Source of the DNA: a virus
Taxonomy: Duplodnaviria > Caudoviricetes
Strand: one strand, 5' to 3'
DNA length: 46,609 nt
Virus record (IMG/VR): IMGVR_UViG_3300037692_000066
Span: 1 to 46,609 of that record
In this document: positions 1 through 46,609 of the stretch, one piece after another
Layout: the number at the start of each line of letters is the position of its first letter
Position numbering within the stretch: position 1 is the stretch's first letter
Translations under genes and position numbers: made by a program
Notes under the pieces: model-generated
Databases searched by the model: none
What the model saw: only the letters and a program-made list of their open reading frames with translations
What the model was told of the DNA's origin: nothing

Positions 1-12
1 ATGCGTTCAACC
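1..12. repeat. 12-bp terminal direct repeat, left copy (candidate cohesive end)
   Basis: ATGCGTTCAACC at 1-12 is identical to 46598-46609. It lies about 150 bp upstream of terS in a phage with a GpA-type terminase. Confidence 0.75.
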
Positions 13-47
13 CCCCAAATACACATCCTTAATCCAAAATCCAAAAC

Positions 48-208
48 TGTCTAATCATTTACTTTTCACAATGTCAATAAGTTATAAAAAGAAAAACACA
101 CAATTTTTAAACAAATTAGACACTTTGTTGGCTTTGTCTAAATTTTGTCTAATTTTGTCTAACAAATGCAATACAAAGTATCTAAAATAGCCGAAATGAT
201 GTGTCTAA
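48..208. repeat. Cluster of TGTCTAA motifs, candidate terminase-binding sites
   Basis: TTTGTCTAA at 133-141, 144-152 and 154-162; TGTCTAA at 48-54 and 202-208; inverted TTAGACA at 116-122. Confidence 0.5.
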
Positions 209-774
209 AAGCTCCAACCATACACAAATGGGGGGAGCGCGGAAAGGTATTGATTGAAGGGGGGCTTATAGATTTGGAAATTGAACCTAACAAAACATTC
301 TTTACTGAAAAAGGATTAATCGCCGGATGGCAAAAGTCAGAACCAAAGAAAGACGAGGGTCAAAAATCAGAACAAGGGATAATCGAAATAAAACCAACAA
401 GAGAAACCGGCGCAAACTCTAGGGAAAATGTATCCGAAACACAAAAAAACAATATTCTAAAACGCGCAAAAACAAAAGAGGAGCTAGATTTCCTAAAGCT
501 CAGAAATGAAAAAATACGAGGAGATTTAATCCCAAAAGATTTAGTAGGAAGGGTTACAGCGGAGGTAATTGCTCGTTACAAATCTACATTTGTCCAACAA
601 ACAGACGAATTGATAAGAGATGTTTGCAATGAAAATGGAATATCGAACGAAAAAAGAACCGAACTACTAACTAAACTCACGCTGATTGCAAATGAAAGTT
701 CAAAACGAGCAAACCAGGAGGCTAAAATAGCAATTGAAAACAGCGTATCTGATAGTTTGAGCGCAATGAAATAG
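166..774 (+). CDS. terS: Terminase small subunit (Nu1-like)
   Basis: N-terminal wHTH-like segment, coiled coil ending 'LKLRNEKIRGDLIP', position next to the genome end and upstream of a GpA terminase. Confidence 0.7.
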   Translation: MQYKVSKIAEMMCLKAPTIHKWGERGKVLIEGGLIDLEIEPNKTFFTEKGLIAGWQKSEPKKDEGQKSEQGIIEIKPTRETGANSRENVSETQKNNILKRAKTKEELDFLKLRNEKIRGDLIPKDLVGRVTAEVIARYKSTFVQQTDELIRDVCNENGISNEKRTELLTKLTLIANESSKRANQEAKIAIENSVSDSLSAMK

Positions 775-817
775 CATAACAATTACATAAAAGGATAGAA
801 AACTAATTTTAAATATT

Positions 818-1681
818 ATGAAAATAGGATTGATCGACATAGACGGGAAATACCCAAACTTGGCATTGATGAAAATTAGTGCTTATCATAAATCACTTGG
901 GCATGATGTGGAATTTGCAAAACTCACACACTATGATAAATTGTACATAAGTAAGCTATTCAAGTTTTCTGAAATTAATTACAATACACTGACAACGGCA
1001 AAGGAAATATGTATTGGAGGAAGTGGATATGATTTAAGTGTAAGATTGCCCGAAGAAATAGAATTGCAGGATCCTGATTATTCGATCTATCCAAATTGCA
1101 ATTTTTCACTACAATTTTATTCTCGTGGCTGTATTCGTAAATGCCCTTTTTGTATTGTGCATGAAAAAGAAGGTAAAATTCAATCAGTTAAAAAATTAGA
1201 TTTAAACCCTAAAGGAGAATGGATCGAAGTTTTAGATAATAATTTCTTTGCAAATCCCAATTGGCGTGAAGCAATAGAAGATTTACAGGCTACAAAGCAG
1301 AAAGTAAATTTACATGGCGTAGATGTTAGAATAATGGATGAAGAGCAAGCACAGGCTTTAAATAGCTTAAAACACCACAAGCAAATACACATTGCTTGGG
1401 ATAATCCAAAAGATAACATTTTGCCTAAAATAGAAGCTATGCTGAAATGGATTAAGCCTTACAAAATTATGTGCTATGTGCTTATTGGCTATTGGAGTAC
1501 TCCCGAACAAGATTTACAAAGAATAGAGGCGTTGAGAAAATTAAAAATAGATCCATTTGTTATGCCATTTAATAAATCGGATCCGTACCAAAAAGCATTT
1601 GCAAGATGGGTAAATCACAAGGCAGTTTTTAAAACTTGCTCTTGGGAAGAATATAAGAGCGGAAAGCACAACGCTTTTTAA
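818..1681 (+). CDS. Radical SAM protein (cassette 1 cargo)
   Basis: CxxxCxxC motif RGCIRKCPFC, LDNNF motif, N-terminal 'PNLALMKISAYHK' typical of a phage radical SAM family. Confidence 0.85.
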   Translation: MKIGLIDIDGKYPNLALMKISAYHKSLGHDVEFAKLTHYDKLYISKLFKFSEINYNTLTTAKEICIGGSGYDLSVRLPEEIELQDPDYSIYPNCNFSLQFYSRGCIRKCPFCIVHEKEGKIQSVKKLDLNPKGEWIEVLDNNFFANPNWREAIEDLQATKQKVNLHGVDVRIMDEEQAQALNSLKHHKQIHIAWDNPKDNILPKIEAMLKWIKPYKIMCYVLIGYWSTPEQDLQRIEALRKLKIDPFVMPFNKSDPYQKAFARWVNHKAVFKTCSWEEYKSGKHNAF

Positions 1682-1685
1682 TTAA

Positions 1686-1781
1686 TGGTAACGATGGGGC
1701 TATGTTTTCGGTTGGCTTTGCAGAAATTGTCAAGTTACCGAAAAACTTAATTAGCCAACTGAAATATAGCCGTTGTTAGCA
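1686..1781 (+). mobile_element. attC-like hairpin site 1
   Basis: TGGTAAC, then arms GGCTATGTTTTCGGTTGGC (1698-1716) and GCCAACTGAAATATAGCC (1754-1771), then GTTAGCA (1775). Confidence 0.75.
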
Positions 1782-1867
1782 AATCGGCTTGCTCGTGCGA
1801 TTTTTCAGATAGATACTGGGATAAAAATGGCAGCAAATGCTTAAAATGTGGCAAACACTTTTCTTAG
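1775..1867 (+). pseudogene. Start-less Cys-rich mini-ORF in cassette 2 (VSKSACSCDFSDRYWDKNGSKCLKCGKHFS)
   Basis: Open frame from the GTT at 1775 to TAG at 1865-1867, with a CxC...CxxC pattern. An in-frame TGA lies upstream at 1760-1762. Confidence 0.4.
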
Positions 1868-1877
1868 CAAGCTGTTT

Positions 1878-1930
1878 GCATAACGTTGAGTATAAACCAT
1901 CGTTTTAATGTGGTTTATACATTGTTGTAC
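1878..1930 (+). mobile_element. attC-like hairpin site 2
   Basis: GCATAAC, perfect arms GTATAAACCA (1890-1899) and TGGTTTATAC (1911-1920), then GTTGTAC (1924). Confidence 0.7.
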
Positions 1931-1967
1931 ATCTGTATTGCGGTATTAAAAAACAAAACTTTGAATT

Positions 1968-3062
1968 ATGCACGAACACAGTAATAACATTTTTGAGCGA
2001 GGGCAAATGGCTGACGAAGGAAGCCAAGGAATTAACGTACTTTCTCTTTTTAACGGAATGAGTACAGGACATACCGCGCTTGACAATGTAGGAATCAAAG
2101 TAGATAAATATTACAGTAGCGAGCTGAAACCTTATGCAATAGAATTGACACAATATCACTATCCTGAAACAATACAATTAGGCGATGTAAATAATTGGCA
2201 TGAATGGGATATTGATTGGAAAAGTATTGATTTGCTTTTAAGCGGAAGCCCTTGCAAGGATTTAAGTGGCGCAGGAAAAAGAGCCGGAATATATGGTGAA
2301 AATAGTGGTTTGTTTTGGCGATTCATTGAAATATACGAACACATAAAAGAACTAAACCCAAATATAATTTTCTTCCAGGAAAACGTAGGAAGTGCATCTA
2401 AAACAGATATTGGTATAATGAGTAGGGCAATGGGAATTTATCCTTGTAGAATTAACTCTGAACTTGTTACAGCACAACAACGTGATAGATATTACTGGAC
2501 CAATGCACGAACAAAGCAAACAATGTTTGATACCGTAACAGATATACCATACCCACAGGATAGAGGTATTTTGCTTAAAGATATTATTGAAAATGGTTAT
2601 GTTGACCGAGATAAAGGACGTGCGATTTTAGAAAGTGAAAGCCGACTAAATACCGATATGAAAAAACTATTGAGAAGATACAAAACTACAGGATTTGGAA
2701 ACGTTGTTTATTGTGTTGCTCAAAGAGGACGTGGAAGCGGAAAAGGAAATTACACCCAACAATATGAAGTAAACAAAACACAAAAAAGCAATACCATTAC
2801 TTTAGTAGATAAAGATAATGCTGTATTTAATGGCGAAGAAATAAGACCATTTACAAAGGTTGAACTTTGTAGATTACAAGGCTTTCCGGATAATCATTGT
2901 GATATATTGAGCAGAAATAAAGCAGCTTCTCTTTTAGGCGATGGTTGGACTTTGCCAATTATAGAACACATCTTCCAATATTTACCTTTTAAAAAAGCGA
3001 GGGAAGAAAAAAATGTTATTACGGAATATAAGCACGAACCATTGAATGAAACAGGAACGTAG
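1968..3062 (+). CDS. DNA cytosine-C5 methyltransferase (cassette 3 cargo)
   Basis: Motifs SLFNG (I), GSPC (IV), ENV (VI), QQRDRYYW (VIII), RLQGFP (IX), LGDGW (X). Confidence 0.92.
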   Translation: MHEHSNNIFERGQMADEGSQGINVLSLFNGMSTGHTALDNVGIKVDKYYSSELKPYAIELTQYHYPETIQLGDVNNWHEWDIDWKSIDLLLSGSPCKDLSGAGKRAGIYGENSGLFWRFIEIYEHIKELNPNIIFFQENVGSASKTDIGIMSRAMGIYPCRINSELVTAQQRDRYYWTNARTKQTMFDTVTDIPYPQDRGILLKDIIENGYVDRDKGRAILESESRLNTDMKKLLRRYKTTGFGNVVYCVAQRGRGSGKGNYTQQYEVNKTQKSNTITLVDKDNAVFNGEEIRPFTKVELCRLQGFPDNHCDILSRNKAASLLGDGWTLPIIEHIFQYLPFKKAREEKNVITEYKHEPLNETGT

Positions 3063-3071
3063 CAATATTGT

Positions 3072-3165
3072 GTACAACGGTTGAAGCTATGCACCGTAAA
3101 GCATAGCACAGTGTTTAATTTTAGTACAAACTTATCCGCTTTATGGTGTATAGCTTGTGTTAGCA
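3072..3165 (+). mobile_element. attC-like hairpin site 3
   Basis: GTACAAC, arms AAGCTATGCACCGTAAAGC (3084-3102) and GCTTTATGGTGTATAGCTT (3138-3156), then GTTAGCA (3159). Confidence 0.78.
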
Positions 3166-3179
3166 AACGTTTTTTAATT

Positions 3180-3389
3180 ATGAAAAGAAAATTTTTAAAA
3201 GTAGCAAAAGAATTAGGATTTAAAATTATATCATACAAATCAACCGTATCTGATATGGGATGCAGAATTGTTGATATAACTGTTGAGAAGAATGGTAAAC
3301 AATTTTCTGATGATTGGGGTTACTGGTCATACCAAAAAGAAGATGCACCTGATTACTTTAGAAGAGGGCTTCTTAAATATGTTTGCTAA
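3180..3389 (+). CDS. Hypothetical protein (cassette 4 cargo)
   Basis: ATG at 3180 after an AT-rich leader. The stop TAA lies inside the TAAC core of the next site. Confidence 0.65.
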   Translation: MKRKFLKVAKELGFKIISYKSTVSDMGCRIVDITVEKNGKQFSDDWGYWSYQKEDAPDYFRRGLLKYVC

Positions 3390-3514
3390 CGGTGGTGGTA
3401 TGGTGTCGTAGCGGATTAAAAGCACCAACCTATCGAATAAAATAAAACTTAATACAATGCGAATAACTTCAAATACAGCACAATCCCCGCTATGCACTAT
3501 ACCACGTGTTACTG
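3384..3514 (+). mobile_element. attC-like hairpin site 4
   Basis: TGCTAAC, arms GTGGTATGGTGTCGTAGCGG (3395-3414) and CCGCTATGCACTATACCAC (3487-3505), then GTTACTG (3508). Confidence 0.78.
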
Positions 3515-4251
3515 GCAGTACGGCTTTAACGCACGGTTCTCTTTTCTCTGGGATTGGTGGATTTGAAATTGGGGCAGAAAGAGCTGGAATAAAAACACTT
3601 TGGAATTGTGAATTTGAAAACTACCAACGTAATATTTTAAAGAAAATTGATAAAGATGCAGAACAATATACAGACGTTAGAACCGCAGAAATCAAAAGAT
3701 ATGTGGACATTATTAGTGGAGGATTTCCGTGTCAAGACATTAGCGTTGCAGGAAAAATGGAAGGTATCAAAGGAGAACGCAGTGGGCTTTGGAGTGAAAT
3801 GTGGAGAATTATTAGGGAAATTAGACCTAAATACGTCATCATTGAAAATAGTCCAGCTTTACTTATTCGAGGATTTGAGCAAGTCTTATGCGACCTTTCC
3901 AAAATCGGGTATGATGCAGAATGGCAATGTATATCAAACATTGCTTTTGGATACCCACACAAAAGGGAAAGACTGTACGCTATTGCCTACTCCAACGAAA
4001 TCGGATTACAAAGCGACATTTGCAAACAAAGAGCCACTAACTCGATATTTAGAAAGTGGACATCAAATCAGAATGATGGATATACTTTGTCAAAAAGGGT
4101 TCACGAAATCCCAGCGTGTGATGTTATTAGAAATGGCGATGGGTTTCAAAGCTGGACACACAGAGTTGGAAGTGTCGGAAATTCCGTAAATCCAACATTA
4201 GCACATTATCTATTTGAGTGCATAAAAGTTCATTATGAAGCACTCACGTAG
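3457..4251 (+). CDS. DNA cytosine-C5 methyltransferase, alpha-like subunit (cassette 5 cargo)
   Basis: SLFSGIGG, GGFPCQD, ENS, HKRER and GNSV motifs. Motif IX is not evident in this frame. Confidence 0.9.
   Translation: MRITSNTAQSPLCTIPRVTGSTALTHGSLFSGIGGFEIGAERAGIKTLWNCEFENYQRNILKKIDKDAEQYTDVRTAEIKRYVDIISGGFPCQDISVAGKMEGIKGERSGLWSEMWRIIREIRPKYVIIENSPALLIRGFEQVLCDLSKIGYDAEWQCISNIAFGYPHKRERLYAIAYSNEIGLQSDICKQRATNSIFRKWTSNQNDGYTLSKRVHEIPACDVIRNGDGFQSWTHRVGSVGNSVNPTLAHYLFECIKVHYEALT
3656..4189 (+). CDS. Overlapping alternative-frame methyltransferase beta-like subunit
   Basis: Long nested ORF with 'FPKSGMMQNG', 'LLPTP' and a motif IX-like 'EMAMGFKAGHT'. Same layout as the M.EcoHK31I alpha/beta pair. 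Confidence 0.7.
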   Translation: MQNNIQTLEPQKSKDMWTLLVEDFRVKTLALQEKWKVSKENAVGFGVKCGELLGKLDLNTSSLKIVQLYLFEDLSKSYATFPKSGMMQNGNVYQTLLLDTHTKGKDCTLLPTPTKSDYKATFANKEPLTRYLESGHQIRMMDILCQKGFTKSQRVMLLEMAMGFKAGHTELEVSEIP

Positions 4252-4257
4252 TATTGC

Positions 4258-4381
4258 CAGTAACGGATTAGTGTATGAGCAGTAGCCGAACACAGACCTT
4301 GATTAGAAGTAGAAACTTAAATATTAACAACTGCAATAGTTTAAAACGCCTAACGGCTATTGCTTATACACTTTGTTAGGC
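4258..4381 (+). mobile_element. attC-like hairpin site 5
   Basis: CAGTAAC, arms AGTGTATGAGCAGTAGCCG (4270-4288) and CGGCTATTGCTTATACACT (4354-4372), then GTTAGGC (4375). Confidence 0.78.
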
Positions 4382-4391
4382 AACGTTTATT

Positions 4392-4679
4392 ATGGAAAAA
4401 TTAAACAAATTAATTCAAAGATGTAAGTGTGGTGTTTACCTTACAGTAAATTCACATCGTGATTATTACGAAACGGTAGAACAACATTTTAAATCAAATC
4501 CAATAAATGAAGAAGATTTAGAAGATATTTATAAAGATGTTTATGAAAAAATGAAAGAGTTAAATATTATAATAGAACTACAATATTATCCAGATACACC
4601 AATCGGATTTTATAAAGTTTATCATTATGATTTACAAATGGCAATTGACGAAGCACTGTCTTCTTTAAATGTTGCCTAA
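4392..4679 (+). CDS. Hypothetical protein (cassette 6 cargo)
   Basis: 95-aa ORF. Its stop lies in GTTGCCTAAC, which is complementary to the cassette start GTTAGGCAAC. Confidence 0.75.
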   Translation: MEKLNKLIQRCKCGVYLTVNSHRDYYETVEQHFKSNPINEEDLEDIYKDVYEKMKELNIIIELQYYPDTPIGFYKVYHYDLQMAIDEALSSLNVA

Positions 4680-4692
4680 CTTACTTATATAA
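4666..4692 (+). mobile_element. Truncated attC-like half-site at the array end
   Basis: TAAATGTTGCCTAAC followed by TTACTTATA. No matching right arm or GTT was seen. Confidence 0.5.
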
Positions 4693-4714
4693 CAACTTCA
4701 ATAAATTGAACCTT

Positions 4715-4948
4715 ATGCAACTAACTGATAAAGAGCAAAAAACAATAGATAAGTTTGTTAATTTCATAATGGATAACAATGTATCAAATGAGTTTTTGGT
4801 TCAAATTATTGAACTTGCAGGAGGATTTGTGGATGTCGAAAGCATTCAAGATAGGGCAAAACGCACAGGGCTAAGCTATAATGGAGTGAAAAAAACAAGA
4901 AATATACAAAAGATATTCGGACAAAATTTTGTAATAGGCAAAGAATAA
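4715..4948 (+). CDS. Small hypothetical protein, possible HTH
   Basis: 'SIQDRAKRTGLSYNGVKK' is HTH-like. The stop overlaps the terL start. Confidence 0.6.
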   Translation: MQLTDKEQKTIDKFVNFIMDNNVSNEFLVQIIELAGGFVDVESIQDRAKRTGLSYNGVKKTRNIQKIFGQNFVIGKE

Positions 4949-6954
4949 TGACACACGTAGATTACCTTTTATCTCTTTACGAATCAGAAATCACAACCGA
5001 ACTTCCAAGCGAATGGGCTGCAAATAATCGTATATTGACTTCTGATGTAACAGCCTTTCCCGGCAAAGCATCTTTGGATAGATTTCCATATTGGAAAGAG
5101 CCGCTAGATTTACTATCTCCAGACGACCCGACACACATAATTACAATTATGGGGGGTGCTCAAATTGGAAAATCAACGAATTTTATAGAATCTGGAATAG
5201 GGTATTTAATAAAAAACCATCCCGGAAACATAGTCTTGACTTCTGCGGACAAAGAAATGACCAAAACTCAAATGTCAAAGAAAATTGACAACATGTTAGC
5301 TAATTCAGGATTAAGCTATTTGATACGCCCAAACACCATAAAGAAAAAGAACCTAAAAACAGGGGATAGAGACGACATGAAAGAGTTTCCGGGCGGCTCT
5401 TTAATGGCCCAATCGGTTAAAGCAGTAGATAAAATCAAACAAAACTCTTTTAGATACGGATTTTTTGACGATTTTGAAGCGGCTGTAAGGGGTCAAAAAC
5501 AAGCCGGTGATATTTTAGATTTATTATTTATGCGATTTAATTCGTTTAAAGATAAAATGAAAATATCCATCCTTTCAACTCCGGAGGTAAAACAAAGCTC
5601 TATGATTGAGCCGGCTTTTTTGATGGGGGACCAAAGATATTATAATATGCATTGCCCTAAATGCGGAGATCTTATAAATTATATTTGGAATAAGACCGAG
5701 GAAGAAACAGGCGAGATTGTTGGTGTGTATTTTGAAAAAGATGAAAATAATAAGTTAATAGAAAAAAGCGTAGGATATGTTTGTCAGAAATGCGGGGGTT
5801 TTTTCAAGGAAACGCATAAAAAAGATATGATGAGTTTAGGAAATGGGGCTATTTGGATTCCAACAGCTGAACCAAGCCGACCAGACTGGAAGAGTTATCA
5901 TATTTCAGGTCTTTATTCGCCTCCAGGATTCTTTGATTGGACGCACCACGTCCGCCAATGGATGAATATTTTTCCCGAAAACGGAATAATTCAAGAATCA
6001 AAATTACAAGTTTTTACAAATTTAGTTTTGGGATTGACATACGAAGAAACTGCAAAAAATACAGATGCTTCGCTAATTTCAAGAAACCTAAGAGAATATA
6101 AAATCGGAGTTATACCGGATGAATTTGCCGAAAGTGACGGAAACGGAAAAATAATCATGCTAACTTGTGCTTGTGACTTAAACGGATTTGAGGACGATTG
6201 TAGATTAGATTATGAAATTGTTGCTCACTCGCAAAGCGGCTCTACTTATTCAATCGAACACGGAAGTGTAGGTACGTTTCAAAGAGGAGCTTCAAAAGAA
6301 GGGCGTGAGCTGTGGAATTACTTTGTAGGGCAACCACGTAATGTGTGGGATGTATTCCGTGAAATTGTAAGCCGTGAATTTGAAATGCAATCAGGAAAGA
6401 AAATGCGTATAGTAGCTACCGGAGTAGATAGCGGACACTTTACACAGCATGTCTACCAATTTGTCGAACAAGGCATTCCAAATATGTATGCAGTTTCATT
6501 AAAGGGTGATGCAGACGAAAGAAGCCGACCAACTAGAGCCGACACAATGACGTTTAAAAAATCCCGTGAGCGCTTCGATATGTATCTAGTTCAAACTAAC
6601 CAAATCAAAGACTATGTTTCAGAGTGCATGAAACTAAAACAAATTGACAGCGCACAACCAGCAGGGTTTATGAATTATCCAAGCCCCGAGAATGGACTAT
6701 ACGATTACCGTTATTTTGACCAATACGAAGCAGAAGTAAGGCGACCTGTTAACTCGAAGAATGGAATAGAGATAGCGTATGTTTGGGAGAAAAAAACATC
6801 TCAATCAGCCAACCACTGGTTTGACTGCCGAGTTTACAATATTGCTATTCGTGATATTTTCGCTTATAATCTAGTTAAGGCTTATAATTCAACTGCAAAA
6901 ATCAAAGTAGAGTACACTTGGGCTAATTTTGTGAAATTGATACTAAACCAATAG
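4948..6954 (+). CDS. terL: Terminase large subunit, GpA family
   Basis: Walker A GAQIGKST, Walker B-like FFDDFE, STP motif, CPKC and CQKC, C-terminal NHWFDC nuclease motif. Confidence 0.95.
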   Translation: MTHVDYLLSLYESEITTELPSEWAANNRILTSDVTAFPGKASLDRFPYWKEPLDLLSPDDPTHIITIMGGAQIGKSTNFIESGIGYLIKNHPGNIVLTSADKEMTKTQMSKKIDNMLANSGLSYLIRPNTIKKKNLKTGDRDDMKEFPGGSLMAQSVKAVDKIKQNSFRYGFFDDFEAAVRGQKQAGDILDLLFMRFNSFKDKMKISILSTPEVKQSSMIEPAFLMGDQRYYNMHCPKCGDLINYIWNKTEEETGEIVGVYFEKDENNKLIEKSVGYVCQKCGGFFKETHKKDMMSLGNGAIWIPTAEPSRPDWKSYHISGLYSPPGFFDWTHHVRQWMNIFPENGIIQESKLQVFTNLVLGLTYEETAKNTDASLISRNLREYKIGVIPDEFAESDGNGKIIMLTCACDLNGFEDDCRLDYEIVAHSQSGSTYSIEHGSVGTFQRGASKEGRELWNYFVGQPRNVWDVFREIVSREFEMQSGKKMRIVATGVDSGHFTQHVYQFVEQGIPNMYAVSLKGDADERSRPTRADTMTFKKSRERFDMYLVQTNQIKDYVSECMKLKQIDSAQPAGFMNYPSPENGLYDYRYFDQYEAEVRRPVNSKNGIEIAYVWEKKTSQSANHWFDCRVYNIAIRDIFAYNLVKAYNSTAKIKVEYTWANFVKLILNQ

Positions 6955-7121
6955 CCTAAATATCAGCACTTTACAAATAAATCTACCTTGTAAAAATATA
7001 GAACATATTTGCAGTATTATAACTACCTAATATACAGCTAATTATAAAACTTAATTCCAAACACATTGTAATTATACGTCTTATATTTACTATTCTAAAG
7101 CCGTTAATTATGTTAAATAGG
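6953..7121 (+). other. Candidate Xer (cer/dif-like) recombination site with accessory region, copy 1
   Basis: TTATGTTAAAT at 7108-7118 equals the canonical XerD arm. The ~170 bp region is homologous to 26802-26975. Confidence 0.55.
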
Positions 7122-7246
7122 TATCTAAATGTTAAAGCTATGTTAAATATGTAATTATATCGAAAATAATTATAAATATATAGTGATATATATATAAATA
7201 TTGTGTATCTTTACTATATCAAAATGAAACAATAAAACATACAACG

Positions 7247-7489
7247 ATGAAAACAACAATGACATTTACAGAAGCTCACATAGTTGAACTAAACAGAATA
7301 ACTACTTTAAACGTATTTGCTTCTAAAATAGCCACTACCATTTTAAGCAAAGATTTTTACTCAGCTTCTTCAAAACAAGTTGATATTTTAAATCAAGTTT
7401 CAGAAATTGAGTTTTATATATCTGACAGTTATTCAAATCAATATATGGAAACTGCACAACAAAGACAACGTAATTTAATGTATTTATAA
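7247..7489 (+). CDS. Hypothetical protein
   Basis: 80-aa ORF after a promoter-like AT-rich region with an A-rich leader. Confidence 0.65.
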   Translation: MKTTMTFTEAHIVELNRITTLNVFASKIATTILSKDFYSASSKQVDILNQVSEIEFYISDSYSNQYMETAQQRQRNLMYL

Positions 7490-7507
7490 TCATAAAAACT
7501 AAGCAAA

Positions 7508-7687
7508 ATGAAAACACTAAAAGAAATTTCAGCAAGCAACCCATCAACTTACCGAGTAATTGACTTACAAGTAAGAAAAGGCGAAGTAAAAGACTGGAGC
7601 GATAAAATAGAGATTATCGTTGATGGGAAATCAAAGTTTTGCACTCGCAGAAATGCTTATAAATTTGGATTAGCAGAAAAAGCCTAA
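7508..7687 (+). CDS. Hypothetical protein (59 aa, not in the ORF track)
   Basis: MKTLKEISASNPST...GLAEKA. Its TAATG overlaps the next start. Confidence 0.6.
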   Translation: MKTLKEISASNPSTYRVIDLQVRKGEVKDWSDKIEIIVDGKSKFCTRRNAYKFGLAEKA

Positions 7688-7851
7688 TGAATCGCCAAAA
7701 CGTAATAGTAGTAATTGCCCCGACTTTAGAAGTTTGGGGTAATTTCAAAAAGATGTGTGAAGCAAAGGGATTGCCGTATCATTCTTTGAAGATGAAAAAG
7801 TTTCCAATTGAGCATAAAGATATTGTAATTTATAAAAAACAAGTGCAATGA
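7687..7851 (+). CDS. Hypothetical protein (54 aa, not in the ORF track)
   Basis: MNRQNVIVVIAPTLEVWGNFKKMC..., with stop/start overlaps on both sides. Confidence 0.6.
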   Translation: MNRQNVIVVIAPTLEVWGNFKKMCEAKGLPYHSLKMKKFPIEHKDIVIYKKQVQ

Positions 7852-8408
7852 GCAAAATAAAATTTGACGAAAGAAATTATCGTATTCACGGAGAAGAAAA
7901 CAAGAAAGTAATTAAAAATTCTTTAGAAGAAAACGGAGCAGGGCGCTCGATTCTCGTTGACAATGATGGAAATATAATTGCAGGAAATGGTGTATTTGAA
8001 CAATGGGGGGGGGGGCGACCTGTCAAAGTAATTGAATCGGACGGAACCGAATTAATTGTAGTTAAAAGAAACGATATTAAGCCCGATGATCCAAGAAGAA
8101 TGAAGCTTGCAATATCCGATAACTCGGCAAATGATTTAAGCGAGTTTGATTTTAACCTAATGCAAGAAGATTTAAAATTACTCTCTTTTGACGAAATTGA
8201 ACTACTCGGACTAGACGCTGAAAAATTCTGTCAAGAAGAAAACGAGCAAAATCCACAACCAAAACTAATTAAGAAAGAAGAAATACGAGCGTTCAAAAAA
8301 ACGCACGTTCTATTTTCTTTTTCACCTGAAGTGTTTTTAAAAATTCAAGAGCTTTTGCAACAAATCAAAGATACGGAGGGCGTAGAGTATGAGCAGGGGA
8401 GCAACTAA
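7848..8408 (+). CDS. ParB/Srx-like N-terminal domain protein
   Basis: 'NYRIH...IKNSLEENGAGRSILVD...IIAGNG...LAISDN' ParB-N pattern. Confidence 0.75.
   Translation: MSKIKFDERNYRIHGEENKKVIKNSLEENGAGRSILVDNDGNIIAGNGVFEQWGGGRPVKVIESDGTELIVVKRNDIKPDDPRRMKLAISDNSANDLSEFDFNLMQEDLKLLSFDEIELLGLDAEKFCQEENEQNPQPKLIKKEEIRAFKKTHVLFSFSPEVFLKIQELLQQIKDTEGVEYEQGSN
8005..8015 (+). repeat. G11 homopolymer tract inside a CDS
   Basis: Eleven consecutive G in an AT-rich genome, in-frame W-G-G-G-R. Confidence 0.9.
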
Positions 8409-8949
8409 AAAAACAAACAATGACCTAAAGCTGCTTATTCATAAAGTGGATTTACGCCTAATGTCTTTGCCGGACAAGCAAGAAATAAATGTGCTCGAAG
8501 CGTTTGGAGGAGAGGGTATTTTGTGGAATGAAGTAAGAAAATTAACTGACCAAAAAATAAACACACTATCAATTGACATAAATACATACGAAAAAATAAA
8601 CCTCAAAGGAGATAATTTGAAGTTTCTCAAATCAATTGACTTAAAGATGTTCGATATTATTGATTTAGATTCGTGGGGAAGTCCCGTTGAACAGCTTCTA
8701 ATTTTAAAGCAAAGAAATTACAAGGGCGTAGTTCATTGCACCTTTATTCAAACTATGTTCGGAGCACTTAATTTAAAAATGCTTTCAAAAATAGGATACC
8801 CGGAAAGAATGGTAAAAAAATGCAGAAGCCTATTTAATAAAAACGGAATGGAAAAAATGAAACAGTTCCTTGCTATTGAATTTGAAGTTTCTGAAATTAT
8901 GATTTTTTCACATAAAAAGAAAAACTATTTTTACTTTATTCTTTCATAA
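8389..8949 (+). CDS. Putative SAM-dependent methyltransferase-fold protein
   Basis: VLEAFGGEG (motif I-like) and FDIIDLDSWGSP (DLDPYG-like motif IV). Confidence 0.65.
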   Translation: MSRGATKKTNNDLKLLIHKVDLRLMSLPDKQEINVLEAFGGEGILWNEVRKLTDQKINTLSIDINTYEKINLKGDNLKFLKSIDLKMFDIIDLDSWGSPVEQLLILKQRNYKGVVHCTFIQTMFGALNLKMLSKIGYPERMVKKCRSLFNKNGMEKMKQFLAIEFEVSEIMIFSHKKKNYFYFILS

Positions 8950-8997
8950 GTCATTGATAATGACTATCTTTATTATTATTAATTAAAAAATAAACCT

Positions 8998-9777
8998 ATG
9001 AACATTTACGAACCAGCAGGCAGGGCAAGAGAATACAGCCCACTAGCTCTGAACTATTTCAAAGGATGTGACCACGCATGTAAGTATTGCTACGTGCCAA
9101 ACATGTTAACTCGTTTTAATTCAAATTACAATCACGGAACTGTGATTAACCCAGTTGATTTTTCCAAGTTGGAAGCATCAGCCAAAAAAATGCAAGGATG
9201 TGGAAAACAAATCTTATTATCATTCACAGGCGACCCATACTGCAATTCTGAAAATGGGGAAACTCGCAAAGTACTTGAAATCTTAAATAAGTACAATCAT
9301 AAAGTGGCAATTCTAACAAAACAGCCAGATAAGGCCATGAAAGATTTAGATTTGTTTTTAAAATTTGGAGATAGATTTAAAATAGGCTCTACGCTGACAT
9401 TTGACAATGAAAAGGATTCTTTAGAATGGGAGAAAGGCGCATCGCTTCCAATTGAAAGGGTAGATGCATTACGAAAATTTGCAGAACTAGGAATAAAAAC
9501 GTGGGCTAGTTTTGAGCCTGTAATTATACCCGAGCAATCACTTTCTTTGCTTTTAACCGTTTCTGAATTTATTGACCATGTTAAAATCGGGAAAATTAAT
9601 AATTACAAAGGGATTGACAAGCAAATAGACTGGGGAAAATTCATCTTTGATTCCGTTCGCATACTTCGTGATGCGGAAATGAATGATAGATTTTACATCA
9701 AGAAAGACTTGTTAATTCACAATACCGGAGTTTATTTAAGCGGAAACGAAACAAACGAAGATTTTTTAAATTTATAA
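8998..9777 (+). CDS. Radical SAM protein (spore photoproduct lyase-like clade)
   Basis: LNYFKGCDHACKYCY, GDPY, ILTK and SFEPV motifs. Confidence 0.85.
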   Translation: MNIYEPAGRAREYSPLALNYFKGCDHACKYCYVPNMLTRFNSNYNHGTVINPVDFSKLEASAKKMQGCGKQILLSFTGDPYCNSENGETRKVLEILNKYNHKVAILTKQPDKAMKDLDLFLKFGDRFKIGSTLTFDNEKDSLEWEKGASLPIERVDALRKFAELGIKTWASFEPVIIPEQSLSLLLTVSEFIDHVKIGKINNYKGIDKQIDWGKFIFDSVRILRDAEMNDRFYIKKDLLIHNTGVYLSGNETNEDFLNL

Positions 9778-9798
9778 TAGTTATTCAAAAACTTTAAT

Positions 9799-9806
9799 TA
9801 TATTTG
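9799..9806 (+). promoter_or_regulatory. Bacteroidota sigma-A -7 box
   Basis: TATATTTG matches TAnnTTTG in an intergenic region. Confidence 0.55.
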
Positions 9807-9809
9807 TAC

Positions 9810-9877
9810 TCGGGTTTTTCATCTTTTCATAGATTTACATTTTTGGGGAAGGCTGTTATTAATTTAACAGCCTTTTT
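9810..9877 (+). ncRNA. Candidate small RNA between a promoter and a terminator
   Basis: About 68 nt with no ORF and two TTTTCAT motifs, ending in an intrinsic terminator. Confidence 0.4.
9849..9877 (+). terminator. Intrinsic terminator
   Basis: AAGGCTGTTA / TAACAGCCTT stem followed by a T-run. Confidence 0.75.
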
Positions 9878-9951
9878 CATGTGCTTACTTTTCTATGCAA
9901 AAAATACATTTATAATTTAAAAACTTACTTTTATAGTTGATTTTGTCAATT

Positions 9952-10236
9952 ATGAATGAAAAACTTTACATAGATTCAGCCGAGTCGCTTTTAGATAAGA
10001 TTAACCGCATTGATGCAATCATTGACGGGCTTATACTTCAACAGTCTACATCAACAGGAAATTCAAACATAGCATCTTATCAGTTAAATGATGGACAAAC
10101 TGTTATTAATACATCATACACATCTCAAGAAATGATAATGAAAGCCATTGAAGGTTTTGAGAGGCTAAGAGCTAGATATTTATTGAGATTGAACGGCAAC
10201 GGAGCTATTTTAAGAGATTGGAGGGGAATGCGATGA
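9952..10236 (+). CDS. Head-completion protein (gpW-like)
   Basis: Small gene directly before the portal, 'SYQLNDGQTVINTSY' hairpin between helices. Confidence 0.55.
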   Translation: MNEKLYIDSAESLLDKINRIDAIIDGLILQQSTSTGNSNIASYQLNDGQTVINTSYTSQEMIMKAIEGFERLRARYLLRLNGNGAILRDWRGMR

Positions 10237-11822
10237 GTAATTTTATTACAAAACTATTTGAAGACAAACAACTTCAAGGCGAAGTACAAACTTTAAGAAG
10301 TGAACTTGGAGCGCAAAAGAAACTAACTGCTATGATGGTTAATTTTGGCGGGACCTCTATTTTGTACGACGGTGAAAAAACCCCAAACGAACTAGGCACG
10401 CCTTTTGATTTTGAACTATCTTACTATCGAATTAGAAAAAGAGCCTGGGAATCATTTATCAAATCAACGGTAATTCAAACGGCTATAAAAAATTATTGCC
10501 TTTGGATTGTTGGAAGTGGTTTAAAATTTCAGTCAGAACCAAACCTTGAATTTTTAAAAATCAAAGGAATAAATATAGGAGATGATAGAATTTTTACAAC
10601 CAATATAGAGGCGCAATTTAGACTTTTCGCAAACTCAAAAGAATGTACTTATACTAAGGAAATGAACTTGCATGCTTTGGCGTGTGAAGCTCTTAAAAAT
10701 GCAATCTTAGCGGGGGATGTTCTTGTAATACTTAGATACGAAGGTTATCAGCCAACTATACAGATTATTGACGGCTGCTTTGTTTCAAATCCTGTAAATT
10801 TTGGCATTGAGGCGGAAATTAAAGCAAGAGGAAATTATTTGATTAGCGGGGTGGAAATTACACCATCGGGCGAACATGTGGCATATTACGTGCAAGAAAA
10901 CGACATGACTAGCCATGCACGAATAGAAGCAAACCCGTCAGGCGCACAAGGCGAACGTCAAGCATGGTTAATGGTAGGGCAGCGACATAAAATAATGGAC
11001 ACTCGAGGCATGTCGTTATTAACTGCCGTAATGGAACGTGACGCAAAACTAGACAGATATCTGGAGGCATCAGTAGGAGCGGCAGAGGAGAGCGCAAAAA
11101 TACCTTATACTTTTGAAACAGATGTAAACGGTATAGCTGGTAATCCACAATTGCAACAAATTGCGCAAGGTTTAGGAGTTGTTAAAACGGTTGAAAACGA
11201 AACGGCTGGAAAAACAGAACAATACGCTTCTAAAATTGCAATGACAACGCAAAAGCAAGTTTATGTTTTAGATCCTGGACAAACTCTAAAAACGAACACA
11301 GCACATTCAGACCCACAGTTCAACAGCTTTTTCACACCAAATGCAGAACTTATATTTGCAACAATCGGAATACCGCCGGAGGTAGCTATGGGTAAGTTTG
11401 GCGGTTCATATTCCGGAAGTCGTGCAGCAATTAAAAGCTGGGAATATAAAATGAAAGTGGAAAGAACTTCCACAATGACAGAAATGTTTTACAAGCCGAT
11501 TTATCAATTTTGGTTCTTAATTAATTTCTACAAAGGAAACATCAAAGCTCAAGGATTTAGAGAGGCTAAAATGTCTGGCGATTGGATGGTAGCGAACGCT
11601 TATACTTCATGCAGATTTATAGGAGTTAATGTCCCACATATTGACCCTGTAAAAGAAGTTGACGCAGAAAGAAGGAAATTAGGCACGCAATATGACACGA
11701 TACCTTTAACAACTGGAGAGAGTGCCGTTGAAAATTTAGGCATGGGGGATTTTACAGAGATAACCAAAAATTCAGAAAAGGAATTATCACAAGTAATAGT
11801 AAAAAAAGAGGCGGATGTTTAA
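10233..11822 (+). CDS. Portal protein, lambda family
   Basis: ~530 aa, 'VGSGLK', 'RGMSLL', 'GIPPE...SYSGSRAA', 'HIDPVKEV'. Confidence 0.92.
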   Translation: MSNFITKLFEDKQLQGEVQTLRSELGAQKKLTAMMVNFGGTSILYDGEKTPNELGTPFDFELSYYRIRKRAWESFIKSTVIQTAIKNYCLWIVGSGLKFQSEPNLEFLKIKGINIGDDRIFTTNIEAQFRLFANSKECTYTKEMNLHALACEALKNAILAGDVLVILRYEGYQPTIQIIDGCFVSNPVNFGIEAEIKARGNYLISGVEITPSGEHVAYYVQENDMTSHARIEANPSGAQGERQAWLMVGQRHKIMDTRGMSLLTAVMERDAKLDRYLEASVGAAEESAKIPYTFETDVNGIAGNPQLQQIAQGLGVVKTVENETAGKTEQYASKIAMTTQKQVYVLDPGQTLKTNTAHSDPQFNSFFTPNAELIFATIGIPPEVAMGKFGGSYSGSRAAIKSWEYKMKVERTSTMTEMFYKPIYQFWFLINFYKGNIKAQGFREAKMSGDWMVANAYTSCRFIGVNVPHIDPVKEVDAERRKLGTQYDTIPLTTGESAVENLGMGDFTEITKNSEKELSQVIVKKEADV

Positions 11823-11838
11823 TCCGCCTTTGTTTTTT
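11801..11838. terminator. Bidirectional terminator between convergent genes
   Basis: A7, then AGGCGGAT / ATCCGCCT stem, then T-rich tail, at the overlapping stops. Confidence 0.7.
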
Positions 11839-12097
11839 CATATAATTGATTAGCAAAATCACTCCTCTTACTTTCTTCAATTTCTTTTTTCTTCAAAGAA
11901 AGCTCAAGCCTCAAATATTCAGCATAAAGAATAAATGAAGAAATAACGCCTTTGCCTTTATCGCAGTTTGCAATAGTATTTCTATTTAACCCTGTATCTC
12001 TTGAAACTTTAACAGCAGAAATAAATAAATTCTCTCGATGGTCCTTTAAAAGAAATCCAAGTCTTTCAAGTTTTTTATTAAGTTCGTTTTGGTTCAT
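11819..12097 (-). CDS. XRE/Cro-like HTH protein
   Basis: 'LGFLLKDHRENLFISAVKVSRDTGLNRNTIANCDKGKG'. Confidence 0.7.
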   Translation of the reverse strand: MNQNELNKKLERLGFLLKDHRENLFISAVKVSRDTGLNRNTIANCDKGKGVISSFILYAEYLRLELSLKKKEIEESKRSDFANQLYEKTKAD

Positions 12098-12098
12098 A

Positions 12099-12452
12099 TT
12101 ATTGCTTTCTAAATTTAATAAACTGAATAATCGACATTCTTTTCAAATCACTAATAAACGCATCCATTTCTTTGAATCGCCTTTGTAATTCTAAAAAATC
12201 ATGTTGCATTTGCGCATATTTTTTTCCGGTATCAATATCGCTCTTGCAAGCATTTTTATATCTCTCTTTAAGGAAGTTCACTGTTTCTGAAATTTTCTTA
12301 ACCATTTTATCATTTGTTAAGAGTACAAATGAATTTTTAAAGCACGGCTCCTGAACAGAAATAGAAAATTTTATACCATCATTAACCGCATTTTCAATCT
12401 CAATTAATTGATGATACCTTTCAAGATGTAAAACAACTGTGTTTTTTTCCAT
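12099..12452 (-). CDS. Hypothetical coiled-coil protein
   Basis: 117-aa ORF with an A-rich leader and an upstream minus-strand promoter box. Confidence 0.7.
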   Translation of the reverse strand: MEKNTVVLHLERYHQLIEIENAVNDGIKFSISVQEPCFKNSFVLLTNDKMVKKISETVNFLKERYKNACKSDIDTGKKYAQMQHDFLELQRRFKEMDAFISDLKRMSIIQFIKFRKQ

Positions 12453-12489
12453 GGTTTGTGTTTTAAATTAATATGCTTATTTGTTTATG

Positions 12490-12497
12490 CAAATATA
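12490..12497 (-). promoter_or_regulatory. Bacteroidota -7 box for the minus-strand gene pair
   Basis: CAAATATA is the reverse complement of TATATTTG. Confidence 0.55.
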
Positions 12498-12543
12498 ATA
12501 CAAATACAAATAAATCCTACTTTTATAACAAAAAATTTCACGA

Positions 12544-13488
12544 ATGAAAGAAATATTTCTTTATTCAGGCATCTACGATTGGACTATTGAATACTTAGTC
12601 GCACAGCTAAAAGAACAAGACGAGCCTGTTAAGGTGCGTTTAAACTCGGGCGGTGGTGATGTTTTCGCAGCTCAAGGATTTTTAGCCGACATCAGAAAAA
12701 GAGATAAAGACACATTGGCAGTTGATGGAAACGCTTCATCTATGGCTTTTTTTGCAATGTTTTACTTTAAACATGTTGAAATTTTAAGCACTACAAATTG
12801 TTTAGTTCATAGAGCTAATATGTATGGGGCAACTCCTGAAGATTTAAAGATGGTTCGAGAAGTGAACGCCAACTATCGCAAAATGATGGAGGCAAAACTT
12901 GACATCAAAAAGTTTGAAAAAGTCACAGGCAAAACACTTGACCAAATATTTAATGAAGAAACCAGAGAGGAAGTTTGGTTAAACGCTCAAGACTTAGTTG
13001 AAATCGGATTGGTTAAACAAGAAAATGTTTTTGAACTTACACCGGCTTTAGCCGCAAAACAACAAATTAAAATCGAATTAGAGGCTTACAAAGAGCCAGT
13101 TAATAATAATAACAATAACAATCAAATTTTAGAAGCAATGGCAGACGAAAAAAAGGAACTGACAGCGGAAGAAAGACGAAGCATTGTAGCCTCTGGAGTA
13201 GCGAGTGAAAAAGCTCGTGTTGAGGCTTGGATGGTTTGGTTTGAAACCGACCCTGCAAAAGTGAAAGCGGGTATTGAATCAGGCAAGGAGATTTCTCCAA
13301 AAGACACACAAGAATTTGTTTTGGCAATGTCGAACGGTAAAGCTTTGGAAGCAATCAAAGAAAAATCACCGGAAGCAATCAAAACAGGAGCAGAAAAAAC
13401 ACCCGAAGCAGAACACGAAGCAGAACTTGAAAAAGAAGAAAAAGCTTTAGAGACTGCACTAGGCTTAAAAGTGGAGGATAAAAAATGA
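12544..13488 (+). CDS. ClpP-like head maturation protease with scaffold C-terminus
   Basis: NSGGGDV, ASSMA (Ser), VHRA (His), EVWLNA, charged C-terminal region. Confidence 0.88.
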   Translation: MKEIFLYSGIYDWTIEYLVAQLKEQDEPVKVRLNSGGGDVFAAQGFLADIRKRDKDTLAVDGNASSMAFFAMFYFKHVEILSTTNCLVHRANMYGATPEDLKMVREVNANYRKMMEAKLDIKKFEKVTGKTLDQIFNEETREEVWLNAQDLVEIGLVKQENVFELTPALAAKQQIKIELEAYKEPVNNNNNNNQILEAMADEKKELTAEERRSIVASGVASEKARVEAWMVWFETDPAKVKAGIESGKEISPKDTQEFVLAMSNGKALEAIKEKSPEAIKTGAEKTPEAEHEAELEKEEKALETALGLKVEDKK

Positions 13489-13925
13489 GTTCAATTACAG
13501 AAATAATAAGAACAAACAATCAGTTAAATGTAACAACTGATGTTGAAAAGCTTGCTTTAGGCGACAATGAATTTATTGAAGGTTCATTTACTGCTGCAAG
13601 TAGCACTACTTTGGAAGAAGGTACAGTTTTCGGACGTATCCACGCAACAGGTTTATTTAAAATCTGTGACAAAGATTCTACAGACGGAAGTCAATATCCA
13701 GTCGGAGTATTTTATAACGGTATCGGAGGTGGCAAAACAATTGTTTCAGGCACTTCGTATGATATTACGCTTATCAACAAAGGAAAAGTAAATGCGGATC
13801 TACTTGTTTTCACAAGCGGCGAAACCTCTGCGAGTGTAGTTTCTGACCGTCAATTTAAAGACCATTTGGCAGCTATCGGGTTAATCCTTGAAAGTCCGGC
13901 CGAATTGTCAGCAGTAGATAATTAA
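13485..13925 (+). CDS. Head decoration protein (gpD-like)
   Basis: 'LEEGTVFGRI...DSTDGSQYPVGV'; lies between the protease and the capsid gene. Confidence 0.75.
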   Translation: MSSITEIIRTNNQLNVTTDVEKLALGDNEFIEGSFTAASSTTLEEGTVFGRIHATGLFKICDKDSTDGSQYPVGVFYNGIGGGKTIVSGTSYDITLINKGKVNADLLVFTSGETSASVVSDRQFKDHLAAIGLILESPAELSAVDN

Positions 13926-13946
13926 TTAATAAGGAGGAAATAAAAA

Positions 13947-15047
13947 ATGGCTTTATCACAACAAGAAGCAGAAGGCATATTGCTTAAAGGAGCAATAAAA
14001 AAATACCAGGAGTTGCGCATGCCAACAACTCACTTACTTGGTTATTTTCCAACTCAAACATATGACACAACCGAAATACCTATCGAAGTTCAACGAGATA
14101 GAGATTTAGTGGCTGTTGATGTATTGAGAGGAACAAACGGAAATTCAAACAACGCAACTAAATCTTCGTTGAAGATTATTGTACCTCCGTTTTATCACGA
14201 AAAATTCTCTATTAATGCACTTCGCAATTATGAGCGTGCTTTTGGTGTTAGCGCATCAACTGCTCCAGCTTCAAATCGTGTTGCATTAGCGAACGAAGTA
14301 GCTATTCAGTTGCAAAAGATTCAAAATAAAATCATCCGTGCTCAAGAAATTCAATGCGCGCAAGCTCTTGAATTAGGAGTTGTTACCTTAAAAAACGGTG
14401 ATTCTATTGATTATTTGCGTAATGCGGATTCTTTGGTAGATAATAGTGCAACCCCTTGGACCACTACAACTACAGATGTAGAAAGTCAATTGCAAACAGC
14501 TATTGAGTTTATTTCTCAAGTTGGTGGAAATACTACCGGAGTTTATGATATGACTATGTCAGGGCAAGCTTGGGTTGCACTTCAAAAAACTGATTTCTTT
14601 ACAAAGAAAGCTAATTATAACAAAGTAACTTTGTTGGCAATTGGTAATCCAACTAACAGAAATGGCGCAACGTATCACGGACAAATCACAGCAGGTTCAG
14701 CAATTTTCAATATTTGGACTTACGATGCAACGTATTTGAATGCTTCAGGTGTTCGTACGCGTATCACAGACCAAACGAAAGTAGTAATTGTACCAGTTGA
14801 GGGACTAATCTCTGAAATGGCTTATGGAGCCGTTGACACTATCGTAAAATCAGCCGGCGCAACTTCATTGAGTGGAGTTCAAATCGAAAAAGCCGCAACT
14901 GACTTTTACGTATGGGATAACTTGGACAGAAACAACTTAGTACATGAAATGCACTTAACAAGCGCACCAATTGCACGTCTTATCACAGTTGACCAAGTTT
15001 ATACTATGAAAATTGCAGTATCATTCACTAGCGGACAGGAGGGATAA
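13947..15047 (+). CDS. Major capsid protein, lambda gpE family
   Basis: 366 aa, 'IIRAQEIQCAQALELG...IDY', C-terminal 'SAPI', AAGGAGG upstream. Confidence 0.9.
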   Translation: MALSQQEAEGILLKGAIKKYQELRMPTTHLLGYFPTQTYDTTEIPIEVQRDRDLVAVDVLRGTNGNSNNATKSSLKIIVPPFYHEKFSINALRNYERAFGVSASTAPASNRVALANEVAIQLQKIQNKIIRAQEIQCAQALELGVVTLKNGDSIDYLRNADSLVDNSATPWTTTTTDVESQLQTAIEFISQVGGNTTGVYDMTMSGQAWVALQKTDFFTKKANYNKVTLLAIGNPTNRNGATYHGQITAGSAIFNIWTYDATYLNASGVRTRITDQTKVVIVPVEGLISEMAYGAVDTIVKSAGATSLSGVQIEKAATDFYVWDNLDRNNLVHEMHLTSAPIARLITVDQVYTMKIAVSFTSGQEG

Positions 15048-15051
15048 TAAT

Positions 15052-15510
15052 ATGAAAAAGATAATTTTATTATTGATGTTGTTTGTAGGCGTATTCGCTT
15101 ATGGACAAAATAGTACAACAGTTGACAAAGAGCTAGGATATACAACTTCTTGGTATAAGTTTACAGAGGACATTACAACCGATGATAATATCAACGCAAT
15201 GGATAGCGTATGGACTTATGTTGTTTTCAAAAACAGCTACAAGCCTGTAAAATACGATATTTATGTTGATGTAGATTCTATTTCCGGCACTGCTGAATCT
15301 GTGAATTTTATTCTTGAGAGTAAAAAATGGTTAGATGATGCTTCGTGGACCGCCATTGATACAGTTGTTTGGAGCACAGGAGTAGATACTGTATTTACTT
15401 ACACAACATCAACTGCAACTCAAAATCAATACTTTAGATTTAGAGCGCAAGGCGCAGATAATACGTTTGTTGCTAGAATTATGAAACTATTCTTTAAATT
15501 CTGGGAATAA
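15052..15510 (+). CDS. Signal-peptide-bearing beta-rich protein
   Basis: MKKIILLLMLFVGVFAYG followed by Q, an SPI-type signal. Confidence 0.7.
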   Translation: MKKIILLLMLFVGVFAYGQNSTTVDKELGYTTSWYKFTEDITTDDNINAMDSVWTYVVFKNSYKPVKYDIYVDVDSISGTAESVNFILESKKWLDDASWTAIDTVVWSTGVDTVFTYTTSTATQNQYFRFRAQGADNTFVARIMKLFFKFWE

Positions 15511-15794
15511 TGAAAGCGAAACTTAAAGCCCTAAACGTGTTGATTGGTGGAAAATTATACCTTATCGAAGATAAGTATGTTTTTGACACGGAAAAGACAC
15601 CAAGTTTGAAAGCTGAAATTGAAGCAAAAATCAAATCAGGACACCTTGTTTTAGTTGGAAATTCTAAGGAAGAAGTTAAGGTAGATGCGAAAGTTGAGCC
15701 TAAAACTGAAACTAAGGAAGAAGTTAAGGTAGATGCGAAAGTTGAGCCTAAAACTGAAACTAAGGAAGAAAAACCAGCGAAAGACAATGGCTAA
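15510..15794 (+). CDS. Hypothetical K/E-rich protein (gpFI-like position)
   Basis: ORF containing a 16-aa tandem repeat. Confidence 0.65.
   Translation: MKAKLKALNVLIGGKLYLIEDKYVFDTEKTPSLKAEIEAKIKSGHLVLVGNSKEEVKVDAKVEPKTETKEEVKVDAKVEPKTETKEEKPAKDNG
15664..15770 (+). repeat. 48-bp perfect tandem repeat, about 2.2 copies
   Basis: CTAAGGAAGAAGTTAAGGTAGATGCGAAAGTTGAGCCTAAAACTGAAA at 15664 and 15712, partial third copy at 15760. Confidence 0.95.
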
Positions 15795-15963
15795 ATATAA
15801 AATTATAGCACAAGAAGTAACGGGAGTGAAAGGCTCTCGTTACTTTAAAAATGCCATAGTTGACGAAAGCCAACTAGTTAAAGGCTCAATCGAACAGCTT
15901 TTAAGCGCAAAAGCTATTTCACAGGTAGAAAAAGAAGCGAAAGCCGAAAAAGAAACTAAATAA
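15787..15963 (+). CDS. Small hypothetical head-module protein
   Basis: MAKYKIIAQEV..., tightly packed between its neighbours. Confidence 0.6.
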   Translation: MAKYKIIAQEVTGVKGSRYFKNAIVDESQLVKGSIEQLLSAKAISQVEKEAKAEKETK

Positions 15964-16335
15964 ATGGCTGGTCAAATACTACAGCAAGCTAGATTGGACG
16001 CTCAAAAAATCCTAAGCGAAGGAGGCTTTGAAAATGACATAACAATCACTAAGGGGGAAGAGATTTGCGAGTGTAAGGGATGGGCGCCGGTGCATCATGT
16101 TAAAATTGATACAGACGGACAACCTATAAATTCAAGACAAGCGCACGTAACCGTTCACGAAGGAAATTTAACAGGCTTAACAGTTAGAAATTCAGAAGGA
16201 GCCGTAACTCTTAGAAATGCAGTAGTACAATTTGCAGACGTTACAGGAGTAGTAAAAAAATATTCTGTTAAAGAAAATTTTGCAGACGATACTATCGGAG
16301 TGATAGTTCTAATACTTTCTAATTATGTTGAGTGA
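15964..16335 (+). CDS. Head-tail joining/closure protein
   Basis: Gene order and a beta-rich 123-aa sequence. Confidence 0.55.
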   Translation: MAGQILQQARLDAQKILSEGGFENDITITKGEEICECKGWAPVHHVKIDTDGQPINSRQAHVTVHEGNLTGLTVRNSEGAVTLRNAVVQFADVTGVVKKYSVKENFADDTIGVIVLILSNYVE

Positions 16336-16960
16336 GATTCAAGCACAGAACTATGAGTTAATAAGGGACGCAATCGGGCGGGTTTTAACCGCTGAATTTG
16401 CAAACCAAAGTAACTTAATAGATTTATGGAACGAAGCAAACGAAAACGAGGACGGATTTGTAAGAAAACAAATCATAAATCCTACTGTGTATTTAGAAAG
16501 ATTTGATGCATTCGATTATACGGAGGGGGATTGTATAAATATTGTTTACGCAGAAAGCCAATTGGATTTTGAGCACACAGCAGTTACGGACGATTTCGAC
16601 AATAAATTCATAGTTGAAATTTACAGCCCAAACAAAACATCAAGCGAATCAGGAACATCAATAGGAGCTAAAAAAGTCGCAAAAATAGCTGGAATGATAA
16701 GGGCAATTTTGAAAAGTCAAGATTACGCCTATCTAGATTTTACAGATAAGTTTATTCAGCACGTAAAAGTTCAATCAATAGTTAGAACACAGCCTAGAGA
16801 GGGAATGGATGCTGAAAATATAATCTCTGGAATAGTCGAAGTGCATTATACGGCTGAAGAAACAACAGAATTAGCAACCGGAGTAATTGCCGGAACTCTT
16901 GAAACGATTGTAAAATTACATGAAACAGATAAAGGTTATAAATTTATAATTGAAAATTAA
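16325..16960 (+). CDS. Neck/tail terminator-like protein
   Basis: Directly upstream of the sheath gene. Confidence 0.5.
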   Translation: MLSEIQAQNYELIRDAIGRVLTAEFANQSNLIDLWNEANENEDGFVRKQIINPTVYLERFDAFDYTEGDCINIVYAESQLDFEHTAVTDDFDNKFIVEIYSPNKTSSESGTSIGAKKVAKIAGMIRAILKSQDYAYLDFTDKFIQHVKVQSIVRTQPREGMDAENIISGIVEVHYTAEETTELATGVIAGTLETIVKLHETDKGYKFIIEN

Positions 16961-16961
16961 A

Positions 16962-18485
16962 ATGGGAACAATTTCAAACGCAATATCTGAAAATGCTATC
17001 GCCGCCGTAGTTGGTTATAAGGTAACAAAGGGAGATTACTCTTTGACTTCTCCAAATCTACCGCAACGAATCGCAATTTTATCAGAAGCAAATACCGCTA
17101 ATCAAAGCGGGCTTTCTCTCGATCCATTTGAAACCACACAGCTAAGCAAAGTAGCTTCTAAATTAGGAGCCGGCTCACCTGCTTATATGGCAATGCGGAT
17201 TCTTTACCCTATTAACGGTGGAGGTTTATCCGGCATTCCAGTAGTAGTTTATCCAGTAGCTTCAAATGGTTCTGCAACTGCAACGGTTACAACTGTAACT
17301 ATAACAGGGGAGGGAACAAAAAGCAAAAAACACTACCTTATTATAGGTGGCAGAAATGGTGTTGATGGTCAATACTATGAAGCAAATATAGTTGACGGAG
17401 ATACTCCTACAACTGTAGCTGCAAAATTCAAAGATGCTATTAATGCAGTATATGGTTCTCCGGTTACAGCAGATAATACAGCAGGAGTTCTAACAATTAC
17501 ATCGAAATTCAAAGGGATTTCAAGTATTTTCTCCACTCGTGCAGAAACACAAGACGATGCCGCTGGCGTTGCTTATGCTATTTCGAGCGTAGCAGGAACT
17601 ACAACAGGATCTGTTTCAGATGCTTTGGCAAAGTTTGAGGATAACTGGAATACTTTAGTAATTAATCCTTACGGACAAGATAGCGATGTTTTGGACTTGT
17701 TAGAGGCAACAAACGGAAAACCCGACCCAGACGCTCCAACAGGACGTTACGACGGAAAAGTTTTCAAACCGTTTATCTCTTTATTCTCGGCATCTTCAAC
17801 TGACCCGATTACAGATGTAGATTTAACAGCTAGAATCACAGAATGTACGAACGTATATTGTCCGGCTCCAAATGTAAATCATCTACCTATTGAAGTAGCC
17901 GCAAACGTATGTAGAATTGTTGCTCAAACGGCACAAGACACACCAAATAAGGATTATCTTGATAGAGCTTATTCAGATGCTATTGTAGATGCAACAGGGA
18001 TAGAAGATTATGCTAGTTGGGATTACAGAGATTTAGCTGTTAGAGCAGGTCTTTCAACAGTAGCTTTCAAAGGCGGTGATGTTGTTATTAAAGATTTAAT
18101 TACAACCTACAATCCAGGAGATGAAGTTACACCACAATTTAGATATGTAAGAAACTTACTTTTAGATTGGAATATACGCTACGCTTATTTCTTAAAAGAG
18201 CAATCTTTTGTGGTAGGCGCAACTTTAATTCCAGACGGACAGGTTTCAAGTGCCGAAAATACAATCTCTCCAAGTCAATGGAAAGGAATTTTGTATAAAA
18301 TGTTTGAAGATTTGGCGGACCGTGGATTAATTGCAGATGCTGACTTTTCAAAGGAAAGCTTAACCGTTGGAATTAGCTCTACTAACCCTGACCGTTTTGA
18401 AACTTTCTTTAGATATAAACGAACTGGAATAGCTCGTATTTGTTCAACTACAGCCGAAGCCGGCTTTTATTATGGAGGAAATTAA
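16962..18485 (+). CDS. Contractile tail sheath protein (Mu gpL-like)
   Basis: ~507 aa, 'LPQRIAIL', 'GAGSP', 'AGLSTV...IKDLITTY', 'NPDRFE'. Confidence 0.88.
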   Translation: MGTISNAISENAIAAVVGYKVTKGDYSLTSPNLPQRIAILSEANTANQSGLSLDPFETTQLSKVASKLGAGSPAYMAMRILYPINGGGLSGIPVVVYPVASNGSATATVTTVTITGEGTKSKKHYLIIGGRNGVDGQYYEANIVDGDTPTTVAAKFKDAINAVYGSPVTADNTAGVLTITSKFKGISSIFSTRAETQDDAAGVAYAISSVAGTTTGSVSDALAKFEDNWNTLVINPYGQDSDVLDLLEATNGKPDPDAPTGRYDGKVFKPFISLFSASSTDPITDVDLTARITECTNVYCPAPNVNHLPIEVAANVCRIVAQTAQDTPNKDYLDRAYSDAIVDATGIEDYASWDYRDLAVRAGLSTVAFKGGDVVIKDLITTYNPGDEVTPQFRYVRNLLLDWNIRYAYFLKEQSFVVGATLIPDGQVSSAENTISPSQWKGILYKMFEDLADRGLIADADFSKESLTVGISSTNPDRFETFFRYKRTGIARICSTTAEAGFYYGGN

Positions 18486-18487
18486 TT

Positions 18488-18898
18488 ATGGCATTTATTG
18501 GATGTGATTTTTTACAAATAGGGTTAAAGCACCCAACTTTAGGCACAGTTAATTTGTACCCAAAAGCAGGAGAAAACGGTCAAATTGAAATCGGAGGCAT
18601 AACCACAGAAAGCGAACCGAAAGGAATTACCGGAAGTGGCGAAGCTATCTATAAAATGTCAGTTGGTAGATGGGTAGTTGAAAGCCCTCCAATTGCATGG
18701 AAAAGAAGCGGTACGGACACAATTCAAACCGTGCAAGCTATGGCAGCAGATTTTGAAGAAATCGACTGCACTTTCCAATTACGTGATGGCTCAATTTACA
18801 TAGGAAAAGGTAAGATTGTAGGCGAAGTAAAAGGAGCAACGTACGATTCAACTATTCCTTTGAAATTCGAAGGCGGCGGGAAACTCCAAAAGATTTAA
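18488..18898 (+). CDS. Tail tube protein
   Basis: 136 aa directly after the sheath, followed by a terminator. Confidence 0.8.
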   Translation: MAFIGCDFLQIGLKHPTLGTVNLYPKAGENGQIEIGGITTESEPKGITGSGEAIYKMSVGRWVVESPPIAWKRSGTDTIQTVQAMAADFEEIDCTFQLRDGSIYIGKGKIVGEVKGATYDSTIPLKFEGGGKLQKI

Positions 18899-18918
18899 AA
18901 TTTACAGAACAGAACTAT

Positions 18919-18948
18919 AAAGGGCGGTTATAATAGCCGCCCTTTTTT
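18919..18948 (+). terminator. Intrinsic terminator
   Basis: AAAGGGCGGTTA / TAGCCGCCCTTT stem with a T-run. Confidence 0.85.
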
Positions 18949-18970
18949 AATAACAAAAACCTCTACAAAC

Positions 18971-19441
18971 ATGGAAAAATTTAAAATTTCACTCGAAGTC
19001 GCCGAACAAGAATGGCGCAATTTCTTATCTGAAAACGATGCACTAACTCTTTTACCGGACGAATCAATGAAAGACGGAGACAAAGACGAAAAGAACTCTT
19101 ACAACGCATCAAAATCAAACCTTGAAAAGATAGTCCGTGCAATCGCAAAAGGATTGGTAGTAATTGACGGCTCAGTAATCAAGCAAACGCTTCAATATCC
19201 TGTAAAAGATACTGAAGGTAATTTGATTAAAGAAGGGCAATTAGTATTTGACCAGAGATGGACTGCAAAAGACCGTGAGGAGATTTACAAAGGTCTTAAT
19301 CCTGAAAAAGCCGAAGATGCAATGAAAATACAACGCAATTTATGCGCAAAAATAACTGGTTGGTATCCCGAAATTCTTTTAAAATTAGATTCAAAGGACT
19401 TAAAAGTTACTGACCAGATAGTCGCAGTTTTTTTCATGTAG
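18971..19441 (+). CDS. Tail assembly chaperone (G)
   Basis: Lies between tube and tape measure, ends in a slippery T-run (VFFM*). Confidence 0.8.
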   Translation: MEKFKISLEVAEQEWRNFLSENDALTLLPDESMKDGDKDEKNSYNASKSNLEKIVRAIAKGLVVIDGSVIKQTLQYPVKDTEGNLIKEGQLVFDQRWTAKDREEIYKGLNPEKAEDAMKIQRNLCAKITGWYPEILLKLDSKDLKVTDQIVAVFFM

Positions 19442-19605
19442 AGGGGAGGAAACCATTCCAAGAAGCTGTGCAAACAGTTATTGGAATGTTCCTTTACCCT
19501 CCACAAACAATTGACAATTTATATTTAGATGAAAAAGATTATCACGGTCTTTATTATCTTTACCAAGTAGCAAAAGAGTATTCAAAAAGAATAAAAGGTT
19601 TATAA
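19429..19605 (+). CDS. -1 frameshift extension of the tail chaperone (GT)
   Basis: T TTT TTC at 19429-19435. The -1 frame is open (HVEGRKPFQEAVQ...RIKGL) to TAA at 19603-19605, just before the tape measure ATG. Confidence 0.75.
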   Translation, partial: FFHVEGRKPFQEAVQTVIGMFLYPPQTIDNLYLDEKDYHGLYYLYQVAKEYSKRIKGL

Positions 19606-19606
19606 T

Positions 19607-21352
19607 ATGCCATTTACCGCATCAGTAGTTTTTAAAGGGATTGACGGATTAACTCCAGCCTTCAAAGCAATGCAAGTATCTACGGGTAAGTTTGCAAACG
19701 GATTTACTACGGCTGTAGGCGGAATGTCTTCAAGATTTCAAGACTTTTCCGATAGGTCTTTAAAATCTCTTGACAATATGCAAAAAAAATCATCTCGAAC
19801 AGCCGATATAATGAAAGGCATGATAGGTGCTGATTTAATTCAACAAGGAATATCAGGACTTATCAATTTTGCAAAAGAAGGGATAAAACTTTCATCAGAT
19901 TTAATAGAAGTTCAAAATGTCGTAGACACAACATTTAGAAATAATTCTCAAGCCGTAAACGACTGGGCAAAACAAGCTGCCGTTAGTTTTGGCGTGTCGG
20001 AATTACAAGCAAAACAATTTACAGGCTCTTTAGGGGCAATGATGAAAAGTTCAGGCGTTAGCTCTACTGAATTAGTTAAAATGTCTACTAGTTTATCTGG
20101 ATTAGCTGGTGATTTCGCATCATTTTATAATTTAGATGTTGCCGATGCTTTTGATAAAATACGCGCTGGAATATCAGGAGAAACAGAACCATTAAAGAAG
20201 CTTGGTATAAATATGTCTGTAGCTAATTTAGAAGCATTTGCACTACAGCAAGGAGTTTCTAAATCGTGGGCAAAAATGAGCCAAGCCGAACAAGTGCAAC
20301 TAAGATATGCCTATTTAATGAAAGTTTCAACGGATGCGCAGGGTGATTTTGCAAAAACACTCGAAACATCAGCAGCAAATCAAGGCAGGGTTTTAGAGAT
20401 GCAAAAACAGGCGTTTTCTGCAAATTTAATGAAAACACTACTACCAAGACAGCTTGAAATGTATAAGCAATTAAATCAAGCCTTAGTTTGGATGAATAAT
20501 AATACAGCCACTTTAGCCGTACTTTTAAAAACTTTAGGAATAGTTTTAGGAATACTTGCAGCAAAATATGTACTTGTTAAAGTAGCTGTATTTGCTTTAA
20601 AAACAGCGCAAATAGCATTGGGGATAGTTCAATTTATAATGTATAAATTAACTGGCAATTTAACGGAAGGTTTTCTAAAAAACGCAACCGCAATGAAATT
20701 AGAAACTATCTGGGTAAGGATTTCAATGGCTGCGAAAAAAGGATGGACAGTTATAACAAAAATTGCATCAATTGCAACTCGTGGATTTGCTGCATCAATG
20801 GCAGCCCTAAACGCAGTTAACCCCGTATTTTGGATAATACTAGCAATCGCAGCAATTGTTCTGTTAATTATACATTGGGATAAAGTAAAAAAAGCCTTCA
20901 ACGAAAACCCATTTGTTAGAATGCTTGTTTTTGTCAGCCCTTTAGCGATGATTATCGACTTAATAGGATTTATCCAAGATAGATGGGGTGGATTAAAAAA
21001 AGCATTTAGCGGTGGATTTGGAGAAGGTTTAATGGCAGTCGGAAGAATGCTTTTAAGTTTCGTTTTAAAACCATTAGAAACTATCTTAATGGTAATTGCT
21101 AAAATAACAGGCTCTGACATGGCAAAAGATGCGCTAAATTCTATTACAGAATTTCGCAAAGGCTTAGATGTTGGATTAATCGACCAGTCCAAAGTAGTCA
21201 ACAAAGATGCTACCTTAACCGAAAAACAAATATCCGAAAAGAAAACAACCCAAAATGTACAAATAGATATTAACGATAAGGGTGGAAACACCAAAGTTTG
21301 GGGCGGATTACAGCCGATTCCTATTAATGTAAACTCAACACGCCAATTTTAA
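19607..21352 (+). CDS. Tape measure protein
   Basis: 'SDLIEVQNVVDTTF', 'DFASFYN', 'GETEPLKKLGI', hydrophobic C-terminal half. Confidence 0.92.
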   Translation: MPFTASVVFKGIDGLTPAFKAMQVSTGKFANGFTTAVGGMSSRFQDFSDRSLKSLDNMQKKSSRTADIMKGMIGADLIQQGISGLINFAKEGIKLSSDLIEVQNVVDTTFRNNSQAVNDWAKQAAVSFGVSELQAKQFTGSLGAMMKSSGVSSTELVKMSTSLSGLAGDFASFYNLDVADAFDKIRAGISGETEPLKKLGINMSVANLEAFALQQGVSKSWAKMSQAEQVQLRYAYLMKVSTDAQGDFAKTLETSAANQGRVLEMQKQAFSANLMKTLLPRQLEMYKQLNQALVWMNNNTATLAVLLKTLGIVLGILAAKYVLVKVAVFALKTAQIALGIVQFIMYKLTGNLTEGFLKNATAMKLETIWVRISMAAKKGWTVITKIASIATRGFAASMAALNAVNPVFWIILAIAAIVLLIIHWDKVKKAFNENPFVRMLVFVSPLAMIIDLIGFIQDRWGGLKKAFSGGFGEGLMAVGRMLLSFVLKPLETILMVIAKITGSDMAKDALNSITEFRKGLDVGLIDQSKVVNKDATLTEKQISEKKTTQNVQIDINDKGGNTKVWGGLQPIPINVNSTRQF

Positions 21353-21789
21353 TGGACATAAAAATAATAGAAAACGGTAACGGTGGAGATTTAGTCTTTG
21401 AAAACGGCGACATTCAAACTACATCAGAGGTTTATCAACAGCCTTATTTAGCGCATTTTGGCGGTAATACGGAGGCGACAAGTCAAGACTATGCAGAAGG
21501 AAAAGAAAGGGAAGATTATTTTATGAATCCCTTTATGCAAGAAAAAGAGCAGTTTAACTCTACGTTTGAAAAAACAATGAACGAAACGCCTTTGAGTAGC
21601 TCGGGAAGGATTAAATTAGAACAGGCAGCCGAAACCGACTTATCATATTTGTCTGACTTTGCAAATACAACTAGCGACGTAGAGATTACTGGAGTTGATA
21701 AAATTCAACTAATTGATAAAATAAACAACCAAAATAAAACAAATTTTTCGTATATTTGGGACGAAGCTAAAGACGAGATTATAGAATGA
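21352..21789 (+). CDS. Baseplate protein (Mu gp46-like)
   Basis: 'GGDLVFENGDI', 'EQAAETDLSYL'; precedes baseplate J. Confidence 0.65.
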   Translation: MDIKIIENGNGGDLVFENGDIQTTSEVYQQPYLAHFGGNTEATSQDYAEGKEREDYFMNPFMQEKEQFNSTFEKTMNETPLSSSGRIKLEQAAETDLSYLSDFANTTSDVEITGVDKIQLIDKINNQNKTNFSYIWDEAKDEIIE

Positions 21790-22958
21790 GCACACCTAGT
21801 TTACAAAGCCTTTTTAATTCAATTTCAAACGAGTTTAAAACAAACTTTGGAATTACAACTGAAAACGATTTAAAGCGTGTTTTAACAGCTATTGCAAGCG
21901 TTGAGGCTGGAAAATTGAAGCTTCTTTATATAGCAATCGAACAAGCTATAAAAAATGTTTACCCGGACAAGGCGGATTCTGTAGAATTTGGCGGAACGCT
22001 CGAAAGATTTGGAGAAATTAAATTAGGTCGTTTGCCTTTTGTTGCAACTCAAGGAAAATATACCTTAACAATTACTGGAACTACTGGTGCAACTGTTAAT
22101 ATTGGAACTCAATTTGTCGACAAAACAACAGGATATTTGTACACGGCAACCGAAACAATTACACTTTCGGGAACAACAGGAACGCTAAATGTCAGCTCTG
22201 ATTTAGCAGGATTAGATTATTTATTGACTGTTTCGGATGAACTATTCACGGTTAATTCAATTACAAACATAAGCAGTAAGGCTGTTGTAGCATCAGTAGT
22301 TGAAACTCCAGTCGACAAAGAAACAATTAACGACTATCGAGAAGCTGTTTTGCGCTCGTTCTCTTTGGAGCCGAACGGAGGTTCAAACTCTGACTATATA
22401 TTTTGGGCATTAGATGTTGAAGGGATAAGAACCGTTTACCCTTATACGCTAAATCCTTATACGGTTATTATTTATGCAGAAGCAACGGAGGCAGCATCAG
22501 AAGATGGAAATGGAACAGCTGGAACTGCATTATTAGAGGCCCTTTGGAAGTCTGATAAAACAGGTGTTTTCGAGCAAGACCCCGACACAACGCTAAGTGA
22601 TTACGAAAGAGGTCGCCGACAATTGGGATTAGATAATTTGAATGTTGTATCAGTTACTCCAGTAGTTGTTAATGTGACTTTTACAAATCTAAAAGATAGC
22701 TCTACTTCTGTAGATACTTCACTTATAAGTGAAATAAAATCAATGCTGTACAAAAAGCGCCCGTTTATTGCAGGAGTTGACAATATTAATGAAAGAAACG
22801 ACACTCTTTATTATAGAGATATCGTTTCGGCGATCGAAAATGCAATCGACAGCTCAAATACGTATGATGATATTTCAATAACAGTAGCTGGACAACCATT
22901 GCCGTACAATTTTACAGATGGAAATATACCATATTTAGGAACTATTACTTATGCCTAG
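21786..22958 (+). CDS. Baseplate J-like protein
   Basis: 'YPDKAD...LERFG', 'ETINDYR...PNGGSNSDYIFWA'. Confidence 0.9.
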   Translation: MSTPSLQSLFNSISNEFKTNFGITTENDLKRVLTAIASVEAGKLKLLYIAIEQAIKNVYPDKADSVEFGGTLERFGEIKLGRLPFVATQGKYTLTITGTTGATVNIGTQFVDKTTGYLYTATETITLSGTTGTLNVSSDLAGLDYLLTVSDELFTVNSITNISSKAVVASVVETPVDKETINDYREAVLRSFSLEPNGGSNSDYIFWALDVEGIRTVYPYTLNPYTVIIYAEATEAASEDGNGTAGTALLEALWKSDKTGVFEQDPDTTLSDYERGRRQLGLDNLNVVSVTPVVVNVTFTNLKDSSTSVDTSLISEIKSMLYKKRPFIAGVDNINERNDTLYYRDIVSAIENAIDSSNTYDDISITVAGQPLPYNFTDGNIPYLGTITYA

Positions 22959-23709
22959 TAGCACGGAAAAAATATTAAAGCTTTCAAAACAGCTACTTCC
23001 AACCGGCAGGGCTTTTTCGTGTCCGGAAGATAGCAATTTTGAAAAGCTATTTTTGTCGCTTTCAGAAGTGCAAGCCGATGCGTTAGATTCTATTAGCGGA
23101 ATACTTGACAAAATATTACCTGATAACGAGAATTTCACAGCTTCTGACGCTGCAAGATTGGAGAAGATTTTGGGAGTTTCTTCTGGAATAACTGACACGC
23201 TAGAGGAGAGAAAACAAGCTCTTTTGAGAAAAGTGGCTTTTCCTAGAAACGTAAAAGGCAGACAACATAAAAGCTGGCTACAACAACAACTTAGAGAGGC
23301 TGGTTTTAACGTAACAATTTACGAATATTCAGATTTCAAAGACTTAGTAAGCTCTGTTTCTCACGGCGATGATACACAGCATTCTTATGATGTAAGACAC
23401 GGAGGATTACAGATGCCTTTATATACAGGGTATGTGATGAACTGCGCAAATCAAGACGAGGAAAAAGAATTTTCTGTTACTTTGGAATCTGTAAGAAGAT
23501 GTTTTTATATTTCAGGGGATAATTTTTCTTTTATTCCTATAACTTCTGATAGATTTACCGAATTTAGAAATATCATAATGAAAACTAAACCAATTATGAC
23601 TGTGGCACTTTTAAGAACCGCCCCAAGTTCGGTAAGTTGGATTTTAGATACGGGATATTGGAGTAGTTCAGGATATTGGTTTAATACTTCAACATGGCAA
23701 ACAGCATAA
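22951..23709 (+). CDS. Baseplate wedge protein (Mu gp48-like)
   Basis: 'QLLPTGRAF', 'LEKILG...TLEERKQAL', 'KTKP'. Confidence 0.75.
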   Translation: MPSSTEKILKLSKQLLPTGRAFSCPEDSNFEKLFLSLSEVQADALDSISGILDKILPDNENFTASDAARLEKILGVSSGITDTLEERKQALLRKVAFPRNVKGRQHKSWLQQQLREAGFNVTIYEYSDFKDLVSSVSHGDDTQHSYDVRHGGLQMPLYTGYVMNCANQDEEKEFSVTLESVRRCFYISGDNFSFIPITSDRFTEFRNIIMKTKPIMTVALLRTAPSSVSWILDTGYWSSSGYWFNTSTWQTA

Positions 23710-23720
23710 AAATTTAAGAT

Positions 23721-24056
23721 ATGACAATAACAACTTTTACAGGCTTCACGCCGATAGCAGAAGGACAAACAGGCACAGCGGTAGCAACAACATTAAACAG
23801 CGCACTATCTACTGTTTATGGAAGTTATCGCTATGATTTTGATAATGATGATATGATAAGCGATGCGTTATCGTATGTTCACGGAGTGAACACGAGAAAT
23901 GTAACCGCCGAATTATATGATTCGACATGGAAAAAACAAAATATTGATGGACTATTTTCTCTTCCGTCTGCTTATGCGTGGCGCTTAGAGAAGAGCAGCG
24001 AAATAGCGTTAACAGAAACATTTCATTTAATAGTAACATATAAACCTGAAGACTAA
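23721..24056 (+). CDS. Hypothetical tail-associated protein
   Basis: ORF in the tail operon with an 'HGVNTRNV' motif resembling 31051-31395. Confidence 0.6.
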   Translation: MTITTFTGFTPIAEGQTGTAVATTLNSALSTVYGSYRYDFDNDDMISDALSYVHGVNTRNVTAELYDSTWKKQNIDGLFSLPSAYAWRLEKSSEIALTETFHLIVTYKPED

Positions 24057-24799
24057 TGAGAAAAATAAGCAGCTTGCCAAACTCAAATCCAGATAGTGCG
24101 GATTACCCTTATGGACAAATCAAAGATGAAACAACGGAAGAATTAGGAACTCCAGTTGTTGAAGCTACATATAGTGATGTTGTGCAAAGCATGCATAGAT
24201 TTGTCCAGGCGTCAGGAGAGACTCCAAATGGTATTGCAGACAACAGAACTAACGGATGGCAAATAGTGCGAGCGATTGAGAAAGTGCTTTATCCGGTTGG
24301 AACTATACGAATAAAAGCAAATGTAGTAGATTCTGATTGTCTTGAATGCAACGGAGAAACTTATGACCCTGAAGTTTATCCGGAACTATTCACAGAAATT
24401 GGATATACGTTTGGAACTTACGAAGGATTGCCAAAATTACCAAATTTGCTTTATGCTTTTCCACTCGGACGTTCCACGTTTACCGACCTTGGCGATTCTG
24501 GCGGTGAATCTGTTGTAACCCTAGGACAAAGCCAAGTGCCGTATCATACGCATTCAGCGCCGGACGGCAAAGGGTGGTTAGCTGGTTATTTAATGACTTT
24601 ATGTGAGTATTATGAAGGTAGTGCCAGCAATAATGATGGCTATGGAATTAAAAATTCTGGTGGTGGGGCTGTTTTAAGTTCGACAACGAATGGTGCTTTT
24701 GGCAATGTATCGTTTGGTACTGATGCACACAACAACATGCCGCCATTTACCACTTTTATATTTCAAATAAAAGCAAAATACATAGGAGATTCGTATTAA
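24056..24799 (+). CDS. Tail fibre protein with collar domain
   Basis: 'YPVGTI...CNG...YPELFTEIGYTFG...LPNL', 'GGESVVTL...PYHTH', 'HNNMPPF'. Confidence 0.85.
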   Translation: MRKISSLPNSNPDSADYPYGQIKDETTEELGTPVVEATYSDVVQSMHRFVQASGETPNGIADNRTNGWQIVRAIEKVLYPVGTIRIKANVVDSDCLECNGETYDPEVYPELFTEIGYTFGTYEGLPKLPNLLYAFPLGRSTFTDLGDSGGESVVTLGQSQVPYHTHSAPDGKGWLAGYLMTLCEYYEGSASNNDGYGIKNSGGGAVLSSTTNGAFGNVSFGTDAHNNMPPFTTFIFQIKAKYIGDSY

Positions 24800-25560
24800 T
24801 GGGACTTATTCAAGTCGATAAAAGAGATTTGGACAGACTTATTAAAGAACTAAAACTAGCTCACAGGTCAAAATATCCAAATACGGTAAGATTTACGCTT
24901 AGCGATTTGGCTAAGGATGCAGAAAAAGTTACAATTCCAAAAGCTTTTTTGCAACAAAGCGGATACACAATAAGAAAGCCAAATTTCGTAAAGGCATTTG
25001 TTAGAAGTCAATATGCAAAAGGATGGGATGTCGATACCATGTATTCACAGGCTGGATTCCATGATGCAAAAGCAACTAGCAGGGGGCAGAAAAACGCTGT
25101 TAGTCGCATGAAGCAACAAGATGAAGGCGGAAGCGTTAAGAGCGAAGGAGTTCCATTATATGCAACTAGACGAGGAAAGTCGCATAAAAAACTGATACAA
25201 AATAAGCACTTTTGGAAAAATATTAAAGTAGTTGCAAAGGTAGATTACGGTCAAAAATCACAATTAATTAGAGCCGTGACTGGTACTGGGGTAAAAAGAA
25301 ATGGGGGCGGGTTATCAACTCCAGTAGGCGTAATTTATGGAAAATATTTATACGGAATACAAGGATATGAGAGAGTAATGGGCGCAAGTGGGGAAAGAAC
25401 TATGAAGCTACACTTAACCAGATTGTACGATGTAAAAGATGGTAGAATGGTAAAATTACACCCGAAACAGTTTATTGAAAAAGGAAGCCTCGAAACAGGC
25501 GCAAAACTAGAACAAATTTTTATCAAAAACGCTGAAAAGCAATTAGCAAAATTCAAATGA
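24799..25560 (+). CDS. Basic neck/minor tail protein (gpZ-like)
   Basis: K/R-rich, 'VRFTLSDLA', C-terminal 'FIEK...IFIKNAEKQL'. Confidence 0.5.
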   Translation: MGLIQVDKRDLDRLIKELKLAHRSKYPNTVRFTLSDLAKDAEKVTIPKAFLQQSGYTIRKPNFVKAFVRSQYAKGWDVDTMYSQAGFHDAKATSRGQKNAVSRMKQQDEGGSVKSEGVPLYATRRGKSHKKLIQNKHFWKNIKVVAKVDYGQKSQLIRAVTGTGVKRNGGGLSTPVGVIYGKYLYGIQGYERVMGASGERTMKLHLTRLYDVKDGRMVKLHPKQFIEKGSLETGAKLEQIFIKNAEKQLAKFK

Positions 25561-26798
25561 GTTTTATAGACAGATTAAATACAAGATTCGAGATTGTTAC
25601 CCGTCAAAAAAACGGGGCTGATACTATTTGGACGCCAAAGCTAGTTCCGACTTATACAATGGAAAGAGAATATAGCGGAACAGCTTACGAATTTATTGAC
25701 AAAGCTGGAACTTTGTTTTCTCGTAGACTTCCAAAGGGCAAAAGATTTGAATTACAATTTGTATTCGATGGCGAAGACAACGACAAAATAGCTAACAACT
25801 TTGAAATAGCAGCACGGTATGAGAAATACTGGACGGTTACACATCCGTTTTATGGTAAGTTTAATTGCCAACCTTTAGGAATTAAACTCGATAATTCAGC
25901 ATTAACAAGCACAACGATTACGGTTACTGTTCTTGAAACGCTTATAATTGATAATAATTCCTTTATATCAAATCAAGATGCAATTGACAAGATTAAGGAG
26001 AAAATAGACGCATCAAAAGCATTTACAATTACCATAATTTCGAGCGATGATTCAGCTACTTTTATTAATGAAAAACAAAAGAATTTCACAAGAAAACAAT
26101 TAACCAAATTTCAAACAATACTTGAAAAAGCGACTAAATCAGGAGAATCGTATAAGGACTTTAAAAAGAACCTCGATAAGGCACTAAATGAAATAAACAA
26201 TGTCGGAGCTTTAACCACAAGTTGTATAGTTTATATTGACAATCTTTTGAAATTACCGGCAAATATTACCTCTGATATTGGAACTCGAATAAATTATATC
26301 TCTGATATGTTGGACGCCTTGGGGCTTACCGTTTCGGCATTTACAACAAAAGAGTATTACCAAAAACTATTTTACAATCTCGTAGGCGGTATTTGCGTAA
26401 CCTCAATGTGCGAAGCTCTCACGGTAAAAAACCAAAACGATTTTAAAACAGTTGCAGACATTGATTTTTATATAGATTTAATGTTAGAAAAATATGATGA
26501 ATATCTGGAGGCTGTTTTTTCTACAGAAAGCGATTATTATGATTTAGATCATGATTTATTATTTTCCATCCACGAAACAGTGATATCGACCGCTTTTTAT
26601 TTATATCAATTAATGTTTGAGGCAAAACAAGAGCGTGTTTTTATTTGCCCGAAAGATACTAATCTTTTATTGTTGACGCATAGATTTTACGGCGTGGCTT
26701 CAGATGAAAACATAAAGGATTTTATTAAAGTAAACAATATCGGATTTGACGAAACTATTAATATTTCTAAAGGTAGAGAAATAAAGTATTTTGTATAA
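25557..26798 (+). CDS. Mu gpN-like (DNA circularisation/tail) protein
   Basis: 'YEF', 'VTHPFYG', helical middle, LysM-like 'LLTHRFYG...FIKVN' end. Confidence 0.7.
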   Translation: MSFIDRLNTRFEIVTRQKNGADTIWTPKLVPTYTMEREYSGTAYEFIDKAGTLFSRRLPKGKRFELQFVFDGEDNDKIANNFEIAARYEKYWTVTHPFYGKFNCQPLGIKLDNSALTSTTITVTVLETLIIDNNSFISNQDAIDKIKEKIDASKAFTITIISSDDSATFINEKQKNFTRKQLTKFQTILEKATKSGESYKDFKKNLDKALNEINNVGALTTSCIVYIDNLLKLPANITSDIGTRINYISDMLDALGLTVSAFTTKEYYQKLFYNLVGGICVTSMCEALTVKNQNDFKTVADIDFYIDLMLEKYDEYLEAVFSTESDYYDLDHDLLFSIHETVISTAFYLYQLMFEAKQERVFICPKDTNLLLLTHRFYGVASDENIKDFIKVNNIGFDETINISKGREIKYFV

Positions 26799-26801
26799 AC
26801 T

Positions 26802-26975
26802 AAACTATCTAATTATCAGTCATTTACAATAGATAATTATTTATAAAAATATAACTTATTATTATATAGTTATAACTATCTAATTATCAGATATATATGT
26901 TTGTGTGATTTAAACACACTTATAATTATATGTATTATATTTACAGCTCACAACGAGTTAATTATGTTAAGTAGG
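26802..26975 (+). other. Candidate Xer (cer-like) recombination site with accessory region, copy 2
   Basis: ACAGCTCACAA-CGAGTTAA-TTATGTTAAGT at 26943-26972; homologous to 6953-7121. Confidence 0.55.
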
Positions 26976-26977
26976 AT

Positions 26978-28144
26978 ATGAAAATTTACATAGACGGACG
27001 AATAGCTAAAGACTACACAGTCAACGAGATTGTATTTAATTACGATTCCGTAAGCGATACGTTTTCTTTAACTCGTCCTTTTTTTGAACATTGGGAGGTA
27101 AACAGGAGAGACAACAACGAAACTTATCGCATGTTTACGCCTTTGAAATATTACGAGGTACGGATTTTGGACGACCAAAATAATTTACTTTTAACCGGAA
27201 CGCTTTTAAATCATACTTTCAGTACAAAGGCAGAAGAAAATGGGTTGAGTATTTCGGGATATTCAAAGACTGGCATTTTATCTGACTGCTCGAATGTACA
27301 AGAAATGCTTAAAAATTCACTTGAAGTTGAACAGGGCGAAGAAAGTATTTTAAGCACGGTAACTGATTTAATAGGAGCAGGTGACGAAGATACAAAAACA
27401 GGCGAAAGTAGCGACTTTTCAGATATTTCACTACTTGAATTTGCTAAAAAACTATGCGCTCCTTTTGGGATCGAGGTTATTTATGACGAAATTGTCAAAG
27501 ATAAAGTAAATGAAAAATACGAAGCAACCCAAATAAAAGATACAGAAACGATCGCTTCGTGTCTTTCAAAACTTGCAACGCTCAAAAATTTAGTGTTAAG
27601 ATGCAATGTAAAAGGGCAGTTATTATTTACTCAAATCGACACGAACAAAAGACCTGTTATGAATTTTGAAACAGGGAAATCGTTAATATTTTCTGCTAAA
27701 TTAAACGTAAACGGTCAGGGGATGCACTCGGCAATATATTTAACAGGAGCTGTTCCTCTCGAAGAAGAGGACGAAGCTGAAAGCGCAAAGTCGGGAGATA
27801 GTGTTTTAATAAAAAACCCTCTTATTTCAAAATACAGACCGATAGTTAAAAAACAAAGCTCTGAAAAAGGCACTTTGATAGACCCTGTTAAGGCAGCTTT
27901 AGCAAATGAATTAAAAGGGATTTCGGTTGATATTTCATGCAAAGGGTGGGATTTTGTAGATAATAATTTAATAAGAACAGGCGATTTAATTACAATCTTA
28001 TGTCCGGACATTTATATTTATCAATCGACAAAATTAGTTGTAACTGGCATTTCTTTAAAAGAAGACGTCAACGGAAAAGAACAAACATTAACGTGTGTTT
28101 TGCCCGAAAGTTTCACGGGTGAAATGCCAAAAATTCGATTTTAA
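26978..28144 (+). CDS. Baseplate hub protein (Mu gpP-like)
   Basis: 'DSVSDTFSL', 'ISGYSKTGILSDCS', 'LCAPFGIEV', 'LVLPESF'-like end. Confidence 0.8.
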   Translation: MKIYIDGRIAKDYTVNEIVFNYDSVSDTFSLTRPFFEHWEVNRRDNNETYRMFTPLKYYEVRILDDQNNLLLTGTLLNHTFSTKAEENGLSISGYSKTGILSDCSNVQEMLKNSLEVEQGEESILSTVTDLIGAGDEDTKTGESSDFSDISLLEFAKKLCAPFGIEVIYDEIVKDKVNEKYEATQIKDTETIASCLSKLATLKNLVLRCNVKGQLLFTQIDTNKRPVMNFETGKSLIFSAKLNVNGQGMHSAIYLTGAVPLEEEDEAESAKSGDSVLIKNPLISKYRPIVKKQSSEKGTLIDPVKAALANELKGISVDISCKGWDFVDNNLIRTGDLITILCPDIYIYQSTKLVVTGISLKEDVNGKEQTLTCVLPESFTGEMPKIRF

Positions 28145-28159
28145 TTTTTAAATTTGTCA

Positions 28160-29161
28160 ATGAAAATCATTCAAGTAAACGCAAATGAGATAAGAAAAAA
28201 CGTTTTTAGATACATTAAAACGAAATTTTCAAATGATTCTCACACGTCGGCGCAAGTTGCGCCATTTGGGGATGATTCATGCCCAGTTAAGGGAATGAAA
28301 GGTGTTGAGTCTGCAACGGACGACTTGGGGCAAAACGTGGTTCTTGGGTATTTTAACAGAAAATCACTAGCTAAAGAGGGCGAAAAGAGGCACTACTCAT
28401 TAAAAGAAGATGGAACAGAAAGCTTTTACACTTGGTTAAAAAATGATGGCACAGCAGAATTTGGAGGAGAAAACGACCATCTGGTTAGGTATTTTAAATT
28501 AGACGATGCTCTTCAGGCTTTCAAAATAAAAATAAACACCGAACTTGAAAAAATAAGACTAGCGCTTTCTTCGCTCGGTTCTGTTTATGCAAAAACAGAT
28601 ACTACGATAGATATTTCAGCTTCCCAGATTGTAGAAATTAAGACTATTGGAGATGGCGAGGGAGGAGGCGGAAGTCCGGAGCCAACGCCTTCCGACCAAA
28701 CAAAAGAGGACGTTATCAATAAAAAAATTGACATCGAATCCAACAAAACGAGCGACATATTTTATGCCTCAATAAAAGCTATATATGACTGGGGAACTAG
28801 TTTATTTGAGCCAAAAAAAGGTACTGATGACAACTATGTAACCGATGCCCAACTTGTAGTAATAGGTAATACTAGTGGTACTAATACTGGGGACCAGGTA
28901 GCAGACGGAGTTACAATAACAGGAGCAGGAACAGTTGAAGATCCTTTTGTGGCAACTGCAACAAGTAGTGGCACAGAACACGAATACGATATAGACTCCG
29001 TAGATACTACAACAAAATATATCGGTATAGCACCACTAGGAACACTAACTTCTGCAACAGGGTGGACTGTAACAAAATTAGTTATTAGTTCAGTAGGAGC
29101 AGTAACAGAAACACATGCAACAGGAATATATGATGATAGAGAAACATTAATATACACATAA
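28160..29161 (+). CDS. Baseplate spike (Mu gp45-like) with C-terminal extension
   Basis: 'PFGDDSCP', 'GEKRHYS', 'LKNDG' N-terminus, then a GGGGSPEPTP linker and fibre-like motifs. Confidence 0.7.
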   Translation: MKIIQVNANEIRKNVFRYIKTKFSNDSHTSAQVAPFGDDSCPVKGMKGVESATDDLGQNVVLGYFNRKSLAKEGEKRHYSLKEDGTESFYTWLKNDGTAEFGGENDHLVRYFKLDDALQAFKIKINTELEKIRLALSSLGSVYAKTDTTIDISASQIVEIKTIGDGEGGGGSPEPTPSDQTKEDVINKKIDIESNKTSDIFYASIKAIYDWGTSLFEPKKGTDDNYVTDAQLVVIGNTSGTNTGDQVADGVTITGAGTVEDPFVATATSSGTEHEYDIDSVDTTTKYIGIAPLGTLTSATGWTVTKLVISSVGAVTETHATGIYDDRETLIYT

Positions 29162-29162
29162 T

Positions 29163-29501
29163 ATGAAAAGTAATAAACCAATAACACAAGACGTAACAAA
29201 AGTATTAACTTACAATGAGGATGGTACTCCAAAAGAAGTAGAAGTAATCAAAGATGTATTGTTTGATAGACTTGGTGTTCAAATGCACATAGGCATACAA
29301 CCAACCAATGGTAATGGTAATATAATAACTACAGGTTCAGTGCGATTTAAAAAGTGTTCTGAAGATGGTTACATTACCAATACAGGAGAAGAAAGATACA
29401 TTTTTACCAATATTCTTGAATGTAAGGATATTGATATTCTTACAGCTTTCGGAAAAATTGATGCAATCCTGACAGAATTAGTTAATAAGAAAGGAATTTA
29501 A
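29163..29501 (+). CDS. Hypothetical protein (possible fibre chaperone)
   Basis: 112-aa ORF packed between tail genes. Confidence 0.6.
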   Translation: MKSNKPITQDVTKVLTYNEDGTPKEVEVIKDVLFDRLGVQMHIGIQPTNGNGNIITTGSVRFKKCSEDGYITNTGEERYIFTNILECKDIDILTAFGKIDAILTELVNKKGI

Positions 29502-29503
29502 TT

Positions 29504-30889
29504 ATGGCAACGGTTTATCCAAATGCGAATGATAAATACGAAACAGTGGCTAATTGGTACGATGATGCTACAGGAGCAGCATACGGTTCATTACCATTAG
29601 CAGGTGATTTAATCTGCTTAAATAATAAAGCTGTTACAGTTGATGCAACTACATTAGCTACACTTACAGCTACCCCTTCTTTACTAGGAATAACAAACGT
29701 AGCAACAGGAGCTAGAGCGGCAGGAGGTATGCTTACAATATCTACTGGAGGCTTTACTTTAAACGTAAATTATTCTGGAGCTACAGGCATTGTTGCAGGA
29801 ACAGGAACTTATGTTGTTGCGATTAACCATACAACTGATACGGTTGTTGTAAATGGAGATTCTTATGCTTCTGCAACTACGGCTTGCAAAGGTATTGGAT
29901 GGGGCACATCTGGAACTATAGAAATTAACGGCAATATAAGTGGTGGTGGATTTGTTAATGCGTGGGGTGCATATTTATACGGCTCTGGAATATGTACAGT
30001 AACAGGGAGATTAATCGGTGGTACAGTAGCTAGTTGTTTCGGTACTGTTTTTGGTGGCACAGCAACACATAACATTATAGGAGACCAATGGAGTCCTTTA
30101 GGTTCTGTTGCATCCTGTATAGTACCTTTTGGCGGACCAACCCTAAATATTTATGGTGATTTATTAACAATGGATGGTGCAGGTGGTAGTGGAAATGTTA
30201 TTGGAATTTATTCTACAGCTAACGGCACTGTCAATCATTACGGTGATATGTATTTTGGCACCAATCCAAGTTCAAATACGATTTGGGAATTTTCTACACA
30301 GACTTATAATGCTAATACAGTTGGTAATATAACCGGAGGACCGTATGCCACTAAAAGTTGTATAAATAGTAATAACGCAACTAACACAAATACAATTACT
30401 ACAACAGGTGATATAATTGGAGGAAGTGGTAATAATGCAATTCAAATTTACAATACAAATATTGATGTAACAGGAACTATCACCGCAGGTACTTATGCAG
30501 CAATAAGTAAATGGACAACTGCTTTAACAGGAGAAGTGATTGCTAGAGGTAATGTTGTTAACGTAGATGGCGTTAATGCAATTTATAGTAGAAGATTACA
30601 ATTAGATGAAACAGCAGTTCAAACATGGATAGTACAAGACACAAGTAATGTTGATAGAACACTATACACTAATCCAAGTGGTTTTCCTGTTGCAGGTGAT
30701 GTGAGAGATGGAACTACATTTGGAGAAGCAAGTGAATTTGAGGGCACATTAGCAATTCCAACACCTGCACAAGTTTTAGTAGATGTTCCAACAGATGATA
30801 CTGTAGGTACTTTTACAGGTGGCGGCTCTATAAATTACTCTGCAATAGCAGATATAGTAGGGGTGATAGTAGAAAATAATTTTCCTTAA
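29504..30889 (+). CDS. Gly/Thr-rich beta-helical tail fibre or receptor-binding protein
   Basis: Repeated 'xxxGxxxGG' turns, C-terminal 'PVAGDVRDGTTFG...GTL'. Confidence 0.6.
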   Translation: MATVYPNANDKYETVANWYDDATGAAYGSLPLAGDLICLNNKAVTVDATTLATLTATPSLLGITNVATGARAAGGMLTISTGGFTLNVNYSGATGIVAGTGTYVVAINHTTDTVVVNGDSYASATTACKGIGWGTSGTIEINGNISGGGFVNAWGAYLYGSGICTVTGRLIGGTVASCFGTVFGGTATHNIIGDQWSPLGSVASCIVPFGGPTLNIYGDLLTMDGAGGSGNVIGIYSTANGTVNHYGDMYFGTNPSSNTIWEFSTQTYNANTVGNITGGPYATKSCINSNNATNTNTITTTGDIIGGSGNNAIQIYNTNIDVTGTITAGTYAAISKWTTALTGEVIARGNVVNVDGVNAIYSRRLQLDETAVQTWIVQDTSNVDRTLYTNPSGFPVAGDVRDGTTFGEASEFEGTLAIPTPAQVLVDVPTDDTVGTFTGGGSINYSAIADIVGVIVENNFP

Positions 30890-31050
30890 CTATTGATAAT
30901 ATTAAAGATGCTATGGTGTATTTTGGGCTATCAAAAGTAGAAATTGATATGTAAAGTTGTTTGAATTAGAAAACTTTTTAAGTTAAAAATAGATAAACAT
31001 TGCACAAATTAAAAAACTTTTTGTAATTTTAAAAACGAAAAATAATAAAC

Positions 31051-31395
31051 ATGGCAATTAACACGAGAGAACAATTAAAGGCTTGGTTTACACCGTCTTT
31101 TAAACTGATTTCAGATAGATTTGAATCTATCTTTGATAGTTTTTTCCACAAAGAGGACGATATTTATTGTGTCGATATAACCGCAGCCGACCAGGCGGGA
31201 GATTATTCAGTAACAAAAGAGCACGATTTAGCAGCAACAAATTTACTGGTAATTGCCGAAGATAAAGACGGAAAGCCAAATATGGGAATGGAATACCAAA
31301 ACGTATATGTTGACGATGTTTGCAATTCAACAATAGTATTTTATTCAGATACAATCGCAGGAACCGAAAAACTTAACATTTTAAAACTTAAATAA
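31051..31395 (+). CDS. Hypothetical tail-associated protein
   Basis: 'REQLKAWF...FESIFDSFFHK' N-terminus and an 'HDLAATNL' motif. Confidence 0.6.
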   Translation: MAINTREQLKAWFTPSFKLISDRFESIFDSFFHKEDDIYCVDITAADQAGDYSVTKEHDLAATNLLVIAEDKDGKPNMGMEYQNVYVDDVCNSTIVFYSDTIAGTEKLNILKLK

Positions 31396-31398
31396 AAC

Positions 31399-32847
31399 AT
31401 GAAAAAACTAGTATTAATCATATTTACAATTATGCCTATTTTGGCTTTTTGTCAATTTTCAATAAAAAATCCTGTCATTCAACAAACGGCATTTGGAGAC
31501 ACTCTTACAACTCGCCTTCAAGCTGACAGCGTAAAAATCACAACTACTAAAGATTTTATCTCATTCAATAAGCCTCTTAAAATCAACGGCGACACAGTCA
31601 TGACCGGAACGACTATTGATGCCTACACTAAAGCGCAAACAAGGGATTTAATGTCAGATAGTTTAGGTGCGTATGTTGACACTATTTCTAATCAAACAAT
31701 AAAGGGGTCGAAAACATTTACAGAGCTTATTCGTCTGGACACATCCGGAGACAAATATGTAGGGGTTTTAAATGGGAATACTATGTTGAAAAATGAAGGG
31801 GTTTACATTCTTTTGGATGATGATTCTTTATATTTAGTTACTGATTATCAAGCCTCTTTGTTGATAACAGAAGACAGCATCATTCCTTCGCTACCAATTA
31901 GGGGCTACTACACAACTACAGAGGTGCGAAGTGAAATTAACGACAGTCTTAACCTCGCTGTAAGACTTATAGGCGACCAAAGTATTGATGGAGAGAAAAT
32001 ATTTAACGATACTCTTACAGCCGATTTTGTTAAAACAAAAGAGCTTTATATAAACGGATATCCTTCTATTGTTGATAACGGAGGAGGCACTGTAATTATC
32101 AAGGGTTTCGAAGGTCAAACAGACTTTATTCAAATAGACGATGGTGCTACTGTAATCTATGGTAATAATGGCGGTTTTGAATGGCTTGGAGAAAACAATG
32201 GTTCTACCTATATGTATGGAATAAACGGTAATGATTTTCTTAAGTCTGAGGCAGCTAAAAATAGCATTTGGGGAATTACTGGGGATGGGGATGGGATAAG
32301 TTTTATCGGTTATACCCCAACCACTACAACCATAGCGAGGGGCGATACAACCTTTATTACAATGACTAAAGACACTCTTAAGCTACATAAAGTTGTAGCC
32401 TCTGATAGTGTTTTATATGCGCCAGCCATATACGGTGAGATTATAGTTGACAGTGGTTTTGTCGCTCAAACAATCGTTGATAGCACCTACATAAAATTAA
32501 CGGCATTCAACACAGAGGGAGAGAGCAACCTTATAACGGCTGTAGCCGATAGTGTAATTGTATTAAGAGATGGTATTTATGAAGTTGATTTTGAACTTAG
32601 TCTAACCCCATCGGTAAAACAAGTGGATTTAAAGGCGGCTGTATTTATTAATGGCATCAAAACAAATTGTCAAGATAAGTTTTATACGCAATTGGATAGT
32701 GAGGCGGTTAATTTAATGGCTTCAAGATTTTTATCTATTAATGCAGGAGATATACTAACAATTAAAATATACCACAATCATACTGTTAGCAATGACATAA
32801 CTGTACATTATGGCAGACTTGGTTGTAAGTATATGAGTAATCAATAA
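31399..32847 (+). CDS. Signal-peptide-bearing fibre-like protein with C1q/BclA-like C-terminus
   Basis: MKKLVLIIFTIMPILAFC followed by Q; two 'QxIxGxKxF' repeats; 'DGIYEVDF...INAGDILTI'. Confidence 0.6.
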   Translation: MKKLVLIIFTIMPILAFCQFSIKNPVIQQTAFGDTLTTRLQADSVKITTTKDFISFNKPLKINGDTVMTGTTIDAYTKAQTRDLMSDSLGAYVDTISNQTIKGSKTFTELIRLDTSGDKYVGVLNGNTMLKNEGVYILLDDDSLYLVTDYQASLLITEDSIIPSLPIRGYYTTTEVRSEINDSLNLAVRLIGDQSIDGEKIFNDTLTADFVKTKELYINGYPSIVDNGGGTVIIKGFEGQTDFIQIDDGATVIYGNNGGFEWLGENNGSTYMYGINGNDFLKSEAAKNSIWGITGDGDGISFIGYTPTTTTIARGDTTFITMTKDTLKLHKVVASDSVLYAPAIYGEIIVDSGFVAQTIVDSTYIKLTAFNTEGESNLITAVADSVIVLRDGIYEVDFELSLTPSVKQVDLKAAVFINGIKTNCQDKFYTQLDSEAVNLMASRFLSINAGDILTIKIYHNHTVSNDITVHYGRLGCKYMSNQ

Positions 32848-32856
32848 GTTACTATT

Positions 32857-33096
32857 ATGAAACAGCTTATAATTCTATTAGCAAGCCTCTTGCAGGGGTT
32901 TATGGAAGAAACCCCAAAGGCAGGAAAAATAATCAGAAACATAATGGCTATACTTGTTACAATTGCAGGTGTACTTTTTGGAATATCTGAATTAGAGTGG
33001 ATAGTTATACCAAAGCAAATAAGTGATGTATGCACCATTATAATGGGCATTGGTAGTGCGATAGGTCTTGTTGCGCAGGGTACAGTAAAGAAATAA
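32857..33096 (+). CDS. Holin-like membrane protein
   Basis: Two hydrophobic segments, basic C-terminus, lysis region. Confidence 0.55.
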   Translation: MKQLIILLASLLQGFMEETPKAGKIIRNIMAILVTIAGVLFGISELEWIVIPKQISDVCTIIMGIGSAIGLVAQGTVKK

Positions 33097-33117
33097 AACA
33101 TTTAAAATAAAATAGCC

Positions 33118-33360
33118 ATGACAAAGGGTAATGATGGTTTTGAGAAAAAATTTATATCTACAGGACAGTTTGTAGTTGCGTTGCTTTTGTTGGCGGTAAC
33201 ATTTGGAGGGATAACAGCATCCGTAGCTAGTACGTTATCGGCGCATTCAACTGACATTAACAATATGAAAGGCAGTCAAGATAAATTGGAGAATAAGCTG
33301 GATAAGGTTATTGATTTATTGTTAGAATTGAAAAGAGATAGGGGCAACATTAGAGAATAA
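33118..33360 (+). CDS. Single-TM coiled-coil protein (holin/XhlA-like)
   Basis: One TM segment followed by 'KLENKLDKVIDLL'. Confidence 0.5.
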   Translation: MTKGNDGFEKKFISTGQFVVALLLLAVTFGGITASVASTLSAHSTDINNMKGSQDKLENKLDKVIDLLLELKRDRGNIRE

Positions 33361-33363
33361 ACC

Positions 33364-34419
33364 ATGAAACTAATACAAATCCATAGTCATATTTTCACAT
33401 CAAAAAATATAAGTGAGGGTTTTTTGGGGTTTAAACTTCCTTTCACTTACTCTTTTTTGCACGCTATTGAGGGCAGTTTGTGGCTTATGTCTACCGTAGG
33501 AAGATTGTTTGGTAAGAAAAAGTTATCTAATTACAAGAACTTTGTAGATTGTTTTAATGACATAAAAACGTCGTCAATATATAAAAAGCTGAAATCTTAC
33601 GACAAAGAACCTACGATTCATTGCGCCTTAATCATGGACACAATTTCTATTGACGGAGAAATTAAAGAAGATATTTATACTCAAATTCTCGAACACGGTC
33701 TTATAAAAGCAAACAACAAAGACTTCATTTTCTTTGTCGCTATTGATCCAAGCCGACCAATAGAAGAAATTCAGGAGCTTTTAGAGTTATCTAAGAATGC
33801 CGGAGCAAGTGGTTATAAAATGTACCCGTCTTTAGGGTATCTTCCATCGCACCCAAACCTGATGAATATTATCTATCCGTTTTGTTTAAAAAATAAATGG
33901 GCTATTACAGCGCATTGCTCTAGTGCCATAACACGAGCGAGTGCAAAAAGACTTCATATTATAGGGCTAGATTTACACGACGAGCCGATAGACGAAATTA
34001 GAAGGATGCGAAACAAAGAAGATTACAGACAACTAAACGACCCCATTGGATACGTTCCCGTTTTGCGAAAATACCCCGACCTACACATTAATTTTGCACA
34101 CTTTGGAGGTGAAGAAATCGAAAAGATGAACAAAAAACCTAGTTGGTGCGATACTATTTTAATGCTAATGTCACAATACGAAGGTGTTTATACAGATATT
34201 TCTTATTCGTTTTCCAATAAAAAACAACTATTAAAAGTAGTTCAATTGTTGTCTTCAGTTAAATTATATCGTGAAAGATGCCTTTTGGGTACTGATTTTT
34301 ATATGGTACTTTTGGAAGGTGATTATGGCGAAATGATGCGAAATTTATTTGTCGCTTTAGGATTTACAAATATTAATAAAATAGGCAGGGAAAATCCCCG
34401 CAAATTTTTATACTTATAA
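33364..34419 (+). CDS. Amidohydrolase-superfamily metallohydrolase
   Basis: IHSH, GYKMYP, AHC, NFAHFGG, VYTDIS and GTDF motifs. Confidence 0.85.
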   Translation: MKLIQIHSHIFTSKNISEGFLGFKLPFTYSFLHAIEGSLWLMSTVGRLFGKKKLSNYKNFVDCFNDIKTSSIYKKLKSYDKEPTIHCALIMDTISIDGEIKEDIYTQILEHGLIKANNKDFIFFVAIDPSRPIEEIQELLELSKNAGASGYKMYPSLGYLPSHPNLMNIIYPFCLKNKWAITAHCSSAITRASAKRLHIIGLDLHDEPIDEIRRMRNKEDYRQLNDPIGYVPVLRKYPDLHINFAHFGGEEIEKMNKKPSWCDTILMLMSQYEGVYTDISYSFSNKKQLLKVVQLLSSVKLYRERCLLGTDFYMVLLEGDYGEMMRNLFVALGFTNINKIGRENPRKFLYL

Positions 34420-34420
34420 A

Positions 34421-34846
34421 ATGGCGGACTACGTAAAATCAATCAGTAAGGTGTTAAGGCGTGAGGGTGCGCTTGATGCAAAACTAGGCTATGTTAATGA
34501 CAAAACGGACAGGGGAGGAGAAACTGTTGCCGGCATAGCTAGAAACTTTCACCCTTCGTGGGGTGGATGGGTAGTAGTGGACGGACATAAGGCGCATCCA
34601 AATTTCCCAAAGATACTGAAAACAGATGAAAACCTCGTTCAACTTATCATGTCGTTTTACAAGCGTGAGTTTTGGGATAAAATTTCGGGCGATGAAATGA
34701 AAAGTCAAACCATCGCTGAATTAATAATCGACACGGCTGTTTTAGAAGGCTTTGTTCCGGCTATTAAAAGGGCTGAAAACATCACGGGAATACCAACAAC
34801 GGGGAAAATATCAGAATTATTAATCAGAAAACTTAATTCATTATGA
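34421..34846 (+). CDS. Endolysin, glycoside hydrolase family 108
   Basis: 'EG...GYVNDKTDRGGETVAGI', 'FYKREFWD', 'IAELIIDTAV'. Confidence 0.88.
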   Translation: MADYVKSISKVLRREGALDAKLGYVNDKTDRGGETVAGIARNFHPSWGGWVVVDGHKAHPNFPKILKTDENLVQLIMSFYKREFWDKISGDEMKSQTIAELIIDTAVLEGFVPAIKRAENITGIPTTGKISELLIRKLNSL

Positions 34847-35193
34847 AAACATGTGTATTGACGATAGTATTAGCATTATTGATTGGGTGCAATCACAAGC
34901 CGATAGATAATACATCTGTCCTAGAAGACAGCATAGACATTTTAAATGAGAAGCTGTATTATTCTCAAAAGGCAAATAAGGAGCTTTTTGTTATGTATCA
35001 AAATGTCGCAGATAGTTTTATGATAGTTTCGGACAGTTTGGATAGATTAAACGAAAAGCCGTTAATGACTGAAAAACAATTCATTGAGATTTATAAATAT
35101 GAAAGATTGTTGAAGTACTATAAAATATGCAAAAGAAATCCAACTCAATGGAAGTTTTACAAGGGATGGAGTATTAGGGTTTTTGAAGAATAA
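34843..35193 (+). CDS. Lipoprotein, possible spanin
   Basis: Lipobox LLIG-C, coiled coil, follows the endolysin. Confidence 0.55.
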   Translation: MKTCVLTIVLALLIGCNHKPIDNTSVLEDSIDILNEKLYYSQKANKELFVMYQNVADSFMIVSDSLDRLNEKPLMTEKQFIEIYKYERLLKYYKICKRNPTQWKFYKGWSIRVFEE

Positions 35194-35230
35194 AGGCGAC
35201 CTGTTTTTTCTTAAACAAACAAACCACTAG

Positions 35231-35256
35231 AGCCTCGTATTTATGCGAGGCTTTTT
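35231..35256 (+). terminator. Intrinsic terminator ending the late operon
   Basis: AGCCTCGTA / TGCGAGGCT stem with a T-run. Confidence 0.8.
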
Positions 35257-35316
35257 AATTTCTAACAATTAAGATTTATTAACTAAATTAATTGTGTTTC
35301 TAATTAGAAACCTAAT

Positions 35317-35324
35317 TATATTTG
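35317..35324 (+). promoter_or_regulatory. Early promoter -7 box
   Basis: TATATTTG, with TTG about 24 bp upstream and the palindrome GTTTCTAATTAGAAAC (35296-35311) between them. Confidence 0.65.
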
Positions 35325-35354
35325 CAAATAGAAATACAATTAGAATTATAAATC

Positions 35355-35552
35355 ATGGCAGAATTAAAAACGAAAATCATTTGGCAAAAAACCCTACTAG
35401 AAATGAAAATAGGGGAAACGCTAGAAATCCCATTTGACGAAAAAGACCTATGTTCCGCTTCGGCTAACTACCAAAAAAGCAGAGGGATTGGAGAGTGGAA
35501 AATATCCAGCAATCGAGATTTAAAACAAGCATTTGTTGAACGAATAAAATAA
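35355..35552 (+). CDS. Small putative DNA-binding protein
   Basis: First early gene, 'LEMKIGETLEIP...VERIK'. Confidence 0.55.
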   Translation: MAELKTKIIWQKTLLEMKIGETLEIPFDEKDLCSASANYQKSRGIGEWKISSNRDLKQAFVERIK

Positions 35553-35558
35553 GAACCT

Positions 35559-35753
35559 ATGTACACAACCGAATTTATCACAGCAGAAAACCAAGTAAAA
35601 CACACATTTGAAAATGGAATTGAAGTTTTAGCAGATTTTAGTTTTCACATCGCACATGTAAGTTTTAACAACAAAAAAACAAACTCTTTTTCAATCGAAG
35701 ATATGTCTTTGGGAGAGTACCATTTAATATTAAAAAAATATGGAGAGAATTAA
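35559..35753 (+). CDS. Hypothetical protein
   Basis: Packed ORF in the early operon. Confidence 0.6.
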   Translation: MYTTEFITAENQVKHTFENGIEVLADFSFHIAHVSFNNKKTNSFSIEDMSLGEYHLILKKYGEN

Positions 35754-35964
35754 ACTGCTAAATGTGCGAGTTTATGCACTAAAAGACGAAATATCTATCA
35801 TCGAGCACGATGGTAAGTTAAAGGACCGTACCACGCAAAAACCAAAATTAATTTTAAGAAAGGATGTTGATAAAATAATTGACATGAAAGACTTAAAATT
35901 TGAGCGACAGCAGTACAAAAAAAGCGAAACAGACATAATACAATTTACATACGAGCATTTATAA
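35740..35964 (+). CDS. Hypothetical protein
   Basis: Packed ORF in the early operon. Confidence 0.6.
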   Translation: MERIKLLNVRVYALKDEISIIEHDGKLKDRTTQKPKLILRKDVDKIIDMKDLKFERQQYKKSETDIIQFTYEHL

Positions 35965-35966
35965 AC

Positions 35967-36929
35967 ATGGAAAATCAAATCACCCTCGTACAATTACCAA
36001 TAATAAATCACCAGCTCAGTATAGTTGGCGAAATGGTAGAAAAAAGACTTAAGGACCTGAATATTGATGGTCAAGTAGTAACCGAAGAAACAATAAAGAC
36101 AATTAAAGAGCTTCGGGCGACCTTAAATAAAGAATTTGAGGAGTATGAAAAACAGCGCAAAGAAGTAAAAAAAGCCGTAAACACTCCATATAATGCTCTT
36201 GAGATTGCGTACAAAGAACAAATCACAGGCAAATATGAGCCAGCAATTCAGTCTTTAGGACTTAAAATTACCGAGTTTGAAACTAAACTAAAAGAAGAAA
36301 AAAAAGCTGAAGTAGTTAAGTATTTTAATGAGTTATGTTCTACTGAAAAAATCGACTTCATTACTTTTGATAAAGTTGGAATTGAAATTACTCTTTCAGC
36401 TTCCATGAAATCCTATAAGGATAAATGTAATGAGTTCTTGTTTAAGATAGCTGACGACCTCGCATTAATCGCATCAGAACAATACGAGGCAGAAATACTA
36501 ACCGAGTACAAAAAGAGCTTAAACGCCTCTAAATCCATTATAGACGTAAAAAACCGAAAAGAGGCGGAAAAAAAAGAACGTGACCGGATTAAATTTCAAG
36601 AAACGCAAAGGCGTGAAATTATGCTTAATAAACTTGGGTTTCATTTGGACGATCAAACAAAAACATATAACTGGGTAAATGATTCGAGTTTGCTAATTAC
36701 TTTTCAAGATGTTTCAGATTTAAGTAAAGATGGTTTTGAAAAGAAAATATTTGAATTTGAGTTTAAGACAAATCCAAAAGCTGAAACATTAGAAGCCCCA
36801 AAAGTAGAGCCTATAAAAGTAGCTCCTAAAATATTGACAGCTCAATTTGAAGTGCAAGGAACTTACGAGCAGTTAAAATCACTTAACGAGTATATCAAAG
36901 AAATTGGTTTAACCTATAAAAATTTATAA
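35967..36929 (+). CDS. DUF1351-like coiled-coil protein
   Basis: 'VTEETIKTIKELRATLNK...RKEVKK...PY'; sits upstream of recT. Confidence 0.75.
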   Translation: MENQITLVQLPIINHQLSIVGEMVEKRLKDLNIDGQVVTEETIKTIKELRATLNKEFEEYEKQRKEVKKAVNTPYNALEIAYKEQITGKYEPAIQSLGLKITEFETKLKEEKKAEVVKYFNELCSTEKIDFITFDKVGIEITLSASMKSYKDKCNEFLFKIADDLALIASEQYEAEILTEYKKSLNASKSIIDVKNRKEAEKKERDRIKFQETQRREIMLNKLGFHLDDQTKTYNWVNDSSLLITFQDVSDLSKDGFEKKIFEFEFKTNPKAETLEAPKVEPIKVAPKILTAQFEVQGTYEQLKSLNEYIKEIGLTYKNL

Positions 36930-36931
36930 AA

Positions 36932-37705
36932 ATGAGTACGGAAATCGCACGTTTTGAACCGCAAAACATCAGAAATGAAGTAGTAAAACAAATGGAAGAT
37001 ATGCAAGCATCCAAGTTCGTAAAATTGCCGGAAGACTTTAAAGAAAGTGCATTTTTTGCCATTGAAAAACTAGCAAGCTTAGAAGACATTGAAAAAGTGC
37101 CGGCCATTGGAATAACAAAGGCGTTAATTACCATGTTTTCCAATAAGTTAGATTTTAGAAAAAATCACTGCTACTTTTTTGTTCAAAATGACAAAAACAC
37201 CGGAAAATCTCTACGTTTCGGATGGCGGTATCAAGGGCTTATTTCAGTCGCTAAATTACAATGTGATGTGGATGATGTAATCCCATGTCTAGTTTATGAA
37301 GGTGATGTTTTTGAATCTCACTATGAATATGGGGCCTTAATTATCGACAAACATACGCCTACTTTTGAGGGTAAAATTAAAGGTGGTTATTGTGTTGTTT
37401 CGTTCACCAATAAATCAATTTTAGTAAAGTATTATACTAAGGCAGAACTTGACATGCGCCGTGAAAAATCAAAGGCAAAATCAGGCAGTTTTTGGGCGTG
37501 GGAACGTGAAATGTACGAAAAAACATTAATTAATGCAACCTTAAAAAGAATCATAGAAACAAGCCCGGACATAGAGGCCTCTAATCTTTATGATGAACCG
37601 GAGGCTATCGAACATAGGCAAATTGTCGACACTGAAGTAATCCAACAGGACGAGCCGGAAAGCAAGACCGTGGGGCAGCCTTCTGAAAAATTTGAAATGA
37701 AATGA
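36932..37705 (+). CDS. recT: RecT/Red-beta-like ssDNA annealing protein
   Basis: 'KNHCYF', 'YQG', 'VYEGDVF', 'IKGGYC', 'W...EMYEKTLI', acidic tail. Confidence 0.85.
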   Translation: MSTEIARFEPQNIRNEVVKQMEDMQASKFVKLPEDFKESAFFAIEKLASLEDIEKVPAIGITKALITMFSNKLDFRKNHCYFFVQNDKNTGKSLRFGWRYQGLISVAKLQCDVDDVIPCLVYEGDVFESHYEYGALIIDKHTPTFEGKIKGGYCVVSFTNKSILVKYYTKAELDMRREKSKAKSGSFWAWEREMYEKTLINATLKRIIETSPDIEASNLYDEPEAIEHRQIVDTEVIQQDEPESKTVGQPSEKFEMK

Positions 37706-38310
37706 TAAACATATTAGCATCATCGAGTAAGGGTAACTGCGTAATTTATAGCAATGAAATTATGGTAGATTGCGGAGTCCATTTCTCGACCGTTAAAGAG
37801 GTATTGCCGGATTTAAAGATATTATTGCTTTCTCATTCGCATTCAGACCATATCAACATTTCAACTATCAAAAAAATGCAGCTAGAAAAACCGTCTTTAA
37901 GGATTGGATGCTGTGAGTGGATGGTTCCTTTTTTAACCGGAGTGCGAAATATAGATGTGTATGAAATCGGAGTGCTTTATAATTATGTAAGTTTTCAAAT
38001 AAGTCCAATTCAGCTATTCCACGACATAAAAAATTGTGGCTATAGGATATTTAAAGATGGGGCAAAGATACTCCACGCAACGGATACGGCACATTTAGCT
38101 GGTATTTCAGCATTTAATTATGATTTATACGCACTTGAAGCTAACTACGACGAAGAAACAATACAAGAAACAATCAGACAAAAAGAACTAAGAGGCGAAT
38201 TTGCACACGAAAGAGGCGCAATTAACAGCCATCTATCAGAGCAACAATGTGGGGATTTCTTTTTTGAGAATAAAGGCGAAAACTCTAAACTAATACGACT
38301 GCATGAATAA
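37702..38310 (+). CDS. MBL-fold metallo-hydrolase (nuclease)
   Basis: SSSKGNC, DCG, HSHSDH, HD, ATDT, EANY and SHLS motifs. Confidence 0.88.
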   Translation: MINILASSSKGNCVIYSNEIMVDCGVHFSTVKEVLPDLKILLLSHSHSDHINISTIKKMQLEKPSLRIGCCEWMVPFLTGVRNIDVYEIGVLYNYVSFQISPIQLFHDIKNCGYRIFKDGAKILHATDTAHLAGISAFNYDLYALEANYDEETIQETIRQKELRGEFAHERGAINSHLSEQQCGDFFFENKGENSKLIRLHE

Positions 38311-38713
38311 TCTAGTAACACCATTTGACAAGCTTATATTAGAGGCTGGGGAAATCCAAAGAATCTTAGAACTACCGATAATCGCAGACGACGTCAACGA
38401 GGTCGTGCAAAAAGGCTCTTTATTGGTAGAATATCAATCGAGAAGCGGTAAAATGCTTGCAGACGCAAAATATCACCTAAATAATAAAATGAAGTCAGAA
38501 GTTTTAGAAATAATGAGAAAGCTTTTAGGCAAAGGATTTTCAGCACAAGCACAAAACGCCTTAGTTCATTCAATTGCTAAAGACGAAAGAATGTTAGTTG
38601 ACTGGCTAGATAGGATAAATTCAGCTTGTACGCATCAAATTGACTGGTGCAGAACATTAATTTCAAAAGCTAAAGAAGAAATGAAAATGGCAGGATATTT
38701 TAATAATCAATAA
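38303..38713 (+). CDS. Hypothetical helical protein
   Basis: 136-aa ORF in the recombination module. Confidence 0.7.
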   Translation: MNNLVTPFDKLILEAGEIQRILELPIIADDVNEVVQKGSLLVEYQSRSGKMLADAKYHLNNKMKSEVLEIMRKLLGKGFSAQAQNALVHSIAKDERMLVDWLDRINSACTHQIDWCRTLISKAKEEMKMAGYFNNQ

Positions 38714-38715
38714 TT

Positions 38716-39309
38716 ATGAAACGCCCACAAACAAACCTACAGGAAAAATGGCTTCCTATTATAGGATATGAAGGGCTGTATGAAATAAGCAATATGGGAA
38801 AAGTTAAATCTTTGCCAAAACAAATAAAACTACCAAATTCAATATCGCTTTTAAAAGAAAGAATATTAATGGGCGCATGTGGCAAAAAATCAGGATATTT
38901 AACAGTAAAGCTCAGTAAAAATTCCATAACAAAAACATATTACATACACAAATTAGTTTCATATCATTTTATTGGAATATGTCCAAATAAATATGTTGTA
39001 AATCATATTGACGGAAATAGGAAAAATAACTCATTGTTGAATCTTGAATATGTTACATCAAGAGAAAATAATACAATTTGTAAGTTGAAATATTCTAGTT
39101 GCGAAAGTTCATTTGGTGTAACAAAAAGAAGAGGAAAATACGAAGCGTATATTTCAAGCAATGGAAAATGGCATTATCTGGGATTGCATATTCAGAAAGA
39201 AATAGCCGAAATAGCCTATAAATTAGCAGTAGATGTAATTAATAAAAACGGAGATATAACAAAAGAACAAGCAAAATGTATTTATAAAAAACTAACGGAT
39301 GAAAAATAA
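38716..39309 (+). CDS. NUMOD4-HNH(-AP2) homing endonuclease
   Basis: 'EKWLPIIGYEGLYEISNMGKVKS', 'VNHIDGNRKNN...NLEYVTSREN', AP2-like 'GV...YEAYI...YLG'. Confidence 0.9.
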   Translation: MKRPQTNLQEKWLPIIGYEGLYEISNMGKVKSLPKQIKLPNSISLLKERILMGACGKKSGYLTVKLSKNSITKTYYIHKLVSYHFIGICPNKYVVNHIDGNRKNNSLLNLEYVTSRENNTICKLKYSSCESSFGVTKRRGKYEAYISSNGKWHYLGLHIQKEIAEIAYKLAVDVINKNGDITKEQAKCIYKKLTDEK

Positions 39310-39478
39310 ACTACCGTATTATGCAGGAAAATGCGCTCTTGGAATTTGGGGCGTGTACCAAAGATTTGACACTTACGTTAAATTAATAGTCAACTCAAGA
39401 TCCGAACAAGAAGCAAAAGACACCGCCTATAAATGGAATGGCGAGTATTTCAAGAAACAAAAAGAACTAAACAAATAA
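39299..39478 (+). CDS. Hypothetical protein (59 aa, not in the ORF track)
   Basis: MKNKLPYYAGKC..., fills the gap after the HNH gene. Confidence 0.5.
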   Translation: MKNKLPYYAGKCALGIWGVYQRFDTYVKLIVNSRSEQEAKDTAYKWNGEYFKKQKELNK

Positions 39479-39482
39479 AATT

Positions 39483-39635
39483 ATGAAAAGAGCAAACATT
39501 TTCAATCATAGCGACCAAGTCCATTTAATACCATCTTTCAATATTGTGTTTGAAAGATGCAATAAAATAAGATTTTTAACGCTAGACATTAATTTTTTAA
39601 ACAAAACAGCTTATTTAACAATAAAACTTCGATGA
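39483..39635 (+). CDS. Hypothetical protein (50 aa, not in the ORF track)
   Basis: MKRANIFNH..., ATGA overlap with the next gene. Confidence 0.5.
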   Translation: MKRANIFNHSDQVHLIPSFNIVFERCNKIRFLTLDINFLNKTAYLTIKLR

Positions 39636-39937
39636 AAGACCAACTAGAAAAAGCCAAAGAAAAAGGATTTAGCGTCCAAGAAGTCGCTGAAAAAATAGGA
39701 GTTATGTATTTGCTTTCATGTAAAATGGAAGAAATAAACTCGGAGTTGTGCGACTATCTCAAAGAATATAGCATGGTTAATAGCTTTAGAAATGACATTT
39801 ACGCCTTAAATCGTGATTTTAAGTCATTCAGAGAGGGGGTTGTTCGACTAATTGACGAGAAGGGCAAAGAAAACCTATTCAAAGAGTATGACAAATTAAG
39901 CGAACTAATCGACAACCACATAAAAGAAAACAAATGA
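39632..39937 (+). CDS. Hypothetical protein
   Basis: 101-aa ORF with ATGA overlaps. Confidence 0.7.
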   Translation: MKDQLEKAKEKGFSVQEVAEKIGVMYLLSCKMEEINSELCDYLKEYSMVNSFRNDIYALNRDFKSFREGVVRLIDEKGKENLFKEYDKLSELIDNHIKENK

Positions 39938-40026
39938 AAACAAATCTAGCAGTTTGGCTAACAATAGCCGCAGGAATGATATTTGGAGTTTATGTTTGGA
40001 TCCAAGTTATTTTGTTTTGGATATGA
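39934..40026 (+). CDS. 30-aa single-TM peptide
   Basis: MKTNLAVWLTIAAGMIFGVYVWIQVILFWI, ATGA overlaps at both ends. Confidence 0.55.
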   Translation: MKTNLAVWLTIAAGMIFGVYVWIQVILFWI

Positions 40027-40340
40027 AAAAAAGGTCCGACAAACAAAAGCTCAAAGATGCAGAAATAGCAAGGATTAAAAAAGAGCTAATAGAAGAAAAC
40101 GGATATAGATGTGAGTTAAGCCGTACTTATTCGGAAAAATTAGATTTGTGCCATATCTTACCGAAGTCAATATTTCCTGAATTTTATTTGTGCAAATGGA
40201 ATATGTTTCTAGCTAAAAGAGAATGGCATAATGAGTTCGACAATCGGCTGGAATATCGCCAATTACAGATACACTTATTTACCCGTGCTTTTGAACATGC
40301 TCCTGTAGAAAGTAAAAGATATTTTAGATTTAACAAATAA
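40023..40340 (+). CDS. HNH-like (NinG/Ref-type) nuclease
   Basis: 'RCELS...LDLCHILPKS.FPE...WN...WHNEFD'. Confidence 0.55.
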   Translation: MKKRSDKQKLKDAEIARIKKELIEENGYRCELSRTYSEKLDLCHILPKSIFPEFYLCKWNMFLAKREWHNEFDNRLEYRQLQIHLFTRAFEHAPVESKRYFRFNK

Positions 40341-40344
40341 AATT

Positions 40345-40779
40345 ATGAAAGAAGAACTCCAAAAAATAGTAAAAATATGCTGTGATGCTTTGAAAGTTGA
40401 TGAATTGCAGTATTATTCAGAATCACGAAAACAAGAAGTAGTTGATTGCAGGCACATATCGAAAAAACTGTGTAGCGAAGTCTGCAAAAACACTTCTGAA
40501 ATATCAAGAATATTAGACTCCGACCACGCAACGGTAATTCACTCTATAAAAAAATATAACGAATTGCACGAAACAAACGGATGCTTCAGAAAAAAAGCAG
40601 AAAAGTGCAGATTGGCGATAAATATCAATAAAGAGCTTTCCGACCCCATAAACCCATACAACGCATTTATAATGCTGATTGCCATGATTGACGGAAATCA
40701 TTCCTTGGCGGACATTAAATGCAATGTACAAGCTTGCAAAAATTCAATTAATTATTTAACAGGTAGTAAAATTTATTAA
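40345..40779 (+). CDS. DnaA domain IV-like HTH protein
   Basis: 'SESRKQEVVDCRHI...EISRIL.SDHATVIHSIKK'. Confidence 0.8.
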   Translation: MKEELQKIVKICCDALKVDELQYYSESRKQEVVDCRHISKKLCSEVCKNTSEISRILDSDHATVIHSIKKYNELHETNGCFRKKAEKCRLAININKELSDPINPYNAFIMLIAMIDGNHSLADIKCNVQACKNSINYLTGSKIY

Positions 40780-40780
40780 G

Positions 40781-42961
40781 ATGGAATATAACGACTTTAT
40801 AAAGAGCAAAGAAAAAAGTATCATTTTAAGTGGATTTGATATTGAAGAAAACAAACTTAATTCCATGCTTTTTGATTTTCAAAAGTTTACAGTTAAGAGA
40901 GCTTTAAAGGCTGGTAAGTATGCTATTTTTGCTGATACTGGTCAAGGTAAAACACCTATGCAACTAGAGATTGCAAATCAAGTATATTTACATACTAAAA
41001 AAGAAGTGCTTATATTAGCTCCTTTGGCTGTAACTGGGCAAACAATAGAACAAGGAATTAAGTTTAATGTAGATATTCAAAGATTAAAAGGCAATATTCA
41101 AATCGCTAACTACGAACAAATAGATAATATAGATTGTGATAAATACGGCTGTATTATTTTAGATGAAAGTTCAGTATTAAAAAATGAAACTGGCAAATAT
41201 AGAAATTTACTTATTGAAAGATTTAAAAATGCGCCCTACAAGTTTTGTTTTTCTGCAACACCAAGCCCAAACGACCCTATGGAGTTGGGCAATCATTCTG
41301 AATTTTTAGATATTATGGGATTCAATGAAATGCTTGCAATGTTCTTTGTACATGATGCAGGAGAAACTCAAAAATGGAGATTAAAAGGTCATGCAGTTAA
41401 TAAGTTTTATGAATTTGTATCAACTTGGGCTATAATGTATTCACACCCAAAAGATATTGGTTTTGATATGAAAGGTTTTGATTTGCCACCTTTAGAAATA
41501 ATTGAAAAACAAGTATCAACAGAACTCCCACAAGGCATGCTATTTTCGGGGCTTGCAGTAAATGCAACCGATTATAATTCGAGCCTTAGAGAAACAGAAA
41601 AGGAACGAATACAACAAACTATTGAAATAGTTAATTCAATAGGAAAAGATGAACCTATTATTATATGGACTAAGCAAAACGATGAGGCTAAGAATATTTA
41701 TAATCAGCTAAAAGAATTAGGATATGACTGTAGAAATGTTCAAGGTTCTGATTCAAATGATAAAAAAGAAAGTGATTTATTAGGGTTCGGAAAAAATGAG
41801 TTTCAAATTCTTATTACAAAACAATCAATAGCAAGCCAGGGGCTTAATTATCAAAATTGCGCTTATCAAATATTTAATTCAGTAGATTTTAGTTTTGAGC
41901 AAAGTTATCAAGCTATGAGGCGTTCATGGCGTTTCGGACAAAAAAGGAAAGTAACATGTTATATGATAACTACCGATAGAATGATTAATGTAATTAAGAT
42001 ACAACAAGACAAACACCTATCTTTTAAAACAATGCAAACAGAAATGACAAAAGCAGTTAATAAAAACCTTAATAATCAAATAACTAATTATATGACAAAT
42101 TCAGAAGATGTAAAAACAGAAAACTATCATTTAATGCGTGGGGATTGTGTTGAAAAGTCAAAGGAACTTGCTGATAATTCAGCAGATTTAGTTGTATTTT
42201 CTCCACCATTTAGCGAACTATATACATATTCTAGTCATGTTGAGGATATGGGTAATTCACTTAATTACGACCAATTCGAGCAACATTTTAAATACCTTAT
42301 TCCAGAATTAAAACGGGTGCTTAAAGACGGTCGTATTTGTGCCATTCATTGCATGGATTTACCAATACAAAAGGGAAAAGAAGGATATATTGGTTTGCGT
42401 GATTTCTCTGGCATGCTTATTAAATGGTTTCAAGATTGCGGATTTATTTATCATTCAAGAGCTACAATTTGGAAAGACCCAGTTATTGAAATGCAAAGAA
42501 CAAAGGCATTAGGTTTACTACATAAACAAGTAAAAAAAGACAGCTCCATGTCAAGAGTTGGAATACCTGACTATATTTTATTTTTCAGAAACGAAGGAGA
42601 TAACCAGGTACCAATTACTAATATAAATATACCAGTTGATTTATGGCAAAAGATAGCTAGTCCGGTTTGGTATGATATTAATTATTCAAGAACACTTAAT
42701 TATCGTGAAGGTAGAGCAAATGAAGACGAGAAGCATATTTGCCCTTTACAATTAGATACTATTGAAAGATGTATATTACTTTATTCAAACGAAGGAGAAA
42801 CAGTATTTAGTCCTTTTGGGGGTATTGGGTCAGAAGGTTATCAAGCTCTTAAAATGGGTCGCAAAAGTATATCTATTGAGTTAAAAGAAAGCTACTTTGA
42901 ATTAAATAAACGTAATCATAATTCAGCAGAAGAAGAAAAAGGACAATTGCAATTGTTTTAA
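40781..42961 (+). CDS. SF2/SNF2-like helicase fused to N4/N6 DNA methyltransferase
   Basis: DTGQGKT, LDES, SATP, GLN and RSWRFGQ helicase motifs, then FSPPF, HICPLQL and PFGGIGS methyltransferase motifs. Confidence 0.92.
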   Translation: MEYNDFIKSKEKSIILSGFDIEENKLNSMLFDFQKFTVKRALKAGKYAIFADTGQGKTPMQLEIANQVYLHTKKEVLILAPLAVTGQTIEQGIKFNVDIQRLKGNIQIANYEQIDNIDCDKYGCIILDESSVLKNETGKYRNLLIERFKNAPYKFCFSATPSPNDPMELGNHSEFLDIMGFNEMLAMFFVHDAGETQKWRLKGHAVNKFYEFVSTWAIMYSHPKDIGFDMKGFDLPPLEIIEKQVSTELPQGMLFSGLAVNATDYNSSLRETEKERIQQTIEIVNSIGKDEPIIIWTKQNDEAKNIYNQLKELGYDCRNVQGSDSNDKKESDLLGFGKNEFQILITKQSIASQGLNYQNCAYQIFNSVDFSFEQSYQAMRRSWRFGQKRKVTCYMITTDRMINVIKIQQDKHLSFKTMQTEMTKAVNKNLNNQITNYMTNSEDVKTENYHLMRGDCVEKSKELADNSADLVVFSPPFSELYTYSSHVEDMGNSLNYDQFEQHFKYLIPELKRVLKDGRICAIHCMDLPIQKGKEGYIGLRDFSGMLIKWFQDCGFIYHSRATIWKDPVIEMQRTKALGLLHKQVKKDSSMSRVGIPDYILFFRNEGDNQVPITNINIPVDLWQKIASPVWYDINYSRTLNYREGRANEDEKHICPLQLDTIERCILLYSNEGETVFSPFGGIGSEGYQALKMGRKSISIELKESYFELNKRNHNSAEEEKGQLQLF

Positions 42962-42991
42962 TTTCCCTATTGTTTTTCAAAAAACATTTTC

Positions 42992-42999
42992 TATATTTG
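42992..42999 (+). promoter_or_regulatory. Bacteroidota -7 box upstream of a structured leader
   Basis: TATATTTG with upstream TTG at about 42970. Confidence 0.6.
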
Positions 43000-43009
43000 C
43001 ATTCAACAT

Positions 43010-43152
43010 ACAGCAACCACCTCTTAACAATGTGCGCTTAGTTGCTGTTTTTTTCTAAAATACTGGAAGCTACGTATGAGGTAGCGAGTTTAAATATTAA
43101 AGCCCCCGACGGCCCGTTACTCATACTAGCGGTTTTGCTGTTGGGGGTTTTT
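43010..43152 (+). ncRNA. Structured RNA leader: three hairpins, two with complementary loops
   Basis: ACAGCAAC/GTTGCTGT plus T-run; GCTAC-[GTATGAG]-GTAGC; AGCCCCCGACGGC..CCGTTA-[CTCATAC]-TAGCGG..GCTGTTGGGGGTT plus T-run. Confidence 0.65.
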
Positions 43153-43182
43153 GCGTTTTATTGACCGGCTGATGTTAATTTA

Positions 43183-43205
43183 GTTGGTAACAAAATGTTA
43201 CCAAC
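43183..43205. promoter_or_regulatory. Perfect 10-bp inverted repeat, candidate operator
   Basis: GTTGGTAACA-AAA-TGTTACCAAC. Confidence 0.45.
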
Positions 43206-43256
43206 AAATCATTAAAAAATAACCGTTTATATTTATGTAAATAATAAAAGTATTTA

Positions 43257-43264
43257 TATATTTG
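43257..43264 (+). promoter_or_regulatory. -7 box for the Bro-N gene
   Basis: TATATTTG 16 bp before the ATG at 43281. Confidence 0.55.
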
Positions 43265-43280
43265 TAAAAACATTATTAAA

Positions 43281-44048
43281 ATGAAAATAGAAAGATTTAC
43301 AAAAAACGAATTTAGCACGCTTACGACAATTACAAATGAAAAAAACGGTGTTGTTATGTTTGTTGGAAAAGAAATTGCCGATATGTGGGGACATACAAAT
43401 CTTACTCAAGCAATTAAATCGGCTCACTTAAATAGTGACGAGTATAAAAAAATAATTTTATCAAAATACCCGGAATTTAAGAATCAACTGACTAATTCTA
43501 ATTTAGTCGGTGGGAGGTCTTCTAGTATAACTCTTTTAACAGAGAGTGGAATGTATAAACTTGCGCTTGCTTCAAATTTAGAAAAAGCGAAGCCATTCAG
43601 AGATTGGGTTACAAGTGAAATACTCCCATCCATAAGAAAACATGGATATTATTCAATAGCCGACCAGTCAAATGCTGTTATGATACACACAAACGTATCA
43701 ATACAAAAAAACAACAGTAAGGATATTAACGCTAAAAATATGATTGAAAGCGGACTTGAAAAAGTAATCGAATATAATCGAGAAAGTTGTTTGTTGCATA
43801 CCGGAAAAACACCAAAAGACATTAAAGAACTTGGAAAACAAATAGGGCTTCCATCAACTCAAAGAACAAGTGCAAAAGAAGTTTTAAGACACACAAAACC
43901 TGAATTAGCGTGCGCTATGAGTTTTACCGATTCTCTTGTTAAAAAAGGGTTTGATTTAAAAACTGTTTCTGAATTATCACTTAAATCAGCAGTTCCATTA
44001 TTTCAAGGAATGATTGAGCTTGGGATTAAACCGAAAGAATTAGAATAG
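43281..44048 (+). CDS. Bro-N domain protein (antirepressor-like)
   Basis: 'FVGKEIA..WG', 'LLTESGMYKLAL.S...AKPFRDWVTSEILPSIRKHGYY'. Confidence 0.88.
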   Translation: MKIERFTKNEFSTLTTITNEKNGVVMFVGKEIADMWGHTNLTQAIKSAHLNSDEYKKIILSKYPEFKNQLTNSNLVGGRSSSITLLTESGMYKLALASNLEKAKPFRDWVTSEILPSIRKHGYYSIADQSNAVMIHTNVSIQKNNSKDINAKNMIESGLEKVIEYNRESCLLHTGKTPKDIKELGKQIGLPSTQRTSAKEVLRHTKPELACAMSFTDSLVKKGFDLKTVSELSLKSAVPLFQGMIELGIKPKELE

Positions 44049-44866
44049 TGGCTAAAGATAAAAAATCATTCATTCTATATGCCGAATTGCTTCAAACTTT
44101 TGAAGAGTTGAGCAACGAAGAGGCTGGAATTTTAATCAAGCATATACTTAGATATGTGAATGATTTAAACCCAGACGCACCAGATAGGCTAACAAAATTA
44201 TTGTTCACCCCGATAAAAAACACGCTAAAAAGAGATTTGGTAAAATACGAAGAAACAAAATCAATAAAAAGTACATCCGGTAAACTTGGAAACTTAAAAC
44301 GCTGGAATTTAGATTTATATGATAAAGTTATTTCAAAAGAATTAACAATTGAAGAGGCTGAAAATGTCGCAAAAAATCGCATATGCGATAATCGTATCGC
44401 AAACGTCGCTGTAAATGATAATGTAAATGTAAATGTAAATGATAATGATAATGAATATAAGAAAAAATACTTATCTGAAATTAAAATTTCAGATTACCCC
44501 GAATTAAATAAATCTTATTTTGATATTTCTATATCATTTCAAGAACTATTTAAAAATAATCTCAAAGAAGCTGGAGCCTCAACTTCTAAAATAGAAAAAG
44601 CAAAAGGAATATGGGTTGATGATATTAGAATGATAATTGAAATTGACAAATACACGGTTGAAGATTTACAGCAGGCATATAAATTTCTCCAAGTAAACGA
44701 ATTTTGGAAAAAGAATATTTTAAGCACGGCGAAGCTTCGTGAAAAAATGGATAAAATAAAACTAGAACTTAAAAATTCAAATGGATCAAAACAAAAACAT
44801 ACAACAGACGACATCCAGGCAATTGTCAAAGCAGGGGCAGCACTCGCCGCAGCGCGTGAAAGTTGA
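44048..44866 (+). CDS. Replication initiator-like protein (DUF6291-type N-terminus)
   Basis: 'KKSFILY...LSNEEAG.LIK.I..Y', NDNVNVNV linker, C-terminal 'FWKKNILSTAKLREK'. Confidence 0.75.
   Translation: MAKDKKSFILYAELLQTFEELSNEEAGILIKHILRYVNDLNPDAPDRLTKLLFTPIKNTLKRDLVKYEETKSIKSTSGKLGNLKRWNLDLYDKVISKELTIEEAENVAKNRICDNRIANVAVNDNVNVNVNDNDNEYKKKYLSEIKISDYPELNKSYFDISISFQELFKNNLKEAGASTSKIEKAKGIWVDDIRMIIEIDKYTVEDLQQAYKFLQVNEFWKKNILSTAKLREKMDKIKLELKNSNGSKQKHTTDDIQAIVKAGAALAAARES
44366..44455. repeat. Candidate replication origin within the rep gene
   Basis: Five RTCGC/GCGAT units (44366-44409) followed by tandem GTAAAT/GATAAT hexamers. Confidence 0.45.
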
Positions 44867-45224
44867 AGATGGATTTGAAATTAGCATTTATTCAGGAGAA
44901 TTACCAACAGAAATACAACTCAATCAAGCAGTCGGAAAGTTAATAGTAGCTTTTCCAAAGATGAGTAAAGAATTTTTTATTTTATTATCTGAATATTTGA
45001 TAAAAGAAAATTTCACAAGCGAAAGGCTTAGAGATGCTGTTGATAAGGTTATATGTAATTTTCAATACAAAGAACTAAATATCTCTGATGTAATAGCATT
45101 CGACAAAAGAATTAAATTATACACATGGAATGATGTCTATAAATTAGCAGGAAAATTCCCCTCCCCTGATTTTAAACTTTACGACAAAGAAAGAAGATTA
45201 TACGCAAAAATAACAGACTTATGA
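44781..45224 (+). CDS. Hypothetical protein (helicase-loader position)
   Basis: Follows the rep gene, 'KLIVAFP...FTSERLRDAV'. Confidence 0.6.
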   Translation: MDQNKNIQQTTSRQLSKQGQHSPQRVKVEDGFEISIYSGELPTEIQLNQAVGKLIVAFPKMSKEFFILLSEYLIKENFTSERLRDAVDKVICNFQYKELNISDVIAFDKRIKLYTWNDVYKLAGKFPSPDFKLYDKERRLYAKITDL

Positions 45225-45325
45225 AAACAATTCAAGAAGAACAAAGAAGATTTGAGGCTTTTGCAAGATTTGTAAAACTGGTTTTAATTATTGCAATACT
45301 TGTTATTTTATTTTTAATATTTTAA
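45221..45325 (+). CDS. 34-aa single-TM peptide
   Basis: MKTIQEEQRRFEAFARFVKLVLIIAILVILFLIF, ATGA overlap. Confidence 0.5.
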   Translation: MKTIQEEQRRFEAFARFVKLVLIIAILVILFLIF

Positions 45326-45335
45326 TCAAAAAACC

Positions 45336-45530
45336 ATGAATGAGAACCAATTAACAAAAGACGGAAAAGACTACAAGTTTAATCCAGTAGAAAAGCTAAC
45401 TTGTAATCATTGTTTCAAAATGTGCGATTTATTTAAATCGTGCCGTATAGATGAAATAATTTATCCATGTACCAAAGAAACAAGAAAAGACAAAAGAGAT
45501 GGATACTTCACAGAAAGAACAAACCAATAA
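45336..45530 (+). CDS. Small Cys-rich hypothetical protein
   Basis: CxxCxxxC pattern and 'RKDKRDGYF'. Confidence 0.6.
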   Translation: MNENQLTKDGKDYKFNPVEKLTCNHCFKMCDLFKSCRIDEIIYPCTKETRKDKRDGYFTERTNQ

Positions 45531-45540
45531 GCTATTTAAA

Positions 45541-45732
45541 ATGAAATACCTAAAAGAAAGAATCAATAGAAACGGAATAAGACATGACTTTCTCTATATT
45601 ATGCTAGACATGCATCAGTCTATATTTTCTATGTGTTTGCAAGGCAAGAGAGATATGCCTACAGATAAGCTCGAAATACTAGAAGACTATTTAAACGAGA
45701 TTGAGAAGGTAAATAAAAAATATTTGATATAA
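45541..45732 (+). CDS. Small HTH (Cro-like) protein
   Basis: 'LKERINRNGIRHDFL...LDMHQSIFSMCLQGKRDMP'. Confidence 0.6.
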   Translation: MKYLKERINRNGIRHDFLYIMLDMHQSIFSMCLQGKRDMPTDKLEILEDYLNEIEKVNKKYLI

Positions 45733-45774
45733 GCACACATGTGGAATAGAAATAAATTTAATAAAACCAAAACA

Positions 45775-46203
45775 ATGGATATATGTATTGATTTTGACGG
45801 AACTTGTGTAACACATGAATTTCCGAAAGTAGGTAAAGATATAGGGGCCGAAAGAGTTTTAAGAAGATTACTTGAAAACAATCACAGGCTAATACTCTTC
45901 ACAATGCGTTCCGATAAATCAACAGTATCAAGCGAAGATAAAGAAATACACACAGAAGCAGGAAACTATCTAACGAATGCCGTTAATTGGTTCAAAGAAA
46001 AGCAAATCCCCCTGTATGGAATAAACGTAAACCCACGCCAAAGAAGCTGGACTAAAAGCCCAAAGGCTTATGGTCAAATGTATATCGATGATTGTGGGAT
46101 AGGATGCCCGCTAGTTATAGATGTGGAAATATCTAATAAACCTTTTGTTAATTGGGGTGAAGTAGAAAGAATATTAATTGAGAAAGGAATAATATGCAAA
46201 TAA
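45775..46203 (+). CDS. HAD-superfamily phosphatase
   Basis: ICIDFDGT, LFTMR, K and YIDD motifs. Confidence 0.85.
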   Translation: MDICIDFDGTCVTHEFPKVGKDIGAERVLRRLLENNHRLILFTMRSDKSTVSSEDKEIHTEAGNYLTNAVNWFKEKQIPLYGINVNPRQRSWTKSPKAYGQMYIDDCGIGCPLVIDVEISNKPFVNWGEVERILIEKGIICK

Positions 46204-46499
46204 CAATAGTAAATCACTATCAAAAGTTCAGAGCAAGAAAGCTAAAAGACTTCTTTATAGGCGACATAAAGTTTCAAGTCAGTATGAAACTAGGATATAA
46301 CATATCTTATCGAGGCGTGTTTATGTATGCGAGCAAGTCGTATCACTCAACGGCTGAAGAAACAAAAGAAGCATTTATTAAAGCATTTGAATCAACCAAA
46401 CAAAACAGACAATCTGTAAATGATTTTGCTTTGAGAACAATAAAAATGTATCGAGAAAGATTAAGTGAGTTAGAGTTGATGGATGCTAAAACCCCATAA
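46194..46499 (+). CDS. Hypothetical protein
   Basis: 101-aa ORF, last gene before the genome end. Confidence 0.6.
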   Translation: MQITIVNHYQKFRARKLKDFFIGDIKFQVSMKLGYNISYRGVFMYASKSYHSTAEETKEAFIKAFESTKQNRQSVNDFALRTIKMYRERLSELELMDAKTP

Positions 46500-46597
46500 A
46501 CAAAGGGATATAGATATAAAAATTAATTATGGATAATAATGTAAATAGTATGTGTGTGAGTGCTAAGGTACTGGGAGTCAATGCACTATACAGGGCA

Positions 46598-46609
46598 ATG
46601 CGTTCAACC
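46598..46609. repeat. 12-bp terminal direct repeat, right copy
   Basis: Identical to positions 1-12. Confidence 0.75.

Follow-up and report, generated by a model that had tools for sequence, protein, structure and literature searches.

Exchangeable cassettes with integron-type folding sites and reversed gene polarity between the terminase genes of a phage

How does a phage with no recombinase gene of its own come to carry an array of integron-like cassettes between its two terminase genes? The window analysed here is the whole of IMG/VR record IMGVR_UViG_3300037692_000066 (46,609 nt; 92% complete according to CheckV). A preliminary description had read positions 818–4692 as single-gene cassettes with attC-like sites, added one at a time and recombined by an enzyme acting in trans. 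With a probability of roughly 0.74, the locus is an array of five exchangeable cassettes that carry folding sites of integron type, with genes facing a dock fixed at the downstream end; a host recombinase, IntI-like but I2-less, is likely to recombine them. The absence of a tyrosine recombinase held up, with no PF00589 candidate in the record and none among its 58 ORFs; with no intI in cis, the locus is not a complete integron.

The five hairpin sites lie on the plus strand at 1686–1781 (site 1; AAC 1690–1692, GTT 1775–1777; E = 3e-8), 1878–1930 (site 2, of the short class; E = 8e-5), 3072–3165 (site 3; E = 4e-9), 3384–3514 (site 4, which contains the ATG of the next gene at 3457) and 4258–4381 (site 5, with 82% identity to a site in Cellulophaga phage phi18:3), site 1 forming the distal end of the array. 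All have the layout AAC-G-N5-8-TAT…ATA-N4-6-GTT that was first described for them. A covariance model run over both strands of the 46,609 bases at E ≤ 1 returned precisely these five, sites 4 and 5 among them and sites 1–3 from outside its training set, all within one 2.7 kb block rather than dispersed in the manner of MITE or REP elements. In a 62-site alignment, 92.3% of stem cells are paired and 326 are compensatory, pairing near the TAT box being inflated because the sites were chosen by a scan requiring it there; covariation is 0.657, compared with 0.156 after shuffling and 0.10–0.14 after sliding. The stems are kept in all five window sites. The AAC and GTT cores, the unpaired spacer and a stem conserved in structure are thus those of attC. 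Two G·T wobbles are conserved on the sense strand (37/62 and 52/62 sites) and a conserved extrahelical base or bulge is absent from the 62 sites, both results depending on the MAFFT alignment and the supplied structure; among the window's sites, a bulge is seen in site 1 alone. The GTT end of each unit is best matched by the AAC end of the next site, as had been noticed earlier, and the observed pairing ranks first of 720 assignments. Across 156 phage sites, the seven bases outside the core pair at 4.75/7 positions with the next site (n = 69), as against 2.7/7 with their own.

The array has fixed flanks: upstream the terminase small-subunit gene (terS; 166–774; phrog_57, E = 9e-5), which adjoins terL in relatives, and downstream the large-subunit gene of gpA type (terL; 4948–6954; PF05876 and PF20454). 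All genes and units described here are on the plus strand. In the closest terminase relative (L109) the interval between terS and terL is empty (88 nt), and phage L016 carries an independent array, which bears out the notion of exchangeable integron-type cassettes at this position. A radical SAM-domain gene (818–1681; phrog_9298, E = 6e-102) is inserted relative to L109 without being a bounded cassette: the AAC end of site 1 has no GTT partner upstream, so the gene lacks a matching end and the bounded units number five, not six. A same-strand site call lies beside this gene in 2 of 80 homologue loci. The array as first delimited stands for the five units, while its first gene is unpaired and its last AAC has no hairpin after it.

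Unit 1 (1775–1884) has a 110 nt body with a 30-codon cysteine-rich frame running from the GTT, assigned by three-frame translation and end match; that translation shows no start codon in frame, and the unit is likely to be silent. Unit 2 (1924–3078) is a cassette shell enclosing a C5 DNA methyltransferase (1968–3062; PF00145) with an inner inverted repeat (1983–2003/2997–3020), and in phage L343 the same shell ends (80–83% identity) surround an unrelated N6/N4 methylase. Unit 3 (3159–3390) encodes a 69-residue protein (3180–3389) without a Pfam or PHROG family, its frame being open from a TTG at 3081 within site 3. Unit 4 (3508–4264) carries the body of a second C5 DNA methyltransferase (ORF 3457–4251; PF00145). 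Unit 5 (4375–4680), nearest the dock, encodes a 95-residue protein (4392–4679) that has no Pfam or PHROG family and gave one weak 27-residue match in viral contigs. The stop codons of units 3 and 5 (3387–3389 and 4677–4679) are, as reported before, the TAA of a TAAC core, the second being in the core of the dock. The idea of single-gene cassettes throughout fails on the start-less unit 1 and on a unit of L016 that contains two genes. An ATG frame that begins within the hairpin crosses the GTT at 65 of 156 phage sites, and the upstream hairpin would thus frequently provide the start codon of its gene; hairpin exchange could therefore turn a gene off. A scan for a Pc promoter found 16 σ70-like sites (17.9 expected) with a model that does not cover Bacteroidota promoters, and the genes face the dock; expression may come by read-through from the packaging operon.

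The array ends downstream at an attI-like dock (4675–4711), with an AAC core (4678–4680), a 16 nt spacer containing a TAT box, and a palindrome (4697–4710). The general design is AAC, 15–17 bases and TTCAA-N4-TTGAA, without a hairpin, and 54 of 59 phage loci keep this spacing of the AAC ahead of the palindrome. The first 14 nt of the dock are identical to a chromosomal site in locus L551, and chromosomal sites adjacent to recombinases share its first dozen bases. This conservation and likeness suggest, at the level of sequence, a hairpin-less entry site of attI type at one end of the array; new units would enter at 4678–4680 and displace older ones towards terS. Searched alone, the dock motif has 66 distinct viral matches, of which 37 come with a small gene and 29 without it; in some loci other genes follow the dock directly, and the dock and small gene occur as a module at many unrelated positions across phage genomes. 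The dock lies just past the main coordinates of the preliminary description, in which the palindrome and the small gene (4715–4948) were overlooked.

Similar hairpins with unrelated flanks that carry start codons might also be selfish repeats of the REP or MITE type, or RNA regulatory elements, which would accumulate in accessory regions where genes turn over by homologous or illegitimate recombination, and MITEs have been reported as common to Bacteroidota and their phages (PMC11602168). This is the least probable of the readings considered. It leaves unexplained the complementary ends that are specific to each unit across each gene, and the clustering on one side of the docks (upstream, 98 site calls on the same strand in 186 kb; downstream, 4 in 267 kb). 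Recombinases adjoin chromosomal arrays and breakpoints fall at the cores (see below), and Rfam has nothing near gathering score within 1–7000.

The gene-sense strand is the better fold in 140 of 156 phage sites (mean −2.15 kcal/mol), a strand bias of the kind found in attC, where Nivina et al. (2016; PMC5027507) give −2.12 for the bottom strand, the one that recombines. In the phages, 144 of 156 sites have their cargo on the model strand; in chromosomes, 83 of 106 have it on the opposite strand and 12 of 106 have same-strand genes. The phage site does not lie 3′ of its own gene, and in L016 the terS stop codon forms the first AAC core. The fold bias, the difference in cargo strand between phages and chromosomes, the gene starts in hairpins, the hairpin-less 3′ dock and the terS stop of L016 point to a reversed polarity. 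On the gene-sense strand the GTT is likely to be the R′′ side, with the crossover at the AAC; this strand would fold and be cut there, and the sense-strand G^TT crossover proposed earlier is likely to be backwards. An assay on Polaribacter phage P12002L fits this polarity, albeit with a foreign enzyme and with its ‘attC2’ taken as a dock: IntI1 recombined ‘attC2’ and not the hairpin ‘attC1’ (Qi et al., 2023; PMC9892861), and ‘attC2’ is the reverse complement of the P12002L dock, while ‘attC1’ was cloned in the polarity first assumed for the present sites. The failure of ‘attC1’ speaks against a canonical CALIN, in which each hairpin follows its gene, crossover occurs at the sense-strand G^TT and an ordinary IntI captures cassettes from host integrons. 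Matched ends on circularization are compatible with either polarity, the two stops in TAAC suit such an array, and I2-bearing IntI genes exist in some Bacteroidota genomes. However, three of four such IntI loci are without this site type, no entry GTT is present upstream while a hairpin-less AAC dock stands downstream, and both the fold bias and the chromosomal cargo strand run the other way; this reading is largely refuted and very improbable.

Comparison with related arrays and contigs places breakpoints at the cores. The unit 4 body recurs in L558 (94% identity) and L559 (92%) with other hairpins on either side, giving three hairpins that precede it, all different and each supplying an ATG in frame, and three different ones that follow it. 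A model with one crossover, as in the stepwise addition first envisaged, is too simple because a single cargo body bears differing hairpins on both sides. One metagenome contig (X6) departs after 4265. Another (X3) is identical over 4677–4868 and has a different first cassette, the switch falling at the dock core; this single contig of 338 nt and depth 3.4 points to recent exchange. Of 41 pairs formed by similar hairpins, 17 agree better in the downstream flank and 21 in the upstream flank; this split and the unrelated hairpins of the unit 4 body indicate that hairpins are not simply carried along with the downstream gene.

Several hairpin pairs of 92–97% identity share neither flank, and in three metagenome runs (X1, X3 and X4) the site 2 core is flanked differently on either side, with loose ends at 1889 and 1920. 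These cases and the unit 4 body favour two-sided modular exchange, with hairpins and gene bodies as modules independent of each other. As the sites have no extrahelical bases, either strand could be cut, and bodies with inverted GTT…AAC ends would swap or invert between hairpins; Nivina et al. (2016; PMC5027507) report that sites which lose extrahelical bases are shifted towards recombination of the top strand. Such exchange extends the host-recombinase reading, could account for the reversed orientation of phage cargo and is a serious candidate that nonetheless falls somewhat short of even odds. Against it, the strand bias is strong, five hairpin pairs agree in 10/10 downstream bases and no different-context pair does so upstream, and cassettes independently created from one body would yield an identical pattern. 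None of 105 bodies compared (few of them shared at all) occurs in both orientations, and no excised circles were seen. Dock, small gene and cassettes could instead have come in as a single block and be a frozen relic without current traffic in this phage, the small gene being a self-regulating repressor or hitch-hiker. The missing cis recombinase, the start-less unit 1, the scatter of the module over phage genomes and the docks followed by other genes would suit this, but the X3 contig, the five intact stems and the fixed spacing from AAC to palindrome make it unlikely.

The candidate enzymes are found in chromosomes. The site model matches 80 of 151 Bacteroidota genomes, and in 20 chromosomal arrays picked by their sites alone an intact recombinase stands at the dock end of nine; in the other 11 regions none was found within the stretch retrieved. 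All ten array-adjacent recombinases score 171.5–221 bits, under the TIGR02249 cut-off of 265. The I2 insertion is absent from six that were aligned and present in four IntI, and the array recombinases group with IntI rather than with XerC/D. Their position suggests that they are the cognate enzymes. Phage L047 has an I2-less IntI-type recombinase in the position held here by the small gene, and in L540 an I2-bearing IntI with a frameshift is located past the distal site of a chromosomal array, at a distance of 3.7 kb. The phage is likely to gain and swap DNA-methylase genes with a recombinase borrowed from its host; the methylases would shield it from restriction, and the methylase-rich cargo suggests a locus for rapid counter-restriction within the packaging module.

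The small gene (4715–4948) encodes 77 residues, with a predicted N-terminal helical dimer domain and a C-terminal helix–turn–helix of excisionase/MerR type. The protein has 282 representatives at E ≤ 0.001, and on the chromosomal side its gene turned up in 1 of 301 genomes, in the very locus that the search was centred on. Pfam, PHROG and NCBIfam gave no match, nor did Foldseek at E ≤ 0.001; atlas neighbours bear HTH_17. The model has a pLDDT of 95.6, and the predicted homodimer scores 0.78 (best control 0.00). Weak matches, confined to the C-terminal 39–55 residues, are to RdfS (8dgl; Z = 3.3, r.m.s.d. 5.8, 53 residues aligned), Pukovnik Xis (4j2n; Z = 3.2, r.m.s.d. 2.0, 39 aligned), Tn916 Xis (1y6u; Z = 2.3, r.m.s.d. 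3.4) and BldC (6amk; Z = 2.7, r.m.s.d. 2.1); unlike these, the 77-residue protein has an additional two-helix dimer domain in the predicted model. The dimer might bind the dock palindrome and help or gate the borrowed recombinase in the manner of an excisionase, perhaps repressing its own gene. This most speculative step, suggested by position, is tentative and approaches an even chance.

With integrons (Cury et al., 2016, PMC4889954; Nivina et al., 2016, PMC5027507) the array shares AAC/GTT cores, an unpaired spacer, a folded single-strand site, G:T enrichment on one strand, cassette-specific matched ends, and a hairpin-less entry site with a chromosomal recombinase beside it. Unlike integrons, it has no conserved extrahelical base, its genes are reversed with starts in the hairpin, the entry site is downstream, the recombinase associated with it is without the IntI domain of ~35 residues and scores under the TIGR02249 cut-off, and in the phage a small helix–turn–helix gene occupies the integrase position. 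The Bacteroidota chromosomal arrays have the site model and the first dozen dock bases in common with it and differ in their canonical cargo polarity and recombinase in cis. IntegronFinder 2 named one complete integron in Bacteroidetes proper. One folded-site type stands in over half of the Bacteroidota genomes searched beside recombinases without the IntI-defining domain, and phages use it with opposite gene polarity. Nivina et al. (2016; PMC5027507) describe cassettes facing the promoter as never observed before, and Cury et al. (2016; PMC4889954) describe the mechanism of new-cassette creation as unknown. A bolder and rather doubtful proposal is that Bacteroidota phages run a cassette economy of their own on a host recombinase lineage missed by integron screens. 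A portable dock with its excisionase-like dimer would recruit or gate an I2-less IntI relative, and phage-polarity cassettes would arise from reusable hairpins, which bring start codons and are exchangeable on either side, and from shells whose inner inverted repeats bracket unrelated genes taken up in frame; if true, one route by which cassettes originate would thereby be visible. As substrates the window supplies a defined dock, five hairpins, a protein that is a candidate helper, and a cassette shell found with different inner genes in two phages; they make the reading of folded sites without I2, phage borrowing of a host recombinase and gene entry into cassettes testable.

With five sites and no recombinase, the array falls under the definition of a CALIN only if its variant sites count as attC. 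Its nearest published counterparts are the phage CALINs, especially that of P12002L (Qi et al., 2023; PMC9892861), which are likewise integrase-less attC-like clusters in virulent phages with DNA-methylase cargo. There the sites were taken as ordinary attC, two of them in divergent directions, and two P12002L sequences were detected by HattCI. The present reading has instead reversed-polarity hairpins and a 3′ dock, which here contains a palindrome and is followed by a small gene, both of them absent from P12002L. The covariance search of phages and Bacteroidota envisaged at the outset finds, in P12002L, seven full-length matches at E ≤ 0.0016 with filters off, all on the gene strand.

The cassette array of the window is real. 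The five hairpin sites placed by the preliminary description at 1686–1781, 1878–1930, 3072–3165, 3384–3514 and 4258–4381 (sites 1–5) have exact coordinates, and a covariance model trained on 62 phage sites of about 120 nt each matches, at E ≤ 1, these five alone in the window. Three of them, sites 1–3, lay outside the training set and were recovered with E values of 3e-8, 8e-5 and 4e-9. The stem is conserved as structure: across the 62 sites, 92.3% of the cells are paired and 326 are changed on both sides, compared with 64.6% and 99 after shuffling. Because paired bases close to the TAT box were a condition of the site scan, values for the columns in that part are inflated; covariation is also present in the inner stem columns, for which the scan did not select. 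The proposed matching of each GTT end to the AAC of the next site also holds, with the next AAC as the best partner in every case and the observed pairing ranked top among 720 assignments. Rfam over positions 1–7000 gave only two weak chance matches. Genome tallies of sites are lower bounds, because the model with default filters found no site in phage P12002L, where seven appear with the filters off. A class of 180–200-nt sites was also observed (loci L280, L281, L286 and L361, and L004 at 7663–7857), the loop of which codes for about 45–55 N-terminal codons of the downstream gene.

The window is from a phage, with Flavobacterium phages as the best annotated terL relatives (36%). Relatives were gathered by an alignment scan with terL; a single-protein query yielded just three distant loci. 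The terS–terL gap is no longer than 400 nt in 35 of the 48 loci having both genes (duplicates between two collections counted) and is 88 nt in the closest relative, L109 (terL 85.5%). A more distant phage locus, L016 (terL 54%), carries an independent array with other cargo in the identical place, its terS stop codon forming the first AAC core, and in L096 and L047 arrays lie downstream of terL. The C5 methylase body of unit 4 (3508–4264) recurs in L558 (94%) and L559 (92%), with the likeness stopping at the GTT and just past the AAC; cassette-type ends were absent at four of six more distant unit-4 homologue loci inspected. A contig of metagenome run X6 departs from the window one base past the AAC at 4264, and a 338-nt contig of run X3 is identical across 4677–4868 and diverges directly upstream. 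Comparison with related phages thus bears out the suggested insertion of exchangeable units between terS and terL. Excised circles or joints were not found among the contigs of runs X1–X4 and X6, which drop rare forms and are uninformative either way. Among 105 unit bodies compared, the only shared ones were overlapping or same-context pairs, and no close relative was found for the 95-residue cargo protein of unit 5 (4375–4680). The radical SAM gene at 818–1681 has no cassette ends, even though it does not occur in the empty interval of L109; beside it, an AAC at 778–780 follows the terS stop codon and has no hairpin. A frame of 30 codons (1775–1867) that contains CxC and CxxC motifs opens at a GTT and has no start codon. 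It may have been silenced by hairpin exchange or a small mutation, since site 1 supplies no in-frame ATG.

The cassettes had been described in canonical integron polarity, with crossover at the GTT; ends, fold bias, cargo strand and start codons point to the reverse, and the polarity is likely to be the opposite one. The AAC end of site 1 lacks an upstream partner, and no hairpin follows the last AAC. The gene-sense strand gives the better fold at 140 of 156 phage sites (by a mean of 2.15 kcal/mol) and bears two conserved G·T wobbles. In the cited passages of Nivina 2016 (PMC5027507), the G:T-rich, better-folding strand of attC (2.12 kcal/mol) is the strand that is cut, at its AAC. The neighbouring gene lies on the model strand at 144 of the 156 phage sites (opposite at two, no gene at ten), whereas at 83 of 106 chromosomal sites it lies on the opposite strand (same at 12, no gene at 11); the chromosomal arrays are therefore canonical and the phage cargo reversed. 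An ATG frame opens within the hairpin and continues for at least 25 codons beyond the GTT at 65 of the 156 sites (raw count). The GTT is read as a valine codon in 39 of 68 hairpin-started frames, and the second methylase of the window starts at 3457, within site 4.

The array ends in a hairpin-less, attI-like site, here called the dock (4675–4711), with an AAC core (4678–4680) and a palindrome (4697–4710), followed by a small gene encoding 77 residues (4715–4948) that has 282 representatives at E ≤ 0.001. An AAC sits 15–17 nt ahead of a TTCAA-N4-TTGAA palindrome in 54 of 59 viral loci with a small-gene homologue; two of the five exceptions are cut at contig ends, two were mis-anchored in the scan and one lacks the AAC. 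With overlaps and near-duplicates included, same-strand site calls around docks number 98 in 186 kb upstream versus four in 267 kb downstream, and opposite-strand calls seven and five, respectively. In 20 of 33 loci, the bases just ahead of the dock AAC are complementary to the closest GTT flank upstream at five or more of seven positions, compared with 5.9% of shuffled pairs. When the DNA motif alone was scanned, the small gene followed 37 of the 66 distinct viral matches; it accompanied 11 of 109 distinct matches in bacterial genomes, which are mostly chance. The small gene and dock constitute a portable module, since their downstream neighbours are unrelated phage genes. None of 93 downstream open reading frames encodes a tyrosine recombinase (93 of 111 were kept after removal of near-duplicate loci, overlapping frames and one terL). 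The predicted fold of the small protein is confident (pLDDT 95.6), with weak excisionase likeness in its C-terminal half (Z scores of 3.3 and 3.2); Foldseek returned no match at E ≤ 0.001, and a tblastn search of annotated phages with the homologue P0122 gave no match. A homodimer is predicted with a score of 0.78 (best control 0.00), with at least 95% of contacts agreeing between runs and a pLDDT of at least 87; the homodimer mark is attained by 20 of 30 solved pairs and by one of 23 single chains. Such a modelled dimer would suit the palindrome as its putative target. Some viral contigs contain two or more palindromic docks (L359/L360, L326/L327 and L338/L343), and some docks precede a helicase or another gene instead of the small gene.

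Phage P12002L (L615) bears this site type on its gene strand, and two of its sequences were assayed with IntI1 by Qi et al. 2023 (PMC9892861). What they call attC1 corresponds to a hairpin inside the array, given in gene-sense polarity, and the cited part of that paper reports no recombination for it in the polarity as written. Compared by eye, their attC2 agrees letter for letter with the 3′ end of the P12002L array, where there is no hairpin, in reverse complement; the same part reports recombination at G|TT and no top-strand recombinants. In our reinterpretation, made from sequence and for a foreign enzyme, this crossover would fit the sense-strand AAC of a dock. The P12002L dock has neither palindrome nor small-gene match, so that the module of palindrome and small gene is one dock type among several. 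Two arrays of this phage end in the same 69-nt copy of the palindrome-less dock (29171–29239 and about 37200–37265).

The phage itself contains no tyrosine recombinase by Pfam or six-frame search (record 92% complete), as had been claimed. A covariance search of Bacteroidota (the phylum of a Draconibacterium genome), suggested at that stage, gave matches in 80 of 151 genomes; the model also matched one of 101 genomes of the Psychromonas phylum and, weakly, one of five mixed controls. The sole matching genome of those 101 has six strong matches on one contig (G223:C8, 335–71385), which may reflect transfer of an array, a contig of phage origin or faulty binning. The preliminary description had also proposed looking for recombinases that accompany chromosomal arrays, and among 20 such arrays picked by site clusters alone, nine carry, on the side of the dock and 0.1 to about 11 kb from the last site, an intact PF00589 gene; one further array has a broken gene. 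Recombinases were called by PF00589, which detected them after a tyrosine-recombinase regular expression had found none in 40 regions; the expression was dropped. Three of the nine match the phage small gene in position and direction and six are reversed. All ten array-adjacent recombinases tested fall below the integron-integrase cut-off, and the six that were aligned lack an insertion present in four IntI proteins. In a quick tree the array recombinases and IntI fall together and separate from XerC/D (support 96), and IntI forms a subclade among them (99); 'I2-less IntI relative', after the IntI-specific domain I2, is thus a better name than 'Xer'. The chromosomal entry sites open like the phage dock, and that of L551 is identical to the window across 14 nt. 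In phage L047 an array-type recombinase on a long branch occupies the place of the small gene, and the cargo is reversed. The cognate enzyme is likely to be a host I2-less IntI relative. Against this counts a frameshifted IntI with the I2 insertion (L540, 10233–11333), 3.7 kb past the distal site of a chromosomal array of the same type. The 428-residue recombinase gp037 beside the array of phage phi18:3 was rejected as a candidate; it is a weak NCBIfam match and was missed by the array-recombinase profile.

Functionally, the region resembles an integron cassette array. Compared with an integron proper (IntI/attI/attC), it tested negative for intI, I2, extrahelical bases and integron gene polarity, and it answers loosely to the definition of a CALIN; R′, R′′, I2 and attI are named here as in the cited papers or in common usage. 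In the most likely mechanism, a circular cassette would fold on its sense strand, and an I2-less host recombinase would cut the folded strand at its AAC and join the cassette to the dock. The new unit would then adjoin the dock and point its gene towards it; the cargo would presumably be read through from the packaging operon. Our literature search, of which parts of PMC9892861, PMC5027507, PMC9024848, PMC4889954, PMC8618304 and PMC11602168 are cited, did not turn up reversed polarity, the palindrome or module of the dock, or I2-less array recombinases; most subscription journals and bioRxiv supplements lay outside its coverage.

Addition of units one at a time, as originally envisaged, by a single crossover does not fit the unit-4 body, which has differing hairpins on both sides. 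The hairpin in front of it differs between the window, L558 and L559, each of the three supplying an in-frame ATG of its own, and the hairpin behind it likewise differs among the three loci. Of 41 pairs of similar hairpins, 17 resemble each other more in the downstream flank and 21 in the upstream flank, counts that do not decide the linkage; all ten downstream bases are common to the hairpins in five of the 41 pairs. Either both cores are used or cassettes are often rebuilt from parts, and the use of both would be permitted by the absence of extrahelical bases, going by the cited passages of PMC5027507. In L343 (4700–5804), the ends of unit 2 (1924–3078) recur at 80–83% identity around an N6/N4 methylase in place of the C5 methylase. 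The two proteins have in common only the first 18 and last few dozen residues, and the switch point is an inner inverted repeat (1983–2003 and 2997–3020 in the window). This repeat, with a GCG-N-GG motif, surrounds some cargo genes at about seven clear paired loci and is seen in L047 (6880–7230 and 7330–7810), L096 (6330–7030) and L567 (around 2440–3250); in L047 and L567 the inner-repeat unit lies in a hairpin loop. Its left motif shows no overall enrichment (30 in 371 kb upstream and 26 in 449 kb downstream). The inner repeat may be a second capture layer.

In the L096 array downstream of terL, one cassette holds a long noncoding stretch with a tRNA-like segment (5240–5560), and one hairpin is repeated at 97% identity. 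The window has a second accessory block between terL and the portal gene (7247–9777), free of hairpin sites, which contains a ParB-like gene (7848–8408), a weak methyltransferase match (8389–8949) and a second radical SAM gene (8998–9777). A third methylase, an N6/N4 DNA methylase fused to a helicase, is encoded outside the array at 40781–42961.

What the first reader, a model, noticed from the sequence alone, without database searches (positions are those of the whole stretch)
1686..4381. Hairpin mismatches are top-strand G-T wobbles at fixed positions, unlike canonical attC
Seen: in the inner arms of sites 1, 3, 4 and 5, all 8 substitution mismatches are G (left arm) opposite T (right arm). 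The first always falls at TAT-G / T-ATA, and sites 1 and 4 also have one bulged T. In the outer cassette-closing stems a T-G pair follows exactly 10 bp in cassettes 4, 5 and 6. Established: classical attC sites recombine as the folded bottom strand. Inference: selection here acts on folding of the coding strand, as ssDNA or as RNA with G-U pairs. This suggests a distinct site class with reversed strand choice, or an RNA-level role such as processing or an RNA intermediate in cassette formation.
Basis: partly seen in the sequence, partly recalled or inferred. Interest (0 to 1): 0.8.

Follow-up and report, generated by a model that had tools for sequence, protein, structure and literature searches.

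The report
Backward gene cassettes with wobble-marked sites
This phage carries five small cassettes joined by hairpin-forming sites whose fixed G-T mispairs lie on the gene-coding strand only because the genes run backwards compared with most bacterial arrays of the same site family, so the mispairs likely mark the DNA strand that a simpler-than-usual integron-like recombinase would cut, rather than an RNA structure.

Summary
Observation confirmed: 8 of 8 inner-arm mismatches are G(left)-T(right), and cassettes 4-6 have a wobble at pair 11. It is a family trait: G-T 454 against A-C 16 and C-A 61 in 288 sites. The RNA reading fails: cellular arrays carry the same wobbles on the non-coding strand. 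Genes lie on the wobble strand in 46 of 57 viral loci (11 unclear, none opposite) but on the other strand in 22 of 35 cellular loci. So the genes are flipped, not the strand rule. Each hairpin belongs to the gene after it and can supply its start codon. The outer wobble and the deeper inner wobble are the same position in two symmetric half-sites. Related arrays sit beside a tyrosine recombinase lacking the IntI insertion. This phage has none; its array ends in an attI-like tail, a palindrome and a small conserved gene. Recombination itself is inferred. The scan noted this system before on other DNA; I found no description in eight literature searches.

The parts
1681..1692 (+). Left end of the array: a lone half-site (A-T-N6-TAAC) with no complementary partner upstream
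   Evidence: Best upstream partner 7 of 10 in the 1688 bases available; T at position 11 as in other half-sites
1689..1778 (+). Site 1: hairpin with G-T at 10 and 15 bases from the right GTT and a bulged T on the left arm
1692..1883 (+). Unit 1 (hairpin 1 plus cassette 2): a 30-codon cysteine-rich frame with no start codon; the wobble T is the first base of an in-frame stop
   Evidence: unit limits inferred from a crossover at AA|C
1881..1927 (+). Site 2: short perfect 10-bp hairpin; the same hairpin occurs with other neighbours in run X1 and resembles Polaribacter phage P12002L attC1
1968..3062 (+). Cassette 3 gene: C5 cytosine DNA methyltransferase (PF00145, E 4e-28)
3075..3162 (+). Site 3: 19-pair hairpin with two G-T pairs
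3159..3390 (+). Cassette 4 core, closed by 10 pairs then G3169-T3380; holds a 69-aa ORF (3180-3389) of no known family
3387..3511 (+). Site 4: hairpin with two G-T pairs and a bulged T; its loop holds the ATG (3457) of the next gene
3457..4251 (+). Cassette 5 gene: C5 DNA methyltransferase (PF00145, E 5e-41) that starts inside hairpin 4; core 3508-4264 closed by 10 pairs then G3518-T4254
   Evidence: the same core with unlike hairpins, each giving an in-frame ATG, in L081 and L082
4261..4378 (+). Site 5: 19-pair hairpin with two G-T pairs
4375..4680 (+). Cassette 6 core, closed by 10 pairs then G4385-T4670; holds a 95-aa ORF (4392-4679) of no known family
4669..4696 (+). attI-like tail: half-site followed by N5-TATAT and no hairpin; matches the tail in front of phage-borne recombinase genes
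   Evidence: function inferred
4697..4710 (.). Palindrome TTCAA-N4-TTGAA, 16 bases after the terminal TAAC; a second copy at 4800 inside the gene
   Evidence: a YAAC lies 15 or 16 bases upstream in 23 of 24 distinct loci that have the palindrome; 6 of 34 loci examined lacked the exact pattern
4715..4948 (+). 77-aa viral protein that occupies the recombinase's place at the end of recombinase-free arrays; predicted helix-helix-hairpin C-terminus, weak likeness to excisionases (lead only)

Best explanation
The region is an array of five gene cassettes joined by hairpin-forming sites whose genes lie backwards relative to most bacterial arrays of the same site family, and the fixed G-T mispairs likely mark the single DNA strand that folds and would be cut at AA|C by a tyrosine recombinase lacking the IntI insertion, likely borrowed from the host or another phage. 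Shown: wobble positions and polarity, gene inversion in phages, hairpin linked to the following gene, two-fold symmetry of the folded site, and the recombinase's place beside related arrays. Inferred: each unit is C-hairpin-GTT-gene-YAA; as a circle it folds into two symmetric half-sites (T-N6-YAAC and its degenerate copy on the other arm), each with a T-G wobble at position 11, which exist only on one strand and so fix strand and insertion direction in place of extrahelical bases; new units enter at the attI-like tail at 4680, the far end of the transcript; the wobble at distance 10 and the bulges distinguish the half that is not cut. Inferred more weakly: inversion puts the folding strand on the coding, probably lagging-template strand, which would speed shuffling, and lets hairpins carry start codons.
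For: Wobbles: G-T 454, C-A 61, T-G 20, A-C 16 in 288 distinct sites oriented by spacer asymmetry alone. Same polarity in gene-inverted arrays (distance 15: 232 of 271) and canonical arrays (41 of 91); outer pair 11: 138 of 162 and 29 of 39. Gene strand: viral loci 46 inverted, 0 canonical, 11 unclear; cellular 22 canonical, 10 inverted, 3 unclear. Independent samples drawn by recombinase: phage cassettes 64 inverted, 0 canonical, 15 unclear; cellular 18 canonical, 4 inverted, 1 unclear. Unit limits: hairpin shared in 42 of 73 site pairs that share the downstream flank but 2 of 26 that share the upstream flank; 12 of 23 against 1 of 20 by family; arrays close on the 3' side with a hairpin-less YAAC in 18 of 22 viral and 15 of 21 cellular arrays, chance 16 of 400; own left hairpin gives the ATG in 29 of 31 start-less cassettes, background 25-35%. 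Symmetry: profile correlation 0.82 at one register, next 0.25, in 223 non-seed sites, outer positions only; 0.68 against 0.24 in 74 canonical sites. Recombinase: sites upstream in 25 of 27 phage loci with room, none in the other polarity; two or more sites near 10 of 20 cellular family members and 0 of 20 other tyrosine recombinases; insertion absent. A site of this family was called 'bottom strand' on the phage coding strand and was the one of six that IntI1 did not recombine (PMC9892861).
Against: No recombination was observed: contigs of four runs show no joint across any cassette, and the window encodes no such recombinase. Hairpin linkage is loose: 28 of 73 pairs with the same downstream flank have unlike hairpins, including cassette 5 itself, so a second exchange route or repeated cassette assembly is needed, and my test for a second cut point was inconclusive. 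A C-A mismatch on the wobble strand at distance 6 in 46 of 271 sites runs against strict wobble selection. The distance-15 wobble is weaker in cellular sites (41 of 91). 7 of 15 viral arrays also show a partner on the 5' side, above chance, probably missed hairpins but not checked. 10 of 35 cellular loci are inverted; I did not test whether they are prophages. Loci are related and some repeat, so the P values overstate independence. GC skew (32 of 36 viral, 4 of 21 cellular positive) may reflect coding bias and not replication.
Confidence: 0.72

Rival explanations
1. The sites recombine as duplex DNA in Xer fashion; the G-T pattern is a fixed sequence asymmetry between arms read by the protein, and hairpin folding is incidental.
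For: The recombinase's best solved relatives are XerA-like and it lacks the segment that docks extrahelical bases (PMC7790495, passages). T is kept more strictly than the pair (T at outer position 11 in 160 of 162), as a base-specific contact would be.
Against: The L half-site only exists when arms 10 to 130 bases apart pair; arm sequences vary freely while pairing is kept (4604 Watson-Crick pairs in 271 sites); the wobble strand folds better in 226 of 271 and 78 of 91 sites.
Confidence: 0.12
2. Selection acts on RNA: G-U hairpins in the transcript serve processing, termination or an RNA intermediate in cassette birth.
For: In phages the wobble strand is the transcript, it folds better as RNA in 213 of 271 sites, and hairpin loops carry start codons.
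Against: In cellular arrays the same wobbles are on the non-coding strand, which is the better RNA folder in 83 of 91 sites. Outer wobbles pair cassette ends hundreds of bases apart and mirror the inner one as a half-site. No Rfam family matches. No reverse transcriptase was found in the window. RNA ends could not be examined.
Confidence: 0.07
3. A site class with truly reversed strand choice: the enzyme uses the 'top' strand of an otherwise canonically oriented cassette.
For: Relative to the genes, the folding strand is the top strand in this window.
Against: Every gene-independent polarity marker (spacer asymmetry, wobbles, hairpin linkage, attI-like tail, recombinase side) keeps the same relation in phage and cellular arrays; only the gene strand differs.
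Confidence: 0.05
4. An ordinary CALIN: classical attC sites acted on by a classical IntI of the host.
For: Core triplets, cassette layout and G-T bias match integrons (PMC5027507); phage CALINs with methyltransferases are published (PMC9892861); one of 31 array-bearing genomes has a true IntI.
Against: No conserved extrahelical base on the arm where attC carries it (right-arm G bulges 4 in 271 sites); 30 of 31 genomes have no match over the IntI cut-off; the one clear family member tested with IntI1 failed.
Confidence: 0.04

Closest known systems
Classical integrons: IntI, attI, attC cassettes (class 1; Vibrio sedentary integrons)
   Same: Cassettes bounded by complementary GTT/AAC cores, imperfect hairpins, G-T excess on one strand (PMC5027507, passages), array ending at an attI-like site beside a tyrosine recombinase.
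   Different: Fixed wobbles in two symmetric half-sites in place of extrahelical bases; outer stems of about 14-15 pairs; recombinase about 40 residues shorter, without the IntI insertion; in phages the genes are inverted and often start inside the hairpin.
Phage CALINs of Qi et al. 2023 (PMC9892861), in particular Polaribacter phage P12002L
   Same: Recombinase-free arrays in phages carrying DNA methyltransferases; P12002L attC1 is the same short hairpin type as site 2, with its 'bottom strand' on the coding strand.
   Different: That paper reads them as ordinary attC with 'divergent directions'. It describes no gene inversion, wobble code or separate recombinase in the parts I read; its attC2 overlaps what I read as the terminal tail, cloned in the opposite sense.
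Integron-like tyrosine recombinase subgroup of Smyshlyaev et al. 2021 (PMC8138268) and Xer recombinases
   Same: [quoted passage not shown]
   Different: The paper calls the insertion essential for integron function and, in the passages read, links no cassette arrays to the insertion-less members; Xer acts on duplex sites without cassettes (recalled).

Membership tests
Classical attC site | Complementary RYYYAAC / GTTRRRY cores at the two ends of each cassette | tested here: met
   10 of 10 pairs in cassettes 4-6, interrupted in 2 and 3; 222 of 315 cassettes with 9 or 10 of 10
Classical attC site | Imperfect hairpin more stable on one strand, with G-T excess on that strand | tested here: met
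   published rule in PMC5027507
Classical attC site | Conserved extrahelical bases on the L'' arm of the folded strand | tested here: not met
   Right-arm bulges are rare (G 4, T 7, A 7 in 271 sites); the common bulge is a T on the other arm (36)
Classical attC site | Gene usually upstream of its own attC, on the non-folding strand | tested here: not met
   Genes on the folding strand, hairpin before the gene; met in most cellular arrays of the family
Classical attC site | Detected by the IntegronFinder or HattCI models | not testable with these tools
   Models not available; the paper's HattCI call of P12002L attC1 suggests that short members can be detected
Classical attC site | Strand-specific recombination by IntI | not testable with these tools
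   One family member failed with IntI1 in PMC9892861; a single published negative
Integron integrase (IntI, TIGR02249) | Tyrosine recombinase catalytic residues | tested here: met
   In array-adjacent proteins of related loci: R132, K157, H221, R224, H247, Y256 invariant in 11 rows; no such gene in the window
Integron integrase (IntI, TIGR02249) | IntI insertion with the I2 helix; score over the curated cut-off | tested here: not met
   Matches cover model positions about 2-180 and 237-315 only; 1 of 31 genomes over cut-off; residues 177-198 stand for 180-244 of PDB 2a3v; 10 of 11 aligned rows lack it, the eleventh being the true IntI
Complete integron | Recombinase gene beside attI and array | tested here: not met
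   None in the window, which may be incomplete; met in related phages, including Polaribacter phage Leef_1
Known structured RNA (Rfam) | Match at or above a gathering score | tested here: not met
   0 matches in the window; best E 1.8 in 1600-4800
Excisionase / MerR-like recombination directionality factor (77-aa protein) | Winged-helix fold matching solved excisionases | tested here: inconclusive
   Best rows RdfS Z 3.2 (rmsd 5.9, 53 aligned) and Pukovnik Xis Z 3.0 (rmsd 1.9, 39 aligned), tied with unrelated rows; Foldseek best E 0.4; no Pfam family for the window protein; HTH_17 only under the bar

The most novel reading that the evidence does not exclude
A second, undescribed branch of integron-like systems, spread through Bacteroidota, Patescibacteria and their phages, that shuffles single-stranded cassettes with an insertion-less, Xer-like recombinase reading a symmetric wobble code: a living model of the state before IntI gained its I2 helix. 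Phages have rebuilt it with inverted genes so that hairpins double as swappable translation-start modules, and recombinase-free phages such as this one keep their own landing pad, run by a small excisionase-like protein bound at a palindrome next to attI that recruits a borrowed recombinase.
Probability: 0.3. Interest if true: 0.92.

Novelty: new variant of a known kind. Interest (0 to 1): 0.76.

Why it matters
Integron integrases are thought to have gained single-strand recombination through the I2 helix that docks extrahelical bases, and intermediates are said to be lacking (PMC7790495, passages). A common cassette system with neither feature makes that origin testable with cultured phages (Leef_1, P12002L). 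It implies a large cassette pool in a phylum where standard tools report almost no integrons (PMC9024848, passages). The near-universal inversion of genes in phage arrays, and start codons supplied by the site, bear on the open question of how cassettes are made and oriented, and give phages a route to swap anti-restriction methyltransferases.

Tried and rejected
Rfam at both thresholds gave nothing. Relatives of the upstream radical SAM gene (80 loci kept of 284) held no array with two sites at score 11 and no empty version of this locus, so the pre-insertion site was not found. The cassette 6 protein had two weak relatives only. BLASTN against isolate phages hit only the methyltransferases; the 77-aa protein has no match there. 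No close cassette was found in both orientations: 35 cross-class tblastx hits were all opposite in strand but 29-49% identical domain matches, so simple flipping of a cellular cassette is not shown. The idea that a second strand exchange in the L half swaps hairpins was tested on 28 pairs: identity was raised at most positions with no boundary, inconclusive. Contigs of runs X1-X4 showed no joint; contigs drop rare forms, and X1 may be the source. RNA ends were not examined. Sequence and fold searches for the 77-aa protein named no family; absence from those lists excludes nothing. The array recombinase was not found in 24 records that carry the small gene (one weak hit, E 2e-11), but only 3 of them are at least 90% complete. 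My first idea that hairpins travel with neither neighbour was replaced by loose downstream linkage. No covariance model or R-scape test was run.
Full report
Context. The window is a single 46,609-base virus record with lambda-like head genes, a contractile tail, RecT and replication genes. The array lies between a radical SAM gene (818-1681) and the large terminase (4948-6954). No tyrosine recombinase was found by Pfam, PHROGs or tblastn. A Bacteroidota host is inferred from relatives, not shown.

Observation. I wrote a stem finder that scores G-T and A-C alike. It found the five sites, three weak unrelated hits elsewhere, and 1, 0 and 0 hits in three shuffles. The eight mismatches are G-left, T-right at exactly 10 and 15 bases from the right GTT.

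Larger sample. One pattern that leaves the wobble positions free found 119 viral and 97 cellular loci (flanks were fetched for 80 of each). In the viral set the finder gave 362 sites; 340 had a spacer difference of 2-4 and 288 of these were distinct. Oriented by that asymmetry alone they hold G-T 454, C-A 61, T-T 56, T-G 20, A-C 16. The exception is a subfamily with C-A at distance 6 (46 of 271).

The genes are flipped, not the strand. Longest-ORF strand against site polarity gave 46 viral loci with genes on the wobble strand, none opposite, 11 unclear; cellular loci gave 22 opposite, 10 on the wobble strand, 3 unclear (window, L081 and L082 included; four cellular loci are one genome). Samples drawn by recombinase instead of pattern agree: phage cassettes 64, 0, 15 unclear; cellular 4, 18, 1 unclear. 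In canonical arrays the wobbles keep place and polarity: distance 15 in 41 of 91, distance 10 in 28 of 91, against 232 and 109 of 271 in inverted arrays (loci without a gene-strand class left out). There the wobble strand is not the transcript, yet it is the better folder as DNA (78 of 91) and as RNA (83 of 91). G-T excess on the recombining strand is the published attC rule (PMC5027507, passages). So the window's top strand plays the part of the attC bottom strand.

Unit of mobility. The array opens with a lone TAAC before hairpin 1 and closes with TAAC and no hairpin at 4680. A closing partner on the 3' side was found in 18 of 22 viral and 15 of 21 cellular arrays with room, on the 5' side in 7 of 15 and 3 of 10; chance is 16 of 400. 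Site pairs that share only the downstream flank share the hairpin in 42 of 73 cases, those sharing only the upstream flank in 2 of 26; by family, 12 of 23 against 1 of 20 carry one hairpin type. Of 186 inverted cassettes, 31 are open for 60 codons from the core with no ATG in the first 25, and in 29 the left hairpin supplies an in-frame ATG, against 25-35% of 183 hairpins at large. Cassette 5 is such a case, and the unlike hairpins before the same gene in L081 and L082 also supply one. The unit is thus hairpin then gene, with the crossover inferred at the left AA|C. Linkage is loose: 28 of 73 pairs have unlike hairpins, and identical hairpins precede different cassettes. How hairpins are exchanged is unexplained.

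One rule for both wobbles. Outer stems with at least 9 of 10 pairs show G-T at pair 11 in 138 of 162 inverted and 29 of 39 canonical cassettes; 75 with weaker stems and 7 unclassified were dropped. The T is kept in 160 of 162. The base profile 5' of the core AAC matches the right arm at one register only (position 1 = distance 5): correlation 0.76, next 0.24; 0.82 against 0.25 for positions 5-12 in 223 sites that did not match the search pattern; 0.68 against 0.24 in 74 canonical sites; the 16 canonical seed sites gave no clear peak on positions 5-12. Position 11 of one half is the outer wobble and of the other the distance-15 wobble. The folded site is therefore two symmetric half-sites around a short centre, as expected for two recombinase monomers (Xer-like layout recalled, not from a call). 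The distance-10 wobble has no counterpart in the core half (pair 6 is Watson-Crick in 161 of 162) and may mark the half that is spared; this is inference. Modelled circular junctions fold better on the top strand in 5 of 5 units.

The enzyme. Array-bearing genomes hold a recombinase that matches TIGR02249 on both sides of the IntI insertion but not across it; 1 of 31 genomes passes the cut-off. Of 14 array loci with both a hit and a site, 13 have it at the 3' end of the wobble polarity; L277 is the exception. Of 42 phage loci scanned (of 45 returned), 27 had 1.5 kb upstream and 25 of these had sites, none in the other polarity. In a phylum sample 28 of 81 genomes have a family member; two or more sites lie near 10 of the 20 best hits fetched (of 32) and near 0 of 20 other tyrosine recombinases. 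Catalytic residues are intact and the insertion is absent. The cultured Polaribacter phage Leef_1 has four sites upstream of such a gene.

The platform in this phage. The terminal junction matches the tail before phage recombinase genes. Sixteen bases on lies a TTCAA-N4-TTGAA palindrome and then a 77-aa gene. Of 34 loci with this gene examined, 28 have the palindrome, 24 are distinct, and 23 of these have YAAC 15-16 bases upstream; 18 of 22 with room have sites upstream, none reversed. The protein folds with confidence (pLDDT 91) and resembles excisionases only at the level of chance rows. A sequence look-up in earlier notes returned only an unrelated hit. I treat it as a lead for a directionality or regulatory factor.

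Why invert? Flanks are G-skewed on the wobble strand in 32 of 36 viral and 4 of 21 cellular loci. [quoted passage not shown] Inversion would place phage sites on that template if replication follows transcription. This is inference; skew can come from coding bias.

Literature. Eight searches of open PubMed Central papers and bioRxiv found no description of inverted phage arrays, the wobble code or an insertion-less cassette recombinase. Subscription papers and bioRxiv supplements are not covered. Read: PMC9892861 (passages, section 3.4 whole, part 1 of 2 of its supplement; figures and the Dryad file not seen); passages only of PMC5027507, PMC8138268, PMC7790495, PMC9024848, PMC5371416; all others as search listings. 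In PMC9892861, P12002L attC1 is of this family, its 'bottom strand' is the phage coding strand, and it alone of six gave no verified IntI1 product. Earlier notes of this scan report the same system, inversion and position-11 wobble on other DNA. My reading was written down before I saw them; they are not independent support.

Verdict. Observation confirmed; interpretation partly supported. It works like an integron cassette array but fails the extrahelical-base and IntI-insertion tests, so it is not filed as a classical integron. New variant of a known kind; interest 0.76.

Noticed in passing
window 4697-4710, 4800-4813, 44091-44104: Three copies of the palindrome TTCAA-N4-TTGAA: beside the attI-like tail, inside the 77-aa gene (a second copy in 12 of 24 related loci) and inside the replication gene at 44048-44866. 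Possible operator.
   Followed up: partly
window 43185-43203: Short perfect inverted repeat built of the core triplets (TGGTAAC, 5 bases, GTTACCA) upstream of the BRO anti-repressor gene; shares its left half with the array's left end.
   Followed up: no
window 1730-1870: Cassette 2 holds a 30-codon cysteine-rich frame without a start; the conserved wobble T begins an in-frame stop, so its present hairpin may silence it.
   Followed up: partly
window 3647-4189: A 180-codon frame overlaps the cassette 5 methyltransferase on the same strand and itself hits a PHROG labelled DNA methyltransferase (E 7e-14); may be a shared off-frame annotation or a real overlap.
   Followed up: no
L146, L149, L161, L170, L181, L189, L190, L194: Many inverted phage cassettes share a C-terminal domain of about 60-90 residues that also occurs, on the opposite strand, in cellular cassettes of L289, L301 and L302; not identified.
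   Followed up: no
run X2, loose end behind window 3174: A contig follows the window through the first 16 bases of cassette 4 and then continues with other sequence: cassette end modules may be reused on different genes, which bears on cassette birth.
   Followed up: no
L261, L270, L313, L322, L336 (Patescibacteria records): Candidate-phylum genomes carry canonical arrays of this site family with a shared attI-like tail; a 270-aa insertion-less recombinase lies beside the array in L261.
   Followed up: partly
L428: A cellular array of 12 sites with mixed gene orientation (7 canonical, 4 inverted): a place to look for exchange between phage and host cassette pools.
   Followed up: no
L499 32223-39245: Polaribacter phage P12002L has further sites of this family on its minus-strand gene block, beyond the two reported in PMC9892861.
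   Followed up: partly
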